A stretch of 64,000 nucleotides of DNA from Phormidesmis sp. (lineage in GTDB: Bacteria; Cyanobacteriota; Cyanobacteriia; Leptolyngbyales; Leptolyngbyaceae): contig CBDFJR010000005.1 of the NCBI GenBank assembly GCA_965248535.1, positions 1,056,001 through 1,120,000 on the forward strand, given 5' to 3'. A model generated the notes under the pieces. The model did no database searches. It had not been told where the DNA came from and saw nothing but the letters and a program-made list of their open reading frames with translations. Positions within the stretch are counted from its first letter, which is position 1. Each line of letters opens with the position of its first letter. Both the position numbers and the translations under genes were made by a program. Of the stretch, positions 1 through 64,000 are shown in pieces.

Positions 1-179
1 GCTATTCAGACAGTTCGCTGTTAAACACGGCGCTGGCGCATCTCTCCCCGCTAGCCGATCATTTGGATTTGGATAGTCATTTAAACTTGTTGGATGATCC
101 CTTTGTGGGGGCAGGGTTTCAAAATGGGCGAGTGGTGCCTAATAACCAGCCGGGGCTGGGCGTGCGATTTAGAAATTAG
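1..179 (+). CDS. Dipeptide epimerase (enolase superfamily), C-terminal part only
   Basis: Manual translation from base 3: YSDSSLLNTALAHLSPLADHLDLDSHLNLLDDPFVGAG...PGLGV, stop TAG 177-179. Confidence 0.8.
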   Translation, partial: YSDSSLLNTALAHLSPLADHLDLDSHLNLLDDPFVGAGFQNGRVVPNNQPGLGVRFRN

Positions 180-412
180 TTTCGGTCGGTTTATTCAAAG
201 CATTCTTTCGCCCGTGCGCTTTTGGTAGGGATGCCCCACAGGGTACGATCGCTCTACTGGAGCAAGAAACTATACTAAAGATAACGTTGCTCAACGCCCA
301 CAAGATTATCAAGCTGGACACGATCCTGGATTAGCTTCAGCCGCGTTGAAAAGAAAGTTATTGGGTCGGAACGTTGGCTAATTGGGGGTATGTTCTACTG
401 GGTGGTGTGAGA

Positions 413-748
413 TTAAGCGATCGCATAACCCGTATGGGGTCGCACATTGGCAGGATGAAAGCCTAACACAATCTGATCTTTTGGAATTCCTGCATTGACG
501 AGTTCGTGGGTCACACCGTCTTCGGTTTCATCCCGTTGCACCCAAATTTTGCCGTCAATGATGTCTAAGTGAATCAAGCACCCGTGAACGCGAGTTTTGC
601 GATCCCAGCCTAGGGTGATGAGGATATAGCTATCGTGGGTTTCGTCAAAGACGGGTTTGCAGATCAGTTCTCCGTGGGAGTAGGGAATTTGGGTGTAGGG
701 AATCAGAATATCTTTGATGAGTTGGCGGTAGTGGGCTAGTTTTTCCAT
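413..748 (-). CDS. xisI: XisI family protein
   Basis: Motifs HGCLIHLDIIDGKIWVQRDETE and GIPKDQIVLGFHP. Confidence 0.92.
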   Translation of the reverse strand: MEKLAHYRQLIKDILIPYTQIPYSHGELICKPVFDETHDSYILITLGWDRKTRVHGCLIHLDIIDGKIWVQRDETEDGVTHELVNAGIPKDQIVLGFHPANVRPHTGYAIA

Positions 749-1152
749 TGCAGAATGACCTCTTGTTCAGCGTCAAATACAATCAGCTTGAGATTTTCAT
801 CTTCAATCATCAGTTGTCCGATCGGTTCCTCAAATAGAGAATTGAACACTATATCGTTCACAGCCATGTAGAGCTTATAGTCTGGGTAAGTTCGACGCAT
901 GACAGCGCGATAGATGGCATACTGCCCAATGGCATCACGGAAGGCTTCCATCTCGGAAGCACTGATAAAACTTTTAACCTCAACGGCGATTTTCTCTTCT
1001 GCGCGTGTTGCCACGATCAAGCGTTTTGCACCCAGGTCAACATACATATCTTTCCGTCCCCAGCGTAGGTGAAGTGGGTCATGCGTAATGATCCAGCCAT
1101 CTGTGGTGAGTGCTTGTTTGACAGCATCATGGTAGAGGTCAAAGGCTGGCAT
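736..1152 (-). CDS. xisH: XisH family protein (PD-(D/E)XK nuclease fold)
   Basis: HDAVKQAL..DGWIITHDP, IAVEVKSF, AIGQY; 13-nt overlap with xisI. Confidence 0.92.
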   Translation of the reverse strand: MPAFDLYHDAVKQALTTDGWIITHDPLHLRWGRKDMYVDLGAKRLIVATRAEEKIAVEVKSFISASEMEAFRDAIGQYAIYRAVMRRTYPDYKLYMAVNDIVFNSLFEEPIGQLMIEDENLKLIVFDAEQEVILQWKN

Positions 1153-1188
1153 ATTGTTTCATTTAGGATTTCGTCGGCTAGCCTATGG

Positions 1189-1428
1189 TTATCCATGAAT
1201 GTCTCTCTAGGCTTTCAGTCGTTGACGTTGAGCAGAGACCACTAGCTCTAGCGCTTTGACTGCAATGTCTCGTTTGCCTCGGTATTCGATGATTTCGGGC
1301 TGTGCTGTCTTGCTGCCCAAGCTAATTTTAACTTCACTATCGGCGCTAATGACATGAATATGTGACGATCGCTTACCGTCGAAGTAGATGACCGCCCTAA
1401 GACCATCTTTTCGTAACACGGTTGGCAT
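1189..1428 (-). pseudogene. DUF4160-like toxin-antitoxin gene with a premature stop
   Basis: MPTVLRKDG..HIHV start; the frame continues LKA*RDIHG*, consistent with TGG changed to TAG at 1207-1209. Confidence 0.65.
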
Positions 1429-1769
1429 GTTTTCTCTAGTGCGATCGCGCCTGCCTAAATGGGCGATCGTAAGTCCCTATCATCCATCTGCGGAGGTACG
1501 ATCGCTGTCATAGCGGAGAGGTGGAATCGCTACTAGAGCAAGAAACTAGGTATCCCTATTTCTTAAAGAATGGAAAATAATCACCCATTTCTAGAGACCG
1601 TAGGGAGTCAGGTTTCTGAAATTGGACTTTTTCCTCTATCCTTTACTAAATATCACTACCTATTCTTGCCTTGAGTTCCAACTTTGCCCTGATACCTTCT
1701 GTAAAACTTCCATAGCAGACTAGAATGAGCTAACCACTTACAAAACTCAAACACTTATTTCTGCTGGAT

Positions 1770-2201
1770 ATGGAGGATTATCAAAATGCTTTCTCAGAGC
1801 GTCACACTGATACCGAAGCATTATGTAACTCTGGGAGGAAAATAGCTGCTATGCACTTCGGCGGTATTACAATCGAATGTTTACTCAAGGCAATGATCGT
1901 TGCCTCGTTATCAAAAAGCGTGTCTAAGGAATGGAAAACAGATTCTGTTGATCCCGGACACACTATCACTAACCCCGGACACAGTTATGGTGAAGCGCTT
2001 AAGCGACACAACCGATTGAATTCTAGGATTCAGAAGTTTCCAGAGGTAATGAAATGGCTCCAGGATATCGAATGTCCAAACCAGCATTTCATAGATATGC
2101 GCTATTCTTGCAACGAGCCTGATGATAAGAGCTATAAATGTTGGTTAGACTCATATCAGCGGCTCAAAGGATGGTTACAGAAACAAGCCAATCAACTTTA
2201 A
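1770..2201 (+). CDS. HEPN-like domain protein
   Basis: IECLLKA, GHSYGEAL and MRY motifs typical of HEPN; 143 aa. Confidence 0.6.
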   Translation: MEDYQNAFSERHTDTEALCNSGRKIAAMHFGGITIECLLKAMIVASLSKSVSKEWKTDSVDPGHTITNPGHSYGEALKRHNRLNSRIQKFPEVMKWLQDIECPNQHFIDMRYSCNEPDDKSYKCWLDSYQRLKGWLQKQANQL

Positions 2202-2210
2202 AGAGGGGAG

Positions 2211-4910
2211 ATGCAGGAAACTTGGCAAGAAAGACTGAAGCAGCAACTTACAACCCAGTACATAGGAAGATCCCAGGACTGGGTTGGTATAAACATTTCT
2301 ACATCTGGCTTACTGAATTTAACTATCGTGAGCGATAGTTTTTCTGATTTGTCCATACCTCAGCGTAGGGAAATCATATTAAATTTCTTACAACAGTCAC
2401 GAGTTTCTCTATCCCCAGGTTTTTTATCTCTCTATACGCCACAAGAGGCTGAATCTCTTAATCTGTCGCAACCACAAGCTGTTAATGGAGACTCAGTACA
2501 CACTTGGCAAGATTTAGCTTTACAAGCAGCTAACCCCCAAAATCAATCACAGCCTGCTCAACGTGAACCAAGTGTTCCTCGAACTGTAACATTTTATTCT
2601 TTCAAAGGGGGAGTAGGTCGAACTACAGCATTAACGCATGTTGCATGGATTCTTGCGTTACGTGGTCGCAAAATTGTAGCTGTTGATTTGGATTTGGAAG
2701 CGCCTGGATTAAGTACAGCGTTTAACTTGAATCCTCAACCAAAGTATGGAATTGTCGACTATTTTTATGAACGTTCCTATTTGCCAGAGGGGGTAGAACC
2801 TAATATCTCAGTAGCTCAAATATTCGGTGAAGTTAAAATACCTAACGCTACAGGAAGATTGTTTGTCGTTCCTGCTGGAACTCTTGACCTCGACTATATC
2901 TCTAAAGTTGATGATCTACGAGCAACTACCGTTACTGATACTGGCGACAACCTCTGGTCTATTTTTAGCCGCGAAATTCAAGAACAGTTAAAACCAGATA
3001 TTCTATTAATTGATTCACGAACTGGAATTAATCAATGGGGGGCTTTATCACTACTACAAGCAGCAGATGAAGTAATCGTATTTTTATTTCCAAATGAGCA
3101 AAATCGTCAGGGAATTAGTTTACTTCTACAATCACTTCAATCCTTTAGAGATCTATCTATAAATTTTGTATTTACTCCAGTTCCTGATACTACCGAAGTT
3201 GGGATGACTAAGGTAAAAAGGATTTGGAAGTTCTTATATGAAGCGGTTAAGAATAGAGCGAGTGAAGATGATGACACAATTGAAGATTCATCCAGAGAAA
3301 GTGAGTCCGATTTAGATGACTCATTTGCCGAAGTAGAGCCATTAGTGGTTCCTTACTTACCCCCAATTGCTTTAGCTGATAGTTATCCTGTACCAGCACT
3401 TCTAGATTACTATACTCGAATTGCTAACCTGATTGACGAAGAAACTGACGAGCTTCAACGGAAAACTATCTTAACTGGTTCAAATCGTCGATGGAGCATT
3501 ATTAAAAACCTTCAATTTCCTGAAGTTAATGCGGCTGACCCACAGCAAGATCTGAGTTTGCTATTTCAGCGAACCACTGATTTTGAAAAATTTCTAGACA
3601 ATACTAACTGTCTTATTAGAGGACGGAAGGGAACTGGTAAAACCGCTCTGTACTGGCTTTTACTAAAACATAACAAGGTTGCTCAACAATTGGCTCATGG
3701 TCGGTTAGATGACACCATTTGCTTTTCTGGTCATGGTAGGTTTCATGAGAGTCGTCCATCGCGTGACGAGTTCCAAGTGATTCACAGGGGTCTACAAGAA
3801 AATAATGGCTCATGGGAAGCATTCTGGAGAGCTTATTTACTGTTTAGGATCGTCAAAGAAAATGGCTTCAGCTTCCCCAAAGGTAGAAAAGGGGAGAAGT
3901 TTACTGAGATGAAAAGAATTATTAATGAGCTGCCTGGTGAAAGATGGCAGTATGAACACACTCAAGATCTGCTTCATCTATCCAGCGACTCTAATCTGCT
4001 TCTCATTGTCAAGGATGCTTTAGATACCTTTAACGAGCAGGTACAAAATCAATCCAAAACACTGTGGTTTCTGTATGATGATTTAGATGAAGATTTTCCT
4101 GAAAAAGATGAGGTAAGGCATCAAGCTCTGATTGGCTTATTTCAACTTATTCAAGCTTGTGACGCAAGAAAGATAATATCGATTCGGTTCAAGATTTTCT
4201 TAAGAGAAGATATTTGGAATCGTTTAAGTTTTGACAATAAAAGCCATTTCAATGGACGTGATCTTCTTTTACAGTGGAATCGGGTTGATTTTCTTAGACT
4301 TGCACTTCGCCAAGCAACCCAGTCTAAGGAATTCAAGAGCTTAGTAGATCGGTTTTCTCCTGTCGAAAGCATTGATCAAGCCAGTGAGGAAGCTGTTGAT
4401 CGAGCGTTAGAACTTCTCTGGGGAAGCCGTCGCAGATCAGGCACCAAAGCTAAGTATGTAACAAGATGGGTCTATGAGCGTCTTACAGATTCAAGTAGTA
4501 CTACCTTTCCTCGCAGTTTGAGCATTTTGTTGAGAGGGGCAAAAGAGCAGGAACTAACCTATGAAGGACAACCCTCAAAACAAACACCCACAGACCGTTT
4601 ATTACGAGGAACCTCTCTTGAGATTGGACTAAAGAAAGCCTCGGAAGAGCGTTGTCATGCAGTTAGAGAGGAATATCCTGATTTGAGAAAATTCTTTGAC
4701 TCTCTTAAAGCGATGCAAGCTCTATTATCAAAGGAAGAATTGCAAACTATATGGCAAGAATCTGCACAAAATGTCTCATCGGAATATGATGATTTTTCGG
4801 ATTTACTGAGCGAGATTGGTATCGCTGAATGGCGTGAGAAGGATCAGCGCTATAAATTTGCGGACATCTATGTATATGGGTTTGAGATGATTCGTAAAGG
4901 TGCAGTCTAG
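2211..4910 (+). CDS. Multidomain ATPase: ParA/MinD-like KGGVGR domain plus a second P-loop ATPase (Sll1717-like)
   Basis: SFKGGVGRTT, VDLDLEAPG and IDSRTG; then GRKGTGKT, FLYDDLDE, KIFLREDIW and FPR; RBS GAGGGG upstream. Confidence 0.75.
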   Translation: MQETWQERLKQQLTTQYIGRSQDWVGINISTSGLLNLTIVSDSFSDLSIPQRREIILNFLQQSRVSLSPGFLSLYTPQEAESLNLSQPQAVNGDSVHTWQDLALQAANPQNQSQPAQREPSVPRTVTFYSFKGGVGRTTALTHVAWILALRGRKIVAVDLDLEAPGLSTAFNLNPQPKYGIVDYFYERSYLPEGVEPNISVAQIFGEVKIPNATGRLFVVPAGTLDLDYISKVDDLRATTVTDTGDNLWSIFSREIQEQLKPDILLIDSRTGINQWGALSLLQAADEVIVFLFPNEQNRQGISLLLQSLQSFRDLSINFVFTPVPDTTEVGMTKVKRIWKFLYEAVKNRASEDDDTIEDSSRESESDLDDSFAEVEPLVVPYLPPIALADSYPVPALLDYYTRIANLIDEETDELQRKTILTGSNRRWSIIKNLQFPEVNAADPQQDLSLLFQRTTDFEKFLDNTNCLIRGRKGTGKTALYWLLLKHNKVAQQLAHGRLDDTICFSGHGRFHESRPSRDEFQVIHRGLQENNGSWEAFWRAYLLFRIVKENGFSFPKGRKGEKFTEMKRIINELPGERWQYEHTQDLLHLSSDSNLLLIVKDALDTFNEQVQNQSKTLWFLYDDLDEDFPEKDEVRHQALIGLFQLIQACDARKIISIRFKIFLREDIWNRLSFDNKSHFNGRDLLLQWNRVDFLRLALRQATQSKEFKSLVDRFSPVESIDQASEEAVDRALELLWGSRRRSGTKAKYVTRWVYERLTDSSSTTFPRSLSILLRGAKEQELTYEGQPSKQTPTDRLLRGTSLEIGLKKASEERCHAVREEYPDLRKFFDSLKAMQALLSKEELQTIWQESAQNVSSEYDDFSDLLSEIGIAEWREKDQRYKFADIYVYGFEMIRKGAV

Positions 4911-5131
4911 ATGGTGTCATGCACTTTTGAATCCAATACTCATGAACCATCTGACCATCAATATTACAAAGGGAGTCAGGTGAAATCTGATTAACGTGTC
5001 TGGGAACCGCTCGCAATCTCGCGCTAATCGTCGAAACCGCGACATCTAGTGCAAAACTGCGTTCTCTTACCCAGTCCCTTGAGAGGAGAAACTCTCCTCC
5101 ATTACTGTGCTCTCTACTACCCATCTTCTGC

Positions 5132-5443
5132 TGCGCCGATCGCATTTGGACGAGAGAACTCGACTTTATCAAAGTCAAAGACAAAAACCATCCGGTTGTA
5201 ATTTATGAACTAGTGGGGCTGCGATCGGAGACGGTTTCTGACCAAAAGCAGCAAGTGGTTGAGCACTATGAAAAAGGCCGACGGCACTATTTAGCTCGCA
5301 AATTTGCCTCCGCAGTGGCCGAGTTTGCCATGGTTTTAGAAACTGATAGCCGTGACAAAGCGGCGGCCCTGCACATGGAGCGCTGTCAACATTGGCTCAA
5401 AAATCCCCCAAATGATGAGTGGGATAGCAGTTGGAAATATTAA
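5132..5443 (+). pseudogene. C-terminal remnant of a class III adenylate/guanylate cyclase
   Basis: ADRIWTRELDFIKVKDKNHPVVIYELVG...ERCQHWLKNPPNDEWD; no catalytic N-terminal part. Confidence 0.7.
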
Positions 5444-5503
5444 ACCCGTTGGAATCTGATTGAAAAAGTCTTAACCAATAGCTTAACCTGTGGAACATCG
5501 CGC

Positions 5504-5509
5504 TATAAT
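5504..5509 (+). promoter_or_regulatory. -10 box of the ssrA promoter
   Basis: TATAAT ending 12 nt before the mature tmRNA 5' end. Confidence 0.65.
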
Positions 5510-5521
5510 GAGTAAAGTCAC

Positions 5522-5899
5522 GGGGCTGTAACGGTTTCGACAGGTTGGCGAACGTCACAACGTGATTCAGGTCGAGAGCGAGTCCACTCTCGTAAATATC
5601 GGCTCAAAACACAGTACATGCGAACAACATTGTACCCTTCGCTCGTAAAGCAGTCACTGCCTAAAAACCCCTAGCGGTTCGAGCGTCTACGATTTGACAC
5701 CGTTAAGGATCGTAGAACAACCCCAACGGTCGCTCTAGACGATCGCCTCAAGTCGGTTTTCTAGCTAAGACAATACTTGAGAATCCTCCCGTTCGGGATA
5801 ATGAACGGTTCCCGCTTTGAGGACTAGAGAAGCTAAACCTGTGAATGAGCGGTGTGCTAATACCCAATTTGGACACGGGTTCGACTCCCGTCAGCTCCA
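5522..5899 (+). ncRNA. ssrA: tmRNA; tag peptide ANNIVPFARKAVTA at 5620-5664
   Basis: 5' GGGGCTGTAACGGTTTCGAC, 3' T-arm GGGTTCGACTCCCGTCAGCTCCA, cyanobacterial-type tag frame. Confidence 0.97.
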
Positions 5900-5908
5900 C
5901 TAAAAACC

Positions 5909-5942
5909 AAAAAGGAGGCTCTTAATCAGAGCCTCCTTTTTT
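5909..5942. terminator. Bidirectional intrinsic terminator
   Basis: AAAAAGGAGGCTC-N7-GAGCCTCCTTTTTT between the convergent ssrA and holin-like genes. Confidence 0.85.
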
Positions 5943-5978
5943 ATTGAAAATGTGACTGCCATGTTGAAGCGATCGCGG

Positions 5979-6347
5979 CTATTTAGCAAACGATTGACCA
6001 ACGCCTTTTTCTGCAAAGTACTGACTTAAGAAGGTGTTAGTCAATGAAAGGACGATGGGTGCCAGCACGATCGCTAGCCAGCCATGCACCGCAAACCCAG
6101 GCACCAAAAGCGACGCTAGCCAAAAACAAACGCCATTAACGACGAGTGAAAACGATCCTAGGGTCACAAAGGTGATCGGCAGTGAGAGCATCGATAAGAC
6201 TGGTTTAACAAACGCATTCACCAATCCAATCGAGACTGCGGCTAACAATGCAGCTAAGAACGTGTTGATATCCACTCCGGGAATGGCAAGGTCAACCACT
6301 AATAAACTCAGCGCAGTCGTTAAAGTAGTCAGAAAAAATCCAAGCAT
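5979..6347 (-). CDS. Phage holin-like family membrane protein (YvlD/DUF360)
   Basis: Four hydrophobic segments, GLVNAFVKPVL..LSLP.TF.TLG.FSLVVNG; start taken at MLGFF. Confidence 0.85.
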   Translation of the reverse strand: MLGFFLTTLTTALSLLVVDLAIPGVDINTFLAALLAAVSIGLVNAFVKPVLSMLSLPITFVTLGSFSLVVNGVCFWLASLLVPGFAVHGWLAIVLAPIVLSLTNTFLSQYFAEKGVGQSFAK

Positions 6348-6371
6348 TGTGTATCTCCTCATCCAAGTAAG

Positions 6372-6563
6372 TTAAAGGGTGCCTGTCTGTTGGTTAACGG
6401 TCTCTTCGTGTTTTGAGATCGCCCAAACTGCGTGAATGACCCCCGGAACCCAACCCAGAAAAGTCAATGCAATGTTGATTAGTAGAGTAGTGCTCAGACC
6501 ATAGGTCATAAACACACCGACCGGAGGCAGAAAAACAGCAAGCAGAATGCGAATGAGTTGCAT
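6372..6563 (-). CDS. YqaE/Pmp3 family membrane protein
   Basis: LAVFLPPVGV..INIALTFLGWVPGVIHAVW. Confidence 0.92.
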   Translation of the reverse strand: MQLIRILLAVFLPPVGVFMTYGLSTTLLINIALTFLGWVPGVIHAVWAISKHEETVNQQTGTL

Positions 6564-6601
6564 AAAATAACCTCAAAGTAAATGATTAGAACAATGGGAA
6601 C

Positions 6602-7153
6602 TTAAATCTTAGCGGCAGCAGTTTGCAGAAAGTCTTTTAACTGTTGCTTGATTTGAGATTCTTTCCGGGCGGCGGCGGCTCCTGCTGCGCCAGCTTTGGT
6701 TTCAAACTCGGCTTGCTTTTGCTGAAGGGGATCAGAGTTTTGAGTTTCAGCATTGGCGATCGTGCTCCGATATCGTGCTGCCAGGGTTTCAATCTTTTGT
6801 TTGACAGTCTGGTAGCGATCGCCATAACGAGTCGTGAGCGTGGCATCTAGCGTGGTTAGCTGATTTTTCAATTCGACAACCAGCCGATTTTTAAGGGTCG
6901 TAAACAGACTCACGGGTTGAGATCGATCGGGATCTTCGGCAAATTCTTGCCCCGTCTCTTTCACATCGTCCGAGATCGTAGAGAAGGTGTCTTTAGCGAT
7001 CGTGCCGATTTCGTTAGAGCCAGCTTTCAACTCAGTCATAGCCTGAGAGGCAGCATCCCGAACGATTTCACCAATGCGAGTGGCGCGAACGCTCCCTTGA
7101 GTTTTGACTTTTTGAAAGTCGGTTGCAATGCGGTCTTTGATGGAATCTGACAT
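6602..7153 (-). CDS. Hypothetical helical protein
   Basis: 183-aa ORF co-oriented with neighbours; Ala/Lys/Thr-rich amphipathic helices. Confidence 0.75.
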   Translation of the reverse strand: MSDSIKDRIATDFQKVKTQGSVRATRIGEIVRDAASQAMTELKAGSNEIGTIAKDTFSTISDDVKETGQEFAEDPDRSQPVSLFTTLKNRLVVELKNQLTTLDATLTTRYGDRYQTVKQKIETLAARYRSTIANAETQNSDPLQQKQAEFETKAGAAGAAAARKESQIKQQLKDFLQTAAAKI

Positions 7154-7224
7154 AGTTTACCTGCTGTGTGACATTACAAGGTTTGTGTTGAAATCACTTC
7201 TCAGAAACACACATCCACTCTGAT

Positions 7225-7488
7225 CTAGCTGACTGCAACAGTCTTTGAACTAGCACCGTTTGTTTTGCGCGTTTTCAACTGTTCTAAAAGAAGTTGAGAG
7301 ACTTCAGTTATCAGAACGGTGGCAATCACGCCATCGTCAATCCAGCCTAAAATCGGTAGCGCATCGGTCGCTAAATTGAAGGGACTCACGAGATAAAGCA
7401 AACTGCCTAACACGATCGCCCAGCGATATTTAGAATTCTGTAGAGTGGCGCGATACCAGGCATAGAGAGGCTGTGTGAGAAATTTCAT
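7225..7488 (-). CDS. YkvA/DUF1232 family protein
   Basis: YLVSPFNLATDALPILGWIDDG; start taken at MKFL. Confidence 0.85.
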   Translation of the reverse strand: MKFLTQPLYAWYRATLQNSKYRWAIVLGSLLYLVSPFNLATDALPILGWIDDGVIATVLITEVSQLLLEQLKTRKTNGASSKTVAVS

Positions 7489-7861
7489 CGGGTGCCTTTT
7501 GGTTGACAAGACTATCTTCGCAAACCTCTTGCTAGATTTCTGGTGTTGATAACCCACGATTTTGTCGTAGCATTCCCACCTCATAGAGTTATGCAATCGT
7601 CTTAGCGTTAAAAAACTGTAAAAACCGTTTCAGTTTTGCATTTTAGATAAATGTGCATCAGTCTGGGGGCTGATATTAGGTGGCTTGATAGTAGAGCGAA
7701 CTATAGGGTTTACGTTAGCCCTCCGCTTTTTTGCCTCGTTTGGCTGATTGCAGCAAAATAGACCCTAAGAGAGAATTATTTGGTAGTCTTTGTTACAGAA
7801 ATCTATTAGGATTGGGATATCTAAAACATTTTCTGACGTAGAATTCTGTCATTTGTGAATC

Positions 7862-8251
7862 ATGGCTACTGCACTTCAAGCTAACCCGTCTCAAATCTCT
7901 GCTCAACATCAAGCCACGATCGCCGCTTCCCTGGCTCGTCGGCTGGCGATTGCAAAGGCGGCTCAAAACGCTCAACTCATTACGCTGCTAGAGCAAGAGC
8001 AACAGCAGCTAGACCACAACCCTCACCCGTTAACTCTGTTAGCGCTTGCCGATCAGGTTAAGCAAATCTGGCAGTCTTGGTTAGATGCCCTCGATCGTCA
8101 CTCTCAGCTTTCGGTCAAGCAAGTCGTTGGCGAATCGGGGCTAGTTTTTTGGTATGCCTATGACCCTCAAACTGGAAAGTCTCTCTACGCAGAGTCTTCT
8201 TCAGAAGTCGTGAAATGGATTGAGGACAATCATTTAGGACAACAATCCTAA
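7862..8251 (+). CDS. Hypothetical protein
   Basis: 129-aa ORF ending in WYAYDPQTG..SSSEVVKWIE, a pattern seen in cyanobacterial small proteins. Confidence 0.7.
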   Translation: MATALQANPSQISAQHQATIAASLARRLAIAKAAQNAQLITLLEQEQQQLDHNPHPLTLLALADQVKQIWQSWLDALDRHSQLSVKQVVGESGLVFWYAYDPQTGKSLYAESSSEVVKWIEDNHLGQQS

Positions 8252-8262
8252 TCCTAAAAACT

Positions 8263-9495
8263 CTACGGGGTTCCTCTAGGGGGGGTGAACCCCGATCGAT
8301 TTAGCCGTTCTTCGATCTGCCATAGCAAAGCAAAGTCTTCTTCAGGTAGAGTCGCGATCGCCGCTTCTTCTAAAAAGCTAAACGCTTGACGAAACTCTTG
8401 AGGAGTGGCAGAGATCGGGGCCTCTAAATGGCAGGGAACAATCCGTTCAAAGTCCCACGTTGCCACCTGATCTGCCCACGCTAACGTTTGTTTGGGCGAT
8501 CGGTTGAGAATGATTGTTTGCAGAATCGGAGCTACCAACAGTCGTCCGTTTCCTCGCAGAGCCTCAAACGATCGCTGCCAGTCTTCTCGCCATTTGAAGG
8601 GGAACAGTCCAAAATAGGCTTTTTTGGAGCGATCGCAGGCTGTTAGCGCATCGCGTAAGACTGAGCCAAGTCTGAGAGGCTCTAGCGCGCCGGGGCGAAA
8701 ATAAAACGCAAACAAAGCCATGCGCCACCAGCCTTTGCGACGATTAGCTGGCGTGTCTTTGACCTGATCAGACGCAGAATCTTTGGCATGAAACAGCAGT
8801 GGATAGGGGTCAAGCTGCACGATCGCGGATGGATCTTCAGGAACAGAAAGAACTGAATCGGTGACCAAAAGCGTGCCCGATCGTCGATGGAAAAATGCCA
8901 CCTCACCAAACGAACCTGCCCCTAAATCAATGGTGAGAATGGCATAGTCAAAGTCGTGATAGAAGGGCGTTTTGCTGCTATCTTCTGGTAGGGTTTGAGT
9001 GCGCTGACCCGGAAACCCAAGCCAGCTTAACGGCAGATCGATCGGAAAGCTCCACTGATGCGGCGCAACAAAAATCTGGGCATTAGGAAACTGTCTCGCA
9101 AACGGCCCGACAAAGACTTTGTGTTCTAACCCCGATGAAGTTGGCAGAACAATATATCGCACGTCACCGTGGTCTGCCACCAACTCCTTGACCAGTCGAA
9201 TACATTCCAGAGTCGGCGCAACGGGGGCATAGACCAACAATCCTCCTGCTTCGAGTTTGATCACCGTCATCCGAATCGGCACAACGACATAAAAAATGCC
9301 TTGGATCTGGTCAAACGTCCAAATCGTGTCTTTGAGAAGTTCTGTGCGAAGGGTTTGGCGCTGACCGTAGGGATAGAGCGGCACCAGTTGCCAAAACCGC
9401 CACGACCAATCATCAGAACGACTCTTTGAGTGATTGCCTAATTCTGTCTGGTTGGTGACACGCTTCATAACCCGCTCCGCTTTGCCTGATCTCAT
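8263..9495 (-). CDS. DUF4336 domain protein
   Basis: VPIRMTVIKL..GGLLVYAPVAPT, EHKVF, WDFERIVPCH. Confidence 0.88.
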   Translation of the reverse strand: MRSGKAERVMKRVTNQTELGNHSKSRSDDWSWRFWQLVPLYPYGQRQTLRTELLKDTIWTFDQIQGIFYVVVPIRMTVIKLEAGGLLVYAPVAPTLECIRLVKELVADHGDVRYIVLPTSSGLEHKVFVGPFARQFPNAQIFVAPHQWSFPIDLPLSWLGFPGQRTQTLPEDSSKTPFYHDFDYAILTIDLGAGSFGEVAFFHRRSGTLLVTDSVLSVPEDPSAIVQLDPYPLLFHAKDSASDQVKDTPANRRKGWWRMALFAFYFRPGALEPLRLGSVLRDALTACDRSKKAYFGLFPFKWREDWQRSFEALRGNGRLLVAPILQTIILNRSPKQTLAWADQVATWDFERIVPCHLEAPISATPQEFRQAFSFLEEAAIATLPEEDFALLWQIEERLNRSGFTPPRGTP

Positions 9496-9790
9496 CCTAT
9501 CAATCTCTGTCTCAACCGAGGCTAGCGCCTGCCTGGAATGGAGCAGATCGATACCAGATTAGTACAGATGAACGAGTCGGGGTTTATGAACCGCACGATC
9601 GTTGAGTTTAGCCAAGATTTACGCGCCGTCTCACCGGGTGCAGTGATCTCCTATTCTCGCTATCACAAAGAGACGATGACGAGTCGCAGAGTCTTCCCAG
9701 CGACATCGTTTTTTCCATTGTTTGGTCAGAAATAGATTGTCTGGCACGAATTATGTTCTAACAGATCTGAGGCATCTCAATCTGCCTACA

Positions 9791-10090
9791 TCATGAGGCA
9801 CCAAAGTAGGCCGCGCCTTCTGCTTCAATGCTTGCCTTGCTCTTGCGACCGCCATCACCAGATCTTCGTGCAGCCCTGTTCGCTAGACTAATAGGTATAT
9901 CACACCAAATATCTTGCCCACTCTGACTACTCCAGGGTGAAGAACCGACATAAATGTTCTTGCCAATATCAGTTGCATAATACACTCCCTGGGGAACACG
10001 AGCTTGAGCAGGGAGAAGCTCTGAAAATAAAGTAATCGTAGTTACGATAGCTGTAATTGCAATACCCGACACTGAAATCTTTATTGTCAT
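9791..10090 (-). CDS. Hypothetical secreted protein
   Basis: Signal-peptide-like N-terminus ending in AQA; 99 aa. Confidence 0.55.
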   Translation of the reverse strand: MTIKISVSGIAITAIVTTITLFSELLPAQARVPQGVYYATDIGKNIYVGSSPWSSQSGQDIWCDIPISLANRAARRSGDGGRKSKASIEAEGAAYFGAS

Positions 10091-10222
10091 TAGATTTGTA
10101 CGTTTAGATAGATTGAGCTGAATTTGGCTTTTGCGTATTTGCTTTGTCAGTCGGAGAAAATCGGGGAACAGTTAGATATTCTCACTCCCTATTTTTCAGT
10201 CACGCCTCTAACAAGAATTTAA

Positions 10223-10289
10223 GAGGATGTCTGAGGAGTTAAAAATTATGCCAACCGTCTGACTATCTCATCATTTCTCAGACATCCTT
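10223..10289. mobile_element. Miniature inverted-repeat element (MITE-like)
   Basis: Terminal inverted repeat AGGATGTCTGAG (10224-10235) / CTCAGACATCCT (10277-10288); TA-rich flanks. Confidence 0.6.
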
Positions 10290-10354
10290 TAAGGCTACTT
10301 ACGATCGCACCCCAATGATTCATTCTTAACTACACCCCCAGAGATAACTCAGCA

Positions 10355-10441
10355 GGCTAACGTTCGCAATCACCGGACATCGATAACTCCAGCTACCAAC
10401 TAAATAATATCCAAAGTTCCGGTGCATTGCGGTTGTTGCAC
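10355..10441 (-). other. attC integron cassette recombination site
   Basis: Minus strand GTGCAAC-AACCGCAATGCACCGGAAC...GTCCGGTGATTGCGAAC-GTTAGCC; 87-bp imperfect palindrome 16 nt after a stop codon. Confidence 0.8.
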
Positions 10442-10457
10442 TGCTGGCAACACACGC

Positions 10458-10751
10458 TTAGCCAGCTTGAGCCTGGACGACTTCACTCAACGCTTCATCG
10501 ATCACGGCATCACTGACACCACGACGCTTGAGGCTAGCAACCAACGCAGTGACCGTCTCGCTTTCAAACCGTTCCAAATCAACCCGCAAACCCTGACCAA
10601 TGTATGCCCGAATCAATGGCTGGTACCCAGAAAACCCTAACAACGGAGCAACCCGTTTCAGATCTTCCACGACATCTTCTGGAATCCGAATCGTCACACT
10701 GGTCATGGGTCGATTGCGATTAAGTCGTTGCTTCAGGGTCTCAACCTTCAT
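10458..10751 (-). CDS. BrnA-like / ribbon-helix-helix antitoxin
   Basis: MTSVTIRIPEDVVEDLKRVA..GYQPLIRAYI; overlaps the brnT stop. Confidence 0.75.
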   Translation of the reverse strand: MKVETLKQRLNRNRPMTSVTIRIPEDVVEDLKRVAPLLGFSGYQPLIRAYIGQGLRVDLERFESETVTALVASLKRRGVSDAVIDEALSEVVQAQAG

Positions 10752-11034
10752 AGTCTGCTCTCTCCTGGCTAGTTGCTTTGCGTGCTGAAATAATCCGAAT
10801 GCTCTCTGCATCCTGCTCAATGTGAACCACATAAAGCAAGTTCCAGCGAGCATCTAGCCCAATCACAGCGTCTCGCGCTTCATCGTTGCGACTGGCATCG
10901 ACAAGGAAGAATGGATCGAAAAAAGCCTCAGCCGCCTGCTGAAAAGTAACCCCATCATGATTGATCGGATTAATTCGCGCCTTCTCTTCATCCCACGAAA
11001 AAGTAATGCTATTGAGCACAAAATACACGTTCAT
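10741..11034 (-). CDS. brnT: BrnT family toxin (DUF497)
   Basis: FSWDEEKARIN..HDGVTFQQAAEAF and IRIISARKAT. Confidence 0.9.
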   Translation of the reverse strand: MNVYFVLNSITFSWDEEKARINPINHDGVTFQQAAEAFFDPFFLVDASRNDEARDAVIGLDARWNLLYVVHIEQDAESIRIISARKATSQERADYEG

Positions 11035-11041
11035 AGTGCTC

Positions 11042-11080
11042 ATCATAGAGAAGACGTATGTACAGTGTCAATACGTCTTC
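11042..11080 (-). promoter_or_regulatory. brnT/brnA promoter with overlapping palindromic operator
   Basis: TTGACA (11066-11071), 18 nt, TATGAT (11042-11047); inverted repeat GAAGACGTAT/ATACGTCTTC. Confidence 0.7.
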
Positions 11081-11128
11081 CTGAAATCTAGGCAATGTCA
11101 ATTGATTGGCACGACCTGAAACGAAGCA

Positions 11129-11214
11129 GCACAACGTTCCCAATTAGCGGCGACAGAGATGACTCAACCGAAGCACGGAAACCCTCTTCGTCCGCTGCAT
11201 TGGGGTTGTTATGC
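11129..11214 (-). other. attC integron cassette recombination site
   Basis: Minus strand GCATAAC-AACCCCAATGCAGCGGACG...CGCCGCTAATTGGGAAC-GTTGTGC; 86 bp. Confidence 0.8.
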
Positions 11215-11232
11215 GTTGCTTGACACAACCGA

Positions 11233-11284
11233 TCGCTGCTTCCACTGCTGCAAGCCGTTCCTCTAAAGAAGTGTTAGTTGCCAT
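11233..11284 (-). pseudogene. 5' fragment of a small antitoxin-like gene
   Basis: MATNTSLEERLAAVEAAI, then breaks at GCGATCG and runs into the attC. Confidence 0.45.
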
Positions 11285-11383
11285 TCGAGTTTTCCATAAT
11301 TAATCGTTTTTATCTGAAGGATAATGAGTCAGAGAGAGTTTGCCTATCCTTCAGACTTTGTAAAAGTCTGTACAAAAGAGTTG

Positions 11384-11880
11384 TTATGCTGCGCTTTTGC
11401 ATCTCTCAAGCTTTAGTGCGATGCGAGAGAAACAAATTCCCCCAAACCACAAACAGATTGGCAAATGTCCTTTTGGGGCTGAAGTAGCGTAAATCATATT
11501 ATCAAGATTGTAGTTAACTTGCTTCCATCCAACAGCAATCGCAAATTTAGCCCATTCTGTTTCACGTTTCTCTCCGTCAAGTTTTCCACCAACATCTAGG
11601 TAAATGTTTTTCTGAATGCTGAAACCAAAAAGACCATTGCTGTACTTCACCCACAGTTGGTCAATCGTAAGAAGATCTGTGCAGGGAATTTGGTCAATAT
11701 CTTGCCTGAATATATTCTCATCCCATTGACCGTCTGCCAACCGCCAAGCATCTGAAGGATCTCGTGACCACAGTTTTAAGAGCAGTTGTCTCATTGTCCT
11801 ATCCGCCTCTGACCAGTTTTGTGCCTTAAGTAAATCTCTCAGCCGCGTGTAATCAATTCCTCTGGCTGAACGTAGATTGC
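11384..11880 (-). pseudogene. GUN4 domain, 5'-truncated
   Basis: LRSARGIDYTRLRDLLKAQNWSEAD, IPCTDLLTIDQLWVKYSNGLFGFSIQK and APKGHLP; no start codon before the domain. Confidence 0.75.
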
Positions 11881-11892
11881 CGCGAGAAAGTT

Positions 11893-11938
11893 GGCTAACA
11901 GTAGCTTTTAATCATCCGCTGCAAGGAGTTTATTATAC
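11893..11938 (-). other. Degenerate or partial attC site
   Basis: Minus strand GTATAAT-AAACTCCTTGCAGCGGATG matches the left arm of the two intact sites; right arm missing. Confidence 0.45.
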
Positions 11939-11984
11939 GGCGGTAGGACATCCTAAGTCGTAAGTTCAAAATAACATTGAGAAC

Positions 11985-12767
11985 CTACTTTGCCAACTCT
12001 TGAGCAATTGTTGTGCGCCAGTAATTCAGCTTATTTGAATCGGTTGGGGAGTGTCCTATCAACTTTTTCCACGCACCACTAGCAGCGCCGCTCGGATGAA
12101 TAAAATTTAGGTGCTTGATACCTAACTGCAATTGGTCTACAGCACTACCAGCTACTTTTCCCCAAGTTACCACAGCAACTGGTTGCACCACAGCTAATTC
12201 TGGTTTGATAAGTTGTAGAAATTTCTGCCGATCGGCATCTGGCAGTTTAATTCCAACATAACGCTGTTCTGGATTACAAACCCATATCTTCAGTAAGTCT
12301 GTTAGGTAAACTCGATATCCTAATTCGAGAAGCACCTGAACCATTTCAAAATATAGTTTTGTACGCCTCAACTCTTCACGAGAGCCTTTGTGGTGTAAAC
12401 CATAAGGTATACCAACTACTAATTGTTCATGGTCGCTGTCATTTTTGGAGTCCTGACCAATAATAGCAATTGTCGGTTTGTCATTTCGTCCATCGTCCAA
12501 TTCCATGAGACTCGGCAAATCCACAGCAATGACAGGAGATTCTTGGTAGATGGATCGAAAAACATCATTTGTGGACTCAAAAAAGCCCCGGCGTGTAAAA
12601 TGCAAAGGCCAACCTGGTTGATCAAAAGTAGTACCAATATCTTGGTACAGCTTCTCTAACTCTTCTATAGTTGTATCAAACACTGAACATAATAATTCAC
12701 AAAGCTGTTCAAATTCTTGAGCTTTGAATTTAGAGAATAAAAGACGTGTTGAAGTTACCATACACAC
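11985..12767 (-). CDS. Uracil-DNA glycosylase superfamily protein (divergent)
   Basis: IAIIGQD (motif A-like), VYLTDLLK, VVTWGKVA, IHPSGAA (motif B-like). Confidence 0.7.
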   Translation of the reverse strand: MCMVTSTRLLFSKFKAQEFEQLCELLCSVFDTTIEELEKLYQDIGTTFDQPGWPLHFTRRGFFESTNDVFRSIYQESPVIAVDLPSLMELDDGRNDKPTIAIIGQDSKNDSDHEQLVVGIPYGLHHKGSREELRRTKLYFEMVQVLLELGYRVYLTDLLKIWVCNPEQRYVGIKLPDADRQKFLQLIKPELAVVQPVAVVTWGKVAGSAVDQLQLGIKHLNFIHPSGAASGAWKKLIGHSPTDSNKLNYWRTTIAQELAK

Positions 12768-13505
12768 TAATTAAGCTCAAAATCATCCCTGTTGAGATTT
12801 TCACAGTCCTCAACTCAAGGTCAAAACGAATAGCGGCTGATCTCGTGCCTCACAGACAATTTTAGAACATTGCCTAAATAGAGGACATACAGCCGTGTAA
12901 CTACTATTTCTGCCGTTTGAACTCCTATCAAACAGGATAAATACTCCTCTCAAGGAAATTATGCCGTATGGAAACCGGATAACGCCCATTATTTTAGGAA
13001 TTATACTGAATCTCCACAGGATAACTCTCCACTTTTGGATACTTATACGGAATGGCGCTCAGACTTCTCGATTCTAAGGGAGCCGCGAGTAAATTGTCTC
13101 GTCCCGATGAATCAGTTATGGCGCTGAGTCGATCGCATCCCTGCCGTTGCTCGACTGGAACATAAATCAGGGAGAAGTTACGATCGCCCCCCTCTCTTTC
13201 CCCAAAACCCGATCGCCCCTCCTCCCCCAAAAAAATCACCATTCCAAAAAACAAAAAACTCTAGTACAATACACCGCAGTGATGGAGTTGTGCCCCGAAG
13301 CCTGATTTCTCAGATCAGACTCCGAGGTCTTCCATCCCTAGTTAACACGACTAACTCAGGAGGCGTTCATGATTGTACACCGTCGGCTTTGCTATGGGAT
13401 CTTGAAAGGCTGGAATCAAGATCCTGCATACAGGTTTTCCCCCAACCCAATGTCTGAGAGATCCGTGTTTTTGTCCTCTTTAACTTAACTAAGAGGACAA
13501 AAACT

Positions 13506-13877
13506 ATGGCAGTTAGGACGATCGTGCCTAGCTCGATTTCGTTCACCATTGAGTTGCGATGCTCAATCGAAAAGCGATATCGAGTCAGTGTGACGTTAGA
13601 TTTACAAGAGCGTTATCTCTTTGTACCGTCTGGCATTCTCGTGAATGTTAGCGACAGCATTGAAGAGTTTGTCTCAGAACTGAGTGAAATCGCGTCTAAT
13701 CAACTGGCATTTCTGAAATGGGATGGCACGAGTGATTTGACCACAGAGTATCAAGTTGTTCGAGTGTTGCCCGGTTATCAGGTTGAACGTTCTTTAGTGA
13801 AATTCAACATTGTTCTGGGTAGTGGTTCACTGATTCAAGTAGAGGAGTTGCACAACAAAACGACGATTCAACTATAA
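13506..13877 (+). CDS. Hypothetical protein
   Basis: 123-aa ORF with RBS AGAGGA upstream. Confidence 0.7.
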   Translation: MAVRTIVPSSISFTIELRCSIEKRYRVSVTLDLQERYLFVPSGILVNVSDSIEEFVSELSEIASNQLAFLKWDGTSDLTTEYQVVRVLPGYQVERSLVKFNIVLGSGSLIQVEELHNKTTIQL

Positions 13878-13926
13878 GAAGTTGGGCATTAGGGAACTGT
13901 GAAGCAATCCTTGAATAGTCTTCAAG

Positions 13927-15645
13927 TCAAACAGGCTGAGAGGGTTGTTTCGCAGGTTCAGTTGCTCTCCCAGTTCGAGCAATCCATTTAGTGGCGATCG
14001 GCATTCTCCACCCAGTACCAAACGCCCGATCGGTAATCTTCAATCCCGGTGGTGCCTGACGACGCTTGAATTCCGCGATCGTTACGAGTTTAACCACGCG
14101 ATCGACAACAACTTGTTCATGTCCGGCAGAAACAATAGTGGTGATTGACTGATGTTGATGAACCAAGCGATCGAGAATATCATCTAAGATCTCATAGTCT
14201 GGCAGTGAGTCTTGATCAACTTGTCCCGGCTTTAGCTCGGCGCTCGGTGCCTTGACAACAATGTTGGTAGGAATGATGTGAGAACCCAGCCACTTGCAGA
14301 TCGAGTAGACGCGGGTTTTAGGCACATCGGCGATCGCCGCAAGTCCGCCGTTCATGTCACCATAGAGCGTGCAGTATCCGACTGCCATCTCGGATTTGTT
14401 GCCTGTAGAGACCAACAAATAGCCAAATTTGTTAGAGATTGCCATCAGCAGAGTGCCTCGAATTCGAGACTGAAGATTCTCTTCGGCAACGCCAAACTCT
14501 GTTCCCGTGAACAATGGATCTAGAGCTTGATCGTAGCTTTGCATGAGAGGTGCGATCGCCAAGGTCTGAGTTTTAATCCCAATATTGTTGGCAAGTTCTA
14601 ACGCATCGTGAACGGAATGATCAGAACTGTAGGGCGACGGCATCAGAACACCTAAGACATTCTCAGCACCGAGGGCAGCAGCAGCGATCGCGGCCACCAA
14701 TGCCGAATCAACGCCACCACTCAAGCCCAACACCACTTTAGAAAAGCCACACTTGCGCGCATAGTCTCGCACACCCAACACTAGGGCTGACCAGATTTCA
14801 GCGTCGTCACAGTCAGGGGCAGGAGTCACAACACTGGGTAGAAAATCTTTGGTTTTGGGACTGTAGTCAATCGTCACCCAATCTTCTTCAAAAGCACGAG
14901 CGCGACAAACCAGAGTTCCGTAGCGATCGACGACAACACTGTTGCCATCAAAAATTAGATCGTCATTGCCGCCAACTTGATTGACATAGACGATCGGTTG
15001 ATTAAACCGCACGGCTCCATGGTGCAGCATTGCTTCTCGCAGTCGCTGTTTGCCGACGGTGTAAGGAGATGCCGACAGATTGATTGTGAAGTCAACGCCT
15101 TGTTGAGCGAGATCGGCGATCGGGTTCAGCGCATACGTCCGTTTGCCCCAAAATTCTTCGTCGTTCCAGAGGTCTTCGCAAATGGTGACCCCGATCCGAA
15201 CCGACTGACCTAAATGCTCTAGGATGAACTGGTTTGGCTCATTTCCAGGCTCAAAATAGCGGTCTTCGTCAAACACGTCATAGGTAGGCAACAGACGTTT
15301 GTGAAAAATCTGGCAAATCTGCCCTTGTTCTAAAAGAGCGACGCTGTTGAACAAAGGTTTGCCGCCATTTTGCAGCGATCGCGGATTTGGTTCTACGGTT
15401 CCCACTAAGACTGCGACTTCGGGCGGAATTTGTTGGGCCAATGCTAGTAGCGTCTGAGTCATCGCTTCGACAAAACTGGGATCAAGCAACAAATCTCGCG
15501 GCGGATAGCCACACAGCGACAACTCTGGAGTCAACAATAATCTCACGCCTTCTCTCGCGGCTCGTTGGGCAGCTTGCAAGATTCGTTGGGCATTTCCGGC
15601 TAGATCCCCGATCGTGGGGTTGAGTTGAGCGATCGCAATTTTCAT
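13927..15645 (-). CDS. nadE: Glutamine-dependent NAD+ synthetase
   Basis: Nitrilase domain (PEL, ICEDLW) plus GLSGGVDS, ENLQSRIRG, PSAEL. Confidence 0.97.
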   Translation of the reverse strand: MKIAIAQLNPTIGDLAGNAQRILQAAQRAAREGVRLLLTPELSLCGYPPRDLLLDPSFVEAMTQTLLALAQQIPPEVAVLVGTVEPNPRSLQNGGKPLFNSVALLEQGQICQIFHKRLLPTYDVFDEDRYFEPGNEPNQFILEHLGQSVRIGVTICEDLWNDEEFWGKRTYALNPIADLAQQGVDFTINLSASPYTVGKQRLREAMLHHGAVRFNQPIVYVNQVGGNDDLIFDGNSVVVDRYGTLVCRARAFEEDWVTIDYSPKTKDFLPSVVTPAPDCDDAEIWSALVLGVRDYARKCGFSKVVLGLSGGVDSALVAAIAAAALGAENVLGVLMPSPYSSDHSVHDALELANNIGIKTQTLAIAPLMQSYDQALDPLFTGTEFGVAEENLQSRIRGTLLMAISNKFGYLLVSTGNKSEMAVGYCTLYGDMNGGLAAIADVPKTRVYSICKWLGSHIIPTNIVVKAPSAELKPGQVDQDSLPDYEILDDILDRLVHQHQSITTIVSAGHEQVVVDRVVKLVTIAEFKRRQAPPGLKITDRAFGTGWRMPIATKWIARTGRATEPAKQPSQPV

Positions 15646-16385
15646 ATAAATACCAAAGGTTTATCTTTTAAGGGCGCAAAGGCTTCGGCATCAAATCGAT
15701 AGAGACTTGCCGGACGACCCGCCCCTCGTGAGGCTTTGATGCCCGTGTCTCTGAGAAAACCGAGTTTGAGCAGGCGCGATCGGAAGTTTGAATAATCTGA
15801 GAAATTTTCTCCCAGCACTGTTGTATAAAGTTGAAATAAATCACTGAGCGTGAAGACTTCAGGCAACACATCAAAGGCAACCGGACTATATTCCAGCTTG
15901 TTTTTGAGTCGGCAGTGTCCATACTCTAAAATCGTGTTGTGGTCAAACGCCAACTGCGGCAACTGATCGAGGGGATACCAGGCAATGCCGCTCACGCCAT
16001 CGGCAATCAGTTCGGCTTCGGCATAGCGCACCAGCGCAAAATAGCTGACCGACAGATAGCGCACCCCATAGCTATCATCGGCCTCACGCGGATCGCGATT
16101 TGGGCCACCAAAGGTATAAAGCTGCTCTAGATAAAGATTTCGCGCTCGAATCTTCTCAGACAAAATTCGGTAGGCGGCGTTTTCTAACGATTCGCCTTGC
16201 CTGACCAGGGTTCCCGGCAGACTCCACTGTCCCAAAAAGGGGTCTTCTTGGCGCATCACTAGCAGCACCAGCAGGCGATTGAGGGCCGTATCGACCGAGA
16301 AAATTGCGTTATCAACGCCCACTCTAAAATCTGCTAACGCCTCTCCTTCTAATAAGTGGGCAATTTTTCTCTGCGTGCGTGACAT
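15642..16385 (-). CDS. nrtR: NUDIX-related transcriptional regulator NrtR
   Basis: Degenerate Nudix domain, LAFDH, C-terminal wHTH with GRPASLYRF; NAD operon context. Confidence 0.9.
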   Translation of the reverse strand: MSRTQRKIAHLLEGEALADFRVGVDNAIFSVDTALNRLLVLLVMRQEDPFLGQWSLPGTLVRQGESLENAAYRILSEKIRARNLYLEQLYTFGGPNRDPREADDSYGVRYLSVSYFALVRYAEAELIADGVSGIAWYPLDQLPQLAFDHNTILEYGHCRLKNKLEYSPVAFDVLPEVFTLSDLFQLYTTVLGENFSDYSNFRSRLLKLGFLRDTGIKASRGAGRPASLYRFDAEAFAPLKDKPLVFI

Positions 16386-16990
16386 TTGTACAGTTGCTCC
16401 CGATCGATATAAGCCTGAATCGGAGAAGTCACTCCTTCGGTTTCTCCCTGTTCACGATAGGCGGTAGACGAGACATTTGGGGCATTGAGATCGGCGATCG
16501 TCACATCGACTTCCATCTGCCTCAGCGGGTCTAGCTCTCTGTCTGCAATCGAGTATCCGGGGCGAGGCACCACTAAGAGCTTGACGCGATCGAGCAAGTC
16601 TCTGGCCCGAAACCATTTGGGCAGTTGACCCACCAAGTCAGACCCAACCACCAGCGTTAATTCTGCACCCTGCCAGCGTTCTTGGGCCTGCTCTACGGTG
16701 ATCACGGTGCGAGAGTTGCTCAACTCTGGATAGACTTGAATGTTGGATCGAAGCAAGTTTAAGTCACCAATCAGCAGTCTCAACATGGCGGTGCGATGAT
16801 CTAGCGCCGTTTGGTGAGCCTTAAACGGGTTGTCAGAGGCCCAAACTGCGACTTCATCAAAGTGCTGAGAGAGCCAGCACAAGATGGCGAGATGTCCTCT
16901 GGTGGGTGGGTCGGCGCTGGTGCCAAACAATGCAACTTTTAACATAGGTTCAAGGAGGTGGAGACTTTTTAATCCAGGACGTTCACTCAA
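16349..16990 (-). CDS. nadD: Nicotinate-nucleotide adenylyltransferase
   Basis: ALFGTSADPPTRGH, VVGSD, VSST; true start may be the ATG of MLKV. Confidence 0.92.
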   Translation of the reverse strand: MSERPGLKSLHLLEPMLKVALFGTSADPPTRGHLAILCWLSQHFDEVAVWASDNPFKAHQTALDHRTAMLRLLIGDLNLLRSNIQVYPELSNSRTVITVEQAQERWQGAELTLVVGSDLVGQLPKWFRARDLLDRVKLLVVPRPGYSIADRELDPLRQMEVDVTIADLNAPNVSSTAYREQGETEGVTSPIQAYIDREQLYKCHARREKLPTY

Positions 16991-18342
16991 GACGGGGTTG
17001 GGTTGCGCTGAGTTTTTTTGACCAGAGCCGACAGATCAGCCGACAGATCAAGCGGGATAGATTGGGGCTGATGAATATCTCGGACGGAGGGCGGCAAGCT
17101 AGACACCGAAGCGGCAGTTCGTTGGGCGATCGTGCTCAAGCTGTCTGATTCTTGCACTCGCTGCCCCTGTTTGAAAACTAGCTGCATTAAAGGTTGTTCA
17201 TGGTCAGGCGTTTCGTGGATTAAGCCTAAGCGATCGTGCTGCACGATTCCGTTTTCGATGCGACGAAAAATCTGCTTTCGTCCAGGGTAAGTGATCTTGC
17301 CGGGAGACTCTTTCATCACTGGGATGCCGTCAATCTCGACCAGTTTATAGACTCCGTTCACGGGCGCACCCGTTACAAGCTGTGTGCCAATGCCATAGCC
17401 ATCAATGCAGGCTCCGGCCGCTCTGAATTCGGCAATTTTCCACTCGTCTAAGTCACCACTGGCGATGATTGAGACACCGGGCAACAGCTCGCGCACCTGT
17501 TGAGACAGAGCCACGAGATCGCCCGAATCGATTCTCACCCCTGATAGCTGGAGGGTTCCGGCTTTAATCTGCTCGGATAGGTGGCGGGCGGCGGCGATCG
17601 TGTCATAGGTGTCAATCAGCAAAGGCGCACCCGGAAAGTAGCGGTGAAACGCGGTGAATGCCTCTGCCTCAGTGCCTTCTGTAGCGCTCAATGCCATCAC
17701 GAGGGCATGGGCCATCGTCCCAGCAGGTTTGCGACCTAACTTAACCGCCGCTAAGACATTGGACGTGGCATCTAACCCGGCTGCCAGGGCTGCACGAGCC
17801 GCCCACAAAGCTCCTTGTGGGCTAAAGGCGCGACGGGTGCCAAACTCTAATAGGGTTGCGTCGGCTCCGGCTACGTCTCGCATTCGCGCCGATCGGGTGG
17901 CGACAAGAGTCTGATAATTTAGCGTGTTGAGTAAATAAGTCTCGACGAGTTGCGCTTGCCAGAGAGGAGCTTCTATCCGCAATAACGGCTCGTTGGCGAA
18001 AATGGCGGTTCCTTCGGGCACGGCCCAAACGTCGCCGCTAAACCGAGCTTCTCGCAGCAGAGTCCAAAATTGGGTAGGGGCGTGGTCAAAAATGCCCATC
18101 GACTGAAGCGCATCCACCTGAGCCGCACTGAATCGAAATTTTTCTAGATAATCTAGAGCTTGGGCAAGCCCGATCGCGATCAAATATCCAAATTTCTGAG
18201 GCAAACGCCGAACGGTCACCTCAAAACTGGCGCGACGCTGATCCAAATGTTCGCCCACATAGCAGGCGGCCATCGTTAACTGATAGAGATCAGTCAGAAG
18301 GCTATAATCGTCTGGCGTTAGGGTCAGTTCTACGTCTTCCAC
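16987..18342 (-). CDS. pncB: Nicotinate phosphoribosyltransferase
   Basis: LLTDLYQLTM, EFGTRRA, GTMAH, LIDTYD, VRIDSGD. Confidence 0.95.
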   Translation of the reverse strand: MEDVELTLTPDDYSLLTDLYQLTMAACYVGEHLDQRRASFEVTVRRLPQKFGYLIAIGLAQALDYLEKFRFSAAQVDALQSMGIFDHAPTQFWTLLREARFSGDVWAVPEGTAIFANEPLLRIEAPLWQAQLVETYLLNTLNYQTLVATRSARMRDVAGADATLLEFGTRRAFSPQGALWAARAALAAGLDATSNVLAAVKLGRKPAGTMAHALVMALSATEGTEAEAFTAFHRYFPGAPLLIDTYDTIAAARHLSEQIKAGTLQLSGVRIDSGDLVALSQQVRELLPGVSIIASGDLDEWKIAEFRAAGACIDGYGIGTQLVTGAPVNGVYKLVEIDGIPVMKESPGKITYPGRKQIFRRIENGIVQHDRLGLIHETPDHEQPLMQLVFKQGQRVQESDSLSTIAQRTAASVSSLPPSVRDIHQPQSIPLDLSADLSALVKKTQRNPTPS

Positions 18343-18414
18343 CCGATTCTCCTTAAATTGATAAAGGGCAGACTGGCTAAACGAAGGTGCAGAAGGTTGG
18401 GCGCTATTCCAGAA

Positions 18415-18435
18415 TTATAGTCAAAAGAACCATAA
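18415..18435. promoter_or_regulatory. NrtR operator
   Basis: TTATAGTCAAAAGAACCATAA, a 21-bp palindrome with GT-N7-AC core upstream of pncB. Confidence 0.8.
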
Positions 18436-18650
18436 ATAAGCAAGAAAGATCTTCAGGTTCTCTGTTTTTTGGACAAAGAGCCGCTAGATGCTTCCATCAC
18501 GGCTTATATCTAGAGAGAATTCAGATTTTGTTTTTAGTGATTCTCATCAAAAATGTCTGCCTTTGGCGAGAGGGCGATCGCCAAGAAAAGTAGCGAGAAG
18601 CCAGGTGTGCTCTCATCAAAATCTTGTTCTGAAAGCAAAATTCTCAGAAC

Positions 18651-20576
18651 TTACCGGGACGACAGTCCGCGTTGTTCTTGACGTTCACGAATGCGATCGA
18701 GCGTCCCGACTGGAATGGCCGCAATTAACTGACGGGTATAAGCCTGTTGAGGATGGCGATAAATCGCGTCAGCCGTGCCGACCTCTTCAATTTTGCCGCG
18801 ATTCATCACAATGATGCGATCGCTCATAAACTTCACCACGCTCAAATCGTGAGAGATAAAAATGTAGGTCAAGCCAAACTCAGATTGCAGTTCTTTGAGT
18901 AAGTTGAGCACTTGCGCCTGCACCGAGACATCCAAAGCCGAGACCGACTCATCGCAAATGATGAATTTGGGATTGAGCGCCAGCGATCGGGCAATGCAAA
19001 CCCGCTGCCGCTGCCCACCCGAAAACTCGTGGGGATAGCGCTTCATCAAATCAGGGTCTAACCCCACCCGTTGCAGCAGATAAGCTGCCCGCTCTCGATG
19101 TTGCTTGCCCTTGCCGCGCCCATAAATTTGCAGCGGCTCCATCACCGCTTCGCCAATGTTGAGACGCGGATCAAGCGAACTGTAGGGATTTTGAAAGATG
19201 ATCTGCGCTTCTCGGCGCAACTGGCGTACCTGATCGGACGGCAGCGACAGAATATCTTTGCCCTCAAACAGCACGTTTCCACTTTTGGCGACAATCAGCC
19301 GCAGCAGGGTTCTGGCCAGAGTCGTTTTGCCACAGCCAGATTCACCCACCAGTCCCAAGGTTTCGCCGGGGTAGACATCAAACGAGACATCGTTAACCGC
19401 CATCACATAGCGCTTGGTCTGTCCAAAAATGCCCCGGACTGGAAACGCGACTTGCAGGTTTTGCACGGAGACAAGGGGCGCTTTTTTCTGAAGATCCTGC
19501 GATCGGGCATTAAATTCAGCATCGCTAATCTCCTCAGCACTGCGTAGCGCGGCAGCCACATCCTGCTGTTTGGCTTCGATCCGCGTTTCCCCGGTCGGCA
19601 ATTTAGAGACGCTCATGAAATCTGAGACGGTGGGCAGATAGCGCAGGCGACGATCGGGCTGAGGGCGACAGGTCAATAATCCCTTGGTGTAAGGGTGTTG
19701 GGGATTAGAAAAGATCTCTAAAACCGAGCCATATTCGACGATTTTGCCCTCATACATCACGGCAACTTGATCGGCAATCTCCGCGATTAAACTCAAATCG
19801 TGGGTGATAAACATCATGCCCATGCCGCGCCGATTTCGCAGATCTCGCAGCAAATCTAAAATCGTGGCTTGCACGGTCACATCGAGCGCCGTCGTTGGCT
19901 CATCTGCGATCAGCAACGTGGGATTGCAGGAGATCGCCATCGCAATCATCACGCGCTGAATCTGCCCGCCTGATAGCTCATGAGGATAGCGATCGAGCAT
20001 CGCTAATTTTTGACGATTGATCTGACGATCGATTTCGGTCTGACTCGGCTGCGGTTCATCTGAGGAAAATTCATCTGAGGAGAATTCTTCTAAAAATCGG
20101 CGTTTTAGCTCGTCGTCCGACGGCAACAACTGCACTTCTTGCAAGAGTGAAACCGCTCGACGTTGAGCTTGATGGTCAGAAATCTTTTCGTGGAGACGAA
20201 TTGCCTCCGTTATCTGAAACCCACAAGTGTAAACCGGATTGAGCGAACTCATCGGTTCCTGAAAAATCATCGACAGACGATCGCCGCGATAATTTTGCAA
20301 CTGCTTGACCGGAACCCGCAGCAGATCCACAGGTTCGCCGATCGTTTCGGCATCATTAAACCAGATCTCTCCCCCCGTCACCCGACCCGGTGGATTGGGC
20401 ACCAACCCCATCACCGCTAGCGACGTGACCGATTTCCCCGAACCCGATTCCCCCACAATTCCCAGCGTCTGCCCCCGTTTGACCTGAAAGGAGATGCCAT
20501 CCACCGCTTTCACCGTTCTGGTGTCGGTTTTGAACTGTACTTGCAGGTCACGAACGTCGAGAATAGTGTCACTCAT
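18651..20576 (-). CDS. Peptide ABC transporter ATP-binding protein, fused double domain
   Basis: GESGSGKS and GESGCGKT; YPHELSGGQ and YPHEFSGGQRQR. Confidence 0.93.
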   Translation of the reverse strand: MSDTILDVRDLQVQFKTDTRTVKAVDGISFQVKRGQTLGIVGESGSGKSVTSLAVMGLVPNPPGRVTGGEIWFNDAETIGEPVDLLRVPVKQLQNYRGDRLSMIFQEPMSSLNPVYTCGFQITEAIRLHEKISDHQAQRRAVSLLQEVQLLPSDDELKRRFLEEFSSDEFSSDEPQPSQTEIDRQINRQKLAMLDRYPHELSGGQIQRVMIAMAISCNPTLLIADEPTTALDVTVQATILDLLRDLRNRRGMGMMFITHDLSLIAEIADQVAVMYEGKIVEYGSVLEIFSNPQHPYTKGLLTCRPQPDRRLRYLPTVSDFMSVSKLPTGETRIEAKQQDVAAALRSAEEISDAEFNARSQDLQKKAPLVSVQNLQVAFPVRGIFGQTKRYVMAVNDVSFDVYPGETLGLVGESGCGKTTLARTLLRLIVAKSGNVLFEGKDILSLPSDQVRQLRREAQIIFQNPYSSLDPRLNIGEAVMEPLQIYGRGKGKQHRERAAYLLQRVGLDPDLMKRYPHEFSGGQRQRVCIARSLALNPKFIICDESVSALDVSVQAQVLNLLKELQSEFGLTYIFISHDLSVVKFMSDRIIVMNRGKIEEVGTADAIYRHPQQAYTRQLIAAIPVGTLDRIRERQEQRGLSSR

Positions 20577-20716
20577 AGTCGGAAGAGCACAGCTAGCAGA
20601 ATTGTGATCTAAATTACGTGGATCTTAACAAGGGTTTGAGGATCGCGATCGTGCTCAAAGAGTCAGTCGTGAGGAATTTATCAAGCGTCGCTGACGGACG
20701 ATAATTAGAGCACCCG

Positions 20717-21673
20717 CTAAAGCATTGACAATTCACCCACCACATCTAGACGCTTATAGCGCCCGATCGTCAGATAGCTTTCTGAGAGCGTTTCGGCCAC
20801 TGAGGGCGTGATCCAGCCCATTTGTTTAAGAACGTGAATGGCGATCGCATATTTCGCCCGTTTGGCCCCGTCCATAACTTTGATCGCTAACCCTAACCCT
20901 TCACCGACTCGCCCGACACACTGCACGCCTTCGGCACCCGATTTGCTGACAATTTCTCCTTCGGTCAGCCGCATCAGTTCGGTGTCAAATTCTCCATCGC
21001 CTGACACCATAATTGGGTGGTGCGTCATCGCTCGTGAGATCCGCTCCATATCCAGATTATTGCCCGATGCAAGTTGGGCATAGAGCCACGCCAGTTGCCG
21101 CAGTTGCATAAAATAAGTGGGGGCACCGCAGTCGTCTTTGGCCACAATAAACTCTGCGCCAGGAATCTTTAATAGCTCGGCAATCTTCGCCAAGATTAGC
21201 TGCTGAACGGGGTGATTTCCCTGAAGATAGGTGTTGAGGGGCAGCCCGCGCTGCTGACAAACGGCCAGCATTCCGGCGTGCTTGCCAGAGCAGTTATCTT
21301 GAAGCGGACTCTGTTTTTGAGGCGGAATCGGACACTGCACCGCACCGGGATCGATGTCGGCTCTCCAGAGAATATTAAAGACTTGCCTAACCTGATGAAT
21401 CGACCCTTTGTGAGAGCTACAGATAATAGCTAAGTCACGATCGGTCAACCCATAGCGCTCTAGCGTCCCGGTGGCGGTGACGGCCAATGCCTGAAAGGGT
21501 TTTAGCGCCGATCGAGCAAATGTCGCCGTTTCAGCGTTGCCCGCCATGAGTAAAATGCGACCGCGATCGTCACAAATTGCCGCCTGAGCGTGATGCACAG
21601 ATTCGATAATGCCTTCGCGCAGAAGTCTGACTTCCAGTTCTGCTGATGCGTGAGTTCTTCTTCCCCTTGTCAT
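20717..21673 (-). CDS. L-asparaginase II family protein
   Basis: RSALKPFQAL, NCSGKHAG, SKSGAEG. Confidence 0.9.
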   Translation of the reverse strand: MTRGRRTHASAELEVRLLREGIIESVHHAQAAICDDRGRILLMAGNAETATFARSALKPFQALAVTATGTLERYGLTDRDLAIICSSHKGSIHQVRQVFNILWRADIDPGAVQCPIPPQKQSPLQDNCSGKHAGMLAVCQQRGLPLNTYLQGNHPVQQLILAKIAELLKIPGAEFIVAKDDCGAPTYFMQLRQLAWLYAQLASGNNLDMERISRAMTHHPIMVSGDGEFDTELMRLTEGEIVSKSGAEGVQCVGRVGEGLGLAIKVMDGAKRAKYAIAIHVLKQMGWITPSVAETLSESYLTIGRYKRLDVVGELSML

Positions 21674-21715
21674 GTGTAGAACTCTAGCATTAGAGGGAAC
21701 CCCGATAGAAAAAAT

Positions 21716-22216
21716 TTATGCCGCCCACCAGACCACACTCCCAACACAAAACAGCAGCGCCACAATCTGAAACGTGCGGCTGAGACGCTGCAAAATTGGC
21801 TCGACCTGGTAAGTGACAACGAGGCGATCTTGAGTCAACACCTCTACAGGCTTTTCCCAGGTTTGACCGTCATACCAGCCCGATTCTTCATAAAAAACGG
21901 TGGTGTTGAGCAGCCGAGTTTTGACATAGCGCCAACCCAAATAGAGCCGCAGCAGCGCCAACGCCGGAAAGATGCTGGCTCCGGCTGCTGCCAATAGCCC
22001 AAACTGGGTCGGGTGTTTGGCGGGCGCAAAGCTCACCGCCGCTACTGGGCCCGACACCAACCAACTCAGACCCCAAAGCACGATCGTGGGCTTGACATAG
22101 GCAAATAAGTCAAGAGTTGCCCAGCGGAAAAACCAAGATTCTTTGAGGTCTTGATATTCGTTAATTGGTCTCTGCTCTAGCGGGACTGGGCAAACGACAG
22201 ATGAGTTCATAACCAA
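21716..22216 (-). CDS. CGLD27/Ycf36 family protein (DUF1230)
   Basis: CPVPLEQRPINEY and YEESGWYDGQTWEKP. Confidence 0.92.
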   Translation of the reverse strand: MVMNSSVVCPVPLEQRPINEYQDLKESWFFRWATLDLFAYVKPTIVLWGLSWLVSGPVAAVSFAPAKHPTQFGLLAAAGASIFPALALLRLYLGWRYVKTRLLNTTVFYEESGWYDGQTWEKPVEVLTQDRLVVTYQVEPILQRLSRTFQIVALLFCVGSVVWWAA

Positions 22217-22320
22217 GTCAGGGAAGTAAACAGAAACAATCTACCCGTCAGTATAAAAGAGTTTTGAGCGTTGAGGTTTAAGTTATGAGTTGGCTGAAAC
22301 CCTCAACGCTGCGATCGTCT

Positions 22321-22740
22321 CTAGCTGGCGATGTCGGCATAGGCCATGCGGGGCGCGTGTCCCCAAAAGGCTTCTAGGTCATAGCGTTCTCGCTCTGGCG
22401 GCATCAAAACATGAACAATCACATCGCCATAGTCTTCGAGCACCCATGAGCCTTCTGACAACCCTTCAGAACGCAGAGGTCTGCGATTCATCTTTTCAAG
22501 GATTTTGTCTTCGATCGCGCCCGCGATCGCCCGCACCTGCACTTTAGAAAAGCCCGTAATCACCACAAAATAATCGGCTAAAACGGTGACTTCTCCAACT
22601 TTCATCAGCGTGATCTCTTCGCCTTTGCGATCGTCAGCAGCTTCGGCAGCCAGAAGTGCCAGATCATAGCTACGATCGGGAGCGGTTTGAGTTGTGCCAG
22701 AGACGGTAGAAAGAATTTGCTCTTGGGTGAAATCTGTCAT
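22321..22740 (-). CDS. rsfS: Ribosome silencing factor
   Basis: ADYFVVITG and WVLEDYGDVIVH..YDLEAFW. Confidence 0.93.
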   Translation of the reverse strand: MTDFTQEQILSTVSGTTQTAPDRSYDLALLAAEAADDRKGEEITLMKVGEVTVLADYFVVITGFSKVQVRAIAGAIEDKILEKMNRRPLRSEGLSEGSWVLEDYGDVIVHVLMPPERERYDLEAFWGHAPRMAYADIAS

Positions 22741-22825
22741 TAATGGTTAAGTTCCTATTAGTTAAGAGTCGATGAGAGGAGGCAATGAATCATTTCCTGG
22801 GGCGGCATTGACCTAAATTCCCAAG

Positions 22826-23458
22826 CTAATGTTTTCTGGGGCTGCGTTTGAAAACTTTTTGTAGAAACCAGTTGCGAGTCAAAACAGTGCGCGGATGAAT
22901 CGGATGACGAGCGTCTAATAGATGGGTCAAGGAACAATCAGCTAATCGCCAGATGGCTTGATCGAGATCTCGCCGACTGAGGTGCCGCAACTCTTCTAGC
23001 TCAGGCGTGCTGCCCCGTCCGGGTTCTAGCCCATCTGCCAAGTAGACCACACAGCTTAAGGGACTCATGCCCGGACTGCCCAAGGTGTGATCGCGGATCG
23101 CCTGCAAGACTTCTGGGTCACGAACGCCAAATTCATCTCTGGCTACGATCGCCCCCACCTCAGCATGGAGCAAGTGCGGGTTAGTCAGATCCACTGCGTC
23201 AAGAATCAACCCTTCTTCTTGAGCCATCTGCAACAGACGCATGGACTTAAAAAACTTTGCCAAGTCGTGCATCAAGCCAGCTTGAGCAGCTTTTTTTGCG
23301 TCTAGACCATGGCAGTTTGCCAAATCGATCGCCATCTCTTCTACGCGCAAGATGTGTCGAATCCTCGTGTCAGGAACGTTGTCCTTTAGCCAGGATAAAA
23401 CTGCCTTCCGTTGATCAGGATGGGTTGGCGGCGATAGTGGTTTAAGAGATTGGGACAC
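22826..23458 (-). CDS. yqeK: HD-domain Ap4A hydrolase YqeK
   Basis: GLMHDLAK, LLHAEVGA, HTLG, YLADGLEPGR. Confidence 0.9.
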   Translation of the reverse strand: MSQSLKPLSPPTHPDQRKAVLSWLKDNVPDTRIRHILRVEEMAIDLANCHGLDAKKAAQAGLMHDLAKFFKSMRLLQMAQEEGLILDAVDLTNPHLLHAEVGAIVARDEFGVRDPEVLQAIRDHTLGSPGMSPLSCVVYLADGLEPGRGSTPELEELRHLSRRDLDQAIWRLADCSLTHLLDARHPIHPRTVLTRNWFLQKVFKRSPRKH

Positions 23459-23646
23459 AATAGAAGTCAGAAAACTCCTGGATTCGCTAATTTCATTTTA
23501 GCGCAACTGATTTGATCGCTTCATTAAGCCTTATATCCGTCTACTATTATCGATTACTTGTATCGATTACTTAGATGAAGCTGGGCGATCGGGTTCACTT
23601 CAGAGAGATTAGCAGCAACGATCGCCTTTCAACGAGTTCATCTCAA

Positions 23647-24810
<1,164 letters not shown>

Positions 24811-24873
24811 TCAGCGATCGCCAAGATTGGAAAACATTCATTTCGGACTTGAATCCAAAATCACCTAGCTGCC

Positions 24874-25110
24874 CTATTTCTTGTCGTCGGGAGTTGCCGT
24901 CTCGTCCACCATGCCATATTTCCGCATGAAGCGTTCCACACGACCTTCGGTGTCAATGATCTTCTGGGTGCCCGTGAAGAATGGGTGATTTCCAGACCAC
25001 ACATCGACGGTGAGTTGGGGCTTGGTAGACCCGATCGTCATCACAACTTCGCCGTTGCAATAGACTTTGGCTTCGGGATACCACTTGGGATGAATGTCAG
25101 GTTTAGGCAT
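24874..25110 (-). CDS. rpmE: 50S ribosomal protein L31
   Basis: MPKPDIHPKW..HPFFTG..GRVERF. Confidence 0.97.
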   Translation of the reverse strand: MPKPDIHPKWYPEAKVYCNGEVVMTIGSTKPQLTVDVWSGNHPFFTGTQKIIDTEGRVERFMRKYGMVDETATPDDKK

Positions 25111-25187
25111 TGAGAGTCTCCATAGCTAATTCAACTTTAACAGGTTGGTCAGGGTGATGGTCGATCGACCGATAGCCGAAGACAACC

Positions 25188-25595
25188 TTAGCGCTTCGAG
25201 AACTGAGGCGCTTTCCGAGCTTTTCGCAGACCATATTTCTTCCGCTCTTTGGCGCGAGGGTCACGAGTCAGATAGCCTTCGGTTTTGAGGGGCTTACGAT
25301 TGTCGGGGTCGAGTTGGCAGAGCGCACGAGCCACGCCGAGACGAATGGCATCGGCTTGTCCCGTTAATCCACCGCCGTGGGCGTTGACGAGAATGTCATA
25401 CTCGCCTTCTAATCCCAAGGTTTCGAGGGGAGCTTTGGCAGCCGCCAAATATTCGGGGTTGAACTGGAGATAGAGATCTCCCGGCTTGCCGTTGACTGTG
25501 ATTTGACCTTCACCGGGAACGAGACGAACCCTGGCCACCGCAGATTTACGGCGACCTGTGCCTAGATAGACGACGCGACCTTCAGTGGCTTGCAT
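25188..25595 (-). CDS. rpsI: 30S ribosomal protein S9
   Basis: [18 protein letters not shown]. Confidence 0.98.
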
Positions 25596-26050
25596 TAGTT
25601 AGCTCCTTTCGGGATGGTGTTGATTTCGAGAACCTGAGGCTTTTGAGCCGCATGGGGATGATTGGGGCCCGCGTAAACGTTCATTTTGGTGAACAGTTGC
25701 CGACCCAGGGAGTTTTTGGGCAACATACCTTTGACAGCGTGTTCAATAATTCGCTCAGGGATGCGCGCTTGCAGTTTTTCAAAGGTCTCGGTTTTCATAC
25801 CACCGGGGCGACCAGAGTTACGACGATAGAGTTTTTGACTGCGCTTTTTGCCCGTCACCTCAATCTTTTCAGCGTTGATGATGATCACAAAGTCGCCTGT
25901 GTCCATTGAAGGGGTGTAGGTCGGCTTGTTTTTGCCGCGCAGGATCATCGCCACTTCAGTCGCAAGCCGTCCGAGTCGCTGGTCGGCGGCATCTATAACG
26001 TACCAATTACGTTCTAGGGTCGCCTGGGGTGGGAGATAGGTTTTTTCCAT
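25595..26050 (-). CDS. rplM: 50S ribosomal protein L13
   Basis: WYVIDA..LGRLA..GKNKP. Confidence 0.98.
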
Positions 26051-26119
26051 GACAGTGTTTCAGTTAAAGGGGTTAGACGGTTCTCAAAGAACCTGGCTGG
26101 GCGATCGCTGAACTAAGAA

Positions 26120-26995
26120 CTAACTCAAGCAATATTCAGGAGCTGTCCCAGAGGACTTTTTCTCAGTCATCGCAGTTGGCAAGACAAACCTGGGTTGAGT
26201 GTCATACCAAAGGTCGGGCAGAAAGGGCGATTCAGGATAGCCCACTCGCAGCAGACACAAGCCCTGAGGCGGTGCTGCATATTTCACTTCGTCTCGTCGC
26301 TGGTTTGTCCAGAGTTGGGTGAAGTCGTCGGGCGATCGCTCCCCTCGCCCCACCTGCACCAGCAAGCCGACCAAGAGTCGCATCATTCCATAGAGAAATC
26401 CGCTAGACTGCACCTCGATCGTCACGAGTGACCCTTGACGCTGACACTCCACCGCCTGGATGTCTACCCAGGAGTGCGGACGCGTCGAGCCTGTGCGATG
26501 AAACGCCGCCATGTGATGTCGCCCGATCATCGGGTCAAGCGCCGCCTGAATCAGCGCTTCATCCAACGGTGCGTGATAATAGTGCCACGCAAAAGGGCTG
26601 ACAAACAGGTTAGGGCGCGCTTCCGTAAACAAGGTGTAACGATAGCGTCGCCAGGCGGCAGAGAATCGAGCGTGCCAGGTAGAACTGACCGAAGCCGAAG
26701 CCCGAATTAAGATATCCTGCGGCAGGCGTGGGTTCAAAACGTCTGCCCAGCGCTGGGCCGGAATCAAAGTTTCGGCATCAAAATGGGCCACTTGAGCGGC
26801 TGCGTGAACTCCAGTATCGGTTCTTCCTGCCGCGTGAATCACCACAGGGCGGTTAAGCACCGATCGCAGCACCGTCTCAATCTCTTCTTGCACCGTGCGC
26901 TGATTAGGCTGTCGCTGCCACCCATGAAAATGAGTGCCCAGGTATTGAACAACCAGGGCAACCCGTTGAGTGGATTGTGATTCAGCAGCCAGCAT
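26120..26995 (-). CDS. truA: tRNA pseudouridine(38-40) synthase
   Basis: AGRTDTGVHA and FLYGMMR. Confidence 0.96.
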   Translation of the reverse strand: MLAAESQSTQRVALVVQYLGTHFHGWQRQPNQRTVQEEIETVLRSVLNRPVVIHAAGRTDTGVHAAAQVAHFDAETLIPAQRWADVLNPRLPQDILIRASASVSSTWHARFSAAWRRYRYTLFTEARPNLFVSPFAWHYYHAPLDEALIQAALDPMIGRHHMAAFHRTGSTRPHSWVDIQAVECQRQGSLVTIEVQSSGFLYGMMRLLVGLLVQVGRGERSPDDFTQLWTNQRRDEVKYAAPPQGLCLLRVGYPESPFLPDLWYDTQPRFVLPTAMTEKKSSGTAPEYCLS

Positions 26996-27006
26996 GGTGT
27001 GTGAGA

Positions 27007-27357
27007 TCAGGTTAGCTCGATGATGGCCATCGCAGCGTTGTCGCCGCGACGGGGAACGGTGCGAAGAATGCGCGTATACCCACCTTGGCGATCGGCGTAG
27101 CGCTGAGGCGCTTGCTCAAACAACGCATGGACGAGTTGCTTGTCAAAAATATATCCCATCGCTTGACGACGAGCAGACAGAGAACCATCTTTGGCCAGGG
27201 TGATCATTTTCTCGGCTTCCGATCGGAGAGCCTGAGCGCGAACCTTGGTCGTTTTGATCCGACCGTTGCGAATCAGTTCAGTAGTCAAGGCTCTCAAGAG
27301 CGCTCGACGCTGATCCGCAGGTTTGCCAAGCATTGGAACTTTACAACGGTGCCGCAT
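27007..27357 (-). CDS. rplQ: 50S ribosomal protein L17
   Basis: MRHR..GGYTRI..RRGDNA. Confidence 0.98.
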
Positions 27358-27464
27358 AGCTTTCGGGGATAGGGTCAGTTACAAAAATCGGGACATGAGC
27401 GTCCGCCCAGAAGTCGCTGTTTGTGAGAACGTTCAGCCCGAACGCCCTCACAAATGAGCGATGA

Positions 27465-28409
27465 CTAGCTGGGCTTAGAGGATTTTTCCATCGGTAGGGT
27501 AATCCCCAAGCGTTGTTGAAGAGCTTCGACCACTTCTTCGGCAGATTTCTGACCGAAATTCTTTATTTCGAGCAGGTCTTCCTGAGTGTAGTCCAGCAAA
27601 TCAGCAACGGAATTAATCTGCGCCCGCTTGAGACAGTTGTAGGCGCGAACTGAGAGTTGGAGTTCCTCGATCGGAATCTGGCTCTCAGGGCCTTCATCCC
27701 CCGTAAAGTCATCGGGCAACGGCTCAGAAGGGATGTCTTTGAGCGGGTTAAACAGATCGACGAGAATATTAGCAGCCTGGCTCAACGCCTCTTGAGGAGT
27801 CAAACTGCCATTCGTCGCGATCTCCATGATCAAGCGATCTTTCTCTAGATAACCGCCCGCTCTAGATTCAACACTGTAGTTCACCTTACGAACAGGCATA
27901 AAAACAGAGTCGATTTGGAGAAAATCGAGCGCCGCCGCATCTTCACGGGCTTTATCAACCGTTCGATAGCCTTTGCCCTTCTCAATCCTGAACTCCATTT
28001 CTAACGTCGAGTTAGAAGACAGCGTTGCAATGTACTGATCGGGATCGACTAGCTCTACATCGGCAGGTAAATCAAACTGCTCTGCGGTCACAGTCGCCGG
28101 GCCTTGCACCAGCAAGCGCCCGATCTGAGGCTGAGAAGAATGGCTCCTAAAAACCAGTTTCTTCATGTTCAGCATGATGTCGAGCACGTCTTCTCTCACC
28201 CCCGGAATCGTGGCAAACTCATGGCTGACACCCGCAATCCGCACGGCTGTCACGGCTGCTCCCTCTAAATTGGATAACAGCACCCGCCGCAAAGCGTTTC
28301 CAACGGTTGTTCCCTGACCACGCGCTAGGGGTTCTAGAATGAACTTACTATATTGGCTCTGGTCTTTGTCCGTAGTGGACTCTACACATTCAACCTGAAA
28401 CTGTGCCAC
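27465..28409 (-). CDS. rpoA: RNA polymerase alpha subunit
   Basis: GTTVGNALRRVLLS and LSVRAYNCLKR; GTG start taken at 28409. Confidence 0.98.
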   Translation of the reverse strand: MAQFQVECVESTTDKDQSQYSKFILEPLARGQGTTVGNALRRVLLSNLEGAAVTAVRIAGVSHEFATIPGVREDVLDIMLNMKKLVFRSHSSQPQIGRLLVQGPATVTAEQFDLPADVELVDPDQYIATLSSNSTLEMEFRIEKGKGYRTVDKAREDAAALDFLQIDSVFMPVRKVNYSVESRAGGYLEKDRLIMEIATNGSLTPQEALSQAANILVDLFNPLKDIPSEPLPDDFTGDEGPESQIPIEELQLSVRAYNCLKRAQINSVADLLDYTQEDLLEIKNFGQKSAEEVVEALQQRLGITLPMEKSSKPS

Positions 28410-28534
28410 GGAGTGACCTCCTTCTCCTTCTCGCTGAGGGTGACTACCCTCATTTGACTCTGAAATCACATCTCGCTGCTCGCTGTCAAAAGACAAATTG
28501 CAGCGTTCATCACTTGCTATGGAACTTGGCAACC

Positions 28535-28930
28535 CTAGACCCGACGGCGCTTGGGCGGGCGACAACCGTTGTGAGGAATGGGGGTCACGTCACGAATTAG
28601 GGTGATCTCCAGCCCGGCACCTTGCAGTGCTCGAATGGCGGTTTCACGACCTGCTCCAGGCCCGCTCACCATGACTTCACATTGGCGCATCCCTTGATCC
28701 ATTGCGCGACGGGCTGCGCTCTCTGCTGCCGTTTGAGCCGCAAAGGGAGTCCCCTTTTTTGCGCCCTTAAAGCCACTGGAGCCAGCCGATGCCCAAGACA
28801 CGACTTCGCCGCCTGTGTCAGAGATAGTGACGATCGTGTTGTTAAACGTAGATGAAATATAGGCCACCCCACTTGGCACATTTTTCTTTTGCTTGCGGGG
28901 TCCGGTTTTTCTGGTTGGTTGTCTCGCCAT
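28535..28930 (-). CDS. rpsK: 30S ribosomal protein S11
   Basis: [24 protein letters not shown]. Confidence 0.98.
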
Positions 28931-29034
28931 GTCTGAACTCTAGATCTAAAGTGCTAAATCAATGGGTGATTAAGTTGGCAACTGGCCTGAGCACCCATTG
29001 GCTCAAGCGCAACTACACAGGTGCCAAACGTTAA

Positions 29035-29418
29035 TTACTTCTTACCGGGTGCCTTCTTCTTACCTGCAACAGTACGACGACCTCCTCGACGGGTGCGGGC
29101 GTTGGTGCGAGTTCGTTGTCCGCGCACAGGCAGCCCTAAACGGTGCCGACGGCCCCGATAGGTGCCAATGTCCATCAATCGCTTGATGTTCATGTTCTCA
29201 ACCCGTCTCAGGTCGCCTTCAACCTGATAGCCGCTCTCCACCGCTTCTCTGAGAGTCGATACATCGGCATCGCTCAGATCCTTGACGCGGGTGTCAGGGT
29301 TTACACCTGTTTTGGCGATCACCTCTTTGGCCCGTGTCAATCCAATTCCGTAAATGTAAGTCAGACCGATCTCAACGCGCTTATCGCGAGGAAGGTCTAC
29401 TCCGGCAATCCGTGCCAC
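29035..29418 (-). CDS. rpsM: 30S ribosomal protein S13
   Basis: [25 protein letters not shown]. Confidence 0.98.
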
Positions 29419-29512
29419 GCTTCTCTCTCCCTAACTTGAATTGCTTGAGGATAGTTATAAATCGCACCAAATTCCTGTCACTGAAGCCCTCTTCTTCGAT
29501 GACCGGAATGCT

Positions 29513-29626
29513 CTAACCCTGACGCTGTTTGTGCTTCGGGTTTTCACAAATCACCATGACGCGACCCCGACGACGGATGACGCGGCACTTTTCACAAATC
29601 TTCTTAACGGATGCTCGAACTTTCAT
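29513..29626 (-). CDS. rpmJ: 50S ribosomal protein L36 (below the ORF-track size cutoff)
   Basis: Manual translation [37 protein letters not shown]. Confidence 0.97.
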
Positions 29627-29730
29627 GCCTTAACCTGGCAACACTGCAACAAACACAATATCCTAACAATTTTTTATAGGAGTTGTCAAAGAGATCGTTC
29701 TATGACTGCTTTAAAGGACTTTTGTGAACC

Positions 29731-29958
29731 CTATTTTTTGTTTCGTAGACGGTAGGTAATTCTACCCTTGGTCAAGTCATAAGGCGTGAGTTCGACTTTG
29801 ACGCGATCGCCGGGCAAAATTTTGATGTAGTTCCGGCGAATCTTCCCCGAAATGTGGGCTAACACGTTGAAGCCGTTATCGAGATCAACGCGAAACATCG
29901 CATTCGGCAAGGAATCGATCACGGTTCCTTCCATTTCGATGAGATCTTGTTTAGACAA
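29731..29958 (-). CDS. infA: Translation initiation factor IF-1
   Basis: [24 protein letters not shown]. Confidence 0.98.
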
Positions 29959-30181
29959 ACTTAAATGCCTCCATTACTGCGGATGATTTCAGGAGTCAAC
30001 AGAATTCCTGCGGATTTCTGCTAGCTTCTTTGAGTTTAGATCATTAAATTTGTTTTTAACTTCTCAGACACAGTTTGTTAATCTCAATCTGTGGTAAGGG
30101 CAGGTCATAACAAATTTCTATCGAGTGCCGTTGCCAGCGGGATCGTCCTTTACGAGAGAGACGGATCGGGCGGGGTGATCG

Positions 30182-30730
30182 CTAAATGACCTGGCTCAGT
30201 TGCGCTGTCACCGCTTCCATTGACTGACTGCCGTCGATCGTGGTCAGTTTCTCACGGGTCTGATAGTAGTCAATCAAGGGGGCGGTTTGCTCTCGGTAGA
30301 CCTCTAAGCGACGACGAATCACCGCTTCGCTGTCGTCTTTGCGGCCTCGACTCAGCAGTCGCTCAATCAAGGCTTCGTCAGGGACATCGAGGTTGACCGC
30401 CCGATCGCAGGTTTGGGTTAACTCAGCCAGCAGTTCATCCAATGAGTCAGCCTGCACGACGGTGCGCGGATATCCATCTAGAATCCAGCCCAGTTGAGCG
30501 TCAGGCTGCCCCAACCGTTCTCGAATCAGATCGATCACAAGTTGGTCAGGAACCAGTTCACCTCGATCCATAAAGCCTTTGGCTTTGATGCCTAGGTCTG
30601 ATTGCTCAGAAACGGCTGCCCGCAGGATGTCTCCCGTCGAAATGTGAGGGATCTTGTGCGAGTCAGCTAGGAGTTGGGCTTGAGTTCCTTTGCCTGCCCC
30701 TGGTGGCCCTAGAAAGATTAATCGCGTCAC
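30182..30730 (-). CDS. adk: Adenylate kinase
   Basis: [25 protein letters not shown]. Confidence 0.97.
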
Positions 30731-32035
30731 TATTGTTTCACCATTCCTTCATACCGTTGAGAGATGACGTAAGTTTGAATCTGCTTTGCGGTGTCAATCG
30801 CCACGCCCACCAAAATCAGCAAAGAGGTGGCACCAAAGCCTTGAAAGGTGGGAACCCGTGTCGCCGTCTCTACAAACGTGGGAACGATCGCCACAATGCC
30901 TAAGAAAAATCGCTCCTAAGAATGTCAGGCGATTCAAAACCCGCTCAATATACTCAGTCGTGGCCTTACCGGGGCGGATTCCTGGAATACTTGCGCCCAT
31001 CTTTTTCAAGTTCTTTGACATCTCATCGGGCTGAACCACCAGAGACGCATAGAAATAGCTGAAAAACAGAATCAGAACAAGATAAAAAACGCTGTGTTGC
31101 CAGGAGTTGGGGCCCAGATAATTGCTGATGAACTGACTGATCGAAGCGTTTTGAAAAGCTTGAGCGACCAATGCCGGGAGCGTCAAAACCGTGGAGGCGA
31201 AAATAATTGGCATCACGCCGCCTTGATTGAGACGCAGGGGCAGATAGCTGCTTTTTTCTAGATAAGTCCGGCGACCGACTTGACGACGAGCCGAGATGAT
31301 CGGAATTCTGCGCGTTCCTTCTTGGACGAAGACGATGCCGACGACCATAGCCAGAAAGACTAGGAGCAAAATCACGACTCCGCCGACGACGTTGCGATCG
31401 CCGCTCTGGGCCAACTCAAGGGTTTTGCCCAGCGATCGCGGCAGCGTTGAGACGATGTTCAGAAAGATCAGCAGCGATGCGCCGTTGCCGATGCCGCGCT
31501 CAGTGATCAACTCGCCCACCCACATCACAAACATCGAGCCTGCGGTCAAAGCCAGCACCGTTTCGGTGATGAATAACGGCCCCCAATCTGAAGCGAACGG
31601 ACGGAGTAACCCGATCGTCAGCATCAAACTTTGAATGACTGCCCATCCTCCCGCCACATACCTCGTGATTTGGGAGATTTTGCGCCGTCCAGCTTCACCT
31701 TCGTTTTTCTGCAAGTCTTCTAACGCCGGAATCGCAGCAGTCAGCAGTTGCAAAATAATCGAGGCATTGATGAAGGGAAGAATGCCTAAGGCAAAAATCC
31801 CCAACGTTCTCAGACCGCCCCCCGCAAATAAGTCAACAAAGCTGAGAGCCGTGTTGCCTTGAATATTGGCGGCAAACGCAGCCCGATCGATGCCAGGAAG
31901 CGGAATATAAATACCCAGACGCACCAGCACCAGCAAGCCAATGGTCAACAGCAAACGCCCCCTCAGTCCGGCAGCTTGAGCCATCTGAACAAAAGTTTCC
32001 TGCGCGGTGGGAGTTTTATCTCGACTAACGACCAT
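30730..32035 (-). CDS. secY: Preprotein translocase SecY, with a +1 frameshift at about 30905-30909 in this sequence
   Basis: Canonical SecY; removing one base from the A5 run restores LGIVAIVP...[15 protein letters not shown]...YEGMVKQ. Confidence 0.95.
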
Positions 32036-32173
32036 AAAGGGATACCTCTTACATACACTCGCAGCGGTCTTGCAACACTCGTCGGCAGTTGCCACAGACT
32101 GCAAAGCGCCATCCCTCAAAACGAAGAATGACGTTTTTACAACCTTTCAGATGACCCGTCCCAGACTCTGATC

Positions 32174-32650
32174 CTACGCCTTAGCGCGGTGCCAGGTGGG
32201 TTTGCCAGCCAAGATTTCACACGTTCCACCTGCTGCCTCAATTTTAGCGCGAGCGCCTGCGGTGAATGCAGTCGCCTGAACGGTCAGCTTTACGGACAGA
32301 TCGCCATCGCCCAAAATCTTGAGCGGGCCATCGTCGGTCGTGACAATTCCAGCTTCCATTAAAGAAGACAAATTCACTTCAGCGTTGGCGGGAAAAGATG
32401 CCAATTCACCGACGTTCAAGATCGTGAAATGTTTACGATTGATGACGGTGAAATAGCTTAACTTAGGCAGACGACGATAGAGAGGCGTTTGACCCCCCTC
32501 AAAACCGGGACGAGTAGGACGACCCGATCGAGACTTTTGACCTCGCATCCCAAAGCCGCCGCTTGCGCCTTGTCCTGCCGCAATGCCTCGACCAATTCGG
32601 CGCTTGCGCTTGGTTGAGCCTTCTTGAGGCACAGCATCTTCTAATCTCAT
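32174..32650 (-). CDS. rplO: 50S ribosomal protein L15
   Basis: [20 protein letters not shown]. Confidence 0.98.
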
Positions 32651-32720
32651 AATTCGTTGCTCTTAAATAAGGACTACTCAAGAAATATAGGTGAACCGCG
32701 AAACACGATTCACCCATCGC

Positions 32721-33245
32721 TCAAGTTGCGTAGAGATTCTCGATCGGAACGCCCCGCTCTTCTGCCACATCAGCAAAAGTGCGAAGGTTATCTAACGCAC
32801 TGACCGCGGCCCGCGCATTGTTGAGAGGATTGCCAGACCCAAGTTGCTTCGCCAAGATATTCTTGACACCCGCGAGTTCGAGAACGGTGCGAACCGCTCC
32901 CCCAGCAATTACCCCAGTTCCCGGAGCGGCGGGGCGCATCATCACTTTTGCACCACCACCCGCACCCTGAGCCGGGTGAGGAATGGAATTTGATTTGGTC
33001 AGAGGCACTTCAACGAGGTGCTTTTTGCCATCTGCCACGCCTTTCTTGACAGCGCCGATTACGTCACTGGCTTTGCCGACTCCTACGCCGACCTGACCCT
33101 TTTCGTTACCGACGACGACAATGGCGCGGAAGCTGAGTTTTTTACCGCCCTTGACCACCTTGGTCACGCGACGGATTTGCACGACCCGCTCTTGCCAGTC
33201 TGATTTCTCTTCGCGAGGTTTGTTGCTCTTGCGACCTTTTGCCAT
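32721..33245 (-). CDS. rpsE: 30S ribosomal protein S5
   Basis: [20 protein letters not shown]. Confidence 0.98.
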
Positions 33246-33255
33246 GTTGTTTCTC

Positions 33256-33618
33256 CTAGAAGTCTAGACCAGCTTCGCGGGCAGCTTCGGCTAGCGATTT
33301 TACCCGTCCGTGATAGAGGTTGCCCCCACGATCAAAGACCACTCTTTGAATGCCCTGGGCGATCGCCCGTTGAGCCACCAACTTGCCGACTTCAGTTGAA
33401 GCCTCACAGTTTGAACCCGACTCAACTTTACCTTTAATTTCTGGCTCGACCGTCGAAGCAGAAACCAGAGTGTGCTGGGTGGTGTCGTCAATCACCTGAA
33501 CATAAATGTGCTGGTTAGAGCGAAACACTGCGAGACGAGGACGCTCTGAGGTTCCGGTAACGGTGCGGCGCACCCGTGCGTGACGACGACGGGTTGATTC
33601 TCGACGAGTCATTTTCAT
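33256..33618 (-). CDS. rplR: 50S ribosomal protein L18
   Basis: [22 protein letters not shown]. Confidence 0.98.
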
Positions 33619-33621
33619 GAT

Positions 33622-34170
33622 CTATTTCTTCCCTTTACCACCAGTCTTACCAACTTTGCGTCTGACGGCTTCGCCAGCATATCGAATGCCCTTGCCCTTA
33701 TAGGGTTCGGGGGGACGCACCGCCCGAATTTTGGCGGCCGTGTTTCCAACAATTTCTTTATCGATGCCACTGACAGTCACGTTAGTGTTGCCTTCAACCG
33801 CGACCTGAATTCCTTCGGGTGGGGCAATATCTACAGGTTTGCTGTAGCCCACATTGAGAATTAGGTTTCGCCCTTGAACTTGGGCACGATAACCAACACC
33901 TTGAATTTCGAGCTTACGTTGGAATCCGGTGGAGACACCTTCAACCATGTTGGCAACGAGGGTGCGGCATAAACCATGACGTTGACGAGCGGCGCGAGAC
34001 TCATCCCGGCGCTTAACCTCGATCGTCGTTCCTTCCTGTTCAACCGTCACTTCGGGTGGCAAAACTCTAGAGAGTTCGCCTTTGGGCCCTTTGACTAAAA
34101 CGTGTTGCCCATCAATGGTGACCGTCACCTTTGCGGGAACATCAATAATGCGTTTACCAATCCGAGACAT
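33622..34170 (-). CDS. rplF: 50S ribosomal protein L6
   Basis: [16 protein letters not shown]. Confidence 0.98.
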
Positions 34171-34240
34171 AACTGATCACCTTTTTTGAATAAAAGCTGT
34201 TCGCTGTGAGCCAATCAACAGCAACGACTAATATCCAGAC

Positions 34241-34642
34241 TCACCAGACATAACAAAGGACTTCGCCGCCGACTCCGGTGCGCCGAGCTTCGCGATCGGT
34301 CATGATGCCGCTGGATGTCGAGACGATCGCGATGCCAATGCCGCCCAACACACGGGGGAGTTCCTTGCGGTTAGCGTAAACTCGGAGTCCGGGTTTGCTG
34401 ACTCGCTTGAGGGCGGTGATAATCGGCTTGCGATTTTTGCCTCGATATTTGAGACCCAGCACGAGATGACGCTCAACGCCTTCTCCCGCTTCTTCGTATT
34501 CAGCAATAAAGCCTTCTGCCTTGAGCACATGGGCAATGCTGCGCGTCATCTTGGTCGATGGCACTTTGGTCGTTTGGTGTCTTGCTAGGCTTGCATTTCG
34601 GATGCGAGTCAGCATATCTGAAATTGTGTCGTTAACCGCCAT
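34241..34642 (-). CDS. rpsH: 30S ribosomal protein S8
   Basis: [26 protein letters not shown]. Confidence 0.98.
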
Positions 34643-34665
34643 AGTTCCCTCTTAATGAAACTGCA

Positions 34666-35211
34666 TCAGTTGTCCCGGAATGGCATGCCCAGTTCTTTAA
34701 GCAGGGCGCGACCTTCTTCGTCGGAGTTTGCAGTTGTGATGATTGAAATGTCCATACCGCGAATCTGATCGATGCTGTCATATTCGATCTCCGGGAAGAT
34801 CAACTGCTCTCTCAGACCTAGCGTGTAGTTTCCTCGTCCGTCGAAGCTCTTGGGGCTGATGCCTCTAAAGTCACGAATCCGAGGCAGCGAAAGGTTGATC
34901 AACCGATCGAGAAAGGTAAACATCCGATCGCCGCGCAGGGTCACCATCACGCCGACGGGCATTCCTTCACGGATTTTAAAGCCCGCGATCGCTTTCTTGG
35001 CGCGGGTCACCACAGGTTTTTGTCCGGTAATGGTCGCAATCTCGTTGATCGACGCTTCCAACGCTTTCGCATTTTGGGAGGCTTCACCGAGTCCCCGGTT
35101 GATCGTGATTTTTGCCACTTTCGGAACCTGATGGACGTTCGTGTAACTGAACTGCTCCGTCAGCTTCGGGACGATTTTTTCTTGATAGATATCTTTTAAT
35201 CGTTGAGCCAT
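34666..35211 (-). CDS. rplE: 50S ribosomal protein L5
   Basis: [15 protein letters not shown]; start taken at MAQRL. Confidence 0.98.
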
Positions 35212-35281
35212 AGTTTGGGTTCCTCTTCCCTGGGCTTGGTCAGGGGCTAGTGGAGTGTTGAAACGCAAAGTCTCGCGTCTC

Positions 35282-35626
35282 TTAATCGATGATCTCGCCC
35301 GTCTTTTTTAACATCCGAACTTTCTTGCCATCAGCGTTGACGGTGTAGCAGATGCGGCTGGCCACTTTCTGCTTTTCGGAGTAAACCATGACGTTAGAGC
35401 TATGAATCGGGGCTTCTTGAGTGACAATTTGACCCGATTCGCCTTCCTGCTGAGGTTTGACGTGCTTGGTGCGAACGTTCACACCCTTGACGACAACTTT
35501 GCTCAATTTAGGAAGGGTTTGCAGGATTTCGCCAATCTTGCCTTTGTCACTGCCCGCGATGATTTTCACGGTGTCGCCTTTTTTGACGTGCATCTTGTGA
35601 CGCACGACTTCTTTCTGAATTGCCAT
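35282..35626 (-). CDS. rplX: 50S ribosomal protein L24
   Basis: [25 protein letters not shown]. Confidence 0.98.
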
Positions 35627-35994
35627 TACAGAACCTCCGGAGCGAGGGAAACGATTTTGGTGAAGTTTTTCTCGCGCAATTCGCGAGCAACGGGGCCAAA
35701 CACCCGCGTGCCTCTGGGGTTACCGTCTTGGTTAATGATCACGGCGGCGTTGTCATCAAACCGAATGCTCATGCCGCTGTCACGGCGCATGGTGTGACGA
35801 GTCCGCACAATCACAGCGCGTACCACATCAGACTTCTTGACCGCCATATTGGGGATCGCATCTTTGACCACCGCGATGATCACATCACCGACTCCGCCAT
35901 AGCGACGGTTACCGCCGCCGATGACTCGGATGCACATCAGCTTTCGAGCGCCGCTGTTATCCGCCACATTGAGATAGCTTTCTTGTTGAATCAT
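35626..35994 (-). CDS. rplN: 50S ribosomal protein L14
   Basis: VADNSGA..SLAPEVL. Confidence 0.98.
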
Positions 35995-36011
35995 GTCTAA
36001 GTCCCTCGCAT

Positions 36012-36263
36012 TTAACCTTTAGAGGCAGTACCCAGGATTTCGGACACGACCCAACGCTTGGTGCGGCTGAGAGGTCGGGTTTCCTGAATGCGGACACGAT
36101 CGCCCGTTTTGCACTTGTTTTCTTCATCGTGCGCTTTGTAGCGCTGGGTGTTGACGACAATTTTGCCGTATTTGGGGTGGGCGGATCGGTTCTCGATCGC
36201 TACAACAATGGTTTTATCCATCTTGTCGCTGACTACCACACCGACTCTTTCTTTGACTGCCAT
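36012..36263 (-). CDS. rpsQ: 30S ribosomal protein S17
   Basis: [22 protein letters not shown]. Confidence 0.98.
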
Positions 36264-36332
36264 TGCAATTACTCCAGTAAAAAAGGATGAACTAAAAAGG
36301 TGAATTTAGAACCCGATCTTGAATTCAGCCTT

Positions 36333-36545
36333 CTAGTCTTCAGTCTTTTTCAACTGCCGCTCTCGCTCGACGGTCAGCAGTTGAGATAGCTGATGTCTGG
36401 TGTGCTTGAACAGATGAGGCTTTTCTAATTGGCGAGTGCCTTTTTGCATTCTCAGCGTAAAAAGCTGCTTTTTGACGGCAACAATTTGGTCTGCCAATTC
36501 TTGGTCGCCTAGATTTCTGGCTTCTTCGATCTTAGGAAGAGGCAT
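36333..36545 (-). CDS. rpmC: 50S ribosomal protein L29
   Basis: LFTLRMQ..LEKPH; operon position. Confidence 0.95.
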   Translation of the reverse strand: MPLPKIEEARNLGDQELADQIVAVKKQLFTLRMQKGTRQLEKPHLFKHTRHQLSQLLTVERERQLKKTED

Positions 36546-36548
36546 AGG

Positions 36549-36971
36549 TTAAGACTCCTCCGTGGTTTGACGGGTAATAAACTTGGTCTTGATGGGCAGT
36601 TTGAAGGCCGCTAGACGCATCGCTTCACGAGCGATCTCTTCGGTCACACCCGCAATCTCAAACATGATGCGACCGGGTTTGACGACCGCAACCCAAAACT
36701 CAGGCGCACCTTTACCTGAACCCATTCGGGTTTCGGCGGGGCGCATCGTGACGGGCTTGTCAGGAAAGACGCGAATCCAGATTTTGCCACCCCGACGAAT
36801 GTAGCGAGTCATCGCACGACGACTGGCTTCGATTTGACGAGAGGTGATCCAGGACGGCTCTAGAGCTTGGAGACCGAAATCTCCAAAGTTGAGGTCGCTA
36901 CCGCGAGAAGCCATGCCTCTCATGCGACCGCGCTGCTGTTTGCGGAATTTAGTTCTTCTTGGGCTTAACAT
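36549..36971 (-). CDS. rplP: 50S ribosomal protein L16
   Basis: [18 protein letters not shown]. Confidence 0.98.
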
Positions 36972-36990
36972 GACTCGATACCAATTAAAT

Positions 36991-37018
36991 TCAGGAGTCA
37001 GGAGTCAGGAGTCAGGAG
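36991..37018. repeat. Heptamer tandem repeat (STRR-type), (TCAGGAG)x4
   Basis: Four exact copies in the rpsC-rplP spacer. Confidence 0.9.
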
Positions 37019-37035
37019 GATTAATCCGTCATCCT

Positions 37036-37788
37036 TTATCCTTCGTTCGATCGGTCTTCAAATTGTTGACGACGACGCTGTTGACGACGACGCGGTTGGT
37101 TAGAAGGAGGAGCAGCATCAATGAGTTCTTGACCGGGGATGATTTCGCCTTTAAAGACCCAGATTTTGATGCCCAAAATACCGTAGATCGTTTGAGCGGT
37201 GACGTAAGCGTAGTCAATGTCAGCTCTCAGCGTGTGCAGAGGAACGCGACCTTCACGAGTCCATTCAGGACGTGCGATTTCGGCCCCGTTTAGACGACCA
37301 CTGACTTGGATTTTAATGCCTTCAACACCTGCTCGTTGAGCGCGCTGAATCGCTTGACGAACGACGCGACGGAAGGAAACCCGACGCTCTAGCTGTTCGG
37401 CAATATACTCACCAATCAGCGCAGCATCGGCATCAACGCGAGCCACTTCGACGACGTTGACGCGAATCTGACGATCGCTGCTTCCCAACGCTTCTTGCAG
37501 ACCCAAGCGCAGGGTTTCGATCCCAGCGCCGCCGCGACCGACAATTACGCCGGGGCGAGAGGTGCGAATTTCTAAATCAATCTGATCGGCTTTGCGCTCG
37601 ATCCGAATCTCGGAAATTCCGGGCTTCTTCAGGTTGTCCAGATTTTTAGGATTCTTAGCAAAAAACTCGCGAATCTTGAAATCTTCTTTCAACAGTTCAG
37701 GGTATCGGCTGGTGTCGGCATACCACCGAGAGCGGTGATCTTTGATGATCCCTAGCCGAAACCCAGTTGGATTAATTTTCTGTCCCAC
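37036..37788 (-). CDS. rpsC: 30S ribosomal protein S3
   Basis: [26 protein letters not shown]. Confidence 0.98.
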
Positions 37789-37834
37789 GAATGCGTTCCT
37801 CTGAGATAAAGCAGTTTAAGTAGGAATAACTGAA

Positions 37835-38191
37835 CTAGGAATCGGCTCCCGGAGCCACCGCCACCGTGATGTGACACGTCGGCTTGCGAATTTGGTAAGC
37901 GCGACCCTGTGCCCGTGGTCTAAACCGCTTTAGCGAAGGCCCTTGATCGGCAAAGGCTTGGCTGACCACCAGACCTGCCCGCTCCATGCCCTGATTGTGT
38001 TCGGCGTTGGCTGCTGCCGATCGCAGCACTTTGAGCACAGGCTCACAGGCGCGATAGGGCATGAATTCCAAAATGATCAAGGCCTCTCGGTAGGACAGTC
38101 CTCGAATTTGGTCGAGAACCCGACGCACCTTGTGGGGAGACATGCGGATGTAACGTGCGATCGCTTTAACTTCAGTCGTATCAGTAGCCAT
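37835..38191 (-). CDS. rplV: 50S ribosomal protein L22
   Basis: [16 protein letters not shown]. Confidence 0.98.
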
Positions 38192-38269
38192 AGTTTTCTC
38201 CTTGACGGGCGAGAGGCGAGGGATTGAGAATCAGGCTTTCACCTATCACCCCTCGCGCCGCCCTTTCTC

Positions 38270-38548
38270 CTATCGACGTGCTTTTTTGTCGCTACCTGCG
38301 TGTCCCCGAAATGTCCGAGTCGGGGCAAACTCGCCGAGTTTGTGACCGACCATTTGCTCAGAGACATAGACGGGAACGTGCTGACGACCGTTGTGAACGG
38401 CGATCGTGTGTCCAATCATCTGGGGCAAAATCGTCGAAGCTCGTGACCAGGTTTTGATGACTTGCTTGTCACCTCTGGCGTTGAGCGCTTCAACTTTGCT
38501 CATCAGATGGTCAGCAACAAAGGGCCCTTTTTTTAGTGAACGTGCCAT
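38270..38548 (-). CDS. rpsS: 30S ribosomal protein S19
   Basis: [19 protein letters not shown]. Confidence 0.98.
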
Positions 38549-38568
38549 GTGAGTTTCCCTTAGTCAAA

Positions 38569-39432
38569 TTACGATTCCCGTCCGCCGCGACCCCGTTTCG
38601 AGGACTTACGACGACGACGCACGATGAATGCGCTACTTAGTTTCTTCTTGTTGCGGGTTTTGCGTCCTAACGTCGGCTTACCCCAAGGTGTGACAGGGCC
38701 TGCACGCCCGATCGGTGCTCTGCCTTCTCCACCACCATGAGGGTGATCGACCGGGTTCATAACGCTACCGCGCACTTGGGGACGACGACCTTTGTGACGG
38801 GTGCGTCCGGCTTTACCCAAGTTGATGTTCCTCGCTTCGAGGTTGCCGACTTGCCCGATCGTGGCGTAGCAATCTTTGCGGATTAACCGAACTTCAGTTG
38901 AAGGCAGTTTTAGCGTGACGTAATCGCCATCTTTTGCCGCGACTTGAGCCGCCGCTCCGGCTGCCCGAACGATCTGACCGCCTTTGCCAGGAACAAGTTC
39001 AACGTTGTGAACGATCGTACCGAGGGGAATCTTTTCGAGGGGTAAGGCGTTGCCGATCTCGATCGGAGCATCTGGCCCAGACCGAATCACGGTGCCAACC
39101 TTCAGGTTGTTGGGGTGAAGAATATAGCGCTTCTCGCCGTCTGCATAAAACAACAGCGCCAGACGTGCGTTGCGGTTGGGATCGTATTCGATCGCCGCCA
39201 CCCGCGCCGGAATGTTGAGTTTATCGCGACGAAAATCAATGATGCGATAGAGACGTTTGTGCCCGCCGCCCCGATGACGACAGGTGATTACGCCTCGGTT
39301 GTTGCGTCCTTTATCCCGGTGCTTAGTCGTGGTTAAAGACTTTTCTGGCTCGGTCTTGGTGATCTCGCTGAAGTCAGAAACGCTACGCTGACGGCTGCCA
39401 GGAGTCAGGGGTCTATAAATTCGGATGCCCAT
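38569..39432 (-). CDS. rplB: 50S ribosomal protein L2
   Basis: [19 protein letters not shown]. Confidence 0.98.
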
Positions 39433-39454
39433 AATTTGCTACGCTCAGGGGTTT

Positions 39455-39757
39455 CTAAACTTCTGGGAACAGAGTGATGGAGTCGCCTTCTGCCAGGGTG
39501 ACGATCGCTTTCTTATAGTGAGGTCTATGACCTGCAAACTTGCCGACGCGACGCGCTTTGCGAGGCGGATGCTGAGTCGTCACACCCGTCACCTTGACTT
39601 CAAACATCAGTTCGACCGCCGCCTTGATCTCAGGTTTGGTCGCCTTAGGCTGAACCTCAAAGGTGTACTGGTTGAGTTCCAATCGCTGAGTCGCCTTCTC
39701 GGTGATAATCGGACGACGAATTAAATCCGCTAAGTTGCGGGGGCTAAAATCACTCAC
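39455..39757 (-). CDS. rplW: 50S ribosomal protein L23
   Basis: [18 protein letters not shown] start overlapping the rplD stop. Confidence 0.97.
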
Positions 39758-40382
39758 CGTAGACCTCCTGGATCTTTTCAAGGGCAGCCGGGGTGGCCAC
39801 AATGTGGTCGGCTGCCAGCAAATCAAACACGTTTAGGTTGTTGGCCGAGATCAGTCTGAGCTTCTCAATGTTGCGAGCAGACAGATAAACTGTCTCGTTG
39901 CGCTCTGCCATGATGATCAGCACTTTCTTATCTGGCTCGACACCCCAGCGGCTCAGAGCCTGCACCATTTCTCTGGTTTTAGGACGGGGCAACTGGGCTG
40001 CAAAATCCTCTACCACAATCAAATCAGCAACGCGACTTTGGAATGCAGTCCGTAGGGCCAATCGTCGCTCTTTGCGGTTCATTTTGAGGGTGTAATCTCT
40101 GGGTTTGGGCCCAAAAATTACGCCGCCGCCCCGCCAGAGTGGAGACCGGATCGATCCAGCACGAGCGCGCCCGGTGCCTTTTTGTCTCCAGGGTTTGCGT
40201 CCGCCCCCGCGCACTTCAGCACGAGTTTTGGTCGAAGCGTTGCCCTGACGCTGATTTGCCAACTGACGAACCAATGCCCGATGCACGACGTGAGCCGCGC
40301 TTTCTTCTTTGGCAACTTTAAGCTCGATCGAGGCCTGCCCCGCATCGTCTCCTTGCCAATTTTTCACTACACAATCAACCAT
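39750..40382 (-). CDS. rplD: 50S ribosomal protein L4
   Basis: [24 protein letters not shown]. Confidence 0.98.
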
Positions 40383-40399
40383 TTCTGTCTCCTTCTGCC

Positions 40400-41047
40400 C
40401 TAGCGCCCAACTTTCTTAGCGGGCATGATTTGCACCAGAGCACCGGGCTTACCGGGAACTGCTCCTTTGATCAAAATCAAGTTCCGTTCTAGATCCACGC
40501 GCACCACAGTCAGCTTCTTGATCGTGACCTGCGTGCCGCCTAGACGACCTGCCATCCGTTTGCCGGGGTAGACCCGTCCGGGAGTGGTGCCTGCTCCGGT
40601 CGAACCGGGAGCGCGGTGGTTTTTAGAACCGTGAGACATGGGCCCTCGTGCGAAGTTGTGACGCTTTTGGTAACCCGCAAAGCCTTTACCGATGCTGGTG
40701 CCTGTCACATCGACGATCTGACCTGCTTCAAAGATGTCAGCTTTGATTTCTTGACCTAATTCGTAAGCGCTGTAGTCTTCTGACGGAAGGTATTGGCGCA
40801 TCTCAGTGAGATGGCGCAGAGGGGCAGAATTGGATTTGGCGAGGTGCCCCAATTCAGGTTTGCTCAATGACTTGACTCGTGTTTCACCAAACCCGATTTG
40901 CACGGCGGTATAGCCGTCTGTTTCACGAGTTTTAACTTGGGTGATGGGGCAGGGCCCTGCTTGAATGACGGTCACGGGAACAGCAAGTCCTGTTTCGTCA
41001 AACACTTGAGTCATGCCGAGCTTTGTGCCGAGAATGCCGACAGCCAC
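40400..41047 (-). CDS. rplC: 50S ribosomal protein L3
   Basis: [24 protein letters not shown]. Confidence 0.98.
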
Positions 41048-41646
41048 GGTAACTGGTCTCCTTTTCTACACACTTGGACATAGCGAAATCGCGACATTGA
41101 GACGCAGTTTCGTTATCGAACGGATTCCACGGTCTGAGACCAGATGAATCTTACCTCTCTGCTTAAGAGGGCAGCGGATTCCGCATTTCTTTAGACACTT
41201 TGGTCGATTCTGCAAAGCGGCTTGAGAGGTGCCAACTGGCACTGCTCTTTTGTGCTTCTCCCGCCTGGACTTGAACAAATTGTTGCTCAGTATCCGTTGA
41301 TGGCTGGGGTCAAACGCGCAAGCTGGGTTTTGCAAACCCTGAAGAAGTTCTTTGCTTCTTCGCCCGAAGTCTCGAAACAATTTCCCTCACACGAGATGAA
41401 AAGGTTTTCTGAGATGCGCTACAGCCTATTACTATAGCTCAAATCTGAATACTTCTTCATGGAAATTGCACAATTAGAAATTTAGCGACAATTAAACATA
41501 CTAATACAGTCATGGGCGATCGTCTACTAAATCATCTAAATTTTTTCTCTGAGGTCACCCATCGATGAAGTTTGATCACCACGATTCGGATAGAAAACCC
41601 GTTGAGAGACCTCTATTGTGATAGTCACCCCTGAGAAAAACTCACT

Positions 41647-42525
41647 ATGAAAATCAGAGAATGGCTGCTTCTCATCGTTTTGTCGGTCTTGTGGGGTGGC
41701 TCTTTCTTCTTGATTAAAGTCGCACTGCTGGATTTGTCGCCTCTGACGATCGTGCTGGGTCGAGTCGGTTTGGCGGCGATCGTGCTCACAGCATTTGTCT
41801 ATTTAAGTGGACAGAAACTGCCAGCCTCGCCAAAGTTATGGCGTTCTTTCTTTGTCATGGGCGCATTAAACACCCTAATTCCTTTCAGCCTGATCGTCTG
41901 GGGAGAAACTCAGATTAGCAGTGGTCTTGCTTCGGTGCTCAATGCAACTACTCCTGTGTTTACCGTTTTGTTAGTTCATTTGTTCACTCGTGAAGATTCT
42001 CTGACATTTAACCGCACGATCGGGGTAGTTTTTAGCTTTTGCGGAGTCGTGGTGTTGGTTGGCGCAGATGTGTTGAGCGGAATGCAACTGCAAAGTTTAG
42101 GACAGCTTGCAGTCATGGGTGCCACTTTTTGTTATGCGTGTGCTTCAATTTATGGTCATCGGTTCAGAGATCTTTCTGCTGTCGTTGCTGCTGCCGGAAT
42201 CTTGTGTGCCACCACAGTGATGTCATTACCACTTACGTTTGTATTAGAAAAACCGTGGGACTTAAATCCTAGTGCCGCTACTTGGGGTGCTTTATTTGGA
42301 TTGGGAATTTTTAACACCGCCATTGCCTACTTAATCTATTTTCATCTTCTTGCGGTTGTAGGTGCCACTAACACTTCATTGGTTACATTTTTAATTCCGA
42401 TTAGTGCGCTATTTCTTAGCGTGTTTATTCTCCATGAGCCACTGCATTGGAACACTTATGTAGGAATGGTATTAATCTTTGCAGGTTTAGCCGCGATCGA
42501 CGGACGATTGCTCAAACCATCATGA
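41647..42525 (+). CDS. EamA/DMT family transporter
   Basis: LWGGSF; about 10 hydrophobic segments in two repeats. Confidence 0.92.
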   Translation: MKIREWLLLIVLSVLWGGSFFLIKVALLDLSPLTIVLGRVGLAAIVLTAFVYLSGQKLPASPKLWRSFFVMGALNTLIPFSLIVWGETQISSGLASVLNATTPVFTVLLVHLFTREDSLTFNRTIGVVFSFCGVVVLVGADVLSGMQLQSLGQLAVMGATFCYACASIYGHRFRDLSAVVAAAGILCATTVMSLPLTFVLEKPWDLNPSAATWGALFGLGIFNTAIAYLIYFHLLAVVGATNTSLVTFLIPISALFLSVFILHEPLHWNTYVGMVLIFAGLAAIDGRLLKPS

Positions 42526-43583
42526 CTCAACTGACGGAGGAAACCTTTTGGCAAGCGGTGCTTAATCGAGATCCCAGCTTTGACGGAAAAATCTTTTACG
42601 GCGTACACTCCACGAAGATTTATTGCCGCCCAACGTGCCCCAGTCGCAGACCTAACAGAAGTCAGGTTTCATTTTATCGATCGCCCCAAGCCGCAGAAGC
42701 AGACAATTTTCGTCCCTGTAAGCGGTGTCATCCACAAGCTGCGATCGCTCCAAATTCCACAACCGATAAAGTCATTGCAGCTTGCCGTTATGTCGAAGCC
42801 CAATCTGACCATATTCCCACTCTCGCCGAGTTAAGCGATCGCGTTGAAATGAGTCTGAGTTATCTGCAACGAGTCTTTAAGAAAATAACGGGCGTGACTC
42901 CTTTTGAGTATGCCAATGCTCATCGCATTCAACATCTAAAACAGCATCTTCATCAAGGAGAGTCGGTCACTCATGCCCTCTATGAAGTGGGATATGGATC
43001 GAGTAGCCGCCTCTATGAAACTTCATTGGAGAATCTTGGAATGACTCCCGCCTCTTATAAGCAACACGGTAAAGGAGAAGAAATTCGCTATGCGATCGTC
43101 GATTCTCCCCTCGACTTTCTTCTAATTGCCGCCACCGATCGGGGCTTATGCAGCGTTCAACTTGGAGACTCGATCGCAGACCTCGAAACCCAACTTCGCC
43201 ATGAATTTCGTCACGCTTCAATTCGGCAAACCGACGAACTTCAGGATTGGATGCAAGCGATTGTTAACTACCTGAGCGGCAACTTGCCCTTGCCAGATCT
43301 GCCCTGTGATGTCAGAGCGACTGCTTTTCAGGTTCAGGTTTGGGAGGCGTTGAAAAAGATCCCGATCGGAACCACCGTTCACTACAGCGATATTGCGGCA
43401 ACGATCGGGCAGCCCACTTCAGTTCGGGCGGTGGCTCGTGCGTGTGCAACTAACCCGATCGCGCTTCTAGTTCCCTGCCATCGCGTGATCCCTAAATCAG
43501 GTGGTTTGGGCGGCTATCGCTGGGGAGTGAGTCGCAAACAAAGACTGCTCGACTTAGAGAAATACACGATCGATCTATCGTAG
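42522..43583 (+). CDS. ada: Ada: DNA-binding regulator / O6-methylguanine-DNA methyltransferase
   Basis: YCRPTC and FRPCKRC Zn site, AraC HTH, PCHRV; ATGA overlap with the DMT gene. Confidence 0.95.
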   Translation: MTQLTEETFWQAVLNRDPSFDGKIFYGVHSTKIYCRPTCPSRRPNRSQVSFYRSPQAAEADNFRPCKRCHPQAAIAPNSTTDKVIAACRYVEAQSDHIPTLAELSDRVEMSLSYLQRVFKKITGVTPFEYANAHRIQHLKQHLHQGESVTHALYEVGYGSSSRLYETSLENLGMTPASYKQHGKGEEIRYAIVDSPLDFLLIAATDRGLCSVQLGDSIADLETQLRHEFRHASIRQTDELQDWMQAIVNYLSGNLPLPDLPCDVRATAFQVQVWEALKKIPIGTTVHYSDIAATIGQPTSVRAVARACATNPIALLVPCHRVIPKSGGLGGYRWGVSRKQRLLDLEKYTIDLS

Positions 43584-43757
43584 GGATAGAACTTTTTAAT
43601 CAGTGAAGCTCTCAGTCAACAGGTAGAATGATTGCTAGAAACTTAACACTTGTGTCGTGACGCATCTTCAAGGTTGCTTTGAAGGGTGACGTTACCAAAG
43701 GTAAAAATCCTATTTTTGTTCTAGCCAGCATAAAACCTAGAGACGGACTGCAAATCT

Positions 43758-44234
43758 ATGGCACTGATCACAACAGGCGGGCAACTGATTCGAGACTTGG
43801 AAAAATTTGGGGCACTGGGTGCCTACGTGCCGCTAGAAGGCGGATTTGAAGGCCGCTATCGGCGGCGAATTCGAGCAGCGGGCTACACCTCTCTAAGCAT
43901 TACTGCACGGGGGCTAGGGGATGTCGCCATGTATCTGACAGGCGTTCATGGCGTTCGGCCGCCTCACTTGGGCAAAAAAAGTTCTGGGTCTGGGGCAGCG
44001 GTGGGTTACACCTATTTTATTCCCCCGATCGTCAACACTCAGATCGAAAATCTGCCGCCCAAATCAAAAGGCTTGCTGCTGTGGATTATTGAAGGACACA
44101 TTCTTTCTAGTCAAGAATTAGAGTTTCTAGCAAACTTGCCTGCTTTAGAACCGCGCTTAAAAATCGTGATCGAGCTAGGAGGAGAACGCTACTTTAAGTG
44201 GACTCCCCTTAAAGAGGCGATCGCCGCTGCTTAA
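43758..44234 (+). CDS. ndhN: NAD(P)H-quinone oxidoreductase subunit N
   Basis: PLEGGFEGRYRRR..HGVRPPHLGK. Confidence 0.96.
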   Translation: MALITTGGQLIRDLEKFGALGAYVPLEGGFEGRYRRRIRAAGYTSLSITARGLGDVAMYLTGVHGVRPPHLGKKSSGSGAAVGYTYFIPPIVNTQIENLPPKSKGLLLWIIEGHILSSQELEFLANLPALEPRLKIVIELGGERYFKWTPLKEAIAAA

Positions 44235-44352
44235 CGTCAAGTCCTTTCTCACCGATCCCATCTTCACCGCTACAAGGGTGGGATCAGTTGCTGGTATGAA
44301 AATTTGTCCCCTCCGGCTCGTAATTTTCTGGCTGGCGCACTAGCATAGAGAG

Positions 44353-45516
44353 GTGACTGATCTCTTAAACCCTCTACACTCTCTCCAGGAAGGCCATTGG
44401 TTCAAGCTCATTTGTGGAGCGAGTTCCCATCATCTTCCTGCCATTCGCAGCCTGACGATCGCCTACGCGATCGCTGGGGCAGACTGCATTGATGTTGCTG
44501 CCGACCCCACAATCATCTCAACGGCGCGTGAAGCTTTGACGGTGGCAACAAGTCTGGCCGAAGCATCGCAGACAAGGGGGTTTGCCGCTAAAAACTCGCC
44601 TTGGCTTATGGTGAGCCTCAACGATGGAGAAGATCCCCATTTTAGGAAGGCTGAGTTTAACCCAGACCATTGCCCGATCGAGTGTTTACGGCCCTGCGAA
44701 TCGATCTGTCCGGCTGACGCGATCGTGTTCGATCACCCCAATCACCTTTCTGGCGTGATTGATACGCGCTGCTATGGGTGCGGGCGCTGCTTACCGATTT
44801 GCCCCATCCAACACATCTCGACGCGATCTTACGTTTACACGCCCGAAATAATTGCTCCGCTAATTTTGCAAGCGGGAATAGACGCGATCGAGATTCACAC
44901 CCAACCCGGACGGTTAGCCGACTTTAAGAGATTGTGGAACGCGATCGCGCCCCAAGTTCATCACCTCAAGCTGATCGCTATTAGCTGCCCTGATGGAGCA
45001 GACTTGATTGATTATTTGTGGGCCCTCTACGAGACGATCGCGCCGCTGCCCTGCGCGTTGATTTGGCAAACTGATGGTCGCCCAATGAGTGGCGATATTG
45101 GCGATGGAGCCACCCGCGCCTGCGTCAAGTTAGGGCAAAAAGTGCTCACCGCAGCACTACCTGGGTTTGTGCAGCTAGCCGGAGGAACCAATCGCCACAC
45201 CGTCCCTAAGCTCAAGAATTTAGGGTTGCTAAAGAATAAAAGTAGTACAATAGTATCAAGTTCAGTTTCAGGGATCGCTTATGGGAGCTATGCCCGAAGT
45301 TTGCTTTCGCCATTGCTCAATCGACTAGACGCGATCGAGCTTAACCGTCAAAGCCTGACCTCAACGATGTATCACAATCCGACTCCATCCCATGCAAAAA
45401 CCTTTCTTACCTCCGTCCCAAACCGTCTTGAATCGAATCCTGCGCTTTTATGGGAAGCCGTCGAGCTAGCTCATCAGCTAGTCTCACAGCTAAAAAACTC
45501 TGTCAGCAAAAATTAG
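44353..45516 (+). CDS. ldpA: Circadian input Fe-S protein LdpA
   Basis: [17 protein letters not shown], two 4Fe-4S motifs, [17 protein letters not shown]. Confidence 0.93.
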
Positions 45517-45631
45517 GAATTTAATAAACATTTTAGGTGATTTAGAACACATCTACTCATGTCAAAAACTCTCTACGCTAGCTGACAGGCTGATCCCATT
45601 CTCGATTTCTAAAGCTGTTTCACAAGTTGTC

Positions 45632-47575
45632 ATGGTGAATCGTAGCGATATTAACTTTTCTGACCCCGCGATCGACGCTGAATCTGCTCCCCTTTTAGCG
45701 TCTCTAAGCTCGTCTCAACTAAACCTCCTCCCTGCTGATGCTGCTCAAAGCCCTGTTGTAACGACTATGCAAAACACGGACGATCTCGACAAACTTTTAG
45801 GCATTTTGCCCGACGCGATCCGGGTGCATTTAGAAAACCATCCTCAGCTTGATAGCCTTGTCGAAGTTGTCATGGATCTAGGACGACGACCCGAAGCCCG
45901 GTTTCCTGGCAAAGCGGAATATCTGGCTGAAACGCCCATCACTCAAGCCGATTTAGATGACAGCATCACTAGGGTCGGCGACTTTGGAGGAGACAATCGG
46001 GCCGGAATCGAGCGCACCCTGCACCGCATTAGCGCTATTCGCAACCGTCGGGGAGACGTGATTGGGTTAACCTGCCGGGTCGGACGGGCGATTTTTGGCA
46101 CGATCGGAATGATTCGTGATTTAGTCGAAAGCGGTCGATCAATTTTGATGCTCGGTCGCCCCGGAGTCGGCAAAACCACCGCCCTGCGAGAAATTGCCCG
46201 CGTGTTGGCAGACGAGTTAGATAAGCGAGTTGTGATTATCGACACATCCAACGAAATTGCAGGTGATGGAGATGTGCCCCACCCAGCGATCGGGCGCGCC
46301 CGCCGAATGCAAGTTTCTCGCCCTGAGCTTCAGCACCAAGTGATGATCGAGGCGGTTGAAAACCACATGCCCGAAGTGATCGTGATTGACGAGATTGGCA
46401 CCGAGCTAGAAGCGCTGGCGGCCCGCACGATCGCCGAGCGAGGCGTGCAACTCGTTGGCACGGCCCACGGAAATCAGCTAGAAAACCTGATTAAAAATCC
46501 GACGCTCTCTGATCTGGTCGGCGGCATTCAGTCTGTGACTCTAGGAGATGAAGAAGCGAGACGACGGGGCAGCCAAAAGAGTGTGTTAGAACGCAAAGCG
46601 CCGCCCACTTTTGATATTGCGGTCGAGATGACAGAGCGGCAAAAGTGGGTCGTGCATGAACAGGTCGCTGACACGATCGATATGCTGCTGCGGGGCAGAA
46701 AGCCCAATCCTGAAGTTAGAAGCGTTAACGAGGCTGGAGACGTGACGGTGACTCACGAGTTGTCAAGCAGCCCAGAAGCCTTGCAAACAGGAGGGCGAAC
46801 GCGATCGAATGGGGTTCGTCACAATCCCCTATCTCTCGCACCTACCCCGGCTCAGGAAGGATTTTTTACGCCGCCCCCTCAAGGTCGCGGGTGGAGATCG
46901 TCGGGCAAAATCAAGCCACCGCCCACCGCCCCGCTTTCCCCCGAACAGCAGACCTTTGAGCAGATGTTGGATGTGTCGCTAAACCGAGCGTTTGACGCAA
47001 GAGATGAAGGGCTGCGGCTGACTCAAGAGTCTGAGAATGGGGAATATATCCCCGGCCCCAATGGCGAAGATCTGCCTCTGCACATCTATCCTTATGGGGT
47101 GAGTCGCCACCAGTTAGATCAGGTCGTCCGCACGCTAAATTTGCCGATCGTGTTGACCAAAGACATTGATCACGCAGACGCGGTTTTGGCGCTGCGATCG
47201 CACGTCAAAAATCATTCTAAACTGCGCCACTTAGCAAAATCTCGCCAGATCCCCATTCACACCCTCAAGGCTAGCAGTGTGCCGCAAATTGCTCATTCTC
47301 TGCGGCGCTTGCTAAATATGGATGATCCCGCTATGCCCGATGCAGCAGAGTTAGACCTGTTTGTGCGCGGAGATAGCGAAGACGAAATCGAGGCTCTCGA
47401 AGAAGCCAGACTTGCCGTAGAGCAGATTGTCATTCCCAAAGGGCAGCCTGTTGAGCTTTTGCCCCGTTCTGCACTGGTTCGCAAAATGCAGCATGAGTTG
47501 GTAGAGCACTATCGTTTACAGTCCCGCAGTTTTGGAGACGAGCCAAACCGCAGACTGCGGATCTACCCAGCCTGA
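45632..47575 (+). CDS. ycf45: Ycf45/SpoIIIAA-like AAA ATPase with R3H domain
   Basis: [19 protein letters not shown]-terminal RKMQH. Confidence 0.9.
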
Positions 47576-47666
47576 CCTAGAGGTTTGAGGTTTGAATTTA
47601 GGCAAGTCACTGCTAGACTCAAAACGCTCATAGATTGCTGTTCATCTCCTCAAAACGCTCTTTGCC

Positions 47667-48800
47667 ATGCTTGAGTTCATTCGCTCAGATCTCGCCCAGC
47701 TTGCGGCTTACAACACTCAACACACCGACAATTCTCAAGAGCTTACGTCTTTAGAAAGTCGGGTTGATCGAGTCGATGTCAACGAAAGTCCCTATGACTT
47801 GCCGGATGAACTCAAGCAAAAACTTAGCTGGACTTATCAGCAAACGATCGAGAATAATCGCTATCCCGATGGGGGTTATGAAGAATTAAAACGGGCGATC
47901 GCTGACTACGTGAATGAGTCGGCTACCACTACTACCTTCACCGCCGCCAACCTCTCGATCGGCAATGGCTCTGATGAGTTGATCCGTTCGCTGCTGATTG
48001 CGACCTGCATTGGGGGACATGGCTCGATTCTGGTCGCTGATCCGACATTTTCAATGTATGGCATTCTGGCCAAGACGCTAGGAGTTTCGGTGGTGACGAT
48101 CGGGCGATCGCCAACCAACTTTGAGATGGATTTGACGGCGGCTCAAGCGGCGATCGCTCAGACTCATACCCCTCCCATTCGTGCCGTTTTTGTCGTCCAC
48201 CCCAATTCACCGACCGGAAACGCACTCACTGAGCCGGAGCTAGACTGGCTGCGAAACCTGCCTCAAACGATTTTGGTAGTGATCGATGAGGCCTATTTTG
48301 AGTTCAGTCAGACGACCGTAGCAACTGGCCTTGCTCACCATCCAAACTGGGTGATTTTGCGAACCTTCTCGAAAGCATTGCGGCTGGCCGCTCATCGAGT
48401 TGGCTACGCGATCGCGCATCCTGAGTTAATCAGCGCCTTAGAAAAAGTTCGCCTGCCCTATAATCTTCCGAGCTTCACCCAGGCATCGGCGCTGGTGGCG
48501 ATCGCCCATCGTCATGAGCTACTGTCTGCCATCCCGCTAATGCTAACCGAGCGAAATCGGCTGATTCTAGCCCTATCGCAGCATTCGGAATTTCAGGTTT
48601 GGCAGAGTGCTGCTAATTTCGTCTACTTGCGCCTCAAAGTCCCTGATGCCAGTCCGAGGCTGGCTGCAATCTGTCAAGCCCTGAAAGCGCAAGGCACTTT
48701 AATTCGACACACGGGAAGTGGGCTGCGAATCTCGATCGGCACCCCCGACGAAAACCAACGCACTCTCGAACGATTTAGACAGGTAGTAGACGAAGGCTAG
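47667..48800 (+). CDS. hisC: Histidinol-phosphate aminotransferase
   Basis: NESP, NRYP, GNGSDE, DEAY, RTFSKA. Confidence 0.93.
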
Positions 48801-49291
48801 TTTCTAGGGGCAATATCTAACCCCCCGGCACCCCGACGCGCCATTTGAATCGTGTGAGGCAAAACTCCGACTAGCAACGCAAACGCATCATCGGGCAACT
48901 GGGCGATCGTTTCGGCTCCAAAATAATTTTCAAACTGATTCAGAATCAACTGAGCGCGCTGCAACGGTGCAGGGTTGTCGGTAAATTGTTGAGTCAGCCT
49001 GATCCACTGCCTCCTAATTAAATAAGCTTTTTGTCTTTCTTCATGATCCGCCGGGTGGATCAAAGAAGAGAGATCACCCACGGGCAAGATGCTTTCACAA
49101 TTCAGGTCAAAAAAGCTGCCTACAGCAGCCCCTGGCCCCGCAAACTCTGCATGGAATTGCTTATAGATGATTAACCCGTTGCGCTTGCGACTGTTGACAA
49201 CCAGCAACTTTCCATCGTTTAGCTGAGTCAAAATCTCCTGCACGCTCGCAGACTCGACAGCGCCTTGATGATTCAGGCTCTCGTTTTTCAT
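48797..49291 (-). CDS. Conserved cyanobacterial hypothetical protein (possibly Crp-like C-terminus)
   Basis: [15 protein letters not shown]-like tail [17 protein letters not shown]. Confidence 0.7.
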
Positions 49292-49682
49292 ACCGTCGAA
49301 GCCTTGAAAGCTGGGAACACGGCTATGGCAGATGAATCAGCAGTTTAAAGGTTGAAGTCAAGGGATCACTACCCGCAGCCAAATCTAATCACAGAGACTG
49401 ACGTTTTGGCTGTAACCGAAAGATCTAAACATGACGATCTTTATAACTACCAATAACCAACCTTGCCACTATATTCTATGGCAACCCGTTGCGATCAGGA
49501 GAATTCCCTGATGACTTTGAAGTCGCTATGAAGACAACCTCAAAATCTTAGAAATCTCCTAACTCAATCTTGATAAAAATTAATATAAAGCCGTTTTATA
49601 GGAGTCAAATTGCTCAGAAACTCAATCGAAATGATAAGCTCAATAGCCTAAGGCGATTCTAGCGAAGTCAACCCAGTGAGCC

Positions 49683-49910
49683 ATGAGTAACAAGCCGATC
49701 GCAGCCAGCTTTGATGAGAGCGCCCAGTCTGGGTTAACGCCTCCACCCCGTGAACCCTATCGATCGAGCCTGTCAGAAGACCTTGGGCAAGGATGGGCTT
49801 TTGTGCAGTTTGTTTGGCGCATTTCAAAGCGAATTAGAGGTGGCAAAAACCGCCTTCGCTTCATCATTGGGCTGATTTTTTGGAAACCTTTTTTGCCCGA
49901 CGATCGCTAG
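49683..49910 (+). CDS. Small hypothetical protein
   Basis: 75-aa ATG ORF in an otherwise empty intergenic space. Confidence 0.45.
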   Translation: MSNKPIAASFDESAQSGLTPPPREPYRSSLSEDLGQGWAFVQFVWRISKRIRGGKNRLRFIIGLIFWKPFLPDDR

Positions 49911-49930
49911 ACTGATTCCAAGGGTTTAAC

Positions 49931-51299
49931 AGAGTCGGCAGGAATTCCCCCACCTCTTGTAATGGAGCAACAGCGAAGCAACTTGCGTCATGGAAAAGGT
50001 GGAGGATGAAAGACTTATCAATGCTTCTTACTACTATTGTTAGTTGGTAGTAAAGTAGAGAAATGAAACACGCGGTCAAGATACGAATTTATCCAACTGA
50101 CGAGCAGAAAGAAGCGCTTTCAAAGGCGTTTGGTTGTGCTCGTTGGTTTTGGAATAACTCGTTAGCTGAAACCAATCGGCTCTACAAAGAGACGGGAAAA
50201 GGCTTATCTCAAGTTGGGATGAATAGCCGTCTACCCGCCCTCAAAAAAGAGTTTGAATGGTTAGCAGAACCTTATAGCCAAGTGCTGCAAAGCGTGTCTC
50301 TGAATCTATCAAGAGCGTTTATCAACTTCTTTGACGGGCGGGCTCAATTCCCTAACTTCAAGTCGAAGCATGGTCAGCAATCGATTCAGTATCCTCAAAG
50401 CGTCAAGCTGACGGGTGTTGGGTTGAAACTTCCAAAACTGGGAGTGGTCAAGGCTAAGATTCATCGCGTGTTTGAAGGGGATCTGAAAACTGTAACGGTT
50501 TCGCTGACTCCCTCTGGCAAATATTTTGCATCATTGCTGTTTGATAATGGACTGCCAAAAATTGAGGCATCTGGAGCAGGTAAGGCGGTCGGGATCGATT
50601 TGGGATTGACCCACTTTGCAATCACGTCTGACGGCTCTAAGTTTGATAATCCGAGAGTGTTGAAAAAGCATTCTCGCAACCTTAAACGGAAACAGCAAAA
50701 ACTTTCTCGCAAACAGAAGGGGTCAAGCAACCGTTCAAGCGCACGTCGCATCGTGGCACGGGTTCACGAAAAGATTGCGAACGTGAGAAAAGACTTTCTG
50801 CATAAGCTCTCGCGCAAAATGGTCAACGAAAACCAAGTGATCTGCGTGGAAGACTTAGCAGTCAAGAATATGGTGAAAAATCACAACTTAGCCAAAGCTA
50901 TCAGCGATGCGAGTTGGAGCGAATTTACCAAAATGTTGAGCTATAAAGCAGGACAGGATGGAAAGATTTATCAAGAAGTTGACAGGTTTTTTCCATCCTC
51001 AAAGACCTGCTCAGTCTGCCTCAATCGAGTTGGAAGCCTCGCGTTAGAAATCCGGTCATGGCAGTGTCAGAACTGCGGGACAAAGCATGACCGGGATGTG
51101 AATGCGGCGATCAACATTCGAGATGAAGGTTTGCGTATTTTGGCGTTAGGAACTAGCGCTGCTGCCAATGGAGGGAAGGTAAGTCCGAGGGTTGGACGGC
51201 GTAAGTCATCCGTATCTAAGGCTCTTCCCGTTGAAATTGGAAGCCCCCACTCAGCGACCGAAGCGCGTAGCGCGTAGGAAGTCAGTGGGGGTAGTTCAC
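49931..51299 (+). mobile_element. IS200/IS605-family (IS1341-like) solo tnpB element; left boundary approximate
   Basis: Left hairpin CCACCT...AGGTGG; right hairpin CCCCCACT...AGTGGGGG followed by TAGTTCAC; no tnpA. Confidence 0.85.
50063..51277 (+). CDS. tnpB: RNA-guided endonuclease TnpB
   Basis: HTH N-terminus, GIDLG, VEDL, CxxC..CxxC, DRDVNAA. Confidence 0.96.
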   Translation: MKHAVKIRIYPTDEQKEALSKAFGCARWFWNNSLAETNRLYKETGKGLSQVGMNSRLPALKKEFEWLAEPYSQVLQSVSLNLSRAFINFFDGRAQFPNFKSKHGQQSIQYPQSVKLTGVGLKLPKLGVVKAKIHRVFEGDLKTVTVSLTPSGKYFASLLFDNGLPKIEASGAGKAVGIDLGLTHFAITSDGSKFDNPRVLKKHSRNLKRKQQKLSRKQKGSSNRSSARRIVARVHEKIANVRKDFLHKLSRKMVNENQVICVEDLAVKNMVKNHNLAKAISDASWSEFTKMLSYKAGQDGKIYQEVDRFFPSSKTCSVCLNRVGSLALEIRSWQCQNCGTKHDRDVNAAINIRDEGLRILALGTSAAANGGKVSPRVGRRKSSVSKALPVEIGSPHSATEARSA

Positions 51300-51328
51300 G
51301 CGCCGTGTATTAAGTTTCAGGCAACGTC

Positions 51329-51838
51329 ATGTATTACGACCCGCATCAGTTTGAATTTGTCGATCGACTCGAGTCAAATTGGCTCGTCATCAAAGACGAA
51401 CTCAGTCGCCTGACCGATCAAGATTTTGTTCCCTACCCCGAAAAATATCTACTGCAAAAGAAGACCGGATGGGAGATCTTTGGCATTTATTTTCTAGGGG
51501 TGAAAATCGATATCAACTGTGAACTCTGCCCCGAAACTGCCAAACTGGTCAAAAGCATTCCTGGAATGGTGACAGCAGGCTTTTCTCGGCTAGCGCCAGG
51601 AGCGCATATCGTGCCCCACTCTGGCAAACCCAGCAGCGTGTTGCGGTGTCACTTGGGGCTGTCAGTGCCTGAAAAATGCGCGCTGCGAGTCGCCTCAGAC
51701 ATCAAAGCCTGGGTGAATGGGGAATGTCTCGTGTTTGATGACACCTCTGAGCATGAAGCCTGGAATCTCAGCGATCGCTACCGAGATGTCTTACTGCTCG
51801 ACTTTAAAATCCCGCCTGGTTTTGCTTTAAGGCGCTAA
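51329..51838 (+). CDS. Aspartyl/asparaginyl beta-hydroxylase domain protein
   Basis: FSRLAPGAHIVPH, LRCHLGL, FDDTSEHEAWN. Confidence 0.9.
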   Translation: MYYDPHQFEFVDRLESNWLVIKDELSRLTDQDFVPYPEKYLLQKKTGWEIFGIYFLGVKIDINCELCPETAKLVKSIPGMVTAGFSRLAPGAHIVPHSGKPSSVLRCHLGLSVPEKCALRVASDIKAWVNGECLVFDDTSEHEAWNLSDRYRDVLLLDFKIPPGFALRR

Positions 51839-51844
51839 GGCTAT

Positions 51845-52601
51845 TCACTTCGATATCTCCCAGCCTAAACGGGTCGGCTGTTGATAAATCCGTTTTAACG
51901 TGTTGATGTCTCTGGGCGATATCAGCGGCGGATTGCGAACCTGAGAGAAATATAGGGCATCGGTTTGTAGAGAACTGTGACCCCAGATGCCCAAGGCGTG
52001 GCCGAGTTCATGGCGGGCCGATGCCAGCACATAGGTTTCTGCCTGATTGGGCTGCACGACTATCGAGACAGCGATGCGCCAACACGGGCCGCTCGTTGGG
52101 TAAGGATTTTTGATAAAGCTCATAGCGCGTTTCAGCCGCCCGAACTCGCTGGGGAACGGCCGACTGTCCGGGGATGACTCGGAGCGGTAGGAACGATCGC
52201 CGCACCACAATATCGGCTGCCTCTAGTTGATCGACGACCTGCAAAGGAAGATAGACCCTCCACTCGCTCACCGCTTGCGCCACAGCTTTGATCCAAGCTT
52301 GAGCACGGACAGGGTTTGCTGTTTCTGACTCCTCGATCGGCTGCACATAGACCTTAATCGGAAACGCCGACCACACCAAATAGTTTGGCTGAGTTTTTTG
52401 GACTCGATCGAAATAGTCTCCCTGATGGGCAGGGTCGTGCCATTGGGCTAGCGACGGTGGCAGCGCGTGGGCTTTGAGAGTGGGCAGGGTTTCTTGAGCA
52501 GACAACGAAGCCTGCAAAATCAGCGCCAGAAAAATACACCCAAGCCAGCAAACCATTGCCAGAGGGTGCATTCTACCTCGACATAAATTCCACTTAGCCA
52601 A
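51845..52601 (-). pseudogene. Zn metalloprotease (matrixin-like) split by a frameshift at about 52066-52070
   Basis: N-terminal ORF plus second frame carrying HELGHALGIWGH; joined length is one base out of frame. Confidence 0.8.
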
Positions 52602-52604
52602 TGG

Positions 52605-52838
52605 TTATCGCCCTAGCCAGCCTGCACTGAGCACGATGGTCAGCCCAATAAACAGAATGGTCAGCGTCCAGGTGACCCGGTTAAGAGTTGTCTCAGCACT
52701 TTTGGTGCTTGTAAAGAGTTGAGCTTGCCCCCCTAAGCCGCTCAAGCCATCTCCTTTGGGGCTGTGCAGCAACACGAGCACAATGATCCCCACGGCGCAA
52801 AACATCCAAACCATCTTTAGAATCAAAACCAGCGTCAT
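52605..52838 (-). CDS. secG: Preprotein translocase SecG
   Basis: LVLLHSPKGDG..SAETTLNRVTW. Confidence 0.95.
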   Translation of the reverse strand: MTLVLILKMVWMFCAVGIIVLVLLHSPKGDGLSGLGGQAQLFTSTKSAETTLNRVTWTLTILFIGLTIVLSAGWLGR

Positions 52839-52905
52839 GATGACAAATCCAATTAAAACAAATGAGTGAGTTGACTATGACTGATGCAACTCATGGCTAG
52901 GTTTA

Positions 52906-54504
52906 TTATCGCGCAATCTTGACCGGAGTTCGGTTTGCCCGCACGTCAAATGCAGCCGACTCGACGATCGAGCGCCCCGTCATTTCAGTCGGCTGCGGCA
53001 GCTTGAGAATATCCAAAATGGTTGGCGCGATGTCTGCTAACCGACCATCTTCTCTGAGGGAAACGTCTGTTCCATGTCCAGGAATCTTCAGCCCCTCCCC
53101 TTCTACCAGAATAAAGGGCACCGGGTTGGTGGTGTGAGCCGTCCAAGGATTGCCGTTTTCGTCCCACATCAGTTCGGCGTTGCCGTGGTCGGCAATGATA
53201 ATAGCTGTGCCACCAGCGCGATTTACCCGTTCTAGGAGGCGACCTAAACAGCGATCAACGGCTTCTAGAGCCGTGACGGTTGCATCCATTTGCCCCGTGT
53301 GCCCTACCATGTCAGGGTTTGCATAGTTGATGACCACGAGAGAATAGACGCGCTTTTCGATTGCCCCGATCGCCACATCGGTCACTGCCTCAGCCGACAT
53401 AGCCGGAGCGCTATCGTAAGTCATCACCATCGGACTCGGCACCAACTCTCGATCTTCACCGGGGAACGGCTCTTCTAAACCGCCGTTAAAAAAGTAAGTG
53501 ACGTGAGCATATTTCTCAGTTTCTGCGGCTCGAAATTGACGTAGCCCATTTCGAGAGATGACTTCGCCCAAAATATTGTTGAGATTCTGCGGCTCAAAGG
53601 CGACTAGAACCGGAAGTGAGGGATCGTACTGGGTGAACGTCACCAACGGTAGGGGGCGAATCTGTTCACGTTCAAAGCCCTTGAATTTGGGATCGGCCAG
53701 AGCCTGGGTGAGTTGACGCGCTCGATCGGGACGGAAGTTAAAGAAAATCACGCCATCGCCAGGCTCTAGGGCCCCCGGTGCAATGCGAGTCGGGATCACA
53801 AACTCATCGGTTTTGCCTGCGTCGTAGGAAGCTTGCAAAACCTCTAAGGCCGATCGACCGTCACCGTCTCCATCGTGGGTCATCACGTCATAGGCCAGCT
53901 TGACTCGCTCCCACCGATGGTCGCGATCGAGGCTGTAATAGCGACCGCTAAGGGTGACGATGTGACCTGTGCCGATACGATCGCAATAGTCTTGCAGTCG
54001 TCGAATTGCGTCTGCCCCTTCGGTCTGCTGCGTGTCTCGCCCGTCAGTAATGGCATGAATGCACACATTTTCAAGGCCTTGCTCTTTGGCCAAATCGAGC
54101 AACCCAAACAGATGACTGAGATGAGAATGCACCCCCCCGTCTGAACACAAGCCGACCAAGTGCAGTTTTCCGTGATTGCGCTGCACCTCCTGGCAAACCT
54201 TGACCAGGTTGGGGTTGCTCAACAAACTGCGATCTTCCACTGCATCCGAGATGCGCACTAGCTCTTGAGGCACGACCCTACCAGCACCAATGTTGAGGTG
54301 CCCGACTTCTGAGTTACCCATTTGCCCGTCAGGTAACCCGACATCTTTGCCAGCCGTGCGAATTAAGGTGTGGGGGTAGGCAGCCCACAGGCTGGTCATC
54401 ACAGGCGTTTGGGCGGCAGCAATGGCGTTCCCGTCTGTTTCTTCGCGGTAACCCCAACCGTCTAAGATGATCAGCACTACAGGAGAGACAGTCACCTGGG
54501 ACAT
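52906..54504 (-). CDS. gpmI: 2,3-BPG-independent phosphoglycerate mutase
   Basis: LIILDGWG, MGNSEVGH, NPDMVGH, ADHGN. Confidence 0.97.
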   Translation of the reverse strand: MSQVTVSPVVLIILDGWGYREETDGNAIAAAQTPVMTSLWAAYPHTLIRTAGKDVGLPDGQMGNSEVGHLNIGAGRVVPQELVRISDAVEDRSLLSNPNLVKVCQEVQRNHGKLHLVGLCSDGGVHSHLSHLFGLLDLAKEQGLENVCIHAITDGRDTQQTEGADAIRRLQDYCDRIGTGHIVTLSGRYYSLDRDHRWERVKLAYDVMTHDGDGDGRSALEVLQASYDAGKTDEFVIPTRIAPGALEPGDGVIFFNFRPDRARQLTQALADPKFKGFEREQIRPLPLVTFTQYDPSLPVLVAFEPQNLNNILGEVISRNGLRQFRAAETEKYAHVTYFFNGGLEEPFPGEDRELVPSPMVMTYDSAPAMSAEAVTDVAIGAIEKRVYSLVVINYANPDMVGHTGQMDATVTALEAVDRCLGRLLERVNRAGGTAIIIADHGNAELMWDENGNPWTAHTTNPVPFILVEGEGLKIPGHGTDVSLREDGRLADIAPTILDILKLPQPTEMTGRSIVESAAFDVRANRTPVKIAR

Positions 54505-54757
54505 AAACAACGTCCTTCTAATGAATAATTTCTTCCGCAAATCATACCACTGGGATCAAGATCCTTGAAACGGCTCACCTTCGGTACATTCATTCTTTAT
54601 AAAGAGTGAATTTGACCACGCTAGCTTGAAGGGGAGGGCATCTCGATCACCAATCTGGCTGTTGATTAACTGCTCTAGGCGAACGGGCATTTGATTGCCC
54701 TATTCACCCATCAGATCTCAACGCTTTAAAGTGAATTGCCTTCTCTTTGTAGCGAAA

Positions 54758-56476
54758 TTAACGGCTCTTTTGGGTTTTCTTAGTCTTTTCTTTCTCTTTC
54801 TGTTTTTCTCGCTTTGCTTCAACTTTCGCGGCTTTCTCGGCTTCGATCGCGTCTAACTGAGCTTTCTCTTTTTCTTCAGCGACTTTATCGAGATAGTAGT
54901 GATAATCGCCGCGATAGAGCCGCAGTTCGCCATCTCGAATCTCGACGATTTTGTTGACGGTCTGAGAGATGAAATAGCGATCGTGGGAAACGATAATCAC
55001 GCTGCCGTCATAGTTCTGAATCGCTTCTTCCAGCATTTCTTTAGCAGGAATATCAAGGTGATTGGTCGGCTCATCTAGAATCAGCAGATTGGCGGGTTGG
55101 AGCAGCATTTTTGCCAAAGCCAATCGGGCTTTTTCTCCACCACTCAAGGCTTCTACCTTCTTAAAGACCGTATCGCCACTGAACAAAAATCGGCCTAACA
55201 GCGTCCGAACTTCTTCATTCGTCCATTTAGGAACTTCGTCGTGAATGGTTTCGATCACCGTTCTGTTTAGATCAAGCGCTTCTGCCTGGTTTTGCTCAAA
55301 ATAGCTGGGGATCACGTTATGATCCCCTAACTTAATGCTGCCATCGGTCGGCTTTTCTGCGCCTGTAATCAGGTGTAGTAGGGTCGATTTGCCTGCGCCA
55401 TTGGGGCCCAGAAAGGCAATGCGATCGCCGCGCTCAATCAGCAAATCGGCTCCTAAAAACAGAATTTTCTCGCCGTAGGTGTGAACCAGGTTGTCAATCA
55501 TCACCACTTCTCGTCCACTGCGAGGGGCGGGTGGAAAGCGAAAATGCAGCCCTCGCACGTCACTATCGGGTGCTTCAATCCGCTCGATTTTGTCTAGTTG
55601 TTTTTCGCGGCTTTTTGCCTGGGTGCTGCGGGTGGCGCTAGCCCGGAAGCGATCGACAAAAGTCTGCTGTTTCTCTAACTCTTTTTGCTGACGCTCAAAG
55701 GCGCTCATCTGGGCATCGCGCTGTTCTTGTTTTTGCAGCAGGTAGGTGGAGTAGTTGCCGAGATAGGTGGTCGAAACGCCGCGCTCGGTTTCAACAATTT
55801 GGGTGCAGAGTCGATCGAGAAACTCGCGGTCATGAGACACAATCACCATCGGAGTTGACAACCCTTTGAGGTAGGTTTCTAACCACTCGATCGTTTCGAG
55901 ATCTAAGTGGTTAGTCGGCTCGTCGAGCAGCAGCAAATCGGGCTTTTGCAGCAGAATTTTGCCTAAACTCATTCGCATTTGCCAGCCACCACTAAAGGCG
56001 CTAACCAAGCGATCCCCGTCTTCGATCTCAAAGCCCAACTCCGGCATGATCTTCTCAATTCGAGCGTCTAAGCCATAGCCGTCCAAACCTTCAAATCGTC
56101 GTTGCAGCTTGTCCATTTTGTGGATCAGCTTGTCTAACTCTTCAGGATTGGCGGTCTCCATGTCGCGATGCACCTGAGTCAGTGCGTCGTGAACATTGTT
56201 TGCCTCGCCAAAGGCGCGCCAAAATTCTTCTCTGACAGTGCGGGTGGGATCAACTTCAAATTCTTGCGTCAAATAGGCGATGTGCAGACTAGCCGGACGG
56301 ATGACTTCTCCGGTGGTCGGCTCCATTTCGCCCGCGACGATTTTAAGCTGGGTCGATTTTCCTGCCCCGTTGACCCCGACCAAGCCGATGCGATCGCCAA
56401 CTTTGACCTCCCAATTAATATCTTTCAACACTTCGCCAGTCGGATAGATTTTGCTGACGTGTTCGAGTCGCAACAT
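54758..56476 (-). CDS. ABC-F family ribosome-associated ATPase
   Basis: Two ABC domains with DEPTNHLD and no transmembrane segments; start taken at MLRLEH. Confidence 0.93.
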   Translation of the reverse strand: MLRLEHVSKIYPTGEVLKDINWEVKVGDRIGLVGVNGAGKSTQLKIVAGEMEPTTGEVIRPASLHIAYLTQEFEVDPTRTVREEFWRAFGEANNVHDALTQVHRDMETANPEELDKLIHKMDKLQRRFEGLDGYGLDARIEKIMPELGFEIEDGDRLVSAFSGGWQMRMSLGKILLQKPDLLLLDEPTNHLDLETIEWLETYLKGLSTPMVIVSHDREFLDRLCTQIVETERGVSTTYLGNYSTYLLQKQEQRDAQMSAFERQQKELEKQQTFVDRFRASATRSTQAKSREKQLDKIERIEAPDSDVRGLHFRFPPAPRSGREVVMIDNLVHTYGEKILFLGADLLIERGDRIAFLGPNGAGKSTLLHLITGAEKPTDGSIKLGDHNVIPSYFEQNQAEALDLNRTVIETIHDEVPKWTNEEVRTLLGRFLFSGDTVFKKVEALSGGEKARLALAKMLLQPANLLILDEPTNHLDIPAKEMLEEAIQNYDGSVIIVSHDRYFISQTVNKIVEIRDGELRLYRGDYHYYLDKVAEEKEKAQLDAIEAEKAAKVEAKREKQKEKEKTKKTQKSR

Positions 56477-56625
56477 GAGGGAGGCTCCAGAGAATCGGGT
56501 GAGAATTGTGAAATCGTAAGTAAATCTTAACAAACGCTGGCTCGATCAAACGGGATTCGATCGGGCGAATCTTAGCAAATCATGATCTGTTGATTGGGAA
56601 TCTTGCGTTGTTTGCAGGGTCTTGG

Positions 56626-56650
56626 GGGCACGGCGATGCCATGCCCGTAC
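56626..56650. repeat. REP-like palindrome
   Basis: GGGCACGGC-GAT-GCCATGCCC followed by GTAC, just downstream of the ATPase operon. Confidence 0.45.
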
Positions 56651-56688
56651 TCAAGGGAAATAAAGGGAAAAAGGGGAGGGCTGCGGGT

Positions 56689-57981
56689 TTAGATATCGGG
56701 TTCTTCGGCGATCGTGAAGAAATCAGCCTGTTCTTGCAATGAGGCTTCGAGTAGGTCGGTCGCGCCCAAGTTGACGCTTTCTTGATAAAGATAAGCGATG
56801 TCTAACGCTTCTAAGGTTGCCCGAATATGGGTGCGAATGGGTTGACTGCCGATCGCTTGAATCAATTCAGCAACATCTAGTTTTGCATCCCAAGCGTAGG
56901 ATACGCCGTGAAGTTTGACTAGATGATTGAGTAACTGAATCAAACTAGTAGTTTCTAGGGGGCGAATCGTGGGACAAGTTGACCCGATCGCAGTCTCAAA
57001 GAAATTTTGCATCACCGGGCCCGCATCGGTGCCAAATTTCTCGCTCGCTAACTCAGGAATTTGGCTACGATCGTTCTTGGCGCTGGGCGTACTGGTGCCG
57101 CTAAACCAAACATCATTTCGCAAACTAGAGGCAACCACTCCGAAGGTGTAAATCGGATAGGGATTCTCGCAGAATAATTCTTGCTCTCCATCTCGGCGCA
57201 CGGGGCGATCGCTCCAGTTCAGCAACCAATTGAGATTGCGATAGGCCTGAAGCCGTCCGACTTTGCCGAGTCGCCCGATTAATTCGACCTCATCGAGCAA
57301 CAGCACCCAACCTTTGTAGCCGCACAGCGCGATCGCGTCTGCCATCACGCCAAAATAGGCGCTGCCGTGCTGCGTAGTGCGAAAATTCATCTCAAATTTG
57401 GGCAACGACTCGCCTCGGCAGTTGCGATGAATGCGCTTCAGTTCGGGGCTGGTGATCCGCGTGCCCATCAAGTCGCCGTAGAGCAGATCCTGTTCTTCGC
57501 CAGAGGTGAAAAAATAGTCTTCCAAGACGATTTCTGGGAGAGGATGACTGTAGCGATCGCGCTCCGCAAGGCGGCTGTTGAGCAAATCTCCCGCTTTTTT
57601 AGAGCTTAACGCTTTGGTCAATCCTGCCAGTTTAGAGTCAGGTGTGCGAAGCACCGAAGCGACTCGTCCATAAAAGTTAAGCAGGTGATGACAAGACACT
57701 TCCCGGCTGAGAGAAACTCGACTAACGGCAAATCCCAGATCCAGCGCGACGTGTTCAACCGTGGTCAGGGCATGGGTTTTTCCTTGTCCGTAAGGCCCCC
57801 AAGCCAGCCGTCCTACAGGACGTTTGCCCTGAGAGAACTGCTCCAGATCCTGTCGAATCAGGTCGGTTAAAGATTCTCGCAGATCGGGCAACTCTCGCGT
57901 AGAGGTGCGGGTGGGAATTCCAGCCCGAAGCGACTCGACAACGGCGATCGCCTTTCTGCGATTAGCGTCATATCGTTCCAT
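56689..57981 (-). CDS. BrxD/DUF2791-like P-loop ATPase
   Basis: VVESLRAGIP, GPYGQGKTH, GYKGWVLLLDEVE. Confidence 0.8.
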   Translation of the reverse strand: MERYDANRRKAIAVVESLRAGIPTRTSTRELPDLRESLTDLIRQDLEQFSQGKRPVGRLAWGPYGQGKTHALTTVEHVALDLGFAVSRVSLSREVSCHHLLNFYGRVASVLRTPDSKLAGLTKALSSKKAGDLLNSRLAERDRYSHPLPEIVLEDYFFTSGEEQDLLYGDLMGTRITSPELKRIHRNCRGESLPKFEMNFRTTQHGSAYFGVMADAIALCGYKGWVLLLDEVELIGRLGKVGRLQAYRNLNWLLNWSDRPVRRDGEQELFCENPYPIYTFGVVASSLRNDVWFSGTSTPSAKNDRSQIPELASEKFGTDAGPVMQNFFETAIGSTCPTIRPLETTSLIQLLNHLVKLHGVSYAWDAKLDVAELIQAIGSQPIRTHIRATLEALDIAYLYQESVNLGATDLLEASLQEQADFFTIAEEPDI

Positions 57982-58029
57982 CGCGGTCTACCTCAAAAAT
58001 TTGGAACAGGATGTTTTGATGCACTCGAT

Positions 58030-59211
58030 TTATCCGTCGCTTAGTGCCATTAGCGTTGCGCCAATCACGTTGGCTCGAAGTTGGCTATAGCCATCCAAAG
58101 TCGGGAGATCGCGATCGACCACCTGAAATCCGGCTTCTTGAAATAATCGCCGCAGTCTCATCTGCACCGCCTGCGGAAAGCCTTTACCGTTAGCAACGAG
58201 ATGGCTATCCGTATCTACAATGTCGGAGAGCGGATTGAACTTCTCGATCGGCAGCAGACCCGTTTGTAATCTCATCCATAACGCTTCGTAGCTTTTGAAG
58301 CCGCGCCGATCGTCGTCAATCATCTCGCGCCGACCCGCCAGCAGCAGCAAAAAATGATCCAGCAGTTCGACATCATCAATAATCTGGCGAAACAGTTCGC
58401 AGGTGTCTTTAATGGCGTTGGCGGTATATCGAAAGCGGCGAGTTTCAGGATGGCGCTCGGTCATGACTTCTAGATCGTCGATCGCTACCACCAACCCCGT
58501 CATGCCCGCCAGATGCAGTAGCCGGATTAAGGAATTTAACCAGTAGCGGGCGTTTGGTTTTTGCAACCGTTCGTAAAGCAACGTCGATTGCTTTTGGTGT
58601 CGCTCTAGCTTCTCGCCAGACAGCCACTTTAACGCCAGCCGAACGCTGTCTTCATTGCCGCTGATCAGTCGATTGCTGATCACGCTGTAGGCAAACGCCC
58701 TAAACGATGAGCCAAAGTCAACATCTCTGAGGGTCAGCCCGATCGCTCGTTTGATCTCATGCACTGCTAAATCGCGAGTCAACCCCTGATCTTCAATCAG
58801 CAAAGACAGAATCTGATCGCTGTCGTCATATTGCCCATAGCCCAGTTTTTTGGTGACGAGTTGGCATAGTCCACTTACCAACCGCTCTTTGTCAAGTTGT
58901 TGCACGATCGCCCGATAAAACCCTGGCAAGTCGTTGAGGCGATAGTCTCGTGCTGAGAGATAGACGGTTTGATAATCCTGCGTTTGGGCATCTTGCAGCC
59001 CAGAGCGCAGCAGATGTGTTTTGCCTGTGCCCACACCGCCCACCAGCACTTTGACCTTGCTGCCACCATCGGCAATGTAGTTAGTTAAATAGTGTTCGCG
59101 AAGATAATCGAGCCAGCGATCGCGCCCCAAAGTCATTCCCGTCAAAAGCTCTTGATTGACCGGAGGCTGACCCGACAGCAATGCTTCAATATCCAGTTCG
59201 TCGATCTGCAT
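58030..59211 (-). CDS. BrxD/DUF2791-like P-loop ATPase
   Basis: GGSKVKVLVGGVGTGKTH, LKWLSGE, GMTGLVVAIDDLE, GFKSYEALWMRL. Confidence 0.82.
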   Translation of the reverse strand: MQIDELDIEALLSGQPPVNQELLTGMTLGRDRWLDYLREHYLTNYIADGGSKVKVLVGGVGTGKTHLLRSGLQDAQTQDYQTVYLSARDYRLNDLPGFYRAIVQQLDKERLVSGLCQLVTKKLGYGQYDDSDQILSLLIEDQGLTRDLAVHEIKRAIGLTLRDVDFGSSFRAFAYSVISNRLISGNEDSVRLALKWLSGEKLERHQKQSTLLYERLQKPNARYWLNSLIRLLHLAGMTGLVVAIDDLEVMTERHPETRRFRYTANAIKDTCELFRQIIDDVELLDHFLLLLAGRREMIDDDRRGFKSYEALWMRLQTGLLPIEKFNPLSDIVDTDSHLVANGKGFPQAVQMRLRRLFQEAGFQVVDRDLPTLDGYSQLRANVIGATLMALSDG

Positions 59212-59219
59212 CGGTCGCT

Positions 59220-60023
59220 CTATGCCTCTTCAACTAGATGAATCGCCAGGGTGCTGACTCGGCTTTCTTGCCCTTGACTATTGACCAGCAAAAAGCTGCT
59301 GGACTGGTTACGAGAGGGTTCTAGCTCAAACTGATAGCGATCGTAGCGAATCTCGGTCTGTTCTTTGAGTCGCGCTAGATCGTAGATAAATAGTGGCTCA
59401 GGATAGTCTTGCTTAGTAGATTGCTTGAGCGTCAAGAGGCGATAGATGTCTTTGAGCGGCACAGATTGCCCCCACACCACCTCTTCTTTTTGCAGCATCA
59501 GCCGATTTAGCATTTCATAGGGGCTGAGTAGCTCTCGACAAAAGCGGCCCGCGTCAAATTTGCTGTCAATCACTCGTCGATATTGTCCGGCAACCCAGGG
59601 CGCTAACTGCTCAGGGGCAAAGGCTTTGATCTGCTGCGATCGCCGCCCCATGCTCAACTTCACCACGCCCTGATCGTGGCTAAACGTCAGCTTAAAGGGC
59701 GGAAACTCGTAGGTTGGAAACTCGCCCCTGACGGGAATTCCGGCTGCTTTGAGAGCACTCTCTAACTCCGTTGGGTAGTCATCAGACGAGACAAAATCTT
59801 GATCGGCTTGCAGCGCCTTGCGGATCACGGTTTGTTGGTCAGCCCAGCGATCGCCTAGCCTGCCTATTTCGTCTGTCAACACCTCTAGCGTTTGAGTCGA
59901 GGTTTTGAGATCCCATTCTTTGCGAGATTTCTTGACCGCAGCCCACACTTTGATCAGGCGCTTTAAGGCAGCATCAATCTCACTTAAAGCCAGTTTTTCT
60001 GATGCACTATCGGACGATTCCAT
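59220..60023 (-). CDS. Hypothetical protein, first gene of the ATPase operon
   Basis: 267 aa, RBS-like sequence upstream, 8-nt gap to the next gene; coiled-coil-like N-terminus. Confidence 0.8.
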   Translation of the reverse strand: MESSDSASEKLALSEIDAALKRLIKVWAAVKKSRKEWDLKTSTQTLEVLTDEIGRLGDRWADQQTVIRKALQADQDFVSSDDYPTELESALKAAGIPVRGEFPTYEFPPFKLTFSHDQGVVKLSMGRRSQQIKAFAPEQLAPWVAGQYRRVIDSKFDAGRFCRELLSPYEMLNRLMLQKEEVVWGQSVPLKDIYRLLTLKQSTKQDYPEPLFIYDLARLKEQTEIRYDRYQFELEPSRNQSSSFLLVNSQGQESRVSTLAIHLVEEA

Positions 60024-60075
60024 GACTTGGAGGAGTTAGAGAATTGAATTCTCCCTATCGTATCGCACAGTTGAG

Positions 60076-60426
60076 CTACCCACCCTCAAAACTACTCGGC
60101 TCCAGAACAAAGAGACCCTCTGAATCTGGCTCAAAATCTACAACATCCACCACGGCATCAAGATTTAACTCGCCATATAAGTGAGGGAATTGTTCGCCGC
60201 CCTCCAACCCTTCGTACTTAATTTCGGACTGCACTTTAGCCGGATCGATGCAGAGCAAGACCAGCGATCGTTGACCCCGATAAAACGAGTTGGCCACCCA
60301 AACCACTTGTTGAGTCGTTGAGCAGTGAATAAATCCCTCAGAGTCTAATGACGCACAGCGATAGACTCCCGTTTGCTTGGCGTTTTGCCACTGCTGATTA
60401 GAAGTGATGTGCAAAATCCAACTCAT
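60076..60426 (-). CDS. DUF952 domain protein
   Basis: SLDSEGFIHCST and FPHLYGELN. Confidence 0.92.
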   Translation of the reverse strand: MSWILHITSNQQWQNAKQTGVYRCASLDSEGFIHCSTTQQVVWVANSFYRGQRSLVLLCIDPAKVQSEIKYEGLEGGEQFPHLYGELNLDAVVDVVDFEPDSEGLFVLEPSSFEGG

Positions 60427-60460
60427 GGCGATGACGAGAGCGTTTCTCTAGGGGTCATCG

Positions 60461-60637
60461 CTAATTAACTCCGCTCAGTTGCCCAGCGACAGCATGGAGT
60501 TGCGGGTTAAGGATAGGCAGAGAAAAGGCGTGAAACCCGGACAGCCCAGGATTAACCTCTGATTTGGGGCTACCCATACCTGCCAGAAGGCTCAGTAGTA
60601 GGGTGATAGCTGCGGCTTGAAGGAGTCTTTCTAGCAT
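60461..60637 (-). CDS. Small putative exported protein, 58 aa (not in the ORF track)
   Basis: Manual translation MLERLLQAAAITLLLSLLAGMG...; GAGG upstream. Confidence 0.5.
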   Translation of the reverse strand: MLERLLQAAAITLLLSLLAGMGSPKSEVNPGLSGFHAFSLPILNPQLHAVAGQLSGVN

Positions 60638-60885
60638 CTCCGACCTCTCGATTCCAGGAACTTGTTGATGTGCGATCGCGCTTTGTCAGTGATTCTACCC
60701 AAGTCAGTGATCTTACTTAAGTAGGATGCGATCTACATATCCTTTAGCTTCTTCTATTTGAGGGAAAGAGGCTGTGACCGCTCTCACTTCGTCAAAAAAT
60801 TTATCATTCCCTTACATTCCAGGGTAGTTAAAGGAAGGGAACGCGATCGCCCCCCTCCAAGCGCCGCCAGATCACAGACCCCTGT

Positions 60886-61347
60886 TCACGCAGCATTGCA
60901 CCGAATCTCAATCAAAAACCCATCTGGGTCATAAAAGTAGATGCCCCGTCCCGTCGGACGGCTCACCGGGCCGTGATCGATGAGAATCTGATTTTGGTTG
61001 AGAACGTCAACCGCCTGATCAAAAAACTGAGGCGCAATATCAAAAGCGAGATGATTGGCGCGAGTAAACTGCTGGTTGGGGTCAGGGTGAGGCGGAGACA
61101 AGTCTGGCTCCCAAAATAAATCAAGAATAGTGTCATCGGGCGTTTTAAAGTTCGCCACTTTTCCGGCGGCGACTTCTGCCTTCAGGGTTTCGGGCACCTC
61201 TGCCCCCGTTAATTCATGCAGCCCTAGGATTTTGCCGTAGAAGTGCCGTGACCTTTGCATCTCTTTGACGTTGAGGGCAATGTGATGGACGCGACGCAAA
61301 CAGCCCAAGGGCAAAGCCGTGTTGAGAGAAGGAGAACTGGAAAGCAT
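60886..61347 (-). CDS. VOC/glyoxalase family protein
   Basis: HHIALNV..NHLAF..YFYDPDGFLIE; start taken at MLSS. Confidence 0.9.
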   Translation of the reverse strand: MLSSSPSLNTALPLGCLRRVHHIALNVKEMQRSRHFYGKILGLHELTGAEVPETLKAEVAAGKVANFKTPDDTILDLFWEPDLSPPHPDPNQQFTRANHLAFDIAPQFFDQAVDVLNQNQILIDHGPVSRPTGRGIYFYDPDGFLIEIRCNAA

Positions 61348-61588
61348 AAAAGTTTTAACGCTCACTACTCTCTTTTTTAGCGCGAGATGTGAAGCATTTA
61401 TCAAGTTTGCAGTCTAGAAGAGCCTTAACGTTCATCCTAGGGCGGTGATTTAATACCAGAAATTCTACGCTTGAAGTCTAAGCACTAAAAATGCTAGGAG
61501 TAGGGGCGAATATTCTCGTTGAGGGAAAAACTTTCCTAGAGATAGATGTTTCTACTTTACAAAAACTTTATACTGTTGCACAGTTAAT

Positions 61589-61604
61589 TGTATCGACTAC
61601 TACA
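61589..61604. promoter_or_regulatory. Putative NtcA binding site
   Basis: TGTA-TCGACTAC-TACA, a perfect GTA-N8-TAC. Confidence 0.55.
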
Positions 61605-61622
61605 AATAAACTCTAGATACTC

Positions 61623-62885
61623 ATGCCAATTTTTGGACTTGTTTGGGTAGCCTCCTGGTTTGGCTCCTTTTCATCGCTAACAGAAAAAGTGTTTGAAGCG
61701 CCTCGATATCTCTCGCACGTTTTCTTTAGCCAGCCCGCTTTGACTCCTGACGATTTTTCTCGTGACTCTGAAACGGACTCTCCGTCCATTTCATCATCGC
61801 TAGTTGAGAGACTCAATTCTAAATTTAGCCTGATCAGCGATCGTGCCATTCACTCCCCCTCATCGCCTACTGTTTGGCTGGGCGTGATCGAAACTCTTCT
61901 ATTGACTCCCGTCTCTCAGCCCATGAGCTACTCTCTAGCGCTGAGTCAGAGTGTGCATGGTCATGCCATCAGCCTCAATGAAGCCCCCGTTAGCCAACCT
62001 AACGGAAACCCACTCAATTATTTGCTGGGAGTGGTGCAAAACTTCTTCTGGGCAGTTCCTCCGGGCATCGCAGCCCCCGATTTTGCCCATCCAGCACCGT
62101 CTGTGGTCGTGATTCAGTCAAGCTCTGACAACCCGACAAGCCAGATAGATATGAAAGCTGGCTATTGGCGATGCGCCGCCTGGCAAGAGCCAACCCCCTC
62201 ACAGTCTGCGTCGGGGAGCTTTCAGATCTGGGTAAAGGGCTGTTTAGTGGCAGAAGTCACTGAGCGATCGACGGCTGACAGTCTGGCAGAAAGCCTCACC
62301 CGTTTGTTGGGAAACCCTGACTTAGATGTGTCTCAACTGACTCCTGGTTATGACCAAGATTTGCCGATCGGCAAACTGGGCGATCGCGTGGTGTTCAAAT
62401 TCGATCGTGACCTAGCGGCTCAGTTTGATCGGCCTGCTGAACTGGTAGCCATCGATTGGGTAAACAATTTACGCATCGCCCTAGGGCGCGACCCTCTCTC
62501 AATGGCAGATGCTCAGATCAGAATGCACAGCCTACAAGACACTGGCAGCAGCATTGGGGGGTTAGCCTCTTGGTATGGCCCTTATTTCCACGGGCGACAA
62601 ACGGCAACGGGTGAGATTTTTGATCAAAATGAGTTGACAGCAGCCCACCCTTCTCTCCCTTTTGGGACGTTTTTGAAAGTGACTAACTTGCTCAACGGCA
62701 AAAGTGTCGTCGTGCGAGTGAACGATCGCGGCCCTTATTTCGACAATCGCATCTTAGACCTATCCAACCGGGCGGCTCGCTGCATTGGTAGCGATGATCA
62801 GGGTGTCGTGCCGATCGAAGCTGAGATCATGCTGCCAAAAACAATCACCCGTGCATCCTCAGGTCAAGAGATGGCAAAGCTCTAA
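61623..62885 (+). CDS. rlpA: Septal ring lytic transglycosylase RlpA family protein
   Basis: GLASWYG..TATGE..AAHPSLPFG..VRVNDRGP..DLS; start uncertain. Confidence 0.9.
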   Translation: MPIFGLVWVASWFGSFSSLTEKVFEAPRYLSHVFFSQPALTPDDFSRDSETDSPSISSSLVERLNSKFSLISDRAIHSPSSPTVWLGVIETLLLTPVSQPMSYSLALSQSVHGHAISLNEAPVSQPNGNPLNYLLGVVQNFFWAVPPGIAAPDFAHPAPSVVVIQSSSDNPTSQIDMKAGYWRCAAWQEPTPSQSASGSFQIWVKGCLVAEVTERSTADSLAESLTRLLGNPDLDVSQLTPGYDQDLPIGKLGDRVVFKFDRDLAAQFDRPAELVAIDWVNNLRIALGRDPLSMADAQIRMHSLQDTGSSIGGLASWYGPYFHGRQTATGEIFDQNELTAAHPSLPFGTFLKVTNLLNGKSVVVRVNDRGPYFDNRILDLSNRAARCIGSDDQGVVPIEAEIMLPKTITRASSGQEMAKL

Positions 62886-63514
62886 ACAGAGATGCCAAAC
62901 GGCAGAATGATGTGGCGAGTTGAGTCGATTGTCAGCCATCCCTCTTCGCGCAACTGTCCGAGTAGCCGGGTGATGGTGACGCGAGTGGTGCCGATCGCAT
63001 TGGCTAAATGTTGGTGAGTCAACCGCACGTTGAGCCGCATTCCTGTTTTTACAGGCTGCCCTACTTCGTGCTGAAGCAAGATTAGGAGTTGTCTGAGTCG
63101 ATCTTCTACCCGGCGGCACCCTGCCAGGGCCAAAAAGGCTTCCGATTGTTGTAATCGGCGACTCAAGTGTCGAAAAATCTCTTGAGACAGTAGGGGAGAT
63201 TGCTCAATGTCGCTCATGCTCACCCCCATCAAATCAACGTCGGTCAGCGCGATCGCCTGATAGGGATTGATATAGGTGAGGGGCAACCCAAACGGCATTG
63301 AGCCACTCACCAAACCCAGCAGGGCCTCATCTCCCGTGGGGTAGAGAGTGCTAAGTAAAACGACCCCCCGGCAAACCACCCAAATCTCGTGGGGATACAT
63401 TTGAATTTGCTGTCCGCTGCGATAGGGATGCAGGGTGCGTCCTTGATAGCGCTGCTCTAAAATTTGGCGCAAATCAGAGGGATGGGGAGCTTCTGAAGCA
63501 AACGATTGGATCAT
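62882..63514 (-). CDS. Crp/Fnr family transcriptional regulator
   Basis: LTHQHLANAIGTTRVTITRLL HTH. Confidence 0.92.
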   Translation of the reverse strand: MIQSFASEAPHPSDLRQILEQRYQGRTLHPYRSGQQIQMYPHEIWVVCRGVVLLSTLYPTGDEALLGLVSGSMPFGLPLTYINPYQAIALTDVDLMGVSMSDIEQSPLLSQEIFRHLSRRLQQSEAFLALAGCRRVEDRLRQLLILLQHEVGQPVKTGMRLNVRLTHQHLANAIGTTRVTITRLLGQLREEGWLTIDSTRHIILPFGISV

Positions 63515-63695
63515 GGGAAATCACGCTATAGCAGATCCTCGCGTTCACTTTAAAGCCTGAACCTCAAGAGAAGGTAATTTGCAGGTTGGGGTCTGGTTAA
63601 GCTTTGGGTAAGACCCCTGAAGTTGACCCCCAAAAACTCAAATGATTTCTTCGTCTTGCAGGCTCCTCAACCTCGCTACAATAATCAAGAAGTAG

Positions 63696-64000
63696 ATGAG
63701 GGCAGACTTGCAGGTGACTCACGATCGAGCAACTCCTAACAGCGACGAACCATTGCCTGATCAGAAGGCACTTTCTCCTAGCTACTACACGTTGCTGGGG
63801 TTACGCCCGTCAGCATCGGGGCCAGATATTCGCCAGGCTTATCGCGAGTTGAGCAAGCTTTATCATCCAGATATCACTCAGTTGCCATCGGCGATCGCGA
63901 CTCAAAAGTTTCAGCAACTCAATGAGGCTTATGCGACGTTGAGTAACGGCGATCGCAAAACTGCCTATGACTTAAAAATTGGCTATTCCCGCGTGGTCGT
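63696..64000 (+). CDS. J-domain (DnaJ-like) protein, runs off the window end
   Basis: Manual translation YYTLLGL..IRQAYRELSKLYHPD..FQQLNEAY. Confidence 0.88.
   Translation, partial: MRADLQVTHDRATPNSDEPLPDQKALSPSYYTLLGLRPSASGPDIRQAYRELSKLYHPDITQLPSAIATQKFQQLNEAYATLSNGDRKTAYDLKIGYSRVV

Follow-up and report, generated by a model that had tools for sequence, protein, structure and literature searches.

The two-gene cassette at positions 1770 to 4910 of the window (the whole stretch of Phormidesmis sp. DNA analyzed here, 64,000 nucleotides in length) is best explained, with a probability of roughly 0.55, as a member of the NTPase-centered candidate immune system PDC-M28/HINPO, here with a ParA domain fused to an ORC/Cdc6-like ATPase. 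Domain identities, a strict linkage of the two genes, one all-in-one fusion and a low GC content throughout the family were observed. The system is already known as a predicted one, PADLOC PDC-M28 and HINPO both being computational. A preliminary description of this DNA had called the cassette a candidate defense system, a class that these two independent computational catalogs also give it; the same description did not recognize a named system and counted a match with a described one among the results that would speak against its reading. Because the A, B and C profiles of PDC-M28 match and the description of HINPO fits, the cassette is not an unrecognized system. Should the predicted function hold, the cassette would represent an immune system in which a ParA-type switch with a P-loop Arg instead of Lys is coupled to an ORC/Cdc6-like sensor and to a HEPN partner lacking the usual catalytic motif, three features that are all mechanistically unusual; its carriers include bloom-forming and symbiotic cyanobacteria, in which phage defense is little studied.

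Location and composition of the cassette

As the preliminary description stated, two co-oriented genes lie 9 nt apart. The features of the locus are as follows:

1739..1769, plus strand: conserved leader 5′ of gene 1, at the start of similarity to the closest related loci (blastn)
1770..2201, plus strand: gene 1, a 143-aa ORF; predicted divergent PF05168-type HEPN protein, PDC-M28A-like, fitting PA-HEPN1 of HINPO
2202..2210, plus strand: 9-nt spacer between the genes, with a purine-rich ribosome-binding stretch (GAGGGGAG) for gene 2, read directly
2211..4910, plus strand: gene 2, an 899-aa ORF; small N-terminal domain, Arg-variant ParA domain and ORC/Cdc6-STAND-like AAA+ module

The blastn alignment of the leader begins at window position 1739 in two related loci (L003 and L004) and at 1671 in a third (L002), and a MAFFT alignment covering 81 upstream regions shows the final ~35 nt 5′ of the ATG to be alike in several of the loci.

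The cassette was also said to be AT-rich and free of HIP1 sites. Its GC content is 0.405, compared with 0.506 in the remainder of the window, and it is the lowest-GC stretch of 3141 nt in the 64 kb (the next non-overlapping minimum is 0.433). HIP1 (GCGATCGC), with 52 sites observed in the window against 1.6 expected, is absent between 1448 and 5969, a gap of 4528 nt with the cassette inside. Because two other gaps in the same window are longer (5701 and 4584 nt) and this one ranks third, the absence of HIP1 here could be due to chance if the window is taken by itself; the depletion is significant only when the 60 related loci are pooled, with 31 sites in ~190 kb of modules and 678 in ~940 kb of flanks (0.16 per kb vs 0.72 per kb; P = 2×10−24, binomial). 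Similarly, the GC content of the module is lower than that of its flanks in all 60 related loci. Low GC was considered as a mark of a recent island and was rejected, because family members are GC-poor in every host.

Gene 1 as a divergent HEPN protein

On the grounds of sequence and structure models, gene 1 is predicted to be a divergent protein with a four-helix HEPN fold and a PF05168-type (HEPN-T) family relationship. The three HEPN-type motifs attributed to it previously were all located (ECLLKA at residues 36-41, GHSYGEAL at 70-77 and RY at 111-112) and are conserved in relatives. Pfam gives no match to gene 1 itself, neither gene 1 nor the profile of its family found more than chance-level matches among PDB sequences, and the 120 matches listed for the family profile (alignment A2) in a large protein set were all close cyanobacterial relatives without Pfam labels and with nothing on HEPN. 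The AF2 model is all-helical (pLDDT 77), and its top matches in a fold search of the PDB are HEPN domains, with query-relative TM of 0.48-0.57 and E of 0.65-4.5, none below 0.001; HEPN entries make up 7 of the 10 best matches at weak E of 0.65-2, with 2q00 counted as HEPN. Moreover, the family member P0334 scores 23.6 bits against the Pfam HEPN cutoff of 22, and hhalign gives a probability of 95.8% for P0334 against the gene-1 family profile built without it. In the atlas, PF05168 is found on 26 of the 30 clusters nearest gene 1. These results support the HEPN fold, which the preliminary description had put up for checking. The PADLOC profile PDC-M28A matches gene 1 partially, at residues 2-65 only (E = 2.4×10−8).

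The 321 homologs of gene 1 are all ~140-145 aa in length, and the residues invariant across 41 diverse members include R111 as well as H71. No member of the 41 carries a His 4-6 residues after R111, the canonical position, at the end of helix 3, for the Rx4-6H motif of catalytic HEPN RNases, which agrees with the caveat raised at the outset and makes the RNase activity of gene 1 uncertain. An R23-x5-H29 arrangement is found near the N-terminus, with R23 not invariant. According to the available portions of the 2013 HEPN survey (PMC3710099), PF05168 members often lack that His and have a conserved His elsewhere instead.

Domain architecture of gene 2

Gene 2 carries the following features:

2211..2555, plus strand: N-terminal domain, residues 1-115, BolA-like by sequence
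2577..3140, plus strand: ParA/MinD-type domain, residues 123-310, KGGVGR variant family (NCBIfam AAA_KGGVGR; Pfam AAA_31 and CbiA)
2604..2624, plus strand: deviant Walker A KGGVGRT, residues 132-138, with Arg for the P-loop Lys; invariant in 24/24 aligned sequences
2685..2708, plus strand: DLDLEAPG, a DxD sensor-1 followed by a PG motif; D159, D161, P165 and G166 invariant in 24 sequences
3525..4862, plus strand: ORC/Cdc6-STAND-like AAA+ module, residues 439-884, NCBIfam Sll1717 family (NF047389 and fold matches)
3621..3644, plus strand: canonical Walker A GRKGTGKT, residues 471-478; G, K, G, T, G and K invariant in 25/25 sequences
4074..4091, plus strand: Walker B region YDDLDE of the AAA+ module, residues 622-627; Y, D, L and D invariant in 25/25 sequences

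The fusion of a ParA-like with a second ATPase, bearing two P-loops and YDDLDE, therefore stands as described before, all elements being located and conserved and the domain models being above cutoffs. The NCBIfam models NF047398 and NF047389 both exceed their cutoffs; AAA_KGGVGR scores 171.9 bits against a cutoff of 90 (E = 1.8×10−50) and NF047389 scores 142.6 bits against 75 (E = 2×10−41). The PADLOC profiles PDC-M28B and PDC-M28C match residues 114-379 (E = 2.3×10−40) and 458-899 (E = 4.3×10−31), respectively. An ordinary ParA/MinD partition or positioning ATPase was considered and rejected, because the second Lys of the Walker A motif KGGxGK[ST] is Arg and the NCBIfam equivalogs for partition and MinD are all far below their cutoffs on gene 2 (e.g., 27 vs 180 bits for ParA_partition). 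An Arg at this position may compromise the turnover of ATP.

The AF2 model of residues 431-899 (pLDDT 81.5) has its best PDB fold matches in Cdc6 (1fnn) and PAB2304 (2qen) (E = 6.2×10−4), with further matches in SSO1545, ORC2, human ORC, RdrA, CED-4 and Apaf-1, and the atlas neighbors of the AAA+ module carry ORC-CDC6-like, nSTAND1 and NPHP3_N. Among cyanobacteria, the mean column identity of the gene-1 and gene-2 alignments is 71-77%.

The N-terminal domain looks BolA-like, which is a resemblance and not a membership, and it does not look NTase-like at the sequence level. A profile of 20 N-terminal-domain sequences searched against the PDB found BolA-family chains only (4pui, E = 0.027; 4pug, 0.29; 2dhm, 0.63), and the Pfam BolA family is matched by 14 of the 20 members (E ≤ 10), below the cutoff and with a best E of 3.4×10−4, whereas no NTase family in Pfam is matched by any of the 20. 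The window sequence itself scores 14.0 bits with BolA (PF01722), short of the gathering cutoff of 25.7. The domain is well conserved, with column identity averaging 61%. BolA proteins function in stress and morphogenesis. A true BolA gene was also sought among the related loci, and the best non-self match (L005:960-1196) is not BolA-like. The same position has been called an inactive Pol-beta nucleotidyltransferase from structure searches in the available part of a recent preprint (bioRxiv 10.64898/2026.10.19.760177).

Linkage, distribution and decay

The linkage of homolog pairs, another point that had been put up for checking, is strict: in all 80 loci found through gene 1, the ParA part of gene 2 lies downstream on the same strand, and it starts within 40 nt of gene 1 in 78 of them, the remaining two being disrupted copies. 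In P0266 (842 aa), one natural all-in-one representative, the HEPN, ParA and ORC parts are fused in one frame. Among the 80 loci, six are disrupted copies, in which gene 1 is seemingly intact (e.g., L014 and L041), and nine miss the AAA+ part, keeping only the HEPN and ParA parts as intact ORFs.

Across 185,579 species genomes, the cassette was confirmed in at least 94 matches, a lower bound due to the narrow search pattern (the narrower gene-1 alignment A3). These matches come from Cyanobacteria plus three Chloroflexota loci, and the carriers include Microcystis, Nostoc, Planktothrix and Trichodesmium, the cassette being widespread among such bloom-forming and symbiotic cyanobacteria. In parts, the tree of gene 2 disagrees with taxonomy, and homology to the closest relatives stops at the cassette borders. 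No DNA match to the cassette was found in the plasmid collection, and no protein relative of gene 1 in the plasmid and phage collections.

Genomic neighborhood

Upstream of the cassette in the window lie three small genes:

413-748, minus strand: XisI, solid Pfam match
736-1152, minus strand: XisH, solid Pfam match
1207-1428, minus strand: ORF with a sub-threshold DUF4160 match (Pfam)

The preliminary description took the neighbors for toxin-antitoxin-like genes; XisI, XisH and the DUF4160-like ORF are small accessory genes and not classical toxin-antitoxin pairs. A broken cyclase was not confirmed either, as the open frame 4991-5443, which we presume to resemble a cyclase C-terminus, has no Pfam match at E ≤ 0.01.

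In the related loci, groES-groEL lies directly upstream of the cassette on the same strand in 23 cases and two genes further off in two more, ileS lies directly upstream in nine, and ure genes and rpoC1 are nearby. The cassette thus occupies lineage-fixed sites among housekeeping genes, e.g., after groESL in Nostocaceae, but the site is not the same from one family to another, nor does the window share it with its closest relatives. In Nostoc loci, a terminator-like stem with a T-run was read directly between groEL and gene 1. The validated system PD-T4-2 directly adjoins the cassette in six Microcystis loci, and when the 62 recurrent neighbor families were compared with PADLOC, PD-T4-2 A and B were the sole clear match to an experimentally named defense system, in Microcystis only; the remaining matches are to generic domains or to candidates such as PDC-S03/Uma2. 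The expected defense-island setting was not borne out, since the neighbors are mostly housekeeping genes. As for the earlier proposal of a horizontally acquired island, acquisition agrees with the end of homology at the cassette borders and with the conflicts between tree and taxonomy, whereas the family-wide low GC (60/60) and the fixed housekeeping sites within families do not favor it.

Proposed mechanism and alternative explanations

Under the PDC-M28/HINPO explanation, we infer a course of sensing, assembly, RNase activity and phage protection. The C-terminal AAA+ module, whose tail is helical and winged-helix-like, would recognize an invader cue, most plausibly foreign DNA, and would make the Arg-variant ParA domain assemble in a nucleotide-dependent manner, either acting as a switch or forming a multimer on nucleic acid. 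The small N-terminal domain may add a second input, a ligand or nucleic acid. The HEPN protein, probably ATPase-bound, would be an RNA-directed effector that halts growth once released or activated (abortive infection or dormancy).

The behavior of an accessory gene is indicated by the low GC, the HIP1 depletion, the decayed or part-lost copies, the cassette-limited homology, the tree conflicts and the PD-T4-2 genes in six Microcystis loci. Against this explanation speak the mostly housekeeping neighbors, a column identity (71-77%) unlike that of fast-evolving immune sensors, the lack of a gene-1 relative in the phage and plasmid collections, the Arg in Walker A, the missing Rx4-6H and an N-terminal domain that does not appear NTase-like by sequence.

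The two genes could instead be a toxin-antitoxin-like addiction pair, in which the ATPase restrains a HEPN toxin by nucleotide-dependent conformational change or modification and the pair is kept because its loss is harmful, with no dedicated sensing of invaders. Exactly such a role was proposed in the available text of a 2013 survey for the pair of a MAE_18760-family HEPN, as toxin, and a ParA/Soj-like ATPase, as regulator (Anantharaman et al. 2013, PMC3710099), and the nine loci with the HEPN and ParA parts only suggest that a two-part core can stand alone; the tight, operon-like spacing and the sites fixed within lineages would also fit. However, the ATPase takes the antitoxin position in the published pair while HEPN comes first here, the HEPN family differs and gene 1 has no Rx4-6H, an ORC/Cdc6-STAND-like module of 470 aa whose Walker motifs are conserved exceeds the needs of an antitoxin, and a potent toxin should forbid the six disrupted copies with seemingly intact gene 1. 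We consider an addiction pair unlikely. Chance adjacency of two unrelated genes, or a mis-called small ORF, has virtually no probability: its only point is that gene 1 itself has no Pfam match, and it is refuted by the 80/80 linkage, the uniform length of the 321 homologs, the invariant residues in 41 members and the natural fusion.

A domesticated cellular module of filamentous or colonial bacteria, inherited vertically beside groESL and serving stress- or cell-fate-linked RNA control or programmed death without being directed at phages, is likewise improbable. It would account for the same-strand position after groES-groEL in 23 loci (and near groESL in two more), the high sequence conservation, the occurrence in Cyanobacteria and three Chloroflexota loci and a BolA-like N-terminal domain, given the role of BolA in stress and morphogenesis; the enrichment in multicellular bacteria stated in the available part of bioRxiv 10.64898/2026.10.19.760177 points the same way. 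It accords poorly with the patchy distribution (at least 94 matches among 185,579 species genomes), the copies that decay or lose parts, the lower GC and HIP1 depletion in every host, which are typical of accessory genes, the variation of the site from family to family and from the window to its nearest relatives, and the terminator-like stem and T-run that separate groEL from gene 1 in Nostoc loci. In a related and similarly doubtful proposal, the fused cyanobacterial family would be a long-resident module, groESL-fixed in Nostocaceae and with a BolA-like rather than an NTase input, which in multicellular bacteria would couple a stress or proteostasis cue, through HEPN, to RNA control or cell death; if this were true, the published assignment of the N-terminal domain would need revision.

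Comparison with known systems

In PDC-M28, profile A corresponds to gene 1, and profiles B and C each correspond to one half of gene 2; the differences are that B and C are fused here and that A covers only residues 2-65 of gene 1. This assignment is made by profile matches of co-located genes. The available text of Payne et al. (bioRxiv 10.1101/2024.01.29.577857) defines the PDC class as phage defense candidates of PADLOC-DB v2 and states that they are not bench-tested. The name PDC-M28 is absent from the main texts searched and from the readable supplements of PMC12881386, and literature searches on PDC-M28, Sll1717 and HINPO found no experiment on this system, a search on KGGVGR giving nothing relevant.

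HINPO (HEPN, inactive NTase, ParA, ORC/CDC6) is a purely computational description (Li, Burroughs & Aravind, bioRxiv 10.64898/2026.10.19.760177, 22 Oct 2026), and what follows relies on the available part of that preprint. The ConB2 ParA clade is marked there by a Walker A with Arg for Lys and by a PG motif that follows sensor-1; both marks are present in gene 2 (KGGVGRT and DLDLEAPG) and invariant in 24/24 sequences, as in the ParA of HINPO. The cassette further shares with HINPO a small HEPN gene upstream (by 9 nt here), a putative PA-HEPN1; an extra N-terminal domain on the ParA of this clade; an ORC/Cdc6-STAND AAA+ partner, fused to ParA in several HINPO cases as well as here; and, as the preprint reports, enrichment in multicellular bacteria. 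It differs in that the N-terminal domain is BolA-like here and an inactive Pol-beta NTase in the preprint, and well conserved here (61%) but rapidly evolving there.

Per the same portion of the preprint, one ParA-HeH system with a third HEPN gene has been experimentally characterized in Salmonella. It resembles the cassette in having a ParA-like NTPase that works with a HEPN effector, and it indicates that ParA-HEPN immune systems can be real; it differs in its ConB1 clade with the Lys kept, its HeH sensor partner, another HEPN family and the lack of an ORC/Cdc6 module. The MAE_18760 pair, as far as it is described in the accessible text of PMC3710099, also has a small HEPN gene beside a ParA-type ATPase gene, but keeps Rx4-6H, has the ATPase gene first and carries no AAA+ module. 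CED-4, Apaf-1 and RdrA are similar in fold to the AAA+ module found in gene 2, E being weak beyond Cdc6 and PAB2304; by analogy with STAND/NLR-like ATPases such as Avs/NACHT and RADAR RdrA, the module may act by sensing followed by oligomerization. Unlike these, it has no fused effector or repeat sensor array, and PADLOC gives no Avs/NACHT or RdrA profile match at E ≤ 0.1. To the two catalogs, the present analysis adds the linkage statistics, the GC and HIP1 signature common to the family, the sites fixed within lineages and a BolA-like interpretation of the N-terminal domain.

Locus organization and base composition

The window carries gene 1 and gene 2 as two co-oriented ORFs 9 nt apart, as proposed in the preliminary description, and all the motifs it listed for both proteins were found where it had placed them. 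The intergenic gap, as read from the sequence, includes a purine-rich ribosome-binding stretch.

Features of the window around the cassette
413-1152, minus strand: XisI and XisH, strong Pfam matches, genes overlapping by 13 nt
1207-1428, minus strand: 73-aa ORF beside XisI/XisH, sub-threshold DUF4160 match
1770-2201, plus strand: gene 1, ORF of 143 aa
2211-4910, plus strand: gene 2, ORF of 899 aa
4991-5443, plus strand: open frame directly 3' of gene 2, 150 codons, no start until 5213
5522-5900, plus strand: tmRNA gene, tag peptide ANNIVPFARKAVTA, 612 nt downstream of gene 2
5979-6362, minus strand: four-TM membrane protein of the Phage_holin_4_2 family, downstream of the tmRNA
7225-7596, minus strand: DUF1232 protein, downstream of the tmRNA
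8263-9495, minus strand: DUF4336 protein, downstream of the tmRNA

The frame at 4991-5443, previously taken for a broken cyclase, has no Pfam match and could be a gene remnant, and the three genes downstream of the tmRNA appear to be ordinary chromosomal genes. Islands commonly insert at tmRNA genes; relative to this one, the cassette is on the 5' side.

The module is AT-rich, as had been noticed, with a GC content of 0.405 over 3141 nt versus 0.506 in the rest of the window, and it is the lowest-GC stretch of this length in the 64 kb (next non-overlapping minimum 0.433). There are 52 HIP1 sites (GCGATCGC) in the window where 1.6 would be expected, a mark of a cyanobacterial genome. The module is free of HIP1 as claimed, no site lying between 1448 and 5969, but this absence is not significant alone because the gap is only the third longest in the window. 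Among 60 related loci (20 were left out for a short flank or a short module), GC of the module is below that of the flanks in all 60, with a mean difference of 6 points, and HIP1 sites are sparser in modules (0.16 per kb) than in flanks (0.72 per kb; P = 2e-24).

About 35 nt 5' of the gene-1 start (1739-1769 in the window) are alike between loci otherwise unrelated upstream, with a pattern around CAAAACTCAAAC...TTT...ATATGGA; this conserved stretch could have a regulatory role or act as a leader.

Linkage of the two genes

Scanning a single genome for each species gave 124 pattern matches, of which 94 were confirmed gene-1 relatives and 80 were kept; the 80 are cyanobacterial loci, three Chloroflexota loci and a few from records whose only title is "uncultured bacterium". 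The pair stays linked throughout: the ParA part of gene 2 lies downstream of gene 1 on the same strand in 80 of 80 loci, beginning within 40 nt of it in 78, and the remaining two are disrupted copies.

State of gene 2 in the 80 loci
Intact fused ORF of at least 850 aa: 58
Complete ORF of 393-425 aa without the AAA+ part: 9
Cut by a contig end: 7
Disrupted: 6

An unnamed representative protein of 842 aa (P0266) holds HEPN (with an insert of about 60 aa), ParA and the start of the AAA+ part in one frame; it may be a natural all-in-one fusion or, alternatively, an artefact of sequencing.

Gene 1 and the HEPN family

Gene 1 itself has no match in Pfam or NCBIfam. Its family is small (1.84 billion representatives yielded 98 clusters at E <= 0.001), and its 321 close homologs, of about 143 aa, are nearly all unnamed or "hypothetical". 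The PADLOC profile PDC-M28A matches residues 2-65 (E 2.4e-8). An AlphaFold2 model from 24 sequences is all-helical (pLDDT 77), and its best PDB fold matches are HEPN-domain structures (2q00, sacsin 3o10, 4nqf, 1wol, 1ufb, 2hsb and 1o3u) with TM 0.48-0.57 relative to the query; their E values, 0.65-4.5, are weak and never under 0.001. The top viral match is likewise labeled HEPN (E 0.44). One of 41 diverse family members, P0334, exceeds the Pfam HEPN gathering score (23.6 vs 22 bits), and it matches the family profile built without it at a probability of 95.8% (E 8.3e-9). In the Atlas, PF05168 appears in 26 of the 30 clusters nearest gene 1, on 16-31% of cluster members. Four lines of support thus point to gene 1 as a divergent HEPN of the PF05168 type.

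R11, H71, R111 and Y112 are invariant in the 41 members, and conservation is 90% or higher at R23, H29, G31, G32, E36, C37, L39 and K40. The earlier caveat about a missing RX4-6H motif is borne out: there is no His 4-6 residues after R111, and gene 1 thus lacks the canonical RNase motif. Table 1 of the 2013 HEPN survey (PMC3710099) gives PF05168 members as often lacking that His and having a conserved His elsewhere, a place that H71 would fit. A variant of 129-131 aa in eight loci (L073-L080) has a low-confidence loop (residues about 55-68) deleted and keeps the H71 equivalent; its gene-2 partners are about 90% identical to those of the full-length form (L073 vs L037: gene 1 64%, gene-2 N part 92%).

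Domains of gene 2

Residues 123-310 match the NCBIfam "KGGVGR-motif variant AAA ATPase" (E 1.8e-50, above cut-off) as well as Pfam AAA_31/CbiA, and neither KGGVGRT nor the DLDLEAPG stretch varies among the 24 sequences aligned. Residues 439-884 match the NCBIfam "P-loop ATPase, Sll1717 family" (E 2e-41, above cut-off), with Walker motifs invariant in 25 of 25 sequences. The model of residues 431-899 (pLDDT 81.5) has Cdc6 (1fnn) and the archaeal AAA+ protein PAB2304 (2qen) as top fold matches, both at E 6.2e-4, followed at lower rank by SSO1545, ORC subunits, RdrA, CED-4 and Apaf-1; Atlas neighbors are labeled ORC-CDC6-like, nSTAND1 and NPHP3_N.

Residues 1-115 form an additional conserved domain. 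A profile of 20 such sequences gave three matches among PDB sequences, all of the BolA family (4pui, E 0.027; 4pug, 0.29; 2dhm, 0.63). Pfam BolA is matched by 14 of the 20 (best E 3.4e-4), and no other family by more than one; the window's own domain scores 14 bits, below the cut-off of 25.7. The aligned stretch takes in the LNLTIVSDxF...QR helix region, and the two conserved BolA histidines presumably correspond to Lys/Arg and Phe. Judged by sequence, the domain resembles BolA rather than a nucleotidyltransferase.

Genomic surroundings and probable transfer

Four genes on each side of the cassette were surveyed, giving 62 recurrent neighbor families. The recurrent neighbors are housekeeping genes: groES-groEL immediately 5' and co-oriented in 23 loci (2 others have it two genes further off), ure genes downstream, ileS upstream in nine Microcystis loci, and rpoC1, RidA and a LigT-YCII set in Trichodesmium and Okeania. 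The 23 groESL loci are of a Nostocales type (e.g. L008:7805-13138), with a terminator-like stem and T-run between groES-groEL and the cassette, then variable genes (methyltransferase, radical SAM, DUF4351) and ureD-ureA-ureB.

The clear match to an experimentally named defense system among the 62 families is PD-T4-2 (A and B), directly downstream in six Microcystis loci (L038, L042, L045, L047, L052 and L053), exactly those whose gene 2 stops after the ParA part (393-403 aa). There PD-T4-2 A and B are GmrSD_N plus a RiboL-PSP HEPN (e.g. L042:10434-13529); Microcystis L050, L057 and L058 have the full fused gene 2 and lack PD-T4-2. Uma2/PDC-S03 is near the cassette in nine loci and a Tse2-like toxin domain in three (L066:4050-5067, L074 and L075), where the Tse2-type ADP-ribosyltransferase ORF and a partner ORF are directly 5'.

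The closest relatives of the window locus (L002, L003 and L004) share 75-87% nucleotide identity with it, homology being confined to 1671/1739-4910 with nothing common outside. The 59 intact gene-2 proteins were used for a quick maximum-likelihood tree, from which 22 loci without such a protein were excluded. Chloroflexota stand apart, one Microcoleaceae group falls inside Nostocaceae (SH-aLRT 97, a quick-tree support to be read with care), other Microcoleus sequences group with Pseudanabaena, and site labels are strongly clustered. Taken together, composition, cassette-limited homology, the tree and site clustering suggest that the cassette is accessory, passes occasionally from one cyanobacterium to another and then stays long at one site.

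Function and relation to known systems

The cassette is a real and functional unit, and we put at roughly 90% the probability that it belongs to an already catalogued candidate immune system. That its predicted mechanism is immune we favor by a narrower measure. The main rivals are a toxin-antitoxin-like role and a domesticated stress or cell-fate role. Housekeeping surroundings, strong sequence conservation and a HEPN without the catalytic motif count against an immune role. In its favor are the architecture, a base composition typical of accessory genes, copies that have decayed or lost parts, transfer on occasion and one validated system next to the cassette.

The preliminary description did not recognize a named system, but the architecture is already catalogued in PADLOC-DB v2 as candidate PDC-M28 and fits HINPO. 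All three PDC-M28 profiles match the window genes, B and C within one protein; Payne et al. (bioRxiv 10.1101/2024.01.29.577857) count 145 such PADLOC candidates, untested according to these authors, and the name PDC-M28 was not found in the main texts of the literature searched. HINPO is defined in a bioRxiv preprint of 22 October 2026 (Li, Burroughs & Aravind, 10.64898/2026.10.19.760177), which describes an upstream PA-HEPN1 gene, a "ConB2"-clade ParA with Arg for the Walker A Lys and PG after sensor-1, an inactive nucleotidyltransferase domain at the ParA N terminus, and an ORC-CDC6/STAND AAA+ protein fused to ParA "in several cases". Its authors predict the ORC-like part to be a sensor of invader DNA and the N-terminal domain a sensor of nucleotides, with the multimerizing ParA as the primary effector and HEPN as a suicide effector in reserve. 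Of the four structural features of HINPO, three are found in the window locus; the N-terminal domain, an inactive nucleotidyltransferase in the preprint, appears BolA-like by sequence in the window's gene 2.
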